A stretch of 63,684 bases of DNA, counting the filler, from Globobulimina sp. (lineage: Eukaryota): NCBI GenBank assembly GCA_003354225.1. It is 29 parts of 29 records of this genome, joined end to end, with 100 filler letters (N's around TTAATTAATTAA, not from the genome) between each part and the next. Parts side by side here need not be neighbours in the genome. Positions count along the whole stretch, not along the records: positions 33,003 to 35,101 come from PIVH01009004.1; 28 more parts are not named here. One strand, 5' to 3'. The position numbers and the translations under genes were made by a program. The stretch's first letter is position 1; each line of letters starts with the position of its first letter. Shown in pieces: positions 1 through 63,684 of this stretch. A model generated the notes under the pieces. That model worked only from the letters and a program-made list of their open reading frames with translations, was not told the origin of the DNA and did no database searches.

Positions 1-288
1 TTATTAAAGAATACAGGTGAATGCTCCTTACTTTTCATAAAAATATTTTGTATTTTTTTGTAATTTTTTAATTGAGTATTTTTGAATGTAAGTCTCATAT
101 TGATCCAGCAGTTGCATTGTAGTGACGCGTACGAATTAATTAAAAATGATGGTACATTAGTAATAAATGTTTGGTTGCGTTTTACCGTAAATAATACACT
201 ACTAAATATGGTATAGCACCAAACAAACAAAAACAAGATCAGAAAAAAATCTAATTGAATTCATTTAAATTATTGTTCCGTTTTATAA

Positions 289-822
289 TTAAAAGGAAAC
301 AGTGGTGATTTCTGTATGAAATTTTTTTAAATGTGCGGTACAGTTTGATTTCATAGTAAATGAGACATTACATTGATTCATAGGGCATTGATAAATTTTT
401 CTTTCTTTGGAATTTGCAGAATTTTTATGTTGAGTTTGTAAGTGTGTTTTTAATGAATTTTTCCATTTAAATGGTTTGTGACATTTCCTACAAAGGAACT
501 GCTTTTCAACTAAACCATTATTGACATGAATGTATTTAATGTGCTTTCTTAACGTTGCTGGATCACAGAATCTCTTCTCACAAAATGAACATTTCTCCAA
601 TTTATTATTACTATGTGTCCGATGATGGATTTTCAAATCATAATTTTTACCAAATAATTTGTTACAAATTGTACATTTAAATTTTCTCCTTTTCACAGTA
701 TATCTTCTCTCTTTTAATGCGATATGATTTAATGTATTTTGATGTGAATTTAATAACGATTTTGACGCAAAAATACCATAACAATTTCGATATCGACAGC
801 AAAAAACTGTTTTTTTGTACAT
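289..822 (-). CDS. C2H2 zinc-finger protein (4 fingers)
   Basis: Repeated CxxC-x12-HxxxH motifs, e.g. CTICNKLFGKNYDLKIHHRTH, CSFCEKRFCDPATLRKHIKYIH. Confidence 0.9.
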   Translation of the reverse strand: MYKKTVFCCRYRNCYGIFASKSLLNSHQNTLNHIALKERRYTVKRRKFKCTICNKLFGKNYDLKIHHRTHSNNKLEKCSFCEKRFCDPATLRKHIKYIHVNNGLVEKQFLCRKCHKPFKWKNSLKTHLQTQHKNSANSKERKIYQCPMNQCNVSFTMKSNCTAHLKKFHTEITTVSF

Positions 823-1218
823 GTTATTATGGGAAATTTCTTATAATTATGTGGTGAAAAAACATGTCACTTAACATGAAAAACGACAAGTTATACGATG
901 TTGTTCTATTTCATTGAGATTTTTATTGAGTTTGGCATTACAAATACATGTTGTTTTATTTTTGAAATTATGATTAATGTTATTATTGACATGTGTTTTA
1001 GGCCAAATGCCAATGGGTTCAACTCCGCCACGACCTGTTTGTGTTTGGCCCCCAATCGGGACACGACCTTAGAACGTGTTTATTTGTCGCTGTCCCGTAT
1101 AAATAATTTCTATGCGGATTCATCATGGCTGTTGAAGTGGATTGAAGTTTGTGATTATGAGACGAAGGTTAGTGAAGTTTTTTACTTTATTTTCTTACCT
1201 AATTATCATAATTGAGTC

Positions 1219-1640
1219 ATGGCACGCGCACATTATTCTGCAGATGAATTATTTGCAGTATGTGTGAAATGGTTGAATTTATTCGATTTAGCTCCAACTC
1301 CAATTAAAAATGTATTTGAATTATCAGATGGTGTGGTTATATTTAAATTATTATGCCAATTATCACCCACTTATTTTGATATAACATCGATAAATACATC
1401 GCCACACAATCGATATAGCAAAAATAGCAACATTATCGAACTCAAACAGTGTCTTGAACAATTTTTCAACGATGTACTGGACGAAGATATAGCCATTGAT
1501 AAGATGATCGATCATAATCAGATCACATCAAATGACTCATATGGCAATAATGACCATCTCCGAATGCAACATTATGTTCGCATGCTAGAAATGGTGCTAT
1601 TATGTGCTATTAAGTGCGAAAATAAAAAGCAAACTATCAA
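1219..1640 (+). CDS. Hook/CCDC88-type N-terminal calponin-homology domain, 3' truncated
   Basis: WLNLF...ELSDGVVIFKLLCQLSPTYF...MLEMVLLCAIKCENK resembles the Hook N-terminus; sequence then switches to unrelated DNA. Confidence 0.75.
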
Positions 1641-1689
1641 TCAAAGCTGACGATTATTTGATTACAATAGAATTTAGCGATCTGTCACA

Positions 1690-2101
1690 AATAAAAGATC
1701 CCAATATTTTAAGTTACAATATGCCCTCTTTTCTTGAGATTGAAGGTGTTATTAATAGGACAAAATTGGAGAATATTTTCTATCGCCTAATTCTTCGTCA
1801 TGAGAGTTTACGGACATCCTTCCACTTAATCAGTGGTTCTCCTGTGCAGCGTATTCATGACAGTTTCACATTTGCCTTAGAATACAACCGTATAGATATG
1901 GATTCTGGGGAAAATAAATTGCAAATAAATCAAATGGTGCAAGGTTTTGTTCGACCCTTCAATTTGGAAAAACCACCTTTAATTCGGGTCGGTTTACTTG
2001 AAATAACCGAACATCGCCATATATTTATGTTTGATATGCATCATATTATTACAGATGGAATTTCCCAGGAGATTTTTGTCAATGAGTTCTGGCAACTTTA
2101 T
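1690..2101 (+). CDS. Bacterial-type NRPS condensation domain fragment
   Basis: SYNMP, RHESLRTSF, RPFNLEKPPLIRVGL and catalytic DMHHIITDG (HHxxxDG); no start codon of its own. Confidence 0.9.
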
Positions 2102-2201
2102 NNNNNNNNNNNNNNNNNNNNNNNNNNNNNNNNNNNNNNNNNNNNTTAATTAATTAANNNNNNNNNNNNNNNNNNNNNNNNNNNNNNNNNNNNNNNNNNN
2201 N
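2102..2201. other. Artificial contig spacer (N-run + TTAATTAATTAA + N-run); first of 28 spaced about every 2.2 kb
   Basis: Identical linker with stops in all six frames recurs throughout; the intervening contigs are about 2101 to 2098 bp in decreasing order. Confidence 0.98.
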
Positions 2202-2326
2202 CCTAGGTCCTAGGTATCAATTCCAATTACGTAATACTAGAACATTCCCCAATCACAGCAAAGTAAGCATGAGGACAGCAATCAATTTCCGTGCTATGGA
2301 AGAGACATTGAAAGATTTGCTATATA

Positions 2327-2590
2327 GAGTGATTTCAATTAACCCATAAGGTCTACGTGATTTTTGTACATATAACAATTACCATCATTCAACGATTTTT
2401 TCGCTAAATGACCATCATTCAACGATTTTTTCGTTGAATGACCATCATCCATGTTTCTTATTGAATGATATTAAATCATTATTAAATTATTATTAAATCA
2501 TATTGAATTATTATTAAATTATTAGAAAATCGTTGAATGACCATCATCGTTTAAAAAAAACTAGACCTTATGAGTTAATTGAAATCACTC
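2327..2590. mobile_element. MITE (264 bp) with 29-bp TIRs and 8-bp TSD GCTATATA
   Basis: TIR GAGTGATTTCAATTAAC(C/T)CATAAGGTCTA at 2327-2355 and inverted at 2562-2590; GCTATATA at 2319-2326 and 2591-2598. Confidence 0.85.
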
Positions 2591-2601
2591 GCTATATACA
2601 T

Positions 2602-2670
2602 TAGACATTTTTGCTTTATCGTAAAAATCTGTTTACAAAATAGATTTTTACGATAAAGCAAAAATGCCTA
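2602..2670. repeat. Near-perfect palindrome, 29-bp arms with 11-nt loop
   Basis: TAGACATTTTTGCTTTATCGTAAAAATCT / AGATTTTTACGATAAAGCAAAAATGCCTA, one mismatch. Confidence 0.9.
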
Positions 2671-2738
2671 TTCCTTCTCAGCAAATATTGATTTAAAGTT
2701 TTTTCTTAAAATCTCTTAGTTAGTAAAGTCATTTAGCA

Positions 2739-3317
2739 ATGCGAATAATGGCTACGTTTTTGATGTTGATCGCAAATTTGTTGTGTTTGCCAACAACAAA
2801 AGCAGTGACGGAAATCACCAATGTATGGACTGATGATTTCATATTTTCAATATCTGAATGGCTCGGCCACAATGTACAAATAAATAATACATATCATGGT
2901 GTATATTTTGGCGATACATATTATCTGAGACGATATTTTTCGTGTTTTCAGAATTCCCATATATTGATTCACTACAAATTCCTTCAATGTACTGCTGAAT
3001 ATGACGACGATGATGCACATATTTCTTTATTTTTAAATGATACTTTATTTGATACCACCTTCGCATACATGGCGAACATACCATTTACAGCCAATAAACT
3101 AAGCACTCATTGTTCAAATTGGAAAGAAACAACAATCGAAATTGGAGATGGGTCCATACAATTTATAGTATACAAAAACGCAACATTCGAAGTGAAATTT
3201 ATGATTCAATCCAATAATGAAACTGGTTTATTATTATACGATGTACAAATTGAATGTAAACCGTTGCTAACAATTTCTCATTCTTCTCCAAGTTTGTACA
3301 CAGTGTGTTTCTTATAA
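2739..3317 (+). CDS. Secreted protein of unknown function (probably continues after an intron)
   Basis: Signal-peptide-like N-terminus MRIMATFLMLIANLLCLPTTKA; 192-aa ORF. Confidence 0.55.
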   Translation: MRIMATFLMLIANLLCLPTTKAVTEITNVWTDDFIFSISEWLGHNVQINNTYHGVYFGDTYYLRRYFSCFQNSHILIHYKFLQCTAEYDDDDAHISLFLNDTLFDTTFAYMANIPFTANKLSTHCSNWKETTIEIGDGSIQFIVYKNATFEVKFMIQSNNETGLLLYDVQIECKPLLTISHSSPSLYTVCFL

Positions 3318-3488
3318 TTTGTTTATTTGTATATTATCAACGATTTGCAACATATTTACTTATGTATACAGCTTCGGATCCAGTTGAAAACGTATTTGCT
3401 GTGTTGAATGTAACAGGTTTGTACATATTTAATTTAATTTAATTGTCAGCACAAACACAATGCACATTCAGTTGCAATTATTACGATA

Positions 3489-4109
3489 TTGGTGCTCGTG
3501 TTTTGTTTTGTGTATATACCATGTTTATGTTTATTGGATCTGACTCACCAAATCCATTCAAAATTAAATGTGTCCAATGTATTAAGCCCAGAAAGTCCAC
3601 CATCAAAATCAGGAACGAGTTGTAACACCATTTCCAACTACAAAACTTCGCCAATTTACACGTCTCCAAATAGCCGAACACCAGAAGTCATCATCGAGGA
3701 CGACACAATGATGCCAGCTCCAAATAGCATAAACCGGTACAATGTACCAATAAGATACCAAAATAACGCAATAACTCAGCAATACTATCAAGCGTCAAAC
3801 AGTCAAATAATTGGACAGTGTTCGGTTTGCAGGAATGCTCAATTTCCGTCGACATTGCCTGTGAACCCATTGTATCGATATAGATTAACATCAAATTATC
3901 CAAATAGTAATATGAGTTTACCCAAATTGCAGAGAGCAGCACATCTACAATTCCAACAAGTACATAGCGGCCATATCCCCAAAGCAGTGAGTGAGTGCAC
4001 AACAAGCAGTGGCGGTTCGTGTAGTACTTATGATACAGCAACGGAAGGATCTGTCGATATGAATGAATTAATGGATATGGATGACTCTGAAATGAGTGTA
4101 CGATTATAA
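3489..4109 (+). CDS. Low-complexity S/P/N-rich C-terminal region, possibly the cytoplasmic tail of the upstream gene
   Basis: 206-aa ORF with a hydrophobic start followed by a disordered tail. Confidence 0.4.
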   Translation: MVLVFCFVYIPCLCLLDLTHQIHSKLNVSNVLSPESPPSKSGTSCNTISNYKTSPIYTSPNSRTPEVIIEDDTMMPAPNSINRYNVPIRYQNNAITQQYYQASNSQIIGQCSVCRNAQFPSTLPVNPLYRYRLTSNYPNSNMSLPKLQRAAHLQFQQVHSGHIPKAVSECTTSSGGSCSTYDTATEGSVDMNELMDMDDSEMSVRL

Positions 4110-4790
4110 ATTATTATAAGCTTTGTGATAATATTTGTATTTATTTTTAGTGTTTCTTTTATTTTCGTATTTTGTATCAATGTACGTATTTTTCTTTCAT
4201 TTAATTATTTAAAAACTTTGCATTTAGCCCATGCACCTCCTAAACAACAACTTATTTACGCAATATCTGTTATATTATATGAACACAAACATACACTCTG
4301 AANNNNNNNNNNNNNNNNNNNNNNNNNNNNNNNNNNNNNNNNNNNNTTAATTAATTAANNNNNNNNNNNNNNNNNNNNNNNNNNNNNNNNNNNNNNNNNN
4401 NNTATCAATCATAGGAATTGATTTTTGTTTTGTGTTGTTTGGGTATTATACGTGAAATTAATTTAATAAGATTTGTCTCTTTTAGTAATGTAGCAAGTGT
4501 AACGCTAATGAATGTAAGGCAGGCACCATATCATAATGAAAGGAATGCGTTAAGTCCGAGGTTCAGATTCTTAGTGTTTGTTAAGAAGTTGAGAGGTTAA
4601 GAATAACTGCTTCAATGGAACTTTCAACTCGAACAGAAAGTTCCAGAAACACATACATATTACAGATAAAAAATGGTAATAAACAAAAGAAACGACATAC
4701 AGAAAGTTCGAGACTTAAATGCATTCCTTTCAATCACGGTAATTATATTGCACTTTGGGAGGTGTATACTAAGTAATGTAACCATATGCA

Positions 4791-5975
4791 TCACAATACG
4801 GATAGTTGTGAAAGTGCACGATGTGTTGTCTTTGTAACCTCACTTTGTGGTTCATATTTCAATGCAACCAGCTCCTCTCCAGAGAAAAATGCACTTCTTG
4901 TTTCAAACAGAGTATCTTCCAATTTTGCTTTACCAACAACGCTCGTTTTGGCTGATTCAATTATTGTCACTTCATAGCTTTTTTTCTTACTCAATACATC
5001 AACATCCACATTTTCTTTTTTTTCTTTTTTTTTCTTTTTTTTCTCCTTCTGTTTGTTTACAATCTTATTCTGAATGTTTGCATTTTCATTCTTTTTTTCA
5101 TAATCAAATATTGCGACACATTTAATCAATCCAATGCATAAATTTTCATATAATATTGAATAATAAGGGGTCATCAACATAACACAACATATATTAATTG
5201 GAATATCAATTAAAAATGCAATGTATGTTTGACTGAGCATTGAAATAATATGCGCGAATATGGTGGTTATGGTACAAACGCCGGTCAAGATTGATATTTT
5301 GATCACGGGATATTTCAAATCTCGCCCGTTGTAATGCGTTGATATTCCAAACTCTTCTTTCAATGACCTCATTATCCTAATTAAGGGAGAAATATATGCA
5401 ACCAACAAAATAATTGTATTAAGTGCATCCATCAACAGACTACAAAGCAGAAAGATGTTTGAAAGTGTTTTCTTACAAATTACTATATTCGGATTATTGA
5501 ATTCATATTTTTCATATGATATTTGCAGATAGCCATAGACGGACAAAGCAACATAACTGAGTATGAGTAAAATACCATATATTGCCAACCTTATTTCATT
5601 GCTGCGATAAACATAATATAGCCTCATTATAAAGCCTTGATAAATACAGCATTTTGCAAATTGATAGAAGACCGGTGTCAACGCATCGAACTGCAGAATA
5701 CAGGAAAAGTGATTAATTGTTGCGATAAATATTGAAATAGTAAATCCTGTCATTGAGGATAATGTTAAAATGGACATTATTTTATAAAATAAGGATCTTT
5801 TCTTTTTGGGTTTGTTAATATTTGTTTTTTTGTGATTTGAGTTAGCTATTTCGCGTGAACAATACATATAGAAGTGGCAAATTAATAGTATTATACACGT
5901 AATGTTTCCGATAGAGGCAACCGTTATCCATACAATCAACAGATGATCCGAAGTCTCTGCAAAAGATTTTGTCAT
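4791..5975 (-). CDS. Seven-transmembrane (GPCR-like) protein
   Basis: About 7 hydrophobic segments followed by a Lys-rich cytoplasmic tail; intronless 394 aa. Confidence 0.65.
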   Translation of the reverse strand: MTKSFAETSDHLLIVWITVASIGNITCIILLICHFYMYCSREIANSNHKKTNINKPKKKRSLFYKIMSILTLSSMTGFTISIFIATINHFSCILQFDALTPVFYQFAKCCIYQGFIMRLYYVYRSNEIRLAIYGILLILSYVALSVYGYLQISYEKYEFNNPNIVICKKTLSNIFLLCSLLMDALNTIILLVAYISPLIRIMRSLKEEFGISTHYNGRDLKYPVIKISILTGVCTITTIFAHIISMLSQTYIAFLIDIPINICCVMLMTPYYSILYENLCIGLIKCVAIFDYEKKNENANIQNKIVNKQKEKKKKKKEKKENVDVDVLSKKKSYEVTIIESAKTSVVGKAKLEDTLFETRSAFFSGEELVALKYEPQSEVTKTTHRALSQLSVL

Positions 5976-6048
5976 GTTTCATTTATGTTTTTAGCGAAGT
6001 AAGAGAACTTTAAGTCACACAAGTTCATCAACAGTATATTCCTGCAAA

Positions 6049-6503
6049 ATGAGCGTATTATCAACATTCTGTGTATTAGTGGTGGTCATTAGCGTGTTGA
6101 TTGGTGTACTAAATTATTCACCGGATGAAGCTACGCTATATCGCAAAATGATTGAATTTTCATTTTCCAAAACATTTGAATACGGATGTTTTTGTATATA
6201 CAATAAATTGGATGAAACCCAATTAAAACTTGGAAATTCATGTTCTTCGGTTTGCTCAGCGCAAATAATTATAAACGATAACAGATTTTATAAAAAATTA
6301 GTTTTAGAAGGTTTGTTACTCATAAATGTGATAAAATAAATGCATACATATATAATATTAATAATAAAAAAGGTGCTGTTGGTTTAGGTGAATCATACAC
6401 GTCAAATTATTTTACTTATGATGATACAAAATATGATTAGGCGATATTTTAACTGAATTAACAATTGGTGTCACAAACGGAGAGAAATCTGTTTTTGATT
6501 ACA
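6049..6503 (+). CDS. Cyclopropane-fatty-acyl-phospholipid synthase-like methyltransferase, 5' part (intron 6311-6372; apparent frameshift near 6437)
   Basis: Splicing gives IIINDNRFYKKLVLEGAVGLGESY, matching the CFA synthase N-terminal GxxGLGESY motif. Confidence 0.6.
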
Positions 6504-6731
6504 NNNNNNNNNNNNNNNNNNNNNNNNNNNNNNNNNNNNNNNNNNNNTTAATTAATTAANNNNNNNNNNNNNNNNNNNNNNNNNNNNNNNNNNNNNNNNN
6601 NNNAAATATATTAGCTGTACAGGGTTAACTCCTATAAGACGCAGAATCATATATTCAGATATGATTTATGAAATAAAGGGGATCTCGTCCGAGATAATGA
6701 ATTATGTATGACTATGAAAAATAATTAAGAA

Positions 6732-8531
6732 TTATGTATGACTATTAACCACAGTAATTGTTGTACTATTCGAAAACAAACCAGCTCCACTTTTTGTTGA
6801 AGTGGATGATAATACGTCGTCGACCGTTATACTATTCGCTAATCGCCTGATTGTTTTGGACTGCCTGTGTCCTGCATCAACGAAAACAAATCCATCAACA
6901 ACGCTGTTATCCGCTCCCATCATAATCTCATTACAATACGTATTTGCCTTTATTTTACATGATAAGTACGTTGGATATTTAGCAAAATTTCTCTGTGAGC
7001 GCATTGTTTCAGTTGCATTAAATCCGCCATACATTCTAATATTTTCCTCCATAATGAACGATCTGTGTTGTGCTGCGACTTTCCCCTTTTTAGCTTTCCA
7101 AAGCGGAATATCAGTCGGCGTATATGTACCTCGCTTGACCCAAATTTCGCCACCACCCACTAATGACAAAAAATCTATACATTCTTGAATTGTAAAAAAT
7201 GCGTAAGTCCATGATGTTCCATCTGTATACGCACTTGCTTTATTACCAATGTCCACAAAACAGATTGTGTCATTGTTGCCATGTGTGTTCGGACGAACAT
7301 CTGTTATGGATCGGATTGTGTTATATGTGTTGTATAGACGATGCAATCTTTCTGTCACATTAAACTGTGACAATGACTGATTAATTGTGCCAGAATCATA
7401 ACTAAACTCAGGTTCAATATAAATATCAGTAGTTATAGATTGATTACTAACTAATTCAGAGTTGATTAAAGCAATGTCGTTACCAAATTGATCAGCATTA
7501 TTATTGTTAAATGTATTATTAATAAATGTGCCAACCACTCCATTGAACAAACATACGGCTCCACCATATATTTTAGCGACGTTATTCTCCATTCTCGAGG
7601 ATGTTAATCTTGGAAACGTTCCGGAAGTTTGACTGTTCCTATCCTCTGCAAATAAGGCACCGCCATATCCGTTGGCCCTATTTCCATCAAATACACACTC
7701 AAAACATTCTAATATTCCGCCATAATCTTGATACAACGCACCGCCTTTTGATTCAGCGAAGTTATTAATGAAAAGTGTATTATGTATCGTAAGATCCGCT
7801 AATTGATAAAAATATATAGCTCCACCATATCCACCTTCATGTTTACCATAAAAAGCTTGGTTGTGTTTGAAATGGGAGTTATTGATGGTTACAGTGACCT
7901 GGTTATTAGTATTGCTGGTAAACCACAAGGCTCCTCCATTAATGGCTGTGTTGTTGCTAAATGTTACATCATTTATATATAATTCTGTGCTAGCTTTGCT
8001 GCTCAATGTTATTAATGCTGCACCATATTTATGGATCATGTTTGTTTGCTTTATCGAATACCCATTACTTATATCATACTGATCATCATTATAATTAGCG
8101 AGACCGTGGCTAATTGTAACTCTGTCTAACGTTAAGATTTGAGAATATGTAATAACATGATAACAATTGTCCGCATGATCACCCCTTATATTGATATCTC
8201 CTGAGATTATTGATGGATGTGTAGCAATTTGATTCGGCCTTTCGTCTTTGGACATTTCATCACCGACAAATCCGCCATAGATTTTGATAGCAACATTTGT
8301 CTGAAAACAATCCGATCTATCGGTGACTGAGGGGTAATACGTCTCGTCTCCTTTTAACCATATTTCATCGTTTGCTTCTTCAGCAATACCTAATGCAACC
8401 TCTAAATCCGTAAATGATTCATTCCAACTTCTTCCATTCCCAGACACATCTAAATTTGATGGGTTTACATAATAAGTTGTGCATTGTACAGTAGATGCTA
8501 ATAACAACAGCGTCGCTGAAATAATTTGCAT
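6732..8531 (-). CDS. Secreted pectin-lyase-fold beta-helix protein with Pmp-like repeats, 3' partial
   Basis: Signal peptide; GGA(L/I/V) and FxxN repeats; two copies of a YV...GxSW..AF..(L/I)..A/C...EIW(L/V)K..TY.P module. Confidence 0.8.
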   Translation of the reverse strand: MQIISATLLLLASTVQCTTYYVNPSNLDVSGNGRSWNESFTDLEVALGIAEEANDEIWLKGDETYYPSVTDRSDCFQTNVAIKIYGGFVGDEMSKDERPNQIATHPSIISGDINIRGDHADNCYHVITYSQILTLDRVTISHGLANYNDDQYDISNGYSIKQTNMIHKYGAALITLSSKASTELYINDVTFSNNTAINGGALWFTSNTNNQVTVTINNSHFKHNQAFYGKHEGGYGGAIYFYQLADLTIHNTLFINNFAESKGGALYQDYGGILECFECVFDGNRANGYGGALFAEDRNSQTSGTFPRLTSSRMENNVAKIYGGAVCLFNGVVGTFINNTFNNNNADQFGNDIALINSELVSNQSITTDIYIEPEFSYDSGTINQSLSQFNVTERLHRLYNTYNTIRSITDVRPNTHGNNDTICFVDIGNKASAYTDGTSWTYAFFTIQECIDFLSLVGGGEIWVKRGTYTPTDIPLWKAKKGKVAAQHRSFIMEENIRMYGGFNATETMRSQRNFAKYPTYLSCKIKANTYCNEIMMGADNSVVDGFVFVDAGHRQSKTIRRLANSITVDDVLSSTSTKSGAGLFSNSTTITVVNSHT

Positions 8532-9140
8532 TGTGGACGAAGAACACGTATCTTTAGATAATATGTGGAGAAAGGAAGAAAGGAAGGAAGAAGATTAAAG
8601 ATTGATAGAAAACAAACTCAAGTCGACTCTGTTGATCATGCATCGCATCAAACACACAGCAAACCATTTGTCCGCAATCACAAATAACAATTTAAACAGT
8701 AAANNNNNNNNNNNNNNNNNNNNNNNNNNNNNNNNNNNNNNNNNNNNTTAATTAATTAANNNNNNNNNNNNNNNNNNNNNNNNNNNNNNNNNNNNNNNNN
8801 NNNTTGAAGGAGAACTGCAAAATCGTATCAAGACCATCGACGCGACTGAACGTGATGTATACTGTATATTTGGTAACATTAATTTGCATCAAGTCACTCA
8901 AATCAAGGGCACTAAGGATCGATCTGTGTTTGTCATGACTTATGGGAAAACACCTCAGTTCCTGCATACATCCAATGTACACGACCTTAACCAATGGAAT
9001 ATACAATCTGACAAAGATGAATTATGAAAAACAATACACATTTATGTAATTTTAAGCTCAAGCAAAAAAAAACTTTTTTAAATCTTAAAGCTTTAAATAA
9101 TGGAACCTTGAAAGGACTTGAATGTTTTAACCGTGTTTTG

Positions 9141-10132
9141 TTAATATTCTTGAGACATTGTATAATGTGCTTGATTCTGTGAATAATCATCACCAACTTG
9201 TTGCTGCGCGTAGGTCTGAGCCTGCGAGGTATAATCGTGTGCATCATCGCTGTCCTCCTCATCCGCCTGGTTTTGAACCACATTGTTCTGAGCATAATTA
9301 TTAGCTATTTCCGCATTGTTGTTTTCCTCGAAATAATCTTCCTCCTCATCCTCATCCTCATCCACATCCACATTGCGTTGCAATAAGCGTCTCGGCCCAT
9401 TATCCTCTTCATTCGCATCGTGATCATTATCATTGTGGCTATCATTGTGGCTATCATTACGGTTATGATTATTCGATAATTGTTGCTCATCTCCCGATGA
9501 TTCTATCTCATCCAAAAAATTACGATTATTACTATTGTTATGGTTATTCCGTTGATAATTTGCATCCTCCTCATCCTCGTCGTCGTTATAATGTCTATTC
9601 TCACTCTGTTGGTCTACATTCTCATTCTCACTGTCATTGTCCACATCGTTTGCATTTACAGCTTCGCTTTGGGCTTCGTTCACTTTTTGGCACTCATCAA
9701 TCCAATCGGAATATACATCCACTGGCTCGGATAAATCTGTTCATTTCAATGCATTTGTCTTCAGTTTCAAACTGAAAAGCAAATAGAAAAGTAATTTGAA
9801 ACTGAAAATAGGAAAACAGTTTGAAACTGATTTCTTTTTTTTAAGTGCAAGGATATTTATTATAGTTTGTAAACAGTACATACGGTGTATTATTGTCTGA
9901 AAAGATACGGTGCAAATCCTACAATTGATCGTGCCAATATTCTTCCGTTTATCTCTATATTTTATGTTATTTATTTTTATCTGTATTTGTTTTGTGTTTT
10001 TTAATTGCAATGTAAATCATACAGTTTGCATTCAACAGTTTTCGAGTGATTACAAAACGGACAATCAAATATTTTCGACACTGTCGGCGCCTTCATTTTA
10101 AGAACCCTTTTCTTTGATTTCCGTCGACCCAT
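9141..10132 (-). CDS. ELF1: Transcription elongation factor Elf1 with long acidic/Asn-rich C-terminal tail (3 exons)
   Basis: Spliced product MGRRKSKKR...FDCPFCNHSKTVECKLDKRKNIGTINCRIC...HLSEPVDVYSDWIDEC; two GT-AG introns. Confidence 0.9.
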
Positions 10133-10281
10133 TATTTCAATACTAAATAAAAAATAGCGAAGTAACAAAATTGTTTTTTAGCATAAATCACAAAAATCCT
10201 ATTTGCACCTTTTGCAATCCCACTGCCACAACAACAAAAAAATCATAACCAAATCCAATCTAAAAACGCAACCAACCAAAC

Positions 10282-10890
10282 ATGGTCAACAACACCTACG
10301 TGTTAATGGAGTCAGCTTTGGGCTTCTCCCTATTCCGCGTGGTGGAAGCCGAGGAGATCTCGATTAAAGCACTCAGCAAATCGCTCGAAAAATTCAGCAC
10401 GTTCAAAAACATGATCAAATTGGAGTCCTTCCAGCCTTTCACCGACCAGCAGCAAGCCTTGATTTCCATGAACAAGATCTCCGAAGGCCTCTTAGGTGAC
10501 AACTTATTGCTATTCCTCAAGACGTCGATTCCCTCGCTCTCCTCAAAAACGTCAAAGCTCCGAAAATCGGGCGATACCATTTGTTTAGGCGTCTCCGACG
10601 CGAATCTAGGCAATGCCATCTTGGATCAATTTGGAAAATTCAAGAAAAAGCAGTTGTTCTCGTGCCGCTGCGACGACATCGTGCTGGAGATCGTGCGTGG
10701 ATGCCGCGAGTATTTGGGCCGATTCATCGCGGCCACGGCGGACAACTTCAACGCGTCCAACATCGAGCATTCGTACATCGCGTTGGGGCACAGCTATTCG
10801 CGCGCAAAGATCAAGTTTAATGTGAACCGCGTGGACAATATGATAATTCAAGCCATTTGCATGTTGGATCAGATCGATAAGGACATCAAT
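10282..10890 (+). CDS. NOP56: Nucleolar protein 56 (box C/D snoRNP), 5' partial
   Basis: YVLMESALGFSLF N-terminus; LGHSYSRAKIKFNVNRVDNMIIQAI motif. Confidence 0.93.
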
Positions 10891-11063
10891 CTAAAACAGC
10901 TAANNNNNNNNNNNNNNNNNNNNNNNNNNNNNNNNNNNNNNNNNNNNTTAATTAATTAANNNNNNNNNNNNNNNNNNNNNNNNNNNNNNNNNNNNNNNNN
11001 NNNTATCATATAAAACGCTGTTCGCATGCTGAAGCGCCCCCAGCTGACGCACCGAAGGTGCGT

Positions 11064-12272
11064 TCATGCAATGTGTTCCATATTAATGCATTCTATGTAT
11101 AACAAACAATTGTTGCTGGTTTTAAGAATGAGAGAGATTATAAACTCAACAAAATTTATAGATGTTCCGCTGTTCTTAGAATAGTTATAATTATATTCAT
11201 TCGCATTGTTGTTTTTATAGTTATTCATATTTTTAGCGGTCAAATCAAATACAACTAATTTCGACCCGGAACTAATATTTTGTTCAATTTCTGGTTTATG
11301 AAATAATAACACATATTCATGATTGATACCTTTCAATTTCTTTGTTACAAAAAGTAAATCATTTTGTTCCAAACATTCATTATTTAAATAATAATCACTT
11401 CCAAATGAAAACACAGCGTTTGGTTGCAAACATTTTGTTTTCTCGCAATATCTCACCTTTTCACCATCATTTGAGAAATTGAACATTTCCAACGATGTTG
11501 TACCATTATTTACAGACTGCCGAGTAAATACAAATAATAACGGCCGCTTCGAATGTAACTGTGTCTTTAATCGTAGCTGCTGCTGATCACCTTTTCCATG
11601 CTTGAACTTGATTGGTATAACATATTGTCTTTTAAATCGATACGATGCAATATCTGATGGATCAAAACGTAAAATGTTATCATTTTCTTTTTCTTTGCTC
11701 TCATATTTTCTCAATAACAGTTGAATTAAATTAACTTGAATATATTTTATAATATCATTTTGTTTTCCTGCGACAACAGCACGTAACCAAACCAATAAAG
11801 CTGTTTTTGACTGTTTCTTAAAATCTTTGTGATTATAATATAATTTGCAACATATAAATTCTTTCGATCCTCTCCATGTCGAACATTCATATCCTGTGTC
11901 TTGAGGATATCCAGCAATGTCTGAAAATTCAATCTCATGCTGTTCTTCCATAAATGCATCATTATCAATTGAAATATTGTCGAAAAATGGATCAATATCT
12001 TTTTTACACAATTCATCAATCACAATGTCGGGTACTTTTTTCTTTTGTTCTTCTTCATATTTTTGTTGTCTTTTTCTTTGGATGCTGTCCTTGGATGAAT
12101 TGGTTGAACTGCATTATAAATATTGCCTCTGTTAATCTTATATTGTTTTTTTGTTTCCTTTATATGAAACCTTTTTAAATTTACACGCTTTAATTAGCTT
12201 TTGTAGGCTCAATTGTAATAATTTCTTTCGTAACGACTTATTATCTAGAGACCAATCCACAACATTTGCCAT
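11064..12272 (-). CDS. Hypothetical protein with SAP-like N-terminus; exon structure unclear
   Basis: MANVVDW...LQKLIKACKFKKVSYKGNKK is in frame with the 319-aa ORF but separated by a short stop-containing stretch near 12110-12140. Confidence 0.4.
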
Positions 12273-12361
12273 GTTATTGTGCACAAAAATACTACTAAAA
12301 AAAGATGAATTTTTGAAGCAAAGTTTTTTGCAACACACTTTGAAATTTGTCTTATCTAATC

Positions 12362-13103
12362 ATGGCAGACGTTGCTACTGAGACTAAAGGAATGGACGTC
12401 GATTCCGACGAAAAAGACAAAAAAGATGACACCAAAGAAGAGAAAATGCAGATAGATTCCGATGATGAGGAGGAAGAAAAAATAGTCGACCCATCGCCCA
12501 CAAAAGAAATCGAAGAAAAAGTGAATATAATCTTGGCCGAAAGCGCTTCCTTATCCTCCTCCAATATCAGCGACACCATCGAGAAATTATTATATTTAGA
12601 AAAGAAACAACGCCAAGCCGAGCAGGAAGGGAATACCTTATTTATTTGTATATCCATATTGAATTTATGTAAATCCTCTGGTGATTGGAATTTAACCGTC
12701 GAACAAATCGCCATTTTATCCCGACGACGCAGTCAATTTCGAAGGGTCACAATGCGAATGGTTCAATATGCAATGGATTGGTTAGAGACTGAGCAAGATT
12801 TAAAAAACGATAAAAACAAAAAATTAAAATTAATAAACACATTAATAACCGTGACCGAAGGAAAAATATTCGTGGAGGTCGAACGTGCGCGTTTAACCCG
12901 GAAATTGTCGGAAATCAAAGAGAGAGAGGAAGGGAATATCGCCGATGCATGTGATATTTTGCAGGAATTACAAATTGAAACCTTTGGCTCGATGCGCAAG
13001 AAGGAAAAATGCGATTTTTTATTGGAACAATTCAGGTTAAATTTAGCCAAAAAAGATTTTATTCGTGCTATGATTGTACGAAATAAAATCACGGTGAAAA
13101 TCA
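12362..13103 (+). CDS. RPN5: 26S proteasome lid subunit RPN5/PSMD12, 5' partial
   Basis: LEKKQRQAE, VTEGKIFVEVERARLTRKL, ILQELQIETFGSM motifs. Confidence 0.95.
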
Positions 13104-13339
13104 NNNNNNNNNNNNNNNNNNNNNNNNNNNNNNNNNNNNNNNNNNNNTTAATTAATTAANNNNNNNNNNNNNNNNNNNNNNNNNNNNNNNNNNNNNNNNN
13201 NNNCCATAGGTTTTAAAAATTTTCTAAAACGCGGTGTTTCAAACAGGTCATATTCTAAAGTAGTATAATAGTTTTGTATGCGATCATGTTGTTGGGATTA
13301 AGCCATGTCGTGCGGTCGTCGTCTAGTATGAATTTGTTA

Positions 13340-13380
13340 GGAAGGAAAATAGGTTATAAAAAAATGTTAAAAGATAGCAT
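13340..13380 (+). mobile_element. Solo terminal inverted repeat of the 17145-17431 MITE family
   Basis: GGAAGGAAAATAGGTTATAAAAAAATGTTAAAAGATA closely matches both TIRs of the element at 17145. Confidence 0.75.
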
Positions 13381-13734
13381 TGATATAATATAGTGAGTTT
13401 CTGTGAGTTTCTGTGAGTTATTAGACGAACGTATTGTTTAAAAAAAAATAATAGATGTATTATAAATGTACATTTTGTGCATTTTAATGATATCGATATT
13501 GATATTGATTGTACGCATAATTTCGTTGATATATAGAGGTAAAAGCTAATGGCGAGGTGTTAGATAAGATCCTGAAAAAAAAAACCTTTTCAAACAGCAA
13601 AAAAATTCAGTACTTATCGGAGAGCCATATTGGTACTGTAAATATTTCATAGATGGAGTTGGAATAAATATTTTACATATTTTGCTGTTGATGACTTGAT
13701 GTGATGTAACACATTTCATAATCGTCGAGAAAAA

Positions 13735-15150
13735 ATGTTAACGACTCCATCGCCTCAATCTAAATCTAGTGTGTTCTCATCTGTATTATTATCGGATGAG
13801 ATTGGCAATTCCCACTCCCACAAGAAAAGATTTAGTAATTTTAGTTTTGCGTCACGAGCAAACGAAGTTGCACCAACTGATTCTAGTGTAGATATATCAT
13901 TTGATGATGACGATGATGTTTCAGATTCCTATATGGAGTCATCTGAGTCATTAGAAATGTCGCCACAAGAATTCAATGCCAAACCATTGTCATGGAGGGT
14001 GTCGTATGTCGTAATGCGACAATTTCAAGCAAATTTACATAGAGAAAGAACTGAACATAGCCACGAAAGGAAACAATGCGTATCGTCAGCAGCTACATTA
14101 ACTATCGCAGGAAATACAGAAAACACGAAAACGAATAACATATCAAATCATGTCGACTTAGCCACACAATCCAATTTCTACGATATCGACGCATCGCACA
14201 AGAAACGATTAGCGAGAGCATCATTTTTCAAATCAGCATTACCTGACAAGAATCAGTTGAAATTAGCAAATAAGCGGAGATGCTGTGTGTTTATGGATAA
14301 ATATGTATTAACTCCGGACCATTTATTACGACAAGTTTGGGATATCGCTGTTTTATTTTTATTATTGTATACGTTGATTTTTTTGCCATTAAAGGTGGCA
14401 TTTTATAGCAATACCAATCAAACCGAAAAAAGAAGCATTGAACCAGGCGATATTGCTGTGGACATTTTATTTTTCATAGATATTATAATGTCGTTTGTGA
14501 CCGCCATGAAATTGCCGGACGGCACATTAATTCGGAGATTTGATGACATTGCAATCTCATATCTAAAAACGTGGTTTATTCTCGATGTTATTGCAACTTT
14601 TCCATTTTATTTGATTGGATCGTCAAATTTAGAGCGAATTGCTCCCCTTATTCGCATACCGAGATTATTGAAAATGTTACGTTTAGTTCGTTTGGTAAAA
14701 CTTGTTCGAGCCTATCGATTAAAGAAATTCTTTGAAAAAGTTGAATATTCACCAAAAATACATCAGGGTTTCATTCGAATTATTAAATTGTTGCTATTAG
14801 TTATTTGTTTTGCTCATTTTAGTGCCTGTTTATGGTTCTTTATTGGCGATTTATCAGAAGATTCGCATGGATTTTCCTGGATTTCTGACATAGAATCTGT
14901 TTATGGCGGAGTCAAAGACGAATCCACCTCAATTCAATACATTGCATCGCTGTATTTTGCAATTTCAACATTATCCACAGTCGGCTTCGGCGACATTACG
15001 CCGCAAAATGGCGTAGAAATGGGATTTGCCATAATATTGATGCTTATCGGTGCGACTACGTTCAGTTACATCACCGCAACAATATCGTCAGTGATGCACG
15101 ACTTTGATCTGAAAGCATCTCTGTATCGCAGTAAAATGGCCAATTTGGTC
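13735..15150 (+). CDS. KCNH/CNG-family voltage-gated potassium channel, 3' truncated before the cNMP domain
   Basis: IAISYLKTWFILDVIATFPF, S4 segment RLLKMLRLVRLVKL, selectivity filter STVGFGDITP. Confidence 0.9.
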
Positions 15151-15403
15151 ATGAAAGATTAGATTATTTTCAATTTTTCGAACAATATGCTGATACTTTA
15201 CAGCGACTAATTGTTGCTCTTCAGCATTCTCTGCAGCCCCGGCGACAGAGAATGTCAATTGATCTGTAAATGGGCTCAGATCAGGGTCACAGTTTGCATC
15301 AGGNNNNNNNNNNNNNNNNNNNNNNNNNNNNNNNNNNNNNNNNNNNNTTAATTAATTAANNNNNNNNNNNNNNNNNNNNNNNNNNNNNNNNNNNNNNNNN
15401 NNN

Positions 15404-15600
15404 TGTCGTTGTTTCAATAAATTCTTATTACAAAAGATTGGTTTAATTAATGTTGAATATCTTTGTATTTGTTTGCTAAAAATCTCTTTCTTTTTAATAT
15501 ATTTTACATTTAGCCATTCACCCTCATCATCTATAAATATTTCAATTATTTCACCCAATATCCACTCACTTGCTACATCCGAATAAACCAAACATTTTGA
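15404..15600 (-). CDS. Tudor/SH3-like domain fragment
   Basis: VYSDVASEWILGEIIEIFIDDEGEWLNVKY. Confidence 0.45.
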
Positions 15601-15874
15601 TCCAATAATCCATGATTCTCGGTATTCATTTTCATCCTCAAATTTATCACTTGTTGGTGCCTGAATTAATAATTATAAACCACAATATGCATGTTATACT
15701 TATACAAATACATATACATCGGACCTGTGATGTGGCTTCAGACATATTGGTATTATGCAGGTACAACCTGCCTTATGTAAGGGACTTACCAACACTTGGC
15801 AAAGAGTTAAGTCTGTAAGTTACGAAAGATGTTAGATGTTTGTCGACGTGTTTTAACTTTTAACAAAAAACATG

Positions 15875-16800
15875 TCAGTCTTTCCTTTTAGGCTCACCGT
15901 AACCAAATACAAAAGGTTGTCCTCCTGTTCTCGATGATTGTTTGCCTAACACATAAATCGGAGTAAATTTATATTTAACTCCATCATCATTCCCATAACA
16001 AATCTGTTGAAAATAAAATTTTTCATCACTCAACAATGACTTCGTAGCATCCTCTTCATTGCAATAAAATATATAATCATTCTCTTCAAAATAGCCAAAT
16101 TTATCAAAAAATTCTATCTTTTGCTTCTCACTCCATTCCCATTCATATTGCTCACATCTCTCATTCACTAAATCTATGACCTCACTCCAATTTATATTAT
16201 TTTTTTCGTTTTCATTTTTATCATATAAATACATTAACAAATTAATAAATAAATGGCCGATATCATTTTTATATTTTGAATGCATCCAATCCGCAACAAC
16301 CTCTTCTGGAGATTTGTCGGCTTGATTTTGAATCTCATTTGCTTTATTCATTATTTTTAAGATGAGAAATCCGTTGGACTTCAGTAGAGAGCATATTTGC
16401 ATTAAAAAAGTATCCCATTTCTCAAATGGTAACAGATTTAAATGTCCATCGATCGATAATATTAAATCGAATTTTTCTTTTGATAAAATCGCATTTTTAT
16501 CCATGTTTAAAATATCACATTCAATTAATTGCTCAGTATTGTTGTTTATATATTTTTTATATTTCATATTATTTCTTTGCAATTCCATTTTAGATTTATT
16601 ATAATCACAACAGATCACATTTTTATTTGTAATAAATGCAATATCTCGCAATGCTGGATTTGAACCAATAATTAATACGTTTTTATGTCGGGGTAACATT
16701 TCTAAAAAATTCAGGAATTTTGCAATCTCGGATCTGTCAGGTTTTGTGGGATAACTCCATTTATCGAAACTTTCATGATATAATTTATGAGTTTGTGTTT
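15875..16800 (-). CDS. Class I SAM-dependent methyltransferase (start probably in an upstream exon)
   Basis: VLIIGSNP motif I, CCDYN, ECDILNM, FDLILS, LLKSNGFLIL. Confidence 0.7.
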
Positions 16801-17144
16801 CTGTGTTATAAACTTATAATGGATATTGTGTTTATTTACCTAACTTAGAAATAAATTCATTCACATCATCATTATGTTTATCATCCGCAAGAACATTGAA
16901 ATGATTTAAAAAGCAATTATTTTGGGAATGATTAATCCAAATCAACGTTGATAAAGGAACGGTAAATGGTATGCTTTTGCGGAAAAGTCTGTAGCTGTTA
17001 AATGATCATGAATGGAATAAGAGCATTGAGTTTACAAGAAAGATACCTATTTGCCATGCTTTCAGTTGAGCGCTACCGGAAAATAGTAGCTAGGGTTACT
17101 ACATCATTAACAGAATCTGGATATAAACTTCTTTTCCACAGTTG

Positions 17145-17431
17145 GGAAGGAAAATAGGTTAAAAATATAATGTTAAAAGAGTCGCCCATCTAGTGAATTG
17201 ATTGGATTCTTAGTGAACATTTTAAGGTTTTTCATAGAATGTTAAAAACAAAAACTTTACTTTAATCGTTTAGATTTCTAAAAAAACATGCTCGCAAGCA
17301 TAATAAACTAGGCCGGGGCTAATATACCCTATAATTAACATTTCATATTTCATCATGCAGTAAAAAATGTTTTTAACATTATTAATAAAATGTTATCTTT
17401 CAACATTTTATTTATAACCTATTTTCCTTCC
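17145..17431. mobile_element. MITE (287 bp) with GG...CC termini and 8-bp TSD CACAGTTG (Merlin-like signature)
   Basis: TIR GGAAGGAAAATAGGTTA... at 17145 and inverted ...TAACCTATTTTCCTTCC ending at 17431; CACAGTTG at 17137-17144 and 17432-17439. Confidence 0.85.
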
Positions 17432-17603
17432 CACAGTTGTAATTTTCTCTCATTTTCAGACATCGCGTTTTGAAGCACTCAATACAACTAAAAAGAACAA
17501 ATANNNNNNNNNNNNNNNNNNNNNNNNNNNNNNNNNNNNNNNNNNNNTTAATTAATTAANNNNNNNNNNNNNNNNNNNNNNNNNNNNNNNNNNNNNNNNN
17601 NNN

Positions 17604-18262
17604 TAAATATACGCATCATTTCCTAATGACACACTGTGCGCGTTCTTTCCATTTGGAACATATTTAGTTTGGTCCATTGTGAATAAGTTCTGTGATGGCA
17701 AATTATTAATATTTGTGGGAGAGTTCAAATCTCCGTGAATATATTCCAATATTTTCCCCGCTAAATCAAAATTACAATCATTAATCCACGGATATTTAAA
17801 TTGGTTACATTCATTTCCATAAAAACTATACACATTTAATTAGGATATTAATTATTTTACACATCATTCATGGATTAATTCATACTTTGTAACCATGCCA
17901 TGTTCCGACTCTTCAGATTGCATAAAACTTGTTTGTGTCCCATATGCTTTGTAATAATTTTGAGCGGATTGGACCATTGCTGTTGGAACCACTGTATCTA
18001 AAATATTATATATATTATGATATTTCAATGATATTTTCAAATTAAATACCTTTTACACCGGAATATAAATAAACTTTTTGAGTCTTGATATTGTTTGGAT
18101 CATCAATATGTCCGTCATTATAAAATATTTGTGTCTTAGCTTGTAGTCCAGTGATATTTATTTGTCCTGGTTTTTTTTCACAATTTGGGTCTGACATACA
18201 ATTATAAGCAGCGCCTGCTATCAATCCGACACCTAAGATATTGGAACTAAATGCAACTCCAT
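17604..18262 (-). CDS. Extracellular poly(3-hydroxybutyrate) depolymerase-like esterase, internal fragment with 2 introns
   Basis: VAFSS..GVGLIAG..Y.C, IDDPNNIK..KVYLYSGVKDTVVP, EHGMVT, PWINDCNFDLAGKILEYIHG. Confidence 0.8.
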
Positions 18263-18640
18263 CTTCAAAAAAATAATGTGATATTAATAGCTTATTTTTA
18301 AATATTATGTGACATACGTTGTGTAACAAAACATCCGCCCGATGAAAAACCAGACACGCCATATGGCTGAATCGCACCCAAAGATATTGCTATGTTGAGA
18401 AACAAAATGCAAAAAGACCACATGTTCTCAAGTAAGAAAACTATTCTTCATAATCTTATAATCAACACATAATTATAGTGTTGAAACAGTAGGCGTTGTT
18501 GTATCGCATCCCATTGTAATGAATCAGGCCATTAATTTAGGCAGTATTTGGGCGGATGAATTTGATGCTACAATTCGAAATTTAGTGGTGAAACAACATT
18601 CTGGTATTTTTATATTATTTCATAACTTATATTGTTGTAA

Positions 18641-19371
18641 GGAATTACATCTGCGATTGGGACGACAGGTGGACGACACGTAGTGGTGGCGACTGGGTGT
18701 GGGCTGGGATTGGCAGTGGAATTGATGGAGATTGCAGTGTCCGACCAGCTTTGAGTAGTTGGGCCTGGATTGGAGAGAAAGATCCAGACTCATTGCTGTG
18801 GACCGACTATAAAATAGAAATGGTCATAAATTTAATGTAAATTCAGTACCGCAACATATGTGATGTGGATAACTAGTTTAATAACACAAACATATGTGAT
18901 GTGATGTGATGTGATGTTATGTGAATATTAAACTAGTCGTCGTATCTATTATTTTCATATATATGTTGTGGTATTGTTATAAGATCTGGAGCTTCTGTTG
19001 GACATCTTTTCCGCGCAACGAATCTCGATTGTGATGCGAATGACTGTGGCAATGCTTACTTACTCAAACTGAAGACCGATGGATATGACTTTGTTAAGTT
19101 TAACAACAGCATCAGCCGTATTTTACTATATAATCATTCGATGGGTACAGGAGCACATTCATTGGGTATACTGTATTTAGTTCGCGTTGAATGTGTTGGA
19201 AATACCTTCAAAATTTATGAAGAAAATGAATATTTATTCACTTATTCAGATGATAGTTATGCCGTCGGATCTGTTGGCTTTAGAACGGGTCAAAGTGAAG
19301 CCAGAATATCTAAAATGCTGATTACGTTTCCGCAGAGTCAACAAAGAGATAGAATACAGATTAAAATGTAG
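18641..19371 (+). CDS. Concanavalin-A-like/DUF1080-type domain protein, C-terminal exons (possibly frameshifted)
   Basis: WTDYKIEM, GHLFRA, VECVGNTFKIY, DDSYAVGSVGFRT. Confidence 0.5.
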
Positions 19372-19803
19372 ATTTAATGTGTTTCCTGAGAATTTGGCGT
19401 GAATGTATGCTAAATCTATGTATACCAAATCAATGCAGCCATGAATCATCCTGGATCTATCTGTATAGGATTCTTGTTGATTCCATATGATTCAAAGTAA
19501 CATAGAATCTTTTCGATATGCCGGGACAAATGGAAAGCGATAATGTCAGCCGTGTTGAGATATATCTAGATACTCACTTTGTCCGTGTCGAGTATACTAC
19601 ATTTTGGAAACACCTTGTTTTTGAAAAAAATTAATGTATACAGTTTCACTTTCAAAAGAAAAATGTTTCACACAAGTATATGGAGATATATCTCTGACTT
19701 ATANNNNNNNNNNNNNNNNNNNNNNNNNNNNNNNNNNNNNNNNNNNNTTAATTAATTAANNNNNNNNNNNNNNNNNNNNNNNNNNNNNNNNNNNNNNNNN
19801 NNN

Positions 19804-21829
19804 TGAATTTAATGATATTTGCCAGAAATTACACAAATTACAATGGCTAAAAATATTAGAATCGGTATTCATAAATGTTGGATATAACCATATCAAATAT
19901 GAATTATTTCGAAATTATCAAGCACGAAAATCAAACAATATCATCAATTATTCCTTATTTGAACAGCCATTGTTAAATAAATTCAAAACGTGGGTCAATC
20001 AAATATTAATTAAATGGCTGCATATCATCACAAATGACAATGTCTGCCCCGACACTGATATTGATATGAAAAACAATGCAAATTTATATCATACACCGTC
20101 AAAGAAACAAAATCCGCAAAATCTGCAAAATAAAACCAGAATTTCATTAAACTTAAAATCGAGTACGACTGCAACAGCAACAGCAAAAAAACTATTTTTA
20201 ACAGATTTATCCCACAAAATTGAATATTTCGTGTATGAGAAATTCGGCGAGATGCGCACCATGGAAATGTTTGATATAATCAGTGATTATCCCGACTCAT
20301 TGTCCGCATTGAAAGATTTACGGCAATGTCTACATATTACCTCCGAGTGGCGAGCTTTGCAGGTTTCCATGTTACAAACCTTCAAAAAACGCTTATTACA
20401 CACCGGGGCCGCCTCTGCTGACATAATCCGACAATACATTGCCAGCATAAAAGCACTTAAATATTTAGATGGCACAGGGATCACTTTGGAAATTGTGGGT
20501 GAACCCATTCGAATCTATTTACGTGAACGCGATGATGCCATCCGCTGCGTCGTGAGCCATTTAATGGAGAATGACACCTGTTTACTGCGCGAATTTCAAG
20601 ACAAATTGATGAAAAAAACTGATTTATGCAACAGTGAGGACCTTGGCATGACGCGAGATGTGAATGGCGAGGTGGCGTCGAGCAGCGACGAAGACAGCGA
20701 TGCTGAGTCTGATGCGAAACAATGGTCGCCGGCTCCTTTGGATTCCATGTTTGCCAAAACGTCCATTTTCAAACGCAACTCGGACACAATTGGTTTGTTG
20801 GTGAAAATCTTTGGCAGTCGCGAGATTTTTGTGGAAGAATATAGGAAGTTGTTAGGCGACCGCTTTCTGAACAGACAGGAGAATTATTTTGATATCGATG
20901 TGGAGACAGAATATTTGGAGCTGATGAAGTTGCGGTTTGGCGAGGAATGTATGCAAGATTGCAATGTCATGGTTGGAGACATTATTAACTCCAAAAGAGA
21001 TACGGATAACATCCAATCTTTGATGAATAAGCAAGAAATGCTGAGTGCGACTATTATTTCCTCGCAGTACTGGCCGCAAATCGATTGCGATAAGTTGGAC
21101 AAACAAAAGGTTTTAGCTTATAAGTTGCCGAAAGATATGGGAATATTATACGACATATTTGAGAAAACGTATGCAAAAATTAAGAAGCCGCGGGAGATTT
21201 TTTGGTTGGGCAATTACGGAAATGTGGATTTGGAGATCGAATTAAATGAACAAGTGTTGAAAATCAAGACGAAACCGATGAATGCGTCGTTGTTGATGGT
21301 GATTTATGAGTATTTTGAGGAGGAAAAGGAAGATTGTATCGGTGTCAAGACGTTGTGTGAGAAGATTGGGGTTAATGAGGATGGTTTGGATGGTATTTTG
21401 CCGGCATTGCAGTACTGGATCAAAAGAGGAATTGTTAAGAAAGTATTTGGTGACAATGACTTGATTGGATACCGATTGGCCAATGGTAAAAGTGAGGAAA
21501 TTTATGCGCTGAATTGTTTGAACAAGAAATCAAATGACAATGTGCATTATAATATGGATGGACAGGACGAGGATTCGTATGTGAACAATGTGAATACATT
21601 TAATCTGGAAAAGGAAAGCATTTCTGCCGATTTTGAACGCACTGTGCTTGGCGTTTTGACTGTATTTCAGGGCTCGCCCATTGAGAGAATAATTACTTTA
21701 TTGAAGCAAATGAAATTACATCCGTTGTATGCTAAGATTACGATAAATCAATTACAAAATGTTTTGGATAAATTGACAAATGAAAAACGTGTTATATTTG
21801 AAGATGGAATGTATAAAAGATCGAGATAA
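19804..21829 (+). CDS. ANAPC2: Anaphase-promoting complex subunit 2 (cullin-like), 5' partial
   Basis: RLLHTGAASADIIRQYI, W.P.P.D, FVEEYRKLLGDRFL, ELMKLRFGE, IISSQYWP, C-terminal winged-helix. Confidence 0.92.
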
Positions 21830-22003
21830 CTTTTAGTATACGGAGTTTTGACGTAATTGTTTGCGATTATATATATCGTTTTTTTCTATATTATAATGAG
21901 CATNNNNNNNNNNNNNNNNNNNNNNNNNNNNNNNNNNNNNNNNNNNNTTAATTAATTAANNNNNNNNNNNNNNNNNNNNNNNNNNNNNNNNNNNNNNNNN
22001 NNN

Positions 22004-22373
22004 TATTTTTGATTCTATCATGTAATTCAAATAATTTTTCTTTGGTATCTACTTTCAATGCAATATGATGTAAACCAATATTCTGTTTTCTATCAAATGA
22101 AACTGGATTTTCATGTGGTATCTGCCATAATGTTAATATTGATACCCCATCGCTAATAAATTTAGCTGGATATGAGTCATCGCCACCAATTTGTTCCCAG
22201 CCAAGTTTATTAAAAAAATTATCATATGTTTCAGTCAATGAAACTACAGATAATCCGACATGACTAAATCCAACAGTTCCATTTCTTACAATCCTAAGCG
22301 GCGAACAACATCTCTTTTGTAAAATACATCCGTTCAGTCCCAAATATGATCTCCTTCCAAGCCGTTGCAACAT
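22004..22373 (-). CDS. VOC/glyoxalase-family protein with possible mitochondrial presequence, 3' partial
   Basis: HVGLSV, FF..LGW, LTLWQ, FDRKQNIGLHHIALKV; Arg-rich N-terminus. Confidence 0.8.
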
Positions 22374-22477
22374 TGTTTTTAAAGATGAACACAAAAACTA
22401 CACTGTTTCTCCCTAAGACAAACAAATGTTATTATAACTTATTACGCGCTACGTGAGAATAATCTTTTTTATATTAT

Positions 22478-22745
22478 TTCGTATCGAATGTGTCTAATGA
22501 TAGCCTGTTCGCAGAGATTTAGTTTCAAATTTCAATTATGAGACTAAACGCTATCAAAAACTAGCTAACTTTGTTAGACCTCCCTAGGAGAGTAAGACTT
22601 CTGTACCGTTTTGGTATTTGGTCTTTATACTCTACATATATTCGGAGTTATGCATCTGAATATATGACATAGTTGGGTATTGGTTTATAATCACCCAATT
22701 ATTCAGAGTCTAGTTTTCCACCAATCGTTGGGACTTGTCCCGCTT
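22478..22745 (+). ncRNA. Putative structured non-coding RNA of unknown family
   Basis: At least 8 nested complementary segments; mismatches in the three longest stems are G-U on the + strand; UUCG tetraloop. Confidence 0.45.
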
Positions 22746-22833
22746 AATCATTCTATAATAACATATATTTTTCACTACATACTAAATATCATTATATACA
22801 GTATACATATACAATATACAATATACAATATAA

Positions 22834-24103
22834 TTATATACAATATTCATCGTCGCATCGATTGCTTTCAACCATAAATAAATCTAATTTTACAACACGC
22901 GATGATGAATCATCCGAAACATAGTCATTTTGTTGATATCTCTCATTGAGAGTATATGCATTTATATCATATCCATTCATCATATCAGCAATAATCCAGG
23001 TAATATTTTCATTTCTTTTCTTTTCTCCGTTGTTATTTGCTGTAAAATATAATTTTAATAAATATTCAAATTGATATCTTAACAAATGTCCTTTTGCTTT
23101 ACTGATGGATGAAACCATTGCATTTATGAATGATTTTATTTTAAAATTGTTGCTGTATTTAAATGTAAAATAATTCTGTTTTGTATTATCTATAAATGGA
23201 TATGGCGCTTCATTCAAATTCGATAAATAGTATCGTTCTTATTTGATATAAACTGCTGTGTATCATACAAAACAATATCAAACCAAACATAATCTCCCAC
23301 TCCATCTCTCCATTTCTTTCGTTTGTAATAGTCATACTCATATAATTCAATATTATTTGCTGGAACAATATTTTCAAATAATTTTGCAATTTTTATTCGA
23401 ACCGAACCACTTAATGAAGTGTGGAATGTTTTCATTTTTAACAAATCGCCATTAAATCCATCAATAAATCTCAATGTTGTTTGCAAATCTTCATCAAATA
23501 TTTCCCTTTCTTGTTGATTTGGAAATTTTGATTTATAATATTTGCAAACAGCTTTTTTTAATGACTCTGTATTTCCATTATAATGAATTGGTGCATTTAC
23601 TACATTTTTACAAAATTCCTGAGCAGTAAAATGAAATGGATCCAATTTTTGTGCACAAATTTCTGTGGTTTCAGCTATTTTACTTGTTTTATTAAACCAT
23701 TCATGTTTGGGATTTAATTGTACCGAACTGTAACCAAAATAATCTAACAATCCTTTGTTCCCAATTGAATGATCAGCAATTAATTGCATTCGTTCATATT
23801 CGCTATGTTTATAAATGCATAATTTGGGACAATTACTATCATAATTCATTTGTTTTAATATTAATAATAACTGTTTATGCCACTCATTGTCCAGACTATC
23901 AATATAAATATATTTAAACTCAATATATTGCAATACATTCAAGTATGAAATGTCTTTATTATATAATAAGAATTGAACCACATTGCATTGTTGTTTTAAT
24001 ACATCAAAATATTCCAATACCATCAACTTATAATTGTCTGCTTTTAGTTTCGTAATTGTATCAGTATCGATATTGAATTTCCTTGCATCCGTTTCTGTGC
24101 TTA
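22834..24103 (-). CDS. Hypothetical protein, C-terminal part, split into two ORFs at 23214-23217 (probable frameshift)
   Basis: 270-aa and 127-aa ORFs abut with an overlapping stop/start; no motif recognised. Confidence 0.4.
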
Positions 24104-24203
24104 NNNNNNNNNNNNNNNNNNNNNNNNNNNNNNNNNNNNNNNNNNNNTTAATTAATTAANNNNNNNNNNNNNNNNNNNNNNNNNNNNNNNNNNNNNNNNN
24201 NNN

Positions 24204-25617
24204 TGGGAATGGGAAATCTTCAGGTTGAGTTGGCCTTTTCCAGAGAAAGTCAATATATACATCTACGGGGTAATGCCAAGCAAAGGGATCAGATTTATGA
24301 CTACCTATTAATAATTCTGTAGATAATCTATCGTTTTCTAATAATATAATCTCTTGATCGTCATCTATATGTTCCATTTTTTCCTCTCTACTTTCACTTG
24401 GTGTGGATGTATATTTCGCAATATGATCTGCCAACTTACGTTTCAAATCCAGAATCTCATGGTTGTTCTCTGTCACTCTAGCTTTCATATTGGTTATAAT
24501 TTCTTCTTGTTTTTGGACCGTGATATATGAAGCATATTGTTTTTGTCCTCTCTCTATTTCGCAATCTAGAGCTGCTTTCATTGTATTCAACTCATTCGTA
24601 ATATGTTTCAATGCTTCGCCATATTGGGATGTTAATTCAGTTTCAGTAGCGCAATTGTGATCTTGAGCTTGAGCAATATGGAATTCGTAATCTGATATAT
24701 GGGTACCCATCATTGTCTCTACATTTGTTGTGAAGTTATGAGTTTTCTTTTGGTCTAATATATTTTTGCTAATAAAAGCAGCATTTACGGTCGCAAATCT
24801 AGTTAAATTAACGACGTTTAACATAGAGCTATAACACATACCGCATAATTTATCCGTAATCTCAATGAATAAAGCATGGATATTATTAAATGCTTCATAT
24901 AGTTCTGTACCGTGATCTAATTCCGATTGAGTTTTATTGAGTCCCGTAATCTGAGTTTTATATTTATCTAACATATCCGTTATATAACCTCTCAGATTTT
25001 TCACGGCATCTAAATCTTGTTTCAGATATATAGACGAAGTTTTTAGACAAGCTTTTCTCTCTACTGGGAATTTCTTTTCTACGTCATCTACAAGTTCAGA
25101 TCTCTCTATGTCGTTATCTTGATCTTCCATTGAGAAATTTAAAGTTTCCGATGATTTCATAACTCCTTGGTCGAAAGTCGATATAGCGTCATCTATATCT
25201 TTCATTTTAGTGTCCTCGTCGTTATCTACGTTATCTAACTCTTTGACATCGTCAGGTTTATCCGTCATATCTGAAATATTGTTCTTAGTGAAAATATGTC
25301 TATCATATACCGTATCTCTTTCATAGGTAACTCGGCATGAAGTATTTGCCGTATCTACTAAATCTGATATATCTAATTTTTGAAAAGATTTAGATAGATC
25401 TACTGGTGTTTGATCGGTATTATGGGCAATATTATCGTCATCTAAAATCAAACCTCGAGCTACGGTATCTAGTAAATTTTTCTCTAAATTTAATTTAATC
25501 TGAGATATAGTCTTTTTTGCCGATTGTTTTTTACGACCTTTTGTCACGATTTTTGGCAATTTTTTACCCTCTAACACGTTACGTGATCTATTAGGGGAAT
25601 GTTTCCCTTCACTCATA
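24204..25617 (-). CDS. Coiled-coil protein, possibly Gag/ORF1 of a retroelement (likely start MSEGKHSP), 3' partial
   Basis: Long intronless ORF with basic N-terminus and coiled coil; codon style (many TTA/GAT/GTA) differs from neighbouring contigs. Confidence 0.4.
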
Positions 25618-26208
25618 ATATATAATAATAAATTAATAATAAAAAATACCTCCTTGATGCAATCTTTTTCTTCCTCTTTTATTTCTCCTTTTATTCTCCA
25701 GTTCGGAAATTGAGGTCGGGTCGGGAAATTCTTCTTTGAAATCGCTTTTTGAAGGCCGCAAAACAAATTAATAATAGCTTTGTTGGGGGACGCACTCCAA
25801 AATGATGAAAAATGAGAAAACTTTTTCTTCGCGGTTGTGGTACCGTATATTTGGTTCAATAGTTTACGTAAAAATGTTATATATGGGTTACGGTATATAA
25901 AGTTTATCCAATGTCGTGGTGTAAAAATAGAATTAATTTTAATTCTAGATAACGCTCTATATCTAGTACGCTCCATGACGCATTTTGACGCTCTGTGGTG
26001 CGATTTTACCGATCTAATATTGCGCCCGCTATATAAATGTGTTCGGGTTTTGAACATTTTCGCATTTTGTTTATCGTGATATGTTATACATTTTGTAGCC
26101 CCTTCGAAATCATAATTTTCCTCCATCGGCTCTACCTTAATATTCTGTTTATCTATATGAATATCTTTCTTTTGTGGTATTGTGAAATTTTTATTTTCAG
26201 TTTGAAAT

Positions 26209-26303
26209 AGAAGCATACCAAAACCTATAGAAGCATACCAAAACCTATAGAAAACATGTGGAAACCTAACAAAACATATAGAAAGCTATAGAAAAACTAT
26301 AGA
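26209..26303. repeat. Degenerate ~20-bp tandem repeat (AGAAGCATACCAAAACCTAT)
   Basis: Two exact and several degenerate copies up to the contig end. Confidence 0.8.
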
Positions 26304-26403
26304 NNNNNNNNNNNNNNNNNNNNNNNNNNNNNNNNNNNNNNNNNNNNTTAATTAATTAANNNNNNNNNNNNNNNNNNNNNNNNNNNNNNNNNNNNNNNNN
26401 NNN

Positions 26404-28503
26404 ATAACCAGTCTATAAATTTAACATTGCCGCACTCGCAAGCATGGAATGCAGCGGACCAGCCATTGTTATCTACGATGCTGAAATCGGCATTCATCTT
26501 TTTCAATTTATTGAGCCCGCGATACATAAACTTTGTGCTGCTTTTGTTGTTGTGCTGTTTGGCAAATCGAAACACTGCGGTTTCGCCCCTCCGATTTGGC
26601 TCATTTATATCTGCGCCGTACGCTAATAACACCTCGAAAACATCATAAAAGCCGATCTCTGAGGCGAGAGATAAGGCGGTGTAGCCTTGAGATGATATAT
26701 TTTTTATTAATTGTTCCGAGCGATTTGATTTCTTCAAAAATGTCTCAACTGCGCTGACATCGAATAAACGGATCAGACCAAATAAATTATTTTCTAATGA
26801 GGTTTCTTTTTTGACCCATTCGCACACTAATTTTTTGTACAAAACTGGCGTGATTATGGTGCAGATATATGCTGTCAATATGATGATATATCCGAATTTC
26901 GTGTTAAATATAGAATTGTCTGACGATGTAACGCCGCAGCACTCGAATGCATAAATTCCGATGCAAATTATAATTAATTCAGAGATACTTTCTACAAATC
27001 GATGGATGAAATGTGTGAAAACCATATCAAATTTGAATGTTTTATGCAGTAAATACCAGCCAGATATCATAGTGACTATTTTTAATAATTTCGGCCGATC
27101 TGATTTATCGAAATCCGTTTTTAAGGTTAGATTTGGATGAACCACAACAAACGTACACATATTGCCCCATTCGTAGCCAATAATGCCTGTAATCTGCAGA
27201 AATAAATAAAACAATAAACCGACTTCCAACAATATCATCATATAAATCTCGCCAAATGCCACCCAAAATAGAGTCAAGGTCAATATCCTGGCGGTTGCCT
27301 CGGCGAAGCGAAATGTAAAACGGACCATATACTTCCAGTTAACGCACCACATCGTATGCTCCGTATCGGCCACATATTCATCCGGATTGTTATAGCAATT
27401 TGACAGTTCATGCATGGCGATCCAATGTTTATTATTATTGATGTTCTCGTCCTTTTCCTTTTCTTTCTCTGTTTTTTTCCTTTCCTTATACGATATCGAT
27501 TCGGTGGTTTTCTTTTTATTTTTCTTATTTTTTTTATAGAATTTGTCTCTCTTCGCGCTGCTCTTAAAATATGGCACTACAAAGGGCCACGCATCTAACT
27601 CGAAATGAGCCTCATCGTCGCGGGCCACACTAAAAGCAATACTCAACAGACTCGATGTGAATGATAATATAATCAATGTATCAAAAGCTGCAATCTCTCC
27701 GCCACCCAAATCACTTATAAACTGTTGCGATTTTAATAAAAACCCCAATTGTAACAAAGCTTGCGGAGCTGATTCAAAATCAAGCAAATATTTTTAATTT
27801 GGTTATAAATTGATATATAAACAGATTCAAAATATGATTAACTTGATTCAAATATGGCTTCCATTCTGCGAATCCATTTAAATTCGCGCGTGTATTGACA
27901 ATATTTATTTTTTAACGATCGATACGCTTCGATATATATCGTCAGATCCAAGAACTGAATGAGTCCCCATTGCCATCCAAACTGTCGCGCCAACACAATG
28001 GCACTCAGAAAGCGATAAAAAAAGATGGCCCCAAAGGAGGCAATGATCAATATCCAACTCTCTCCATTCTCCATCCAATTGAATATGACTCCAAAGTCCG
28101 TGGCTATGTCCCAGGCATGAAACAATGCACCGCCATACACCTGCGATGCATAGATAATATCCCACATAACATCGTTGCAGGTTATTTTTTTGACATTGGA
28201 GTATAACGGCGAGGAACGGGTCTTTTTCAACTGTGGTTTCTTTGGTTCCTCTTTCTTTTTGAATGGATTATGAAATTTCATGATCGAGGACCCGTCGTTG
28301 GATTTGGACGCTTCATCGTCAGATTCCAACTCTTCTTTTTTTTTGAACATACCAGTTAGGGCTATTAAGCTGTTTGTTTTTCGATGTGGGGCAGTGTCTT
28401 TTTTATTTATTTTGTTGACCGGCGCCGATTTCTTGCGGTCTTTTTTCTTTTTTTTGCTCTTTTTTTTCTTTTTTCTGTTGTTTTTTTTTTTTGTTAGTTT
28501 TAC
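26404..28503 (-). CDS. XK-family membrane protein with C-terminal ankyrin repeats (intron 27769-27842), partial at both ends
   Basis: WDIATDFGV, EAIFESTPQALLQL, SLLSIAF, RFAEATAR (XK-like); GYTALSLASEIG...GADIN, GWSAAFHACECG (ankyrin). Confidence 0.75.
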
Positions 28504-28603
28504 NNNNNNNNNNNNNNNNNNNNNNNNNNNNNNNNNNNNNNNNNNNNTTAATTAATTAANNNNNNNNNNNNNNNNNNNNNNNNNNNNNNNNNNNNNNNNN
28601 NNN

Positions 28604-30703
28604 ATTTTCTGGTATTTTTATATTGGGCATGGTCTTATTCATAATGCTTTTAATTAAATCTCTTTCTTTTAATGGTAAACGGTTAATAATTTTAAATAAT
28701 TTCTGTTGTTGGTTTGTGTCTAAAGGATGATTATCTGAGGTCGGATTAGAACATTTTATGGAACAAAATAATTTTATAAATGAATATATTCTCGTTATAA
28801 ACAGTATGAATGGCAATAATATACAGAATATTATCATGAGTGTGTACAATAAATGAATTACACACAAACATAAACAAATAATTAATGACAATAAACATAA
28901 ACATTCCATGTTGTTAATCCGTTTATGTTTAAAGGGCTTACATTTAATATGGAATAGAAAATAAAATATTAACACAATTATTAATATCAATGTAAAATAA
29001 TAACTATTGACATATTTAAATGTAATAAAGAAAGAAATAAGAAACCTTCGTGACAAAATAACAAATTCCCAATACCAATAATTATCTTTGTATGGATTTA
29101 TACCAAATATAGTACACTTTTTATAGCCGCATTTATAATATAATTTGTACCAAACAATCAGCCAAAACATTATAAATATGGTCAGTCCCATCGCCGACAA
29201 ATACCAAATCGAATCAAAACATTTATGATTGGGCGCATAAAAATGGATTAATAAATTACTACCAATCTGTTTGCAGGATAATAATCTAAAGAATCGATTA
29301 ATTACTGTACAGACACACAATAACAATGCGTTCCAGAACATGCTCAAAAAATTGGGTGAATATCTTTTTTTAAATCTTTTCAATAAATATATTGAACCAC
29401 CGCATTGTATAAATATGCAAATTATTCCAAGCGATAAAAACAATGAAAATGGCATAAATAATAACCATATCTCTTTACCCAACGCAGTTAAACCAGAAAC
29501 GAAACAAAAACCGCCCGCAGAATCAACACTATTTATACTTAAATCAATAGAAAATATTTGCAAAACCATAGATATCCAATACATGCCACCAGCACCATCC
29601 GCCACTGTATAATTGTATAAAATATATGCCATTGATTGATAAAAATAGGTCAATGGACGCAGCAAAGATGTCAATAATGCCTCAATATAGTCGTTAATCA
29701 TCAACTGCATATAATTAAAATCTTTAATATATCTTTTATCCGCATCATTATTCTGAAAATAATTCACTATCAATGAGACGCAAAGTGCATATAAGAAAGC
29801 AACAAGAAATCCAGTCAATAAATAAAAATAATAGCCATTGTGACATATTTTGCATGCGGCACTGCCATAAACCTCGGAATAACCAACTAAACATTCACCA
29901 CATAACATCGCTGAACTATCTCTATTCGCGGCACATAGCTCATTCCTATTAATCCTATATTTGTCTCTAGAGCTCGAGCTCGAGCTCGCCATCGTATAAT
30001 AACAGCCACCACGCAGCTGGCAACAAAAAAATGGTGGACACAAACTGGATATGATCAAGCCGCCATCACTAAATAAATGTTGCCATCTCGGAGAGCTGGA
30101 GAATCCAGACACAGTCAGCCAGGCGTTGTACTCAACTAAAATATGAGAGGATCCTTTGCATTCATAGCGACTGTTCACGTCGCCATCATTGGAACACGCA
30201 TGACATTTATTGTCATGTTGCAGTAAATTAAAATAATGTTTTGGACATAGTCCGCACTGCATTTCAGCATTTAATCCCAGGCCAATACCGCAGGCATTTA
30301 TATATATGGCAGTATGTGTGATGGGTAAAATAGTGTCATTTGAGGACAACAATAATAAATGTTTGCTGCTATTCAGAAATGTAGTTTGCATATTTGGTCT
30401 GATGCCATCATAACACGAGTTGCAATCTGTATCACTGTTGCAAATTAAACACGATTCTGCGGCATAATTGATCAATATTCTAGCATTAATATGCAATGAT
30501 TTACATCTTAATATGATAGAGGATGTATTCTGAGTGATTTGCTTATTATTAATATCATATTGTAATATCTGTATATTATCTCCAACAGTTATATCCGACA
30601 CAAAATGAATGGTTAAATTCATGAAATTCCTCCGCTTAATCATGTAACGCGTTTTTGTTAATAGTAAATCTGATGAGTTTACATGAATAGGATATAAAGA
30701 GTC
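28604..30703 (-). CDS. Cys-rich ectodomain plus multipass membrane protein, partial
   Basis: CPPFFCC, NRDSSAMLCGECLVGYS, YKDNYWYWEFVILSRR, PFKHKRINNME; many TM segments. Confidence 0.75.
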
Positions 30704-30803
30704 NNNNNNNNNNNNNNNNNNNNNNNNNNNNNNNNNNNNNNNNNNNNTTAATTAATTAANNNNNNNNNNNNNNNNNNNNNNNNNNNNNNNNNNNNNNNNN
30801 NNN

Positions 30804-31366
30804 AAGAAGGCATTCAAAAAGAAAAAGCGTCGAATTGAATGATATTAAATTCCATCAATGTGTACGATTAAATCAATTCGAACAAGACAGATCAATATCT
30901 TTTGTCCCTCCCGACGGCGAGTTTGAATTAATGCGATATAGAATGGAATTGAATGCACAAAGACCATTAATATGGGTCCAATGCCAAACGAATATTAAAT
31001 CTCATTCACGAATTGAATATTCAATCAAAATGAAATCTCAATTTAAAAAGCGATCGACGGCAAACAATGTTGAAGTTGTTATAGCGACACCGATCGATGT
31101 CGATTCTACAGTGTTCAAAACATCCATTGGTTGTGTTGAATATTTGGCGGATTGCAATTCAATGAAATGGAAAATTAAACACTTGAATGGAGAGCGAGAA
31201 TATATTATGAATGCACAATTTGGATTGCCGTCCGTTGGAAATCAAGATGCAAACATTGAGAAACAGCAATTAAATAAACCAATGGATATAAGTTTTGAGA
31301 TACCATATTTTACAGTGTCTGGCATTCAAGTGAGATATTTGAAGATTGTGGAGAAATCTGGATATT
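30804..31366 (+). CDS. AP1M: AP-1 adaptor mu subunit, C-terminal fragment
   Basis: DIKFHQCVRL..FEQDRSISFVPPDGEFELMRY, SQFKKRSTANNVE, FEIPYFTVSGIQVRYLKIVEKSGY. Confidence 0.93.
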
Positions 31367-31960
31367 GGCTTCAATACAATATTTTTGTGTTAGATTTTTA
31401 AATTGCAAACCCATCAATTCTCTGTGAAAACCTTTCAAGTAAAAAAAAACCATTTTGACAATTAATGGCTTCAGAAGGTGCATATATATATAACAAAAAC
31501 GGTATAATGACGTTTTTGAAATTGCATTTTGAAACAAAAATGATTATAAAACATGAAAATATATAGTGCGGCGCCACAAACAAAATAAAAAAGGTGGCGC
31601 CAAATAGTGTGGCGCAACAAAACCCAAAAGTGTGGCGCTACAAAATCAAACTAATGCTTTCAAAAAAAAAAAACTAAATTGCACAATGTAGACAGTAGTA
31701 ATGTAATTATAAGTAAGTATTAATTCGAAAAAGAGAAACAATATGACTTTTATAGAGAATACAAAAAAAATATAACAAAACAAAATAAAGAGAAGGGAAT
31801 GGAATGGAAGTAAATACAAAAAAAAAAGATAAAAAAACAATATTAATATTAAAAAAAAAACACAAAAAATAACAAGCAGTGATATGACTAAATAACAATT
31901 CTGATACAAACGCCAAATGACACAAAGGCATGCAATTCTAAATAAAAACTAGCCAAAATA

Positions 31961-32902
31961 CTAAATCAACGCAGAATAATCGATTTGTAGCTGTTGAAAA
32001 ATAGATTTCAAATCAATCATTCTGTTATTCTCAAATCTAATGATCTTGACCTGATCCACCAAAGCCTTCAATTTCGAGACGTATGCTTGTGTGGAATGTA
32101 TCAAATGCTTCACAATCCCATACGAAATATCATACGCTTTGTTACACTGTGTATCAATCAATGCATTTGCTATTTGCGTCAGTGTCAAGATCTTGTTTTC
32201 AATCAACAAAACTAATATTTTTGCCAACGAATGCAATGCCTTCGGCGTAGTGTCCAATATCTCATCAAAATAACATTCCGATAACATCTTGCATGCATTC
32301 ATGTAATTCTCTTCTTGCAATGTATTGTTATAAAACATTTGGCGCACAAATAACCGCTCAATTTCGCAGATATCATGCTGCGATTTCACATTATCCAACA
32401 AACCGTACGTTACATACAATTTGATGCAGACAGAGACGAATAAATCTTCCTTTTGCTCCGAGTCGCGATGCTTATGCAAATACAAAAAAGATTCTTCCTC
32501 ATTTCCAGTCTCTAAATACCTGGATATGATCGAAATGATTTCTTCTTCGTAATTTGGCTCAAAAATGGTGATCGTTTTAATGTCGTCGCCCTCATCGTCG
32601 TCAAATATATCGATATCTTCCGTGTAATTGTCCATATCGAACACGTCGATTCCGCCGCCACTCTCATCGTAGTATTGACAAAATAATGCGGTTTCTAAAT
32701 CGTCCAAGTTTTCCGTGTCATCTTCTGGCCCAAATAAAAAGGCCGGAACGTCATCGGAATTGCCACTTTCTTCCGTGGTCTCGCACCAAATCTCATCGTC
32801 ACTTGATTGGTAGTCAATGGTTTCACACTCTTTTTCGTCGTCATCTACGTCGTCTACCTCATCGTGGTCATGCTCAGACTGTTCATTATCAATGTCGTCG
32901 TT
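31961..32902 (-). CDS. MA3/HEAT-like (eIF4G C-terminal-like) domain protein with acidic linker, 5' partial
   Basis: IISIISRYLETGNEEES and DEILDTTPKALHSLAKILV resemble MA3 domain patterns. Confidence 0.5.
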   Translation of the reverse strand, partial: NDDIDNEQSEHDHDEVDDVDDDEKECETIDYQSSDDEIWCETTEESGNSDDVPAFLFGPEDDTENLDDLETALFCQYYDESGGGIDVFDMDNYTEDIDIFDDDEGDDIKTITIFEPNYEEEIISIISRYLETGNEEESFLYLHKHRDSEQKEDLFVSVCIKLYVTYGLLDNVKSQHDICEIERLFVRQMFYNNTLQEENYMNACKMLSECYFDEILDTTPKALHSLAKILVLLIENKILTLTQIANALIDTQCNKAYDISYGIVKHLIHSTQAYVSKLKALVDQVKIIRFENNRMIDLKSIFQQLQIDYSALI

Positions 32903-33003
32903 NNNNNNNNNNNNNNNNNNNNNNNNNNNNNNNNNNNNNNNNNNNNTTAATTAATTAANNNNNNNNNNNNNNNNNNNNNNNNNNNNNNNNNNNNNNNNNN
33001 NNA

Positions 33004-33132
33004 CAAATATGTTACAATGAAATTGTTGAGAGATTTCCGACCAATACAGATTATACAATATCAGCATCGGTTTTATTGGCTGACATACATGCTTTGTGTC
33101 ATGAGAATAACGAGTCACAAAAAGTGATTTGA
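33004..33132 (+). CDS. C-terminal end of a PPR protein with an E-motif-like segment
   Basis: QICYNEIVERFPTNTDYTISASVLLADIHALCHENNESQKVI* resembles the PPR E-domain pattern (VLLSNIYA). Confidence 0.45.
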   Translation, partial: QICYNEIVERFPTNTDYTISASVLLADIHALCHENNESQKVI

Positions 33133-33282
33133 TGATATACGAAGCAATACAAATGAATTGAAGTAAGTTTTGCAATACTGTTGAACCATGGCAACAAATT
33201 CGTTGTTGAATTGAATTGCCAATAAGCATTGTTTCTTGTTTGTTGACGTTTCGTCTCGTTGTGGACTGTACCATGTGTAACA

Positions 33283-34921
33283 ATGATGAGATGTTTGATG
33301 AAACAACAGCTGAAATCTAAGAAAATTGAGCATGATCAAAAGTTAATGCATTTATGCAAACAAGGAAAGCTAAATGATGGCATACAATTAATGAGCAAAA
33401 TGCTAAAGGAGAATATTCCATTGTCACATTATACATTATCCGCATTATTAAATGGTTGTATTTATAGCAAACATTATAAACAATATAAACTAGTTTGGAA
33501 TAAATGTGTAAATGATTATAACATAAAGCCAAATTTTATTTGTTATTTAACAGCAATTTGTGCAGCAAGTTATTGTGATGATGTAAGGGAAATAAATAAA
33601 TTGATATTAGAAATGAAAACAAATTGCAAACAATCAATATCAATCGAAATGAAACAAATCCATTGGAATCAGTTAATTGATTCATTTGCTCGCATTAATA
33701 ATGTTAATTTAATGTTAAACCAATACGAAAATATGAAATACTATAATTTTAATGGTGATAATTATACAATGTCAATTTTATTGAATACTTTCATTCGATG
33801 TTATGTTTATATATATTTCATTTCATTTTTTCCAGAAATTTCTTTGTGTAATTTTTATTTTACATTCAGGTCAACAATTTGATCATTTTCAAACCTTCCT
33901 AAATGAAATAATTTGCAATGGCGAGAATATAAATAAATATATCGATAATTATGTGTTTGCAGCAATGATTGATGGGATTATAAAATGTGGAAAAGCATAT
34001 TTAATATCGGATATTTGGAATAAGATGGATGGGATTCATAATAAGTTACAATTATTAGACATTAATTGTTATTGTTTGGCTATATTAGCATCGTACCAAT
34101 CAAACAATGAGTATTTAGTGGATAAATTTGTTTCGAAAATTAAAGAAAATTCATTACTGATAAACGAACTAAAAATAAACATTTTATGCTGGAATAAAAT
34201 ATTGACTGCATATGGGAATTTAAAAAATTATACTAAACTTTGGTCGCAATACAATGAAATGAAAAAATATTTAAATCCCGACATCCAATGTTTATGCATT
34301 ATGTTAACATTTGAAAACAGGGAAAAATATCAGTTAATTTTATTAAGTGAGACCAAAACATTTATAACAAATTGGAATGAATTAAAATTGACAAATTATG
34401 GTGAATTAAAAGGGTTATATCGTTCTGCTGTATGCTTAAATGATATTGAATTAAAAACTTTGTTGTGGGATATTTTGCAATTTGAAAGGGATTATGTCGA
34501 TGTTGAAACAAATTGTTATTGGAATGGTAGTAATTACTCATTTAATAATTTATATAACACAGAAAATGCAGAAAATAAACATATATTGAATTTAGTGAAT
34601 AAATTAATTAATAAAACAAGTCATAGAATTGATACAAGTAATTATTATGTTCAAATAGCATCGGATGTCAATACATATAAAATGCTAAAATATCATTCGG
34701 AAAAAAAAGCATTGGCTTTTTTATTGGATAAAATGGATAAAAATAATCATAAAATAAGAGGAACCATTTCAATGATGGTAAACATGCGAATGTGTACCGA
34801 TTGCCATGCATTCTTTTGTCGAGTTTCGCAATTTTATGCCAATGTAATGATAGTTTGCATCGATCCAAAAGCTAAACACATATTTAAAAATGGACATTGT
34901 TCATGTGGTAAACACAGATAA
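33283..34921 (+). CDS. PPR protein with C-terminal DYW-type cytidine deaminase domain (intron 33800-33869)
   Basis: PPR-like repeats (YTLSALLNGC, HWNQLIDSFAR, YVFAAMIDGIIKCG, CWNKILTAYG) plus YHSEKKALAF...NMRMCTDCHAF...HIFKNGHCSCG; the 70-nt GT-AG intron joins the two ORFs in frame. Confidence 0.9.
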
Positions 34922-35543
34922 TATCATTGTTCTGTGGTTCTATTGTTTGCCTTTCACTCAGTGCACAATTTGACGCAACTTCTTTAGAAATTTTAGCTGG
35001 ACAAAATGAAGAAAACCGTCAACTCCATCTAGAATATTGGCGGACTTGAACATGTTTACTGTTCCTCAAAGACAAAACGTATCAAGCAATAAAGCCATAC
35101 ANNNNNNNNNNNNNNNNNNNNNNNNNNNNNNNNNNNNNNNNNNNNTTAATTAATTAANNNNNNNNNNNNNNNNNNNNNNNNNNNNNNNNNNNNNNNNNNN
35201 NGTATTTACAATCAAAGAATATATTTTGGGACACCGCGAGCTGCGCCATTGATACGCATAATATTGATAAGAATGCATCTGCTGCCGATATAATATGGTT
35301 ACATCCAGACAGACACATCGCATTTGGACAATACATATTTATAAATGGCGGTGGCATATATTGAGACATTTTAATGCCAAAAAGGAATTATGTCTCTTAC
35401 AATATCAATCTAGCTGTTTATCCTTTCAATTTTGGATTCTTTCTGTACATATCAATTGATTGTTGATTGAATGTGATAGACCAATGAATGTGTGTTGTGT
35501 TGTATTGTCATTTGTGTGTTTGAAGTTTTTTTGTGAAGTGAGC

Positions 35544-36313
35544 ATGTCTGGCAAAAAACGTCGTTTATCGTCGAAATTCTCGACTATCGACACAAAGGAA
35601 TCAGATGAACCACCTTCTAAACGGCAAAAAATTACAAATCAACTGCTTGAAGAATTTCAAAATACATTACAAAATGACACATTTACTGATATACAATTTC
35701 TTGTCGGATTCGGTCCGAATCAACGGACATTTGATGCCAATATTTAAAGCGATGTTATTTGGACCAATGGCACAGTCAACAACCAAACCAATACAAATTC
35801 CCGATGTCAAACCGTTAGCATTTGATTATTTACATAAATTATTTTATTTATTTAAAAGAACCCCAATTAACATTTGATTTGGTGGTCGATGTATTATACG
35901 CTGCACAAAAATATTTAATCGATATTGTTATAAAAGAATGCAAACAAAAAATATATTCGGTAAACAATTTGAATGATTTGTATCTTATTTTATTATCATT
36001 TCAAAACTATGCACCCTCTGTGTTTGAAGCAATTGTTGTAAATTTCACACAAAATACGCAATTTATTAGTGATAATATAACACCATTTATTAAAGATGGT
36101 CGATTCATAAAATTACAACCATCCATTTATTCCATTATACAAAATATCATTGAAACGGAAACATTTCCGACAGAAACAATGAAATATGATTCAATTAAAG
36201 AATATTGCATTAAATATCAAAAATCAATGAAAACGGGGTATGATTCCTGGCAGTCATTGTTTAAAGAGAAGTTTTTAAAATATATTAAATTAAAAAAGTT
36301 ATCAACAGAATAA
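35544..36313 (+). pseudogene. BTB/POZ-domain protein, frameshifted
   Basis: FTDIQFLVG / IFKAMLFGPM...IPDVKPLAF / VLYAAQKYLI occur in successive frames. Confidence 0.7.
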
Positions 36314-37400
36314 GTACAATTAAAAGCGATATGATGTTATATCGTCAGATGGTTTATTAGAGATAATAAATAATAAAAGAAATGTAGGATTTGGTTGATC
36401 TTCGAGACCGAACAGGTACTTGGTTTGAAGCAAAAGTAATTAAACTGACATATATTGGATTTGATGCATCATATGATACGTTTACAAATATTAGTGATTG
36501 GCAATGGATTGGAAGACATAAATCGATGACAAAACGAATTGTATCTGACACGTCCTTGTATGAAGAATGTGAAAAAAGGAGATATGATCTATGTCAATAA
36601 GGCATATCATCCAAACCATGTGGGAAAATTTGAAAATAAGTGGACAGTTTCTCCAATTGCTAGCACATCAAAATCGGTGATAGTTATTGATGTAAATACG
36701 AGATGCATAAGGATAGCCAAAATGAGTGTGCTTGCTTGCTTGCAATTGAATGATAAATGTGAATATTGTTACAGATATTTATGAATCGAAACAAAATCGA
36801 TCACTCGCTACAAATGTACGTAATTTAGGGTTGACCACACTAACTCTTTCGTCATTTTTTGTGTGTGAAATTATCAAATTTAGTTAGATTTGACAAAGTT
36901 AGAAATTATCAAATTTTCACTTTTTGGAAAAGTTGATCACCAGTTTCTATTTTGTTTGTTATGTGAATTAAAGAATATTTTCGTTAACAGCAGATTTTAT
37001 GAAGTTAAGGTTGACCTGATCTCTGCTCTCTGTTTTAGCAATTCTCCGCATTCATAGTTGCTTTGCTCGTGGAAGAACAGGAGGAATATGCCGTATACAG
37101 CCAACATTCCTGCTTATCATTACCTGCATGGACGTGTACGTCGAATATTATATTAATTCAAATTCATTCAAACCTGTGGTTGGTTGACAGGCCCAGCCGG
37201 TACATTCATGGTCGTACACAGTGTATGCATTCGTCGAAAGGGTGCACTGCTCATCGTACGTGGGAGCGGATGTAGTTGGCACAGGATTTGCGGTTTGCGT
37301 NNNNNNNNNNNNNNNNNNNNNNNNNNNNNNNNNNNNNNNNNNNNTTAATTAATTAANNNNNNNNNNNNNNNNNNNNNNNNNNNNNNNNNNNNNNNNNNNN

Positions 37401-38788
37401 GCATATTGTAAAGAATGTTTATGTGGTCTCCAGACATAAATTATTGCCAAACCAATCATTAAGAAAATCAATCTCCAAATGCCATCCCTTAAAAACCAAA
37501 ATAAACTCCAATATGATGGGTTGGTATAAAGTTGATTCTTTTCAAAATATAAATGCATTGTAATTGCAATTAAACTTATTATCATTGAAATTAATAGAAT
37601 GGCAGCCAATTTCTTATAAATTCCAAGCTTAAATTTTTGTTTTTTTGCATTCAATAAAATAAAAATATTTGCGAGATTTTCTAATATGAACCAATTAAGA
37701 ATACAGTCTAAAAACGCCAGACATATTAACCAACCTTGCTTTGGATGGATCGACGATGCGGATAATTCATGGATTAATACCTCAATCTCCAGCTTTTCAA
37801 ACATACAATAAACGGGGATATAAAACATGGAATAAATAATTAAAAAATAAATAACGTTTTTGTTCAAATTTGGAACAACAATGCCGTAGCCACTCGATAC
37901 TAATACCATAACAATGCGTGAATACAATGATAAAATTAATGAACACAATGCCGCGGACATAACCATGATCGGAGAAGAATTGCCGTATAAATTATAATTT
38001 TTATAATGATAAAAATGAAATATTGTTTCAACACAAACCATATTAATACCAAAATAAATGAACCAATGGATATGTGGTAATAACATTTGGTGATATTTCA
38101 ATGTCCAATATAACCACAACAATGATAATATGCAGTAAATAATACCTAATATTGCTAATATTGGCAATGATATTAAATATTCACCACCTAAATAGCCCAA
38201 TGGATTTATTGTTTTTTGAACTGCGGCAATCTTTAATTCCTCTTCAGCGTTAACCCCAAAACCTGCATTTTTAATGCATAAATGAATGATATTGATCCAA
38301 ACTCCACTTTCTTTCACATGATGTTTTGTTTCAATTTTTAATGTTTTATGATTGCTTGTTTTATCAAAAGAAAATGGTTCAAAATGTACATCGGAATTTC
38401 TTAAACGTGCATTTTGTACATATTTATTATTAATTATTGAGGAATCAAATTGACAAACATTAATAATGTTGATCGATGGCTTTTTATTGCTGATAAATTG
38501 CTGATTAATCTTTGGTGAATATTTTTGATATTCAAAACCGATAAAACCATTTATCGCATTTCCTTTCGTGTTATTTAATTCAATGATTATATCCCAAATT
38601 GGTCTTTCTTTATTGATGTGATGCATTGATGACATTTCCATCAAAGTTTTACCAAAAAATGGTAAATTGTTTAAATAATCTTCAGTGTATAACGTATTTG
38701 ATGCCAGCAATGTTTTAGATGTTTGTGATTTTATTGGTTTGCAGCACAATAAATAACATAATAATGCACGAGAACAAATTGTGTTCAT
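37401..38788 (-). CDS. GOST/LUSTR-family 7TM protein (TMEM87/GPR107-like), 3' partial
   Basis: Luminal domain then NPLGYLGGEY, LVSSGYGIVVPNL, KLGIYKKL, IIYVWRP. Confidence 0.85.
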
Positions 38789-39135
38789 TACTGTTACAGT
38801 TCAGTTGATTTACAATATTCGATACTGAATTACTGAAACGATAAAATAAATATGGTGGAACAGAAACAATTAGATATCAAAAACCGGTGTGATTATGAGT
38901 CTATTTCAAACCATAACACTCATAATCTACAATTAATACTATCATGGAAACATAACTGGGTAGAATTTGATTTACAACTATTTCCTATTCATACCAATCT
39001 TCTTTGCGATGAGAGTGATAAAATTGATATATTTTTATATTCTTCGATTATATATATACTGAGTACTTGCCCGTTTGCCGCTGCATTGAAATACATTAAG
39101 AGTAGGAAGAGTAGCGTAGTTTTCTTTACTTTTAC

Positions 39136-39499
39136 CATGTCAATCGAAGTGGAATACAAAGACGTCGACAAATCGCAAGATGCAGGCACAAATAATGAAA
39201 CGTTAACTCTTCCGCCAGAATGGGATCAAAAAAAAAGCAGTAGTATAGTCCAAATAGTGGAAGTATGTAACATTGTCAATTGTATATAGTATTTGTGTAC
39301 ATGTTTGATTTAATTAATTCAGATTGGGAATTCTCTGAAAGAGTGTATTTATGGTCACAAGCGTTAACATTTATTATTTCAACAGCTTCGGTTTTACTGA
39401 CTGTGATATTAACACAACAGATTGTTCATATCGTGAATCCAGACCATTTAGCATGGTTTAATTTTTATATACGCATCCGAATGTTATTAGATTTCCTGT
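39136..39499 (+). CDS. Membrane protein, 5' fragment (2 exons)
   Basis: MSIEVEYKD... then a likely GT-AG intron and a hydrophobic exon. Confidence 0.35.
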
Positions 39500-39599
39500 N
39501 NNNNNNNNNNNNNNNNNNNNNNNNNNNNNNNNNNNNNNNNNNNTTAATTAATTAANNNNNNNNNNNNNNNNNNNNNNNNNNNNNNNNNNNNNNNNNNNN

Positions 39600-40312
39600 C
39601 ATATTAAGACAGTTGCACCATTTTGTTGATATCCAACCATATTGCTTCAAATTAATAGTACCACAGTGACCCAATGATGAATAAACATGGCCCAAAAATC
39701 ACGTCGTGAATGTTCAAAAAATTGATAAATGGCACGGTGTCCATGATAGCCAATTTGAAAAAAATAATAAATGTTTAAATTAAATATTGGATTATTGCCA
39801 GGTGATTGCGGTATTGGTTGTGCCCACATCCACTTATGGTCCCAGAACCATTTCGCATCGCAAAATATTAAACATAGTCCGTAACAGTACACAAAGCCGA
39901 ATACCAAGACTTTAAATGAGGCCTCCAAATATTTACTGACATGCTTTGAATGTGATGTGCAATGTTTTTGATACGAAATTAATTCTTTTCTATACTGTTC
40001 TGCATCGTGCAACTCATAATGTTTTATTTGTGATAGAAATGTTTTTCCTGCAATTTCTGATAATTTTTTATATGTCAATTTTGAAGAATATTTTGATGAT
40101 TCAATCCATTTTGGTTTATCTATATTTACTTTTTTATTTGCATACCTTGCAGCTTTCGAATTTAATGATTTATCCATTAAGTAATGAACCACTGTAAATA
40201 ATACAACAACAATAAATGCAGGATAAACATCGGAAAATGGATAAACAATTTTTTGCGGTTTAAAATCATTCCATATATGTATTGGTGAATCTTGCCAAAT
40301 GACTGCTGTCAT
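39600..40312 (-). CDS. LAG1: Ceramide synthase (LAG1/TLC domain), 3' partial, with in-frame TGA at 39647-39649
   Basis: YYFFQIGY...RRDFWAMFIHHWVTVVLLI*SNMVGYQQNG Lag1 motif. Confidence 0.85.
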
Positions 40313-40446
40313 GGTACTCGAGTCAGAAGATGATTCCGCGTCAAATAATCGAAACTTTAATTGTGATGAACCAAGCAGCCAAACAAAAATGATAAAAATG
40401 TTTCGAAAATCTTAACTAAGAAGTGAGCCACTGTAAATAGCGAATA

Positions 40447-41698
40447 ATGTTTGGAAGAAAGAAGACAGCACAGCAGATTAGTCGTGAAAGGTCTCGTATT
40501 ATGAGGAAAGAAATGAGACGAGCTGATAGACAAAATCCCAATGAAACTAACTTTGTTTACAAAGGCACAGAATTAATTGAACAAGCAGTGCGAAAAGATA
40601 ACGATGAAGAATATGAATCAGCGTTGTCATTATACTCACAGGCAATACAATATCTTATGGCGGGATTAAAATATGAAACAGACCAATATGTTGTAAACAA
40701 AATAAAACAGAAAGTGCAAAAATATCTAAACAGGCAGAAAACATTAAAAGTGTATTAAGTGGATCAGAACCTGCAAAAAAGGTAACTTAATATTTAAAAC
40801 TTATGTGACTTATGTTGTGTGTATATGTTTAAATATAATATAATATAAATAGAGCCGAAATTACGCATATCATGATTCAGATTCTGGTTCTGGTTCTGGT
40901 TCAGACTCAGATGGACTTGAAAGTCTCCTGGATGAGCTTGGTTTAGATTCAACTGAAAAAATGGTAGACCATCCAATGCAAAAGAAACAATTCAAACAAA
41001 CGGTATGTAGAATATTCTAAATCATTGAACGTGTACAACAATTCATAGTTAAAATATTTAGTTTGTGGAGAATGAAAATTTAAGGGAGGCTGATAATGAC
41101 GACATAAAAATTGACCAACGAAATCCAGAACATTTGAAAAAAAGAATATTTGCACTTTCACATTCACCGTTGGTGCTTAATGTAAATAGAAACGCCCATT
41201 CAAGTTTTTTATCAGCCAAAGCAAGCGGACTCTTGAAACAAGCTCAAGAAAAAGAAACGGCTTCCTTTTATGACGACGCATTACATTTATACACCAAAGG
41301 ACTTTATTATGTGGTTGCAGCGTTACAGAATGAAACAAATAAAACTTTAGCAAATTCGTTAACTGATCAAATCCTACGATATTTACAAAGAGCTGAGAAT
41401 ATTAAAAAATTTAATGGGAGAGAAAATTTTGTTGTTAAAGGAACAGAGATTATTAAAGAAGCAGTCTACAAAGATAATGAAGAATATTATGACTCGGCTT
41501 TGGCTTTATATTGTAAAGGAACTGATTATCTTTTAAAAGGACTTGAATATGAAAGAAATGAAAATGTGCGGAATGCGATAAAAGAAAAAGTGAGAAAATA
41601 TTCAAAAAGAGCACAAGACATTAAAGTATTAATTGTTTATCTCAATAAAGAAGCAAACTACAACGTAAACTACAATAATGTACATGTACATGCACAGA
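40447..41698 (+). CDS. Multi-MIT-domain protein (at least 3 MIT domains; introns and one apparent frameshift)
   Basis: Repeated AV..D....Y..AL.LY......L..LKYE....I..KV.KY..RAE.IK pattern. Confidence 0.8.
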
Positions 41699-41798
41699 NN
41701 NNNNNNNNNNNNNNNNNNNNNNNNNNNNNNNNNNNNNNNNNNTTAATTAATTAANNNNNNNNNNNNNNNNNNNNNNNNNNNNNNNNNNNNNNNNNNNN

Positions 41799-43413
41799 AT
41801 TTATCTTTCGCCACAAAACTATAACTAGTCACAGTTTCAATATTACTGTCTTTCACATTCACAGCAAACGGCAAACAGTCATACATATTACTTCCCTGTC
41901 CATCGTAGTTTGTAAATATATTAAATGCATTTGCGAGCGCAGTATTCACCGAGGGTTTGCTCCATCGAGTTGCAGCATACACGCCTCAGAATGAGCAATC
42001 ACTGACGTTATGCAATCATCGCCGCCAAAGTTATATTCCGAGATCGATAATTTTGTATTTGGATAAAAGGAATTGATTAACTGTTTGTACCTTGGTATTA
42101 ATGCAATTTGCGTGTTAATCCATGAAGGATCAGTATAGCCATAGTCATACAATGAACGTGGTGCTTGCAACCGATTTTCAACGTCTTGGGCATTGTTCTC
42201 ATCACATTGATAGGAGGTACCACTGGCCTGTGGGTAATAATGCACATCCATAATATCTAAGATTCGCTCACTATTTGCTTTGTCATAAGCTGCTAATTGC
42301 TGCAAGTAATACACATTCAGCGGCACATTATTTTTTGCTATATAATCAGGACCACCACCGGTACAAAAACCTGCGTCATTATCAGCTCCATCCTCTATTT
42401 ATATATTCATAGTTTCATGCACAAATATATTAATACACACCTACACAAGTAGATATATACCGAAATATCCGCACCATCCCCAAGGTGAGTAGCCAGCAAC
42501 TAAGCATTTATGATCGCATGCTTTTTTTATAGCTGCACCATATACCAACGTATCATGTATAATTTCATCATATGTGCTTCCTTGCGGATGGACATCTCTA
42601 TGTGTACGAGACCATAATGTTGGTTCATTGTCTACTGAAAATATTACAGCACTGTCGGGAAAACTGGCCATCACTGCATTTACAAATGCCGCTGCATCAG
42701 CGGGACTGGTCGGTATTGACGCATCGTTAGGATCATTGCGCACTACATTGGATCCATTCACCCATACACCATTTCCTGCGTCTTTTGCACACCAGGTACA
42801 ATCTGGCGGTTGGTTAGTGCTGCAATGAGGAGTAATATATATTTATTAACAGTATATTTTACAGAGTGATACGTAGTACGTACCATTCGTTAGCTTTCTG
42901 ATCACCATATTTGGGAACACTAAATGACCAAGATTTGACTGCGGTGCCTGAAATCCAACCCATTGCTGGAATCTATTTTTCTGTTTTGATATTTATGCAT
43001 TTTGCTCTGTGGGCAAGAGACCTGAGTCCAAAATGATAGTCCATTTGTTTTTGCTTGTTCGTAATGTTGTTGCCAGGTGAAATCCGCTGCCTGCGTAATA
43101 TAATAATAATCATCAGCAGAGTTTTGTGCATTGATACTATAATTAAATCGGGTGATGGTATTACCACCCAATCGGCCAAGGGTATAATTACCAGCATAAG
43201 CATTGTTCTCACCACTGTATTTATTTATAATTTGTATTAAATATAATTTTGTTTGAAAATTGTAACATACTATGACTGATACATATTCATTCCAAATATG
43301 TATTTAGATACTTCTGCGTTGGTAACATTGGATAAATCGATTGTTGCAGTGTATGAAGCACCATTCGTTGCTGTGAATAGCAAAAATGCAACCACTGTGA
43401 GAGTGTATAACAT
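41799..43413 (-). CDS. Secreted glycoside hydrolase family 44 endoglucanase/xyloglucanase, multi-intron, 3' partial
   Basis: Signal peptide; RLGGNTITRFNY, DNEPTLWSRTHRDVHP (acid/base), WGWCGY, LDIMDVHYYPQ, ISEYNFGG (nucleophile), AATRW. Confidence 0.9.
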
Positions 43414-43514
43414 GCTGAGGATGGATTATTGTGTGATTTTCGGAGTTTGGTGAAGTTTTTGTGTTAAAAGAAATTTGTTTCGACTCAGATTGAGTTTGAT
43501 AAAAATAGATATTA

Positions 43515-43897
43515 TTAGTTCAACTCGTAAAGTCTTTTTAATGTATTTCCTCCTGGAATAATATCTGCAATGGCATCTGTGGCAATGTCTGCTAAAGAAT
43601 CCTTGTTTTTTTTCATAAACTCTTGCATCATTTTCGCTAATCTTTCAAATTGTTGTCTTAATTGATTTAACTGAGATTCAAATTGTTGTCTTAATGTTTC
43701 AAATTGTTGTCCAATTTTAGTTTGAAAACCTTTTAAATTCGATACATCATCTGATAATGCTTTTAAATCTGATAATGCTTTTAAATTTGATAATGCTTTT
43801 TCCAATTTTTGTTGTCGTTTATATACATTATACAACATGAAGGTACCGACAATGATTGCGGCACAAACTAATCGTTTCCACCATTTTTCTCTGTCAT
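43515..43897 (-). CDS. Small membrane-anchored coiled-coil protein
   Basis: Hydrophobic N-terminal segment then KALSDL and LRQQFE repeats. Confidence 0.5.
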
Positions 43898-44703
43898 NNN
43901 NNNNNNNNNNNNNNNNNNNNNNNNNNNNNNNNNNNNNNNNNTTAATTAATTAANNNNNNNNNNNNNNNNNNNNNNNNNNNNNNNNNNNNNNNNNNNNCCG
44001 ATTCCTCTCACAACCAAAGTAAAAGAACTAACTGGTAATGACGAGAGAACGCGTATTGTTGCCATTGCCAATAACAAAAAATCATTCCAGATGCAGTATC
44101 CATACATTTTTCTGACAGAAAAAGGTTCATCAGGTTTGATTAAATCAATCATTAAATGGTTAATTTCGTCTTTTGTTTGTGCAGTATTGATCATAGCATT
44201 ATATCCAATATTGCTCCCAGTATATGTTATCATTATTGTCCAATGGCAATATTCTACAATTAAACACAGGAAAGCACTCGATTACGAATACAATGGCTGT
44301 ATGCGAGTGTTTATGAATGTTGTATTCTCGCTTGGAATATATTCGCTGTTAACTTTAAATGCGTTAATATTAGGCCCTCTGTTGTATTTCGCCTCGCTTA
44401 CAACATCCAAAACATTTTCATTTGTTCCAAGCATTCTATTTTTTATGTTTCGCAAATCTGTTTTGTTAAGATTGGCCAAATGGCACTCGCATCATTATCC
44501 AAATAAATCTTTATTCCCGCAGTGGTTTTTGTATTATTTCATTCAAAAAGGATTGCGATTGCATCATATTCTAATTTAGTAAGTACTCTCTTCTTCACTC
44601 CACAGACCAATATTAAAACTCCTTTATTACATATTTTTTTTTCACTTGCAAAAACATATTTGTTTTGTATTTATTTTGAACAATGTGTGCGTTCTAATTA
44701 GTT

Positions 44704-45050
44704 GGTGCGGGTTATACTTATTTCGTGTGCGGGCGGTGTGCGTTTTCTATTTTATTCGTGTGCGGGTTATACTTATTTTGTGTGCGGGTTATACTTATTT
44801 TGTGTGCGGGACACTAATTTTTGGTGTGCGATACACTTTTTTCTTGTGTGTGCGCGTTATATTTTTATCAGTAAATTGTTTCTTTCTTATTATAGCTTTG
44901 TTTTTTGCAATTTGATTCATGCAAAAAATATAACCGCACACCGCCCGCACCCGAAATAAGTATAACCCGCACCACACGAAATATATACACCACACCAAAC
45001 AAACGAATGTTCCCGGACACGAATGTTCCCGGACACGAATGTTCCCCGCA
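44704..45050. repeat. Foldback-like repeat: 39-bp inverted arms plus internal ~22-bp and flanking 16-bp tandem repeats
   Basis: GGTGCGGGTTATACTTATTTCG(T/G)GTGCGGGCGGTGTGCG at 44704-44742, inverted at 44935-44973; GAATGTTCCCGGACAC repeated from about 45005. Confidence 0.8.
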
Positions 45051-45399
45051 CATCCAAAAAATAGATAAAACAAACCATCCAAATTCGTCCCTCACCCATC
45101 GAAAGAACAACTCGCACCATGCAAATGAACAACGCACACAAAGATTTCTTGCAAGTGAAAAAAATATATGTAATAATAGATGTAATGTCATATATTTTAC
45201 CTCCCGACAGTAAGGATATGCGAAATACAGTGCCATCAGCATCTGCACCGCTGCCTTGATCCCACCATATTACACTGGAAGCTCCAAATGATGATTTAAC
45301 ATAGTCATTGCGGACACATTTGTACCCGCACCAACTTCCAAGCTGTTTCTGTCCATTCCAATGTCCATTGCAAGTACCCGCTATTTAATATGTACGTTG

Positions 45400-46036
45400 C
45401 ATGATATATATATGATAAGTTAACAGAACATATAACAGACCAAAAAAAGATGAAAAAACGTAGTCTCCGACACATGTATAGCCACTTTGTGGTACGGGTT
45501 GACAAAAACTGACATCATAGTCTCCTCCAGAACCGATGTCAGACCATTTCCAAACGCAACCTTGTGGATCAGCTACAATTATATAAATTGTTGTGTTTAT
45601 CTCTATTGTTGTATATTATGTAATTAATACCTAATACTCCAGCTGGCGCGGAGTAGATAACTACAGATGTTTCCTGAAAACATGTACAATAAATCCAAAT
45701 ATTAAATAAAAATTGATAAAATTAAATATCCAAACTGATGGGGCATTATAGGTTTGCATCGTAACCACTGATATAAAATATTCACCAACGCCGAGAGCAG
45801 GTCGCCAGATTGAACCATACAAATCCGCGCCACTACCACTGTCATCCCACATTTTATTGTAAGAAGCTGTTGTCCGATAAAGTAGTTCTGTATATGGTTA
45901 GGTGATGACAATGTCGACCCGCCAGAATTAGATATTTATTTCAGAAGAGTACGTTGCAGATTGGCAGCAGGTTCATTCACTTGAACAACAACGTAAATCA
46001 ATAAGACGCAATATTTCCATCGTATAGGCCTCATGG
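45400..46036 (-). pseudogene. Vps62/DUF946-like repeat protein, multi-exon, apparently frameshifted
   Basis: MWDDSGSGADLYGSIWRP and WSDIGSGGDYDVSFCQP repeats in different frames; signal-like N-terminus. Confidence 0.55.
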
Positions 46037-46196
46037 TTGAAATGAGAATAAAAGATTGCGAAACTGTTTTTACTTCAAAAACTTTTGTCGATCAAGNNNN
46101 NNNNNNNNNNNNNNNNNNNNNNNNNNNNNNNNNNNNNNNNTTAATTAATTAANNNNNNNNNNNNNNNNNNNNNNNNNNNNNNNNNNNNNNNNNNNN

Positions 46197-46476
46197 ATTT
46201 TTGAATAAGATTGACATTTTTGTAAATAAAATAAAATGTGGTAAAACTATTAATATTTGCTTTAATAATTATAATGACGACGACGATGTGGATAAAAATA
46301 TTGATGAGTCAATTAAATATATTGCAAAACGATTCAGTTTGGTAAATAAAGGGAATAATAAGTTATACACACACGTTACCTGTGCGATTGAGGAGAAATT
46401 TATGAACAAAGTGGTTGACGACACATTTCATATTATTATCAATTACACCATGCGTAATAATAATGCAATGCACTAA
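46197..46476 (+). CDS. Heterotrimeric G-protein alpha subunit, C-terminal fragment
   Basis: FLNKIDIF (G4) and LYTHVTCAI (G5). Confidence 0.88.
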
Positions 46477-46636
46477 TGTTATGTAGAAATATTATTTTTG
46501 TTATTTTTTTCAATCCTTTTTTTTTCTAACGTGATCCGATTAGTTCTAAATATCGGTTAAATGATAATCATGAGACGTCGACAAAGCCATTCTGATATTT
46601 AGACAAATTTTTTAAGTCAAGTCAAGTGTACAAAGC

Positions 46637-48118
46637 ATGGCACACGAAACGTCTCAAGCTCCACAAACCAAACCAAGCATCACAAGTCTCGCTCCAATCC
46701 TGAGCAAAAGTTGCACAAATCCGGTAGACGACGCCCACAACGCAGACAGTGATAGCAAGCTACTCAGAAGTAAAAGTGTGACACCTCCCCCACAACCCAT
46801 TGAACCAAAATTTAAACTGCGCCACAAATCAACATTATCACCGGCGACCGCAAGATATCTCGACCAACATTCCCTATCCTTCCCAGACATCGATTTGAAT
46901 GATACTGATTGTTACAGTTTAAGTGAGAAAAAAAAGAAAAAAAGAAAAAAACACTCGCAAAAATGGAAACGAACCATATCTTCGGACAACTTATTAAACA
47001 CTGCCCGAAGTATAAGTAGTTATAAATCGCGCGCAATGACCAAAATAAAAAACAAATCCAATGCTGAAATGTATACAGATTCGGAGCTCGCAAAACAATG
47101 CAAACAGAATTTGGAATCATTCAATACAATGAATAATATCTTAAATGCATCGCAGAAATTACATGCAGTGCAACTGAAACATCTTAATTCTATGAAAGAA
47201 TTCTCACATTCCATACATGCGACCATTGATTTAGGTAAAAACCGTGGAGCTGCCAACACGCATTACTTTGGACAATATGTTAAGATGATGGCGTCGACAA
47301 TGCATTGCATCCACCAACTTTATATGGAATATACTTCTTCTTTCAATGCGTATATGATTGAGCCGTTTGAGGAGCTAAAGAGCGACGAAAGTGGCGCTCT
47401 GCAACGATGTAAGAACTGTCGCTACGAATATAGCAAAATAAAGCATGCCTTTAATAGCAATGCAAGCAGCAAAAATAAATTAGAATTGGAAGAGATTGAA
47501 CACAAATTCGCCACAGAAACGGATAAATTAATAAAGCACAGAGAAGAAGCTTTGGTTTTTAATATGAAGCATTTTGAAGAAAGTTTGTGTGAATTTGCTG
47601 AAAAACAGGCAGAGTTTATTAAGGATAAACGTGTTATCAATGGATATGATGAAATGAAAGAAAATAAAAGCAAAATTTTTTTAAATTTTGTCAGTATTAA
47701 TACAGATGAAGAATTTGGCGAATATCTGGAGAAAAATGCTAAAAAACAAGAGGATAATAATGGAGTGGCAATGGATTATGCAATTTATTTGTTTCACCGA
47801 GATAAATTCCCGCCGTCTATGAGTTTTTTGGTGGATATATTTGCACCGTTAGCAGGTAAATATAATGAGAATGAAAAGATGGAATTTATTCGTATTGATT
47901 ACAAATGTTCGGCAATTTTGGAGAAATACAATGTGAGCTCATTCCCAACGTGTTTGGTGTTTATTAATGGTAAGATATCAAACCAATATAAACCGATTGT
48001 CGGTAATGGACGGAATCAAGGCGATGAATTGCAATTTATTGTGGATAAAATATCTCAGAAAATAAGTGGACCAAACACTGGAACCAGACGGATGGCCGTT
48101 GATCGGCAAATGTTATGA
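46637..48118 (+). CDS. BAR-like helical domain plus C-terminal thioredoxin-fold domain lacking CxxC
   Basis: Helical region FSHSI...FNAYMIEPFEEL...RYEY; C-terminal FIRIDY....LEKYNVSSFPTCLVFING. Confidence 0.6.
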   Translation: MAHETSQAPQTKPSITSLAPILSKSCTNPVDDAHNADSDSKLLRSKSVTPPPQPIEPKFKLRHKSTLSPATARYLDQHSLSFPDIDLNDTDCYSLSEKKKKKRKKHSQKWKRTISSDNLLNTARSISSYKSRAMTKIKNKSNAEMYTDSELAKQCKQNLESFNTMNNILNASQKLHAVQLKHLNSMKEFSHSIHATIDLGKNRGAANTHYFGQYVKMMASTMHCIHQLYMEYTSSFNAYMIEPFEELKSDESGALQRCKNCRYEYSKIKHAFNSNASSKNKLELEEIEHKFATETDKLIKHREEALVFNMKHFEESLCEFAEKQAEFIKDKRVINGYDEMKENKSKIFLNFVSINTDEEFGEYLEKNAKKQEDNNGVAMDYAIYLFHRDKFPPSMSFLVDIFAPLAGKYNENEKMEFIRIDYKCSAILEKYNVSSFPTCLVFINGKISNQYKPIVGNGRNQGDELQFIVDKISQKISGPNTGTRRMAVDRQML

Positions 48119-48906
48119 TACACATATTTCTTTATTTTTATTGTGCTTAATTTCTTCTTTTGTATAGCAAGATTTTTGTGTGACTTTTTCTTTTTTTTTT
48201 GTTCGATTTTTTTGTATTGTTATTGCAAAATGGGGAGTTACAGAAAAGATATAAATTATAATAATCCTTGCACAGCACACAGTATTTTATAATTANNNNN
48301 NNNNNNNNNNNNNNNNNNNNNNNNNNNNNNNNNNNNNNNTTAATTAATTAANNNNNNNNNNNNNNNNNNNNNNNNNNNNNNNNNNNNNNNNNNNNACAAA
48401 AACAAAAATGCGAATGTGGTGGAAATGTATCGTCAGATTCGCGAACATTGGTAGATGCGATATTAAATACACAACATGTAATGGATGAATATCATAACGA
48501 TGTGTTTAAAATATTATCATCAGCTCACATTTCAAAAGAAATTATAAGTGAAATTTTTCAATTTATTGATGGTACTGCAAAGAATAGTAAATTGGACATT
48601 TATTTTATTATTACAATAGCGGGTCATAGATTTTATTCACATAAAGATTGTCAATTTGTAACTACAGCAAATAAGTATTATTCACTCATTCGAAATACAA
48701 AACAAAATAAAAATGATTCGACAGAATTTCATATTTCTGGTTGTGGGTAAGTGCGCCGCTGGAAATTTCTAAATATTCATCTTGTAGCTAAACTCAGCTA
48801 TTTGCTCAGATGATGAGTGATAAATGACATTACGCAATGTTATGCTCTTTAAAAATTATGTTTCCTTTTAAAGTTGCCATGATAGCGCTTATCTAACTAC
48901 AAAAAA

Positions 48907-50449
48907 ATGAAAGGAGTAACACGTAAACTACACAACTTCCAATGTCACTCTTATCGGTTGTGTTCAACAACATTTTCAAACACTGTCAACAAACGTGATA
49001 GTTATCTAAAGTCACAGCAACAGCGAGAAAATCGATTCAATAACACTGAAAACCGTAACAAGAATAATAATACAACTGATAATACTGAATGGGTAACAGC
49101 ACCGAGATTACATCCACAAAGAACGCACATCCCCGGTTCTCCCGAATACACAAAACCATCCTATCCAAGCACAAGAAGACAGCAACAATATACCAATGAG
49201 AGAGCAGATCCAAACGAAGCAATTAAAAGTAAAGCACTGTCGAAGAGTTTTGAGGGAAACGATAATATAAAACTAACCTTCAACAACAGGTATAATTTCA
49301 TAATAAAAACACTTTGAAAATTCCGTAAAATTCCGATAACAAAAAAACAGCACAAGCGGCGGTAAAAAAGACATATATTTTGTTGGCAGGAAAGAAAACG
49401 AGAATCATTATCAAAAATTATATACAAATTTCTTAGTCGAACACGGTTTTGCCGAAGAAGCGGATATCTCGGAACAATACGAATGGTTATCACAATCAGA
49501 GGAAATACAGTATGATCCCGACGATTATTACGGTTTACGACTACCAAACAACCACAAAGGGAAAAGGGATGAAAATGAATGGACAGAAAAGGAATTGTAT
49601 CATGGCAAATGTTTTCAAAAAGAAAAGCTAGAATTCAATCATTTTAATAAGTCATTCATCTTAGATTCATGCCCTCCATTCCCGGACAGAATGGTTCATG
49701 AAGAGCCCAATTATGACAATAATACGGCACCGTTGTATTTGCCGCATATCTCTCAAAATATTCCGACGTGGAGTTTGAAGAAAAAAATTGCAAAAACATA
49801 CGGTCCTTCTTACATAAAAGAGATTACATTGCCACCGATTGGGTTGCCGTCAAAGGAGGTCTTCCAAGCAATGTTGAAACAATATGTGAAAGAAAAGAAG
49901 TATAAAAAACATGCAGTTGAAAGTATAAAAGAGATTAATGACGCAAACGAGATGAAAGAGGAACAGTTACATAAATATTTGGATGGTAAAGCACCAAATA
50001 AATGGATTATGAATGATATGAATGCAGAGTATTTTGAGGAGAATAAAGGGAGAGCTAAGGAGTTGGGCGTAGGCACACCGTTTGATGGAGGAGATAATGA
50101 CATTGTATCTCGTGAGTATGAGGTGTGGGATAAGGAGTTGTGTTATGAGTTGAAACATGATGGCGATCCATCCATACCCATGCCATTCAAGGATGAGCTA
50201 TTTAGACAATATGTTACTTCAATTGATAGGAATGGATCTATGGCGCCATGGCAAAAGAATTATGCCTTTTCACTGTTACCGAAAGCATTTGGTGGACCGC
50301 AAGGGTTATACATTGAGACTATTTTAGCAAACATGAAACCTAAGCAAGAAAACTTGAAGTATAAATTGGAAAAGTTTGGAGGCGAGGTTGCCACTGATAT
50401 CAAACAACAAACAGATCAGGTTGTTGATGTGACTGGTTTAGGTTTATAA
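48907..50449 (+). CDS. Hypothetical protein with mitochondrial-presequence-like N-terminus (intron 49290-49350)
   Basis: The 61-nt GT-AG intron joins the 48907 and 49595 ORFs into one open frame; R/S/T-rich, acid-free N-terminus. Confidence 0.65.
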
Positions 50450-51872
50450 TATTTTAAATAACTTGCATATGCACCAAATTGTAAAACGTTTTTCNNNNNN
50501 NNNNNNNNNNNNNNNNNNNNNNNNNNNNNNNNNNNNNNTTAATTAATTAANNNNNNNNNNNNNNNNNNNNNNNNNNNNNNNNNNNNNNNNNNNNGCGATG
50601 TGCCAACCATACCTGTTGTTGTGTATCAAAAATCAATAGTGCAGCAATAGATGAATAGTTACCGCACAGAGCCGATCGGATTATATAAATAAGTAGCAGA
50701 AACTGATGGCTATGTGCTAACCAAACAGCCGTTATTGTGTGACAAAATCAATATTGGATCAACAGAAGCGCAGTTACTTTGGAGTCAAAATCAAAGTGTT
50801 TGCTGGGATTAATTTACATGCCCAACTTCATTATTACTGCATACTTTAAGACACCTGAACATTAAAATATTGCTCAAAATGTAACCGAATGAAATTGAAA
50901 CTATTTAATTTAAAGTTAAGTTGAAACAGTGCCAAGGATATTGAAACAGCGCCAAATAATACTGAAAACACTTCCTAAGGCCATGGCCTTATACTTTGAA
51001 ATATTGTTTTGCTTTTCAAACGTTTTATTTGACAATAACAATCAAAGCACACACACAAACAAACTATTTGTAGCAACGTTTTCCACGGTCAATAATAATA
51101 AATTGCTGGAATGTATAAAGAACAGAATTGATACAAACTCTTCCTTATTGCACTGTTCAATGGACTTTCTTTTCTATGTCTCATTTTGTTACATGTTTGT
51201 TTTGTTCCAATGATTTCATATTTTGAGTGCTTCTATCATTTCTTTCTAGCTACGGGTCACAATCATTTGCCAATCATATTACTCAAACATTCTATGGCAA
51301 TGGTACAATGATCGCAGTACAGACTTCATTGATCTGACACATAACTCCCACAAAATCTATAAAAGAATAAATTACAAAATTGTATCATGAAAAACCAGAT
51401 AACCATAGATTTGATCACCACTTAGAAATTTATTTTGACATTCCAAGCAATGTCTGTGCATGTACAGTACATAAGCAGATAGAAATAAAGTCTGTTGCCA
51501 ATGGAATGAAGCGATACTGCATTGACTGTATCATTCTATCACTGTTCCATCTGTGCAAATATTGGTATTAAACAAGAAACCTGTTTCCAATACCTTATTG
51601 ACACAAAATATTTGTATTCTTGCAATAAAAGTTTGAATTTTTCATGCAAATTGTTGACAATTATTTCATATCATTGTTTAGATGACATCTCACATTTTTT
51701 CTTGAAAAAACAGCACCCTCATAAATAAGCTGTGAAATTTTTGTTGACTAGCATTTTAAACAACAGCTGTCAGTTTTACACTAACTTTCCTTGATTTATT
51801 ATACCACCTGACGGAATCCGTCGGACATAGTGCTAGAGTGTTATAGGCATGCAATTACACGTTCTTCTGTTT

Positions 51873-52645
51873 AACAACTGCTGAATGCTGATTGGCTGTT
51901 TACAATGTCACAACTGCACATTATAATTATTTTAACAAGTACTGCACACTGATTGATTGTTCATGTTCACAAAGTCACAACTGTGTAACATTAATTTAAC
52001 AACACTTGAATGCCGATTGATTGTTTACAAACTAACAATTGCACATTACAATTATTTTAAGTAGTACTTAATGCTGATTGGTTGTTTACAAAGTCACAAC
52101 TGCACATTACAATTATTTTAACAAGTGCTGCATGCTGATTGGTTGTTTAGTTTACAAAGTCAGAACTGCACATTATAATTATTTTATGAAGTACTGCATG
52201 CTGATTGCTTGTTTAGTTTTCAAAGTCACAACTGCTCATTATATTCTTTTAACCAACTACTGCATGCTGATTGATTGTATGCAAACTAACAATTGCACAT
52301 TACAATTATTTCAACAACTACTGCCTGATTGGTTGTTTACAAATTAACAATTGCACATTAAATTTATTTGAACCACTACTGCATGCTGATTGGTTGTTTA
52401 CAAACCAACAATTGCGCATTAAATCAATTTAACCAACTACTGCATGCTGATTGGTTGTATGCAAACTAACAATTGCACATTAAAATTATTTTAACAACTA
52501 CTGCATGCTGATTGGTTGCATTTTAATTGCACATTAAATTTATTTTAACAACTGCTGCATACCAACTGGTTGTTTGCAAACTAACAATTGCACATTAAAA
52601 TTATTTTAACAACATCTGAATGCTGATTGGTTGACTACAAACTGT
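51873..52645. repeat. ~60-bp minisatellite, about 13 diverged copies
   Basis: Unit approx. CTGCATGCTGATTGGTTGTTTACAAACTAACAATTGCACATTAAAATTATTTTAACAACTA. Confidence 0.92.
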
Positions 52646-52793
52646 CAATCGGATGATATAACAAAGTAGCAGAAAAATTTGGCTATGTGCCAANNNNNNN
52701 NNNNNNNNNNNNNNNNNNNNNNNNNNNNNNNNNNNNNTTAATTAATTAANNNNNNNNNNNNNNNNNNNNNNNNNNNNNNNNNNNNNNNNNNNN

Positions 52794-53786
52794 AAAATTA
52801 TAGTGAATAGATCCAAAAATACAGTCCCTTTAAGAACTGAGAATGATAAATCATATCATAAACAATTAACAATAAAACAAGCAGAAAGTAATAAATCCAT
52901 TTTTATTGGATACACTGAATATGGTGATGTGAATAGTGCAAATGTGATATTTTATTTTCATGGATATCCTGGATCATCTTTAGAATTAGATGCAATGTAT
53001 CCATTTTTATCAGGCGCCTTGAAACAAAAGGATAATATTCGTATGATAGGAATTGATCTGCCTGGACATGGTTTGTCAACGTACTACGATTACACACTCA
53101 AAACATGTGCATTTGATGCACTGTCATTGGCAGATAAGTTAAACATAAATAAATTTATTGTGATGGGAGTATCCGGCGGAGCTCCGTTCGTTTTATCGTG
53201 TGCTGCATTTTTGCCATCAAACAGATTAAAATGTGTAATACCGGTCGTTGGTATGATGCCATTGGATGAGGTTCCAAATCCATTCAAAGGCTGCATGCCT
53301 TCGCAGAAAGTGATATTTTCCACTCCATATACATTTGGTGCGTGGTTATTATATTTTGGAGTCTCTGCAGCCAACGCACTCAATGCAGAGCAAGATCTTA
53401 TGCGCATTGATGATTTGCCATCGCAGTATGATAGAGACACTATGATCAAACATCCATTTCTTATGAAAGTCTTTTCTGACTCATTTCGTGATGCATTTAG
53501 AAATGGAATTGCTGGCATATTGCGAACACATTTGATTTTGAAGCATTATGGTTTGTGGGGATTTACTATCCAGGATTTATGCAATAATTCAAAGGTTAAA
53601 GTGTATGCATTTTATGCAATTCAGGATATGAACGTATCCATAAGTCACGGAGAATGGTTTAAAGATCAAACAAAAGGATATGGTCATATTTCTGTTCAAC
53701 TATGTGATGGCTTTTCACATATATCATTTGTTGATGGTGGCTGTCAATATATTGCAAAAGTGGTTGATCAAATATTTGATGACTAA
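52794..53786 (+). CDS. Alpha/beta hydrolase
   Basis: YFHGYPGS oxyanion motif, DLPGHGLS, nucleophile GVSGG, D..V and terminal His (FSHIS). Confidence 0.88.
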   Translation, partial: KIIVNRSKNTVPLRTENDKSYHKQLTIKQAESNKSIFIGYTEYGDVNSANVIFYFHGYPGSSLELDAMYPFLSGALKQKDNIRMIGIDLPGHGLSTYYDYTLKTCAFDALSLADKLNINKFIVMGVSGGAPFVLSCAAFLPSNRLKCVIPVVGMMPLDEVPNPFKGCMPSQKVIFSTPYTFGAWLLYFGVSAANALNAEQDLMRIDDLPSQYDRDTMIKHPFLMKVFSDSFRDAFRNGIAGILRTHLILKHYGLWGFTIQDLCNNSKVKVYAFYAIQDMNVSISHGEWFKDQTKGYGHISVQLCDGFSHISFVDGGCQYIAKVVDQIFDD

Positions 53787-53977
53787 AAATTCTCGTTTTT
53801 GGTTCATTTTTTATTAAAATAAATAAATTAATATACACTCTTGTCACTAAATCATGCTCTTTTTCAATTTACAAGAGAATCGCAATAAAATGCAACTACA
53901 GAAAAAAATGATCGACTGATTCTTTACAATAAGATTTTCGAAATAAGTTTACTTGTCTAAGATTTTCGAAATAAGTT

Positions 53978-54892
53978 ATGAATAACCAAATGAACTTTAT
54001 GTTGTTTGCTATTGGCTCCAATTATTTTGGAGAATTTGGGTTGGGCCATACAATAACATCAAAAGACTTAACTCATATTTTCAACAACAGAAATATTAAA
54101 AATGTATATTCTGGAAATCAATATTGTATTTGTAGATGCACTCAAAATCATAACAATTCAATCCATTGGGTAGCTGGGACAAACGATGCCGGTCAATGCG
54201 GCATTACAAACACTCCAAATAGCATTCTCAAATTCAAATCAATAAATATAAATAACACAATTAACATCACAAAAGTATGTGTGAGTGCTGCAGGTGACTC
54301 TACATTTTGGATTTCCGATAAATTCAAAGTTTATGGCAATGGTAGAAACAATAATTGTCAGTTAGGCTTAGAAAATAGAGTCAATCGACACGAACCAGGT
54401 TACATCAAATGTTTAAACCATAATAACGATGTTATTGATGTGCGTTCTGCACATTTTTATAGCATCGCGCTGTGTAAACCAATACAAATACGCGTTATCC
54501 ACCATTGGTCGGTAAGCAATTGCAATAATGTACCCAGCGACGTTATTAATTTAATTGTTAGATTTTATGATCGTAAAATAGCAAAAGTATATTCAACTCC
54601 ACGTTGTAGATTTGGAGGAAATGGGCAGGGCTCTGGTTGTGGTTGGAGCAGACCCTCGAAATGGAAAGAAATCAATATATTGTCAACTAAGAATATCATT
54701 AGAATCCAAGCTGGTTATTATCACTCTTTGTTTTTAGCATCAAATGGTAGTGTTTTTAGCTGTGGCAGTAATGATAAAGGACAGCTTGGATATGGCCAGG
54801 GATTTATTACTACAGATGAATTTTCTCCATTTGAACTGTCGGTATTAAGAGCCTTTGAATGGGATCGTATCAACTTTAAAACAACGGCAAAA
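53978..54892 (+). CDS. RCC1-repeat protein, 3' partial
   Basis: GSNYFGEFGLGH, GRNNNCQLGL, AGYYHSLFLASNGSVFSCGSNDKGQLG. Confidence 0.9.
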
Positions 54893-55205
54893 NNNNNNNN
54901 NNNNNNNNNNNNNNNNNNNNNNNNNNNNNNNNNNNNTTAATTAATTAANNNNNNNNNNNNNNNNNNNNNNNNNNNNNNNNNNNNNNNNNNNNCAAATCTA
55001 TATCAAACCGTTTTTGGATTTGCAAAGCGTTTCTCAGATAATTGGGGGGTTATCTTTTGGAATATATCGTTTAAGTATTTTGAAGAAAAAAAAAGCATAA
55101 TTTAATAGAAAACCCATAAACCAAAGCGGAAAGAGAAAAAATAAAACATTAAAAAATAAATTCATGAGATTAATTAAAACAAAATAAAGATAATTTCTTT
55201 CAATT

Positions 55206-56354
55206 CTATTGATAATCGACACAAATTCCATTTTCATGGGTTATACCCACATCTACACATTCATAGCCTTCATCACAATCATCCGTCGGACAAAATGCAT
55301 GTTTCTGTTGTCTCCAACATACTTTCTCAGTGGCACTCTCATGAAAACACAACAACTTTTCATATCCAGTAAAATGTCTGCATTTCGGATCATGTTTACA
55401 TCCATAACCAACATCACAATCAGAAATATTGCCACATTCCACTTTATCACCTCCAGACTCACATATTGCACAACAAGCTCCGGCTGGAGTTACTTCTACT
55501 TCATGTTCGCCACACATCGGCGCAGCACATCTAACCACACTACAATCAGGACCACACTCCGCGGCACTGATACATTTGCCATCTGCTTCAGACCACATTG
55601 GCGTCTCTGCCTTACATCGACATCCGGCTTGGCACTGTAATGAACATATTGGGTTTGGACGTTCGCACGTTGAGGGACACCCTGCACATCCTACAAATTC
55701 CATGGTTTCTGTATCTGGGCAAGTGGCTGTACCGTATACGTAGTTATATTTGTGCAACAATACAAAAAACACTTAACGTTGGCAAACCGGACAGCATTGT
55801 CCCTCATCAACAACTAATTCGTAACCTGCTTCACAGACTGGTTTGAGACATGAAAGTTTACTACAATCCATCATACAAATCGGACAGCATTCTCTATCGG
55901 GGGTTACTAATATTTCTGTAGTTGTACAGGAAATTTGCTTACATTGAACCTTACTGCAATCTGGCTGTGGCATGCACAAACCGCAACCGGTGCATTTATA
56001 ACCACAACCACCACAATAATCTGCAGTGCATACTTGGCCAAATGCGCATGGAAAGGAAACAACGTGGCATGGATTAGCAAAACAACGTGCCTCAGTATCA
56101 CATTGTCCGTCTTTCAAACAGGGATTGACTCCTGGACAGGTAATACATGGACATGGAGGGGTTAAACATTCTACAGTTAGACAAGGGGGACCGGGGCATT
56201 GTGCAAATTCACAATTTGGATCGGTTCTGCTGACCCATGAACCATCTGGGCATTGTTTGGCTTCTTCAGTACAAGGAGCGAATTGTAATAATCGGTTTGC
56301 TTTGATTTGAATAATAAGCAATAGTAAAATAGTTGAGGTGGTTAATTTTGTCAT
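55206..56354 (-). CDS. Secreted cysteine-rich modular protein (CPDGS module, vWC-like repeats, TIL domain; intron about 55728-55778)
   Basis: Signal peptide; CTEEAKQCPDGSWVSR; CCPIC/CCPVC repeats; TIL-like CAGCPSTCERPNPICSLQCQAGCRC. Confidence 0.8.
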
Positions 56355-56431
56355 TATTGTTTAATATTGAGGTGTCGAAGGAATGAAGTTTGAACTGAGA
56401 GTTTTTTTTCGCTAAGTAAGTTGATGTGATA

Positions 56432-57049
56432 ATGTCAGTAGCTCAAGCTAAAACAAAAGAATTACAGACAATGTGGGATAATGAGAGCAAGGATATGTTA
56501 AATTATGCCAGCAGAAGTGTTGCAATTCAACGATTATGGAATACATTTAAGGCCATTGATGTAACACGCACAAGTATTGATGACATGAATGATAGATATC
56601 TTCCTGCTCGTTATAACAGTACCATTACTGAACAAATAATATTCAGTTTAAATGAAACAAATTTTAGATTTCAATTAATCACAGCTTGGAGTAACAGCTG
56701 GTTTGAAGGAAGAGCATGTGGTGGTTATAAATCTCTTTGTCAATCAAGGAAAGCAAAATTTCAGTTTGATTCATTTAATATATACATTCCAATGATTTGC
56801 ACGTACTTTCAGCGAAATATGAACATAGAATTGAGCAGTGACATATGGAATATTATCAAACAATATTGCTTAATGAATAGGAATAATTTTGATAAAGATG
56901 TGTACACTAAAATTAAAATGGTTGGTCTGTTTATGAATATTGATTCAGATGAAATAAGTCAATTTTTTAGATTAATTGAATTGTTTTTTAAAGTGTTTAC
57001 AAAAGCGATCAAAAGAGAAATCATTGAAAATATGAAATATATGTTATAA
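56432..57049 (+). CDS. Hypothetical protein
   Basis: Intact ~205-aa ORF; no confident motif. Confidence 0.5.
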   Translation: MSVAQAKTKELQTMWDNESKDMLNYASRSVAIQRLWNTFKAIDVTRTSIDDMNDRYLPARYNSTITEQIIFSLNETNFRFQLITAWSNSWFEGRACGGYKSLCQSRKAKFQFDSFNIYIPMICTYFQRNMNIELSSDIWNIIKQYCLMNRNNFDKDVYTKIKMVGLFMNIDSDEISQFFRLIELFFKVFTKAIKREIIENMKYML

Positions 57050-57947
57050 TTTAATTTAATGCTTTGAAGTTAATTACACATAATATAACCNNNNNNNNNN
57101 NNNNNNNNNNNNNNNNNNNNNNNNNNNNNNNNNNTTAATTAATTAANNNNNNNNNNNNNNNNNNNNNNNNNNNNNNNNNNNNNNNNNNNNGAATGTGCAT
57201 CCTTCCAACATAACAAATATTGATAACACAGCTACATTCAACCAACAAACCACACCTCTTCCACAAATAACACTTATTCCAGTGCCAATCGCTGTAAATA
57301 CTACACTTCCCCTTTTCAATCCCATTCAACTTCCAACGTCAGGATACATTCAAACCAGCAATCAGCGTCTACCACGATTACAATTTCCTTTGTTGCCACA
57401 GCATACACAACAACAGCTATAGAATGTCTTCAGGGGGGTATTACTATTGGTTTCTAATTATTTTTATTATTTTTTTTATTGTCATATATTGTTTTACAGT
57501 ATAAGAGAGATGTTATTTTTATGAATTACGATTTTATCAAATCACACTTTAATATCACAGAGTCTCTATGTATGATCTGTTGTGTTGAATGGTTGAATGA
57601 GTATTCTATTTTGACTCTCTTGTTTTGACAATTAATGATAGTTTGTATGTATGTATTTTTTTAAATAATATATATTTTAATTCTTGTTATTTTTTATTTG
57701 AATTCTTTTTGTTTGTGTTCATATTGAATTTAGTGTCCTTGCACATCACATCACAGTTAACGTTTAGATAGGAAAGTGTTTTAACGATAAGCTAGATTTA
57801 CGAAAGCCAGATAATAATATATTAGCAAAGGTTTATAATAATAAACCAATAAATTATGAATGCTGATTTCGCTGACTGTCTTTGGTAGTTTCAATTTTAA
57901 AGTTTTTGAAGCTATTCATGATCAAACCATAGAGATCCAGCGTGTAA

Positions 57948-59288
57948 ATGCTTTCGTTTTTGGCAACGTTATGGTGCACATTACTCGTGCCAATACAATC
58001 AGAACAATGCATTGTTGCATATCCAAACCATACCTTTGAATACATGGTAAACAATTTGAATAACCCATCCATCATTTATTTGGGAGATAAACCATCAACC
58101 ACTCATTGTATACACAGCTGCATTGATTTCAATTATTTATGCGATAAATCCAACAAGAATGTGTTTGCGTACACTGACGATCCTTCCAATCCATTTGTAT
58201 TTGACAATACATCATGTTCAGCTCAATCAACCCATACTGGAGACATGATGTCCTATGGTTCTTTTGCATTATTAACATCCAACATTATGGCCAGAGAGTA
58301 TGTCATCGAAACACAATTAACAATCACGTCGGGAGAACAGGCTGGCATTATTTTCAAAGCCCAACAAAGTCCAGATTGGAATTATTGGGTTTATGTCAAT
58401 CCAAATTGGAATACGATGCCCACTGGTCCTTACGAGACAAATTGGGAATCCTCGTGGTGGCATGACACGAGTACCTTTCGTACTTATTATAATACAAAAT
58501 ATAATCTCAGCATTCATATAATTGACAATACATTCCAACGATACTTAAACGGCCAAGCAATAGGAAACCTGTATGTTTTTGATGAATCGTTATGGTCACA
58601 AAGCTACGCTGGATTATTCACTTGGAGAGGTAGTGTCATTTACCATTCATTGCAACTGAAATTCCCCGATCATAATGACAATGAGGATAGATATATTTGT
58701 AGAGCTTATATGTATGATAAACAGCAAGGTCATTGTTACGGATATTATGGAAACGATTATTCAATGATCCAAAATTCCATTGCATCGGATATATGGAGTG
58801 ACTCCGGTATTATATATGAACCAGCAACATGTGCTCCGACTCAATATCCAACAAACTCACCAACGACAATATCGCCCACAACAACCATACAACCAACAAA
58901 GTCTCCAATATCGCCAACAAACTCTGAGCCTACGAACTCTCCAATATCGCCATCTATATATCCTTCAGTGCCACCTACGACAACGTTAACGACAACAGCA
59001 ACAACAACAACAGCAATAACAACATCTCCCACAACAACCATACAACCAACAAAGACTCCAATATCGCCAACAACCTCTGAGCCTACGAATTCTCCAATAT
59101 CGCCATCTACGACAACGTTAACGACAACAGCAACAACAATAACAACATCAGCACCAACAACAAAAACATCCACAGCAACAATAACAACAATAACAACATC
59201 AACATCGACAGCAATAGCTACAGCAACGACAATGTCTCCTATAACAGCAACAAGTACAGCATCAAATCCATCCATAATGCCAACCTTT
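57948..59288 (+). CDS. Secreted/surface protein: ConA-like (DUF1080-type) domain plus mucin-like Pro/Thr stalk, 3' partial
   Basis: Signal peptide; EQAGIIFKAQ, YNLSIHIIDNTFQRYLNG; PT/T-rich repeats from about 58830. Confidence 0.75.
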
Positions 59289-59669
59289 NNNNNNNNNNNN
59301 NNNNNNNNNNNNNNNNNNNNNNNNNNNNNNNNTTAATTAATTAANNNNNNNNNNNNNNNNNNNNNNNNNNNNNNNNNNNNNNNNNNNNTCGGATTGAAAA
59401 ATCTAAAAAAGCATCGGATTTCGCTATTTTTTCCATTTGAAAGTGGCAAATACCATTTTACCTTGCAATTGAGTTTAATTGCTGCATTGCATTGCCAACT
59501 CTCTGCTCAATTTGTCTGTGATATGCTTCTTTTAATGTTGACAATTTACGACCTACGCTTAAAACCGGTACGCCAATGAAAGTTATTTCAATCACCGCAG
59601 AGACCCAGATGTCTTAGAAACATATTTCATTTGTAATGTATATATTTGTATTTTATAACAATTTATAAT

Positions 59670-59981
59670 TCACAAACCTAAAATAAATGCAACAATTGAA
59701 TATATTGCAGATATTGTCACTAAAACCATTACCAGCATTGATAAACATTTGTATGTTCCTTTCCAATGAGTTAATTGAGGATCGTGAGTGTAAGAATTAA
59801 CTGCTGTTTCGACACTTTGTCTAAATTCACTCCAAACAATGAGTGAAAATCTATCTCGAAATCCTGGATCAAATGAACTGTACATGTAATCATTTAAACT
59901 CGCAATTCGTAAATTACGTATTGGAACTGTGAATTCTACATTACTTGTATCAACCACTTTTTTTGATCTTCCAACGCCCAT
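59670..59981 (-). CDS. Membrane protein, first exon
   Basis: MGVGRSKK... followed by a TM segment; probable intron downstream. Confidence 0.4.
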   Translation of the reverse strand: MGVGRSKKVVDTSNVEFTVPIRNLRIASLNDYMYSSFDPGFRDRFSLIVWSEFRQSVETAVNSYTHDPQLTHWKGTYKCLSMLVMVLVTISAIYSIVAFILGL

Positions 59982-60020
59982 TATTTATTAAAACAGTTTT
60001 GTACAGTTTTTGCTCTTTAA

Positions 60021-60614
60021 ATGATTTACTTAAGCTGTGTTTATATTGCTTTAACAGTCTTCTTTACAGCTTTCCTATCAGAGGGCATCTCATATGTATT
60101 GATTTATAGAACAAAGCGATTCAAAACTTTAAAAAGCCAAATGGAAGGACTCAATTTCAAAGTGGAGGAAGCCCGAAAAAGACAAAAAGAGAATAAAACA
60201 AAAGATCAAAAATTAAAAAAACAAATAGGTGCAATGGAAGATGAATTAAAAATAAAATCACGCGATTTATATATCATGCAAATGCCCTCAAACTATTTCT
60301 TAATATTATTATTTGTGTCGGCCTATGGATTTTTATCTGCTCTGTACGATAGTTATCCAGTTGCAAAGTTACCCTTTGTGGCACCATCGTTATTGACTCG
60401 AATGACACATAAAGGATTGCCTGGCGATGATTATTCCGAATGTTCAATGACTTTTATTTTAGTGATCTGCTCCATGGCGATACGGCCGAATGTTAAAAAA
60501 TATTTGGCCTTTGCTCCAGCAACATCTGCTAATCCATGGATGCCGCAAATGGATGATTGGGATCTTGACACAGAGCAAGAAAATAATTCCAATGATTCTG
60601 AGCATACAAAATAA
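60021..60614 (+). CDS. TMCO1: TMCO1 (Oxa1/Get1/EMC3 family ER membrane protein)
   Basis: SEGISYVLIYRT, coiled coil, PVAKLPF, THKGLPGDDYSECSMTFILVICSMAIRPNVKK. Confidence 0.93.
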   Translation: MIYLSCVYIALTVFFTAFLSEGISYVLIYRTKRFKTLKSQMEGLNFKVEEARKRQKENKTKDQKLKKQIGAMEDELKIKSRDLYIMQMPSNYFLILLFVSAYGFLSALYDSYPVAKLPFVAPSLLTRMTHKGLPGDDYSECSMTFILVICSMAIRPNVKKYLAFAPATSANPWMPQMDDWDLDTEQENNSNDSEHTK

Positions 60615-60665
60615 ATATCATTTCAGTTGTGCAAGGACATAAAAACAAAAAACTTTACTTACAAG

Positions 60666-61250
60666 TTACAACAACAAACATGTACAACCAGACTCTGTTA
60701 CTTTTGTTGTTTTTGGTATTAACATACAATTGTTTGTCGCAAATAATTTTAACTCTGATACGAAATATGCATTTGGAAATATTTTTGGTCGTTTCTCTCG
60801 AACATATTGCAGCGCATTCTGGAAATTAAAGCTTTTATATTTCATTAAATATGCAATGATCATCGCAGAACTACGACTAACGCCGGACCAGCAATGTACA
60901 ATGACACAATTGTTTTGACAGAGTTGGTCATGAATAAAATTGACCGCTGTCAATATATGTTTTTGCATAGCACCAATTTCATGCCATGTATCATCCCATT
61001 CAATCCATTTAAAATTGATATTGTTGTCAGTTATAATGTCTTTATTCAAACATTTACGTTCCCATTGGTTTAGAATGGTTAATTGTGCTTTGATATTGAA
61101 ATACGAAATTGCTGAATGTTCCTGCGCAGCATCGAAATCACCAAGAAATAAATTGGTAATTATTGGGTTTGCATCCCAATCTTGCAGTGAATCAGGCCGA
61201 CTGTTATAACTTTGTTGAAACTCATTTTCTTGCGGTAGACTCGTTGACAT
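60666..61250 (-). CDS. Dual-specificity protein phosphatase with C-terminal CaaX-like end (CLLL)
   Basis: NLFLGD, VHCWSGVSRS, VREKRPKIFPN. Confidence 0.92.
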   Translation of the reverse strand: MSTSLPQENEFQQSYNSRPDSLQDWDANPIITNLFLGDFDAAQEHSAISYFNIKAQLTILNQWERKCLNKDIITDNNINFKWIEWDDTWHEIGAMQKHILTAVNFIHDQLCQNNCVIVHCWSGVSRSSAMIIAYLMKYKSFNFQNALQYVREKRPKIFPNAYFVSELKLFATNNCMLIPKTTKVTESGCTCLLL

Positions 61251-61754
61251 TCTTTATTCAGGAATTATAGATATAGTCTATATTTGGGAGTTGAAATGTT
61301 GAATATTGCTTATTTTAAAGACATTTGACATTAAAAATGTAAAAACAAATAACTTCAAAAAACAGTTATTTGTCAACTGTATACGTAAAATCAGTAAGAT
61401 TAAAACCAGCTTAAATGAATGATTTTGTCCTTGACTTGCATTAAAAGCTACGACGACAAATAAATAAGGGAAGAAACGTTGCTGATNNNNNNNNNNNNNN
61501 NNNNNNNNNNNNNNNNNNNNNNNNNNNNNNTTAATTAATTAANNNNNNNNNNNNNNNNNNNNNNNNNNNNNNNNNNNNNNNNNNNNACTATAAATGAGAC
61601 ACACAAGTATCAGGTACCAATTCTTGTACCAATGAGGACAAAACATGGCTAGCCAAAAAAAACTGTTCACTTCACATAAACATACGGAATAATATCATTA
61701 TAATATTTTCTGCAATAAGCACCGATGATCTTTGCAGACATATAAACAAACGAG

Positions 61755-62408
61755 TTATGCTTCTTCGAACCTCCAGTACAAATTATGTTGTTTTACCTTT
61801 TCCCACTGAGTGATATCAGCGCCATTTTTATTTGCTCCGCCATGATTATGAACGCATTTATTGCTATCTTTAAATATTATATACCAATATTCATAATCAT
61901 TACATTGCTCATCATAAACCCTTTCAAATCTAACGCGTAAGTTTGGTTCCGGTCCAATGCGCCACGTTGTACACTTTGCTCCATTCCCTTTGCCGCCGCC
62001 ATGATTATGTAATACTTTGCCCGTCGCCGCGCTGATAATATGAAAATATCCATTATCCGCATGTACCGGACATACAATCCATTTTAAATTGTCTTGATTT
62101 ACCTTATCCCATTGGCTTATTTTAGCTCCATTGCTATCCACAAAACCATTTAAATGAATACATTTGCCATTTGGACCAATGATATAATATTTAGTGTAAG
62201 GTTTAAATATTGGATATGCAGATTTTTGTTTTAGTACTCCATTGAATTTAGGGTTTTTATTACCACCTTTCCGAATGACATTGAATGCTTTGGTCACTTT
62301 TGTAGGTACATTACAACTATTTTCCAGAAAGAAATCTGTCAATATTTCCATTGGATCATCTGCATAGTTGTCGCATTCTTTCCCTTCTGTCGAATTTGAC
62401 TGTGTCAT
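61755..62408 (-). CDS. Ricin B-type (beta-trefoil) lectin protein
   Basis: Three repeats of K(C/V)(I/L/V)H..G....NGA.I.QW.....NL.W. Confidence 0.85.
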   Translation of the reverse strand: MTQSNSTEGKECDNYADDPMEILTDFFLENSCNVPTKVTKAFNVIRKGGNKNPKFNGVLKQKSAYPIFKPYTKYYIIGPNGKCIHLNGFVDSNGAKISQWDKVNQDNLKWIVCPVHADNGYFHIISAATGKVLHNHGGGKGNGAKCTTWRIGPEPNLRVRFERVYDEQCNDYEYWYIIFKDSNKCVHNHGGANKNGADITQWEKVKQHNLYWRFEEA

Positions 62409-62465
62409 GGTGTCAGACAGCAATTTACTTCAACAGTCTTTACTTTGTCAATTTCAAGCTATAAA

Positions 62466-63446
62466 ATGCATTTGTTTGGCAATGATCCAACAGCATCTGC
62501 AAAAAAGCAGGTATTCAATATAAGATTCGCAGCAAAATCGTTAATTCGAGAATCAAAAAAAATTGAAAAAGAGGAGAAACGAAATAAAAAAAAATGTAGA
62601 AAAGCAATGCAAACTGGAAATGATAAATTAGCCAGAAAATATGCACAAAAATCAATAAAATTACATAATACTTTTGTAAGTTATGGCCAATTATCCTCGA
62701 GACTCGATTCCATGGCTCAGAGATTGAATACTGTCATCATACAAACTGGCAAACTCACAAAACAAATTATTGCATTTATCAGTAAACTTGATTCTGTTTT
62801 GAAAACTATGGATATTGAAAAGATTATTGCTATGTTAGACAAATTCGAACAGCAATTTGAAGATTTGGATGTAAACAGTCAATATATGGAAAGTGAGATG
62901 GATTCGACCACTGCACACTGTATGACACAGACACAAATTGAAGGTCTTATGGCTCAAATCGCAGATGATTCGGGATTACAATATCAAAATGAAATGGATT
63001 GCATTGGTTTATCGGTTGGAGGCGCCAAAGATGTCAATAATTTTAGAAAATGTGTGGCAAACAATGTTATGCCATCACTTGGATCAATCACATTTAATGG
63101 AATATTTTCTGAGTATTATTTTGACACAAAAAGCAGACACAATGCAGATATGGATGAAAAAAAAGATGGTATTGATGGTTCTCAGTTGTTTTACCCAACT
63201 TATTGTTTTGCTAAAATCCAGAAATATAGTTTTGATGATATGGATGAGCGCAGATATGAATATTATATGTCATTGGGATTAAATTCAAATATTAAAATGA
63301 AAGATTTTAAACGGAAACACTTAAATTTAGTGGTAGTGTTAGATAGATCTGGTTCGATGCAGTCGCGGTTTGATAACGATTCAACAAATAACTCTAAAAT
63401 GGCTGTTGCCAATGAAGCGGTGATTGGACTGTTCGAAGTCCTGAAA
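62466..63446 (+). CDS. CHMP1/Did2-like ESCRT-III domain fused to a VWA-domain protein, 3' truncated
   Basis: FNIRFAAKSLIRESKK...DKFEQQFEDLDV...QIADDSGL (CHMP1) then GLSVGGAKDVNNFR...LNLVVVLDRSGSM (VWA MIDAS). Confidence 0.8.
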
Positions 63447-63559
63447 GTTTACAGAGAGTGTCATAGTTTCCAGTTTGACGGATTTTCACAATTCCTACAT
63501 TTTGTAAGGGAAATAATCACTCCGAATTACTATCTAACGACCGAGAATCTCCAAGTTGT

Positions 63560-63684
63560 TGGAACATCGAAAAAAATACAGCATTGAAGGCTGAAAGAGA
63601 AGTAATGTTTGAGGATGTTGTGTTCTGCATAACTCATGGTTCTCTGTTGGATACAATCGAGCATCCGAATAAGAATAAATATCA
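63560..63684 (+). CDS. Bacterial BrnT-like toxin fragment (likely chimeric contaminant)
   Basis: WNIEKNTALKAEREVMFEDVVFCITHGSLLDTIEHPNKNKY fits the W..EKN..L...R.(V/I).FE pattern. Confidence 0.6.

Follow-up and report, generated by a model that had tools for sequence, protein, structure and literature searches.

PPR-DYW proteins are the enzymes of C-to-U editing in plant organelles. The locus described here raises the question of whether a protist outside the plant lineage carries a real gene for such a protein, to which organism that gene belongs, and what its product might do.

Beyond plants, PPR-DYW genes have been described from Naegleria, Acrasis, Physarum, Acanthamoeba, Malawimonas, bdelloid rotifers and Laccaria; the features named in the accessible parts of these reports include a PG box, repeats of the PLS or LS type, and E, E+ and DYW domains. 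PPR-DYW proteins and mitochondrial C-to-U editing occur together in Naegleria, Acrasis and the rhizarian paradinids, and, as far as the available text of these sources goes, the presence of the proteins outside plants has repeatedly foretold editing that was found later (Naegleria, Acrasis). For the paradinids, PPR-DYW proteins with C-to-U editing are described in the accessible portion of a 2025 paper (PMC11946409), and the available portion of a 2026 survey (PMC13386178) counts 31 DYW domains in Rhizaria. In the accessible text, "foraminifera" and "reticulomyxa" occur 0 times in PMC11946409, and "reticulomyxa" and "filosa" 0 times in PMC13386178; the species list of the latter (Table S10) may already include foraminiferal DYW domains. 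By title and abstract, we found no literature that treats DYW proteins of Foraminifera or C-to-U editing in this group. Foraminiferal mitochondrial genomes were first described in 2023, in a paper whose available sections mention a conserved cox1 frameshift in Miliolida and neither C-to-U editing nor PPR proteins. Because the 2026 survey counts rhizarian DYW domains and the 2025 paper links paradinid PPR-DYW proteins to editing, we regard the novelty of the locus as moderate. The initial annotation had presented a DYW protein in a non-plant protist as unusual; the gene proved to be real, but its novelty falls below what was implied.

A spliced gene on an unlinked contig

The window, by which we mean the whole stretch of 63,684 bases that was analyzed, is composed of 29 contigs of ~2,100 nt each, with no physical linkage between them. 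The linker TTAATTAATTAA occurs in it in 28 copies at a spacing of ~2,200 nt, all inside runs of N (chance expectation, 0.05). Since the contigs are unlinked, adjoining genes in the window provide no linkage evidence for the PPR-DYW gene. No second PPR-DYW gene was detected by tblastn in the other 28 contigs, and no repeats common to the flanks or intron of the gene and the other window contigs were found. An Rfam scan of the whole window gave 0 matches, and a scan of the gene contig for bacterial promoters and terminators, which is irrelevant for a eukaryote, returned sites not above those in shuffled sequence.

Two ORFs on the plus strand, 33247..33882 and 33785..34921, overlap in different frames (Table 1). 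Without splicing, the reading frame stops at residue 199; splicing out 33800-33869 yields a 1569-nt coding sequence of 522 aa with one stop, at its end. This is one of four possible frame-preserving GT..AG pairs, which would remove 115, 70, 31 or 121 nt, and we prefer it for two reasons. The first is a contig from run X3 that joins 33799 to 33870, with GT..AG ends, and matches exon 2 over 939 nt with 0 mismatches; the short side of this joint is 28 letters, slightly below our 31-letter rule. Run X3 is not recorded as RNA, and it carries a different study and organism label from X1, the run that best matches the gene contig. Other contigs of X3 contain the unspliced sequence. The second reason is that the spliced protein is colinear with P0007 (488 aa) and P0008 (502 aa), both full-length homologues, and aligns with them gaplessly at the exon junction, where the last base of exon 1 opens a Cys codon that the intron interrupts. 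AT-rich GT..AG introns can also be inferred in two other contigs of the window, in a GH44 gene (66 nt) and in an MIT-domain gene (59 nt), so an intron of 70 nt fits the size seen in this assembly. The joined contig, the open 522-aa coding sequence and the colinearity with homologues bear out the proposal that the two ORFs are connected by a 70-nt GT-AG intron, and they confirm that the sequence is a real, spliced gene. None of the matching runs is recorded as RNA; coverage by run X6, which is only guessed to be RNA, extends to 12 of 30 bins at 95-99% identity.

Table 1. Features of the PPR-DYW gene, in window coordinates. Hairpins were assigned to exons from the model of homologue P0008, by alignment.
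Feature	Position	Strand	Description
Contig with gene	33003-35101	.	2099 nt, between N runs and TTAATTAATTAA linkers
Exon 1	33283-33799	+	Start codon, short basic N terminus, PPR hairpins 1-4 and helix A of hairpin 5
Intron	33800-33869	+	70 nt, GT..AG, phase 1, 19% GC, GTTATGTT...ACATTCAG, spliceosomal
Exon 2	33870-34921	+	Hairpins 5B-10, DYW domain, stop codon 34919-34921
DYW cytidine-deaminase domain	34499..34918	+	Residues 383-522 of spliced protein; OTP86 structural alignment, Pfam and PDB matches
Beta-hairpin where plant PG box sits	34505..34546	+	Model strands 212-217 and 220-225; inside OTP86 alignment
H-S-E	34694..34702	+	Zinc-ligand His448, catalytic Glu450
C-T-D-C-H	34793..34807	+	Zinc-ligand Cys481 and Cys484, then His485
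C-terminal H..F..G.CSC	34877..34918	+	His509, Cys516, Cys518, then G-K-H-R in place of D-Y-W

Domains and catalytic motifs

Both domain classes named in the initial annotation were recovered above threshold by Pfam profiles: PPR_2 in the exon 1 product (58.7 bits; cut-off 30) and DYW_deaminase (PF14432) in the exon 2 product (53.3 bits; cut-off 24; E 2.4e-14), the latter covering profile positions 13-91 of 93. A weak match to the Pfam Toxin-deaminase family was also obtained (E 0.0039). Sequence searching of the PDB returned DYW proteins only, namely DYW1 (7w86, 5.3e-9), OTP86 (7o4e/7o4f, 8.7e-8) and a synthetic PPR-DYW protein (9kfx, 3.3e-7).

The HxE(x)nCxxC signature for zinc binding and catalysis is present (H448-S-E450 and C481-T-D-C484-H485), as are the C-terminal residues H509 and C516-S-C518, and all three motifs (HSE, CxDCH and H..F..G.CSC) are aligned in the alignments with DYW1 and OTP86. 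We located HSEKK, CTDCH and HIFKNGHCSC at 34694, 34793 and 34877, where they had been reported; with HSE and CxDCH aligned to both plant proteins and nearly invariant in the family described below, the accompanying claim of intact zinc ligands and catalytic Glu also stands. In the OTP86 structure, the C-terminal H..CxC residues are said to constitute a second zinc site.

The D-Y-W tripeptide is missing, and the protein ends in G-K-H-R. Nor is the plant PG-box consensus kept, which is given as PGxSWIEVxGxxHxF in the accessible text of PMC4202320: the protein reads N-C-Y-W-N-G-S-N-Y-S-F at that place, and only the G and F agree. At the other end, the first 15 residues carry a charge of +5/-0 and form a very short extension ahead of the first PPR. 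By our own reading of the sequence and models, the hairpins are irregular in length, at ~34-40 aa, and a hand alignment places non-canonical residues (D, S, L) at PPR specificity position 5 in several repeats.

Predicted structure

We modeled the exon 2 protein with AlphaFold2 from a 98-row alignment (pLDDT 93.3, pTM 0.90). The model begins with 14 helices, continues with a beta-hairpin and three helices, and closes with a strand, a helix and two strands. Its best PDB match by Foldseek is 9kfx_A, a PPR-DYW protein with its target RNA (E 1.2e-9), followed by OTP86 and DYW1 (TMt 0.67-0.73), and VIA-align superposes 317 residues on 9kfx with a Z of 25.1. When the two parts of the model are taken separately, residues 1-209 match designer PPR and PPR10 structures (Z 15-16), and residues 210-349 align to OTP86 825-960 over 126 of 136 residues (Z 16.4, rmsd 2.7 Å, 28% identity). 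The structural match of DYW1 to the model has a Z of 15.6. From the model and its superposition on OTP86 we predict an entire DYW domain, of which the N-terminal hairpin, the bearer of the PG box in plants, is a part. Between the PPR array and the DYW domain, where plant-type factors have their E1/E2 (E, E+) motifs, the model has two helical hairpins, and these match the C-terminal half of 9kfx (chain residues 286-610). The model of the full-length homologue P0008, which is 47-49% identical, has ten helical hairpins and then the DYW domain (pLDDT 90.9). A bacterial T6S toxin cytidine deaminase (9c63/7jtu) matches the exon 2 model with a Z of 11.4-11.6.

A diverged family of PPR-DYW proteins

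We searched 1.84 billion cluster representatives exhaustively with phmmer, using the exon 2 product as query, and obtained 376 matches at E<=1e-3, of which 61 reach E<=1e-10 and 25 reach E<=1e-30. The strong matches are mostly proteins of 480-620 aa and cover query residues 2-347, from which we conclude that the PPR part and the deaminase are both common to the family; weaker matches are confined to the DYW part (query residues ~240-347). Identities within the family range from 28 to 57%. A profile search of a word-indexed database gave only 7 matches, four to family members and three to plant-type PPR rows, one of them plant-named.

To describe the family we used an alignment of 17 rows (A1), made up of 15 members, nearly all full-length, and the two exon products. 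Nearly invariant in it are H433, E435, K436, C460, D462, C463, H464, H488, F490 and G493, and the H, E, C, D, C and H are nearly invariant in 98 sequences as well (alignment A2). The last CxC changes to a CxxC-like spacing in one subgroup of A1. A C-terminal D-Y-W is absent from all aligned family members, both in A1 and in the alignment with P0007 and P0008. Pfam recognizes DYW_deaminase in 16 of the 17 rows of A1, missing only the exon 1 piece, and E_motif and Eplus_motif in 0 (E<=0.01). Among 44 longer matches to the DYW part only (A3), by comparison, DYW_deaminase is found in 44, E_motif in 27 and Eplus_motif in 18; the A3 consensus has the classical plant form, including a PG box and a final ...CSCGDYW. 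Members of the family score 53-61 bits with the Pfam DYW profile, compared with up to 252 bits for plant-type A3 proteins.

We built a quick maximum-likelihood tree from 77 DYW domains and 137 columns. For the family we took 34 rows in which the C terminus is complete, and the 43 comparators were 41 of the DYW-only phmmer matches (P0114 was left out) together with the plant-type proteins P0157 and P0158. The family falls on one side of a branch and the 43 plant-type domains on the other, with an SH-aLRT of 92, below the star threshold of 95. As the tree is unrooted and the comparators are without taxon labels, it does not address the donor lineage. Named plant, alga or animal proteins reach no more than ~30% identity, and that over the DYW domain only.

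These sequence comparisons place the gene in a discrete and diverged family, whose ~500-aa proteins give no match to the Pfam E motifs and have neither the PG-box consensus nor the DYW tail. Its separation from the 43 plant-type domains, together with the 0 E motifs, agrees with the non-plant origin first proposed. The depth of the family and its distance from plant-type matches leave open an origin other than by recent plant-to-protist transfer. Additional copies may exist in the source organism: in runs X1, X3 and X4, several contigs match only the HSEKKALAF patch (34686-34732), with 3-7 mismatches, and then diverge, and by our own reading the in-frame consensus of their loose ends beyond 34732 is family-like (...I-I-N-V-N...). 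This pattern fits a multigene family.

The host organism

Elsewhere in the window, contigs encode ordinary eukaryotic proteins (APC2, PSMD12, NOP5, AP mu, MIT, RCC1 and GOST) in long, intron-poor ORFs. A PSMD12 fragment on one of them (12344-13102) reaches 80% identity with its EukProt counterpart from Bolivina argentea, and those from Nonionella stella (74%) and Elphidium margaritaceum (69%) come next; after these, named matches are from fungi and animals and fall to <=53%. These identities identify the assembly as foraminiferan. Two of the 10 family representatives that we looked up are EukProt proteins of Nonionella stella (P0009, 515 aa; P0019, 520 aa), which places the family in an independent foraminiferan transcriptome; the remaining 8 are ENA or Logan predictions. 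The suggestion that the host might be a foraminiferan thus gains support from both the marker and the family. Less weight can be given to host-like AT content as the mark of a host gene, because the neighbors are unlinked and the GC of the gene contig, 0.273, is the lowest in the window, just under the remaining bins (0.286-0.39). We infer that the gene resides in the host nucleus.

Proposed function and alternative explanations

On balance we think it probable that this is a spliced nuclear gene of a foraminiferan whose 522-aa PPR-DYW product acts in mitochondrial C-to-U editing. The mechanism we propose is drawn by analogy with PPR-DYW factors of plants, Naegleria and Acrasis. Foraminifera have no plastid of their own, which leaves the mitochondrion as the host's sole organelle with a genome and hence as the expected compartment; the short basic N terminus would direct the protein into it. 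There, the PPR solenoid, with its ~10 hairpins, would attach to mitochondrial RNA over ~8-10 single-stranded nt directly 5' of the C to be edited. Deamination of this C to U would fall to the DYW domain, with zinc held by His448, Cys481 and Cys484, and with Glu450 as the proton shuttle. The gene would be one member of a diverged multigene family in Foraminifera. The analysis establishes the gene structure, the domains and their fold, the conservation of the catalytic residues and the presence of family members in a foraminiferan transcriptome. Mitochondrial targeting, RNA substrate and editing activity are all predicted from the analogous systems, and among candidate functions mitochondrial C-to-U editing is the likeliest. 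A broader proposition, that Foraminifera harbor an ancient and expanded set of pared-down PPR-DYW deaminases, with ~10 hairpins and a DYW domain but no recognizable E1/E2 motifs, PG box or DYW tail, which perform undiscovered site-specific C-to-U editing in their mitochondria, we put forward tentatively, as a possibility that is somewhat doubtful at present.

Several observations enter the appraisal of these readings. Weighed against editing are the combined absence of the DYW tripeptide, the PG-box consensus and the Pfam E/E+ motifs, and a targeting hint limited to the basic N terminus. Weighed against the explanation as a whole are a contig unlinked to marker genes, its lowest GC and the 28-letter splice joint.

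The near invariance of the catalytic His and Glu and of both Cys residues, in a family only 28-57% identical, argues for selection on catalysis, and the whole predicted deaminase fold, N-terminal hairpin included, superposes on that of active OTP86. Both points make it unlikely that the protein is a foraminiferan mitochondrial PPR-DYW factor that has lost editing and now serves to bind, stabilize, cleave or process RNA, or acts as a partner without catalytic activity. This explanation would nevertheless account for the missing DYW tail, PG-box consensus and E motifs, for the low Pfam DYW score, at which activity could differ or be lost, and for the fact that editing in Foraminifera is not reported in the searchable literature. 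It also has a precedent in Acrasis, where, in the accessible part of the report, 12 DYW proteins far outnumber the 2 known editing sites.

A different concern is the source of the contig, which might come from another eukaryote in the samples, such as prey, a symbiont, a parasite or a rotifer-like contaminant, in place of the foraminiferal nucleus. The contig is only 2.1 kb, has no marker gene and has the lowest GC in the window; in a comparison of language-model features, the closest Atlas cluster consists mostly of Rotifera (score 0.94). Data sets from Foraminifera are seldom axenic, and the available sections of the 2023 mitogenome paper address the contamination of single-cell assemblies. 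We consider such a source very unlikely, however, because the family also occurs in the independent transcriptome of Nonionella stella, stands apart from the 43 best plant-type matches and is without their E motifs, and has no named plant, alga or animal protein above ~30% identity, over the DYW domain only; moreover, the intron resembles the inferred introns of other contigs in size and AT-richness.

Equally improbable is an active deaminase repurposed for cytosolic or nuclear RNA, for viral or transposon nucleic acid or for a DNA substrate, which the resemblance to the T6S toxin deaminase (Z 11.4-11.6), the weak Toxin-deaminase Pfam match and the very short extension before the first PPR might suggest, since the toxin matches are far weaker than the DYW matches and the PPR solenoid and best structural match point to organellar factors that bind single-stranded RNA.

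Implications

If the mitochondrial editing reading is correct, the gene predicts C-to-U RNA editing, so far unreported, in foraminiferal mitochondria, which could be checked with existing mtDNA and RNA-seq data. An active enzyme of this kind would also demonstrate that a recognizable E1/E2 module, the PG-box consensus and the DYW tripeptide are all dispensable for the working of a DYW deaminase. This, in turn, would be relevant to designing minimal programmable RNA base editors.

Comparison with known PPR-DYW systems

The land-plant PLS-E-DYW factors OTP86 (7o4e/7o4f) and DYW1 (7w86), and the synthetic 9kfx, have the same arrangement of a PPR solenoid and a C-terminal DYW domain of ~140 aa. 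They also have the same HxE...CxDCH and C-terminal H..CxC motifs and the same fold (Z 16.4 with OTP86; Z 25.1 with the PPR-DYW/RNA structure). Unlike these, the foraminiferal family gives no Pfam match to the E and E+ motifs (0 of 17 rows, compared with 27 and 18, respectively, of 44 plant-type proteins), and the window protein lacks the PG-box consensus, ends in G-K-H-R, has ~10 irregular hairpins and is encoded by a gene with a spliceosomal intron. Its identity to plant DYW domains is 22-31%.

In Naegleria gruberi, Acrasis kona and Physarum polycephalum, nuclear PPR-DYW genes likewise form lineage-specific multigene families, which the accessible descriptions link to mitochondrial C-to-U editing. 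According to those descriptions, which are the basis of the comparison, the families of these protists have a PG box, repeats of the PLS or LS type, and a recognizable E/E+/DYW domain, whereas the foraminiferal family shows neither the Pfam E and E+ motifs nor the PG-box consensus.

Closer in taxonomy are the rhizarian PPR-DYW proteins, from the same supergroup. The available portions of PMC11946409 and PMC13386178 indicate that HxE and CxxC are kept, and the latter (2026) notes variation outside plants in both the PG box and the DYW tripeptide; in the accessible part of the former (2025), paradinid DYW sequences are said to group with fungal ones and to have a shared 2-residue deletion.

The PPR-DYW proteins of bdelloid rotifers offer a further parallel, in that they too belong to a non-plant, AT-rich host with short introns, and Rotifera dominate the nearest Atlas cluster (0.94), which is not an alignment. 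Two points set the family described here apart: it forms a group of its own in the DYW tree, and the marker in the assembly is foraminiferan.

Repeat history and C-terminal variation in the PPR-DYW family

The two exons of the predicted PPR-DYW deaminase gene carry PPR regions (33421-33783 in exon 1 and 33941-34306 in exon 2) that match each other by tblastn with 23% identity over 123 aa (E ~1e-4). This similarity suggests that a block of repeats was duplicated within the gene long ago. A duplication was also detected in a homologue, the Nonionella stella protein P0019, in an alignment of 15 family members and the two exon products (A1). Spanning columns ~615-690, it is an internal tandem duplication whose unit comprises the HAEKKALA helix itself together with the stretch immediately before it. 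The C-terminal columns of A1 also vary, with the terminal C-S-C replaced by C-x-x-C-like spacing (CSLC, CLLC, CLSC) in one subgroup of homologues, including P0024, P0032 and P0034. This spacing would reshape the predicted C-terminal zinc site in these proteins.

Contig ends and related sequences in public runs

Both ends of the contig bearing the gene (33003-33139 and 35028-35099) match longer contigs from the public sequencing runs X1, X3 and X6 with 3-6 mismatches, and beyond the match these contigs diverge into other sequence. Assembly may have stopped at these points because the ends are dispersed repeats; within the window, no other copy of either was found. Run X6, which derives from another study and carries another organism label, additionally contains pieces ~97% identical to exon 2 over 34098-34543 (5 differences in a 199-nt stretch and 5 in one of 151 nt). 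Identity at this level suggests either that the pieces come from a close relative or that they represent a second allele.

Genes on other contigs

The window (1-63684) is a pseudo-molecule in which N runs and a six-frame-stop linker, TTAATTAATTAA, connect 29 contigs, each ~2.1 kb and sorted by decreasing size. Gene-neighborhood inference across it is invalid.

Predicted genes on other contigs of the window
Feature	Position	Strand	Details
C2H2 zinc-finger ORF	within 292-2101	-	shares one 2.1-kb contig with the next two ORFs
HOOK_N ORF	within 292-2101		overlapped by the Condensation-domain ORF in a different frame
NRPS-type Condensation-domain ORF	within 292-2101		114.6 bits; extends past contig end
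Chlam_PMP ORF, 620 aa	6735-8594	-	Pfam Chlam_PMP (Chlamydia polymorphic-membrane-protein repeats), 43 bits; eukaryotic assembly
NOP5/NOP58 N-terminal ORF	10264-10902	+	GC3 0.70 vs 0.24-0.44 in other genes checked
Glycoside hydrolase family 44 (GH44) gene	41949-42842	-	interrupted by an inferred 66-nt GT..AG intron, 42460..42395

The elevated GC3 of the NOP5/NOP58 ORF means either that the gene is highly expressed and strongly biased in codon usage or that its contig comes from another source. The Chlam_PMP ORF could be a bacterial-type adhesin-like gene gained by transfer, or its contig could be a contaminant. GH44 is a mainly bacterial enzyme family, and for this reason the GH44 gene may represent a domesticated transfer.
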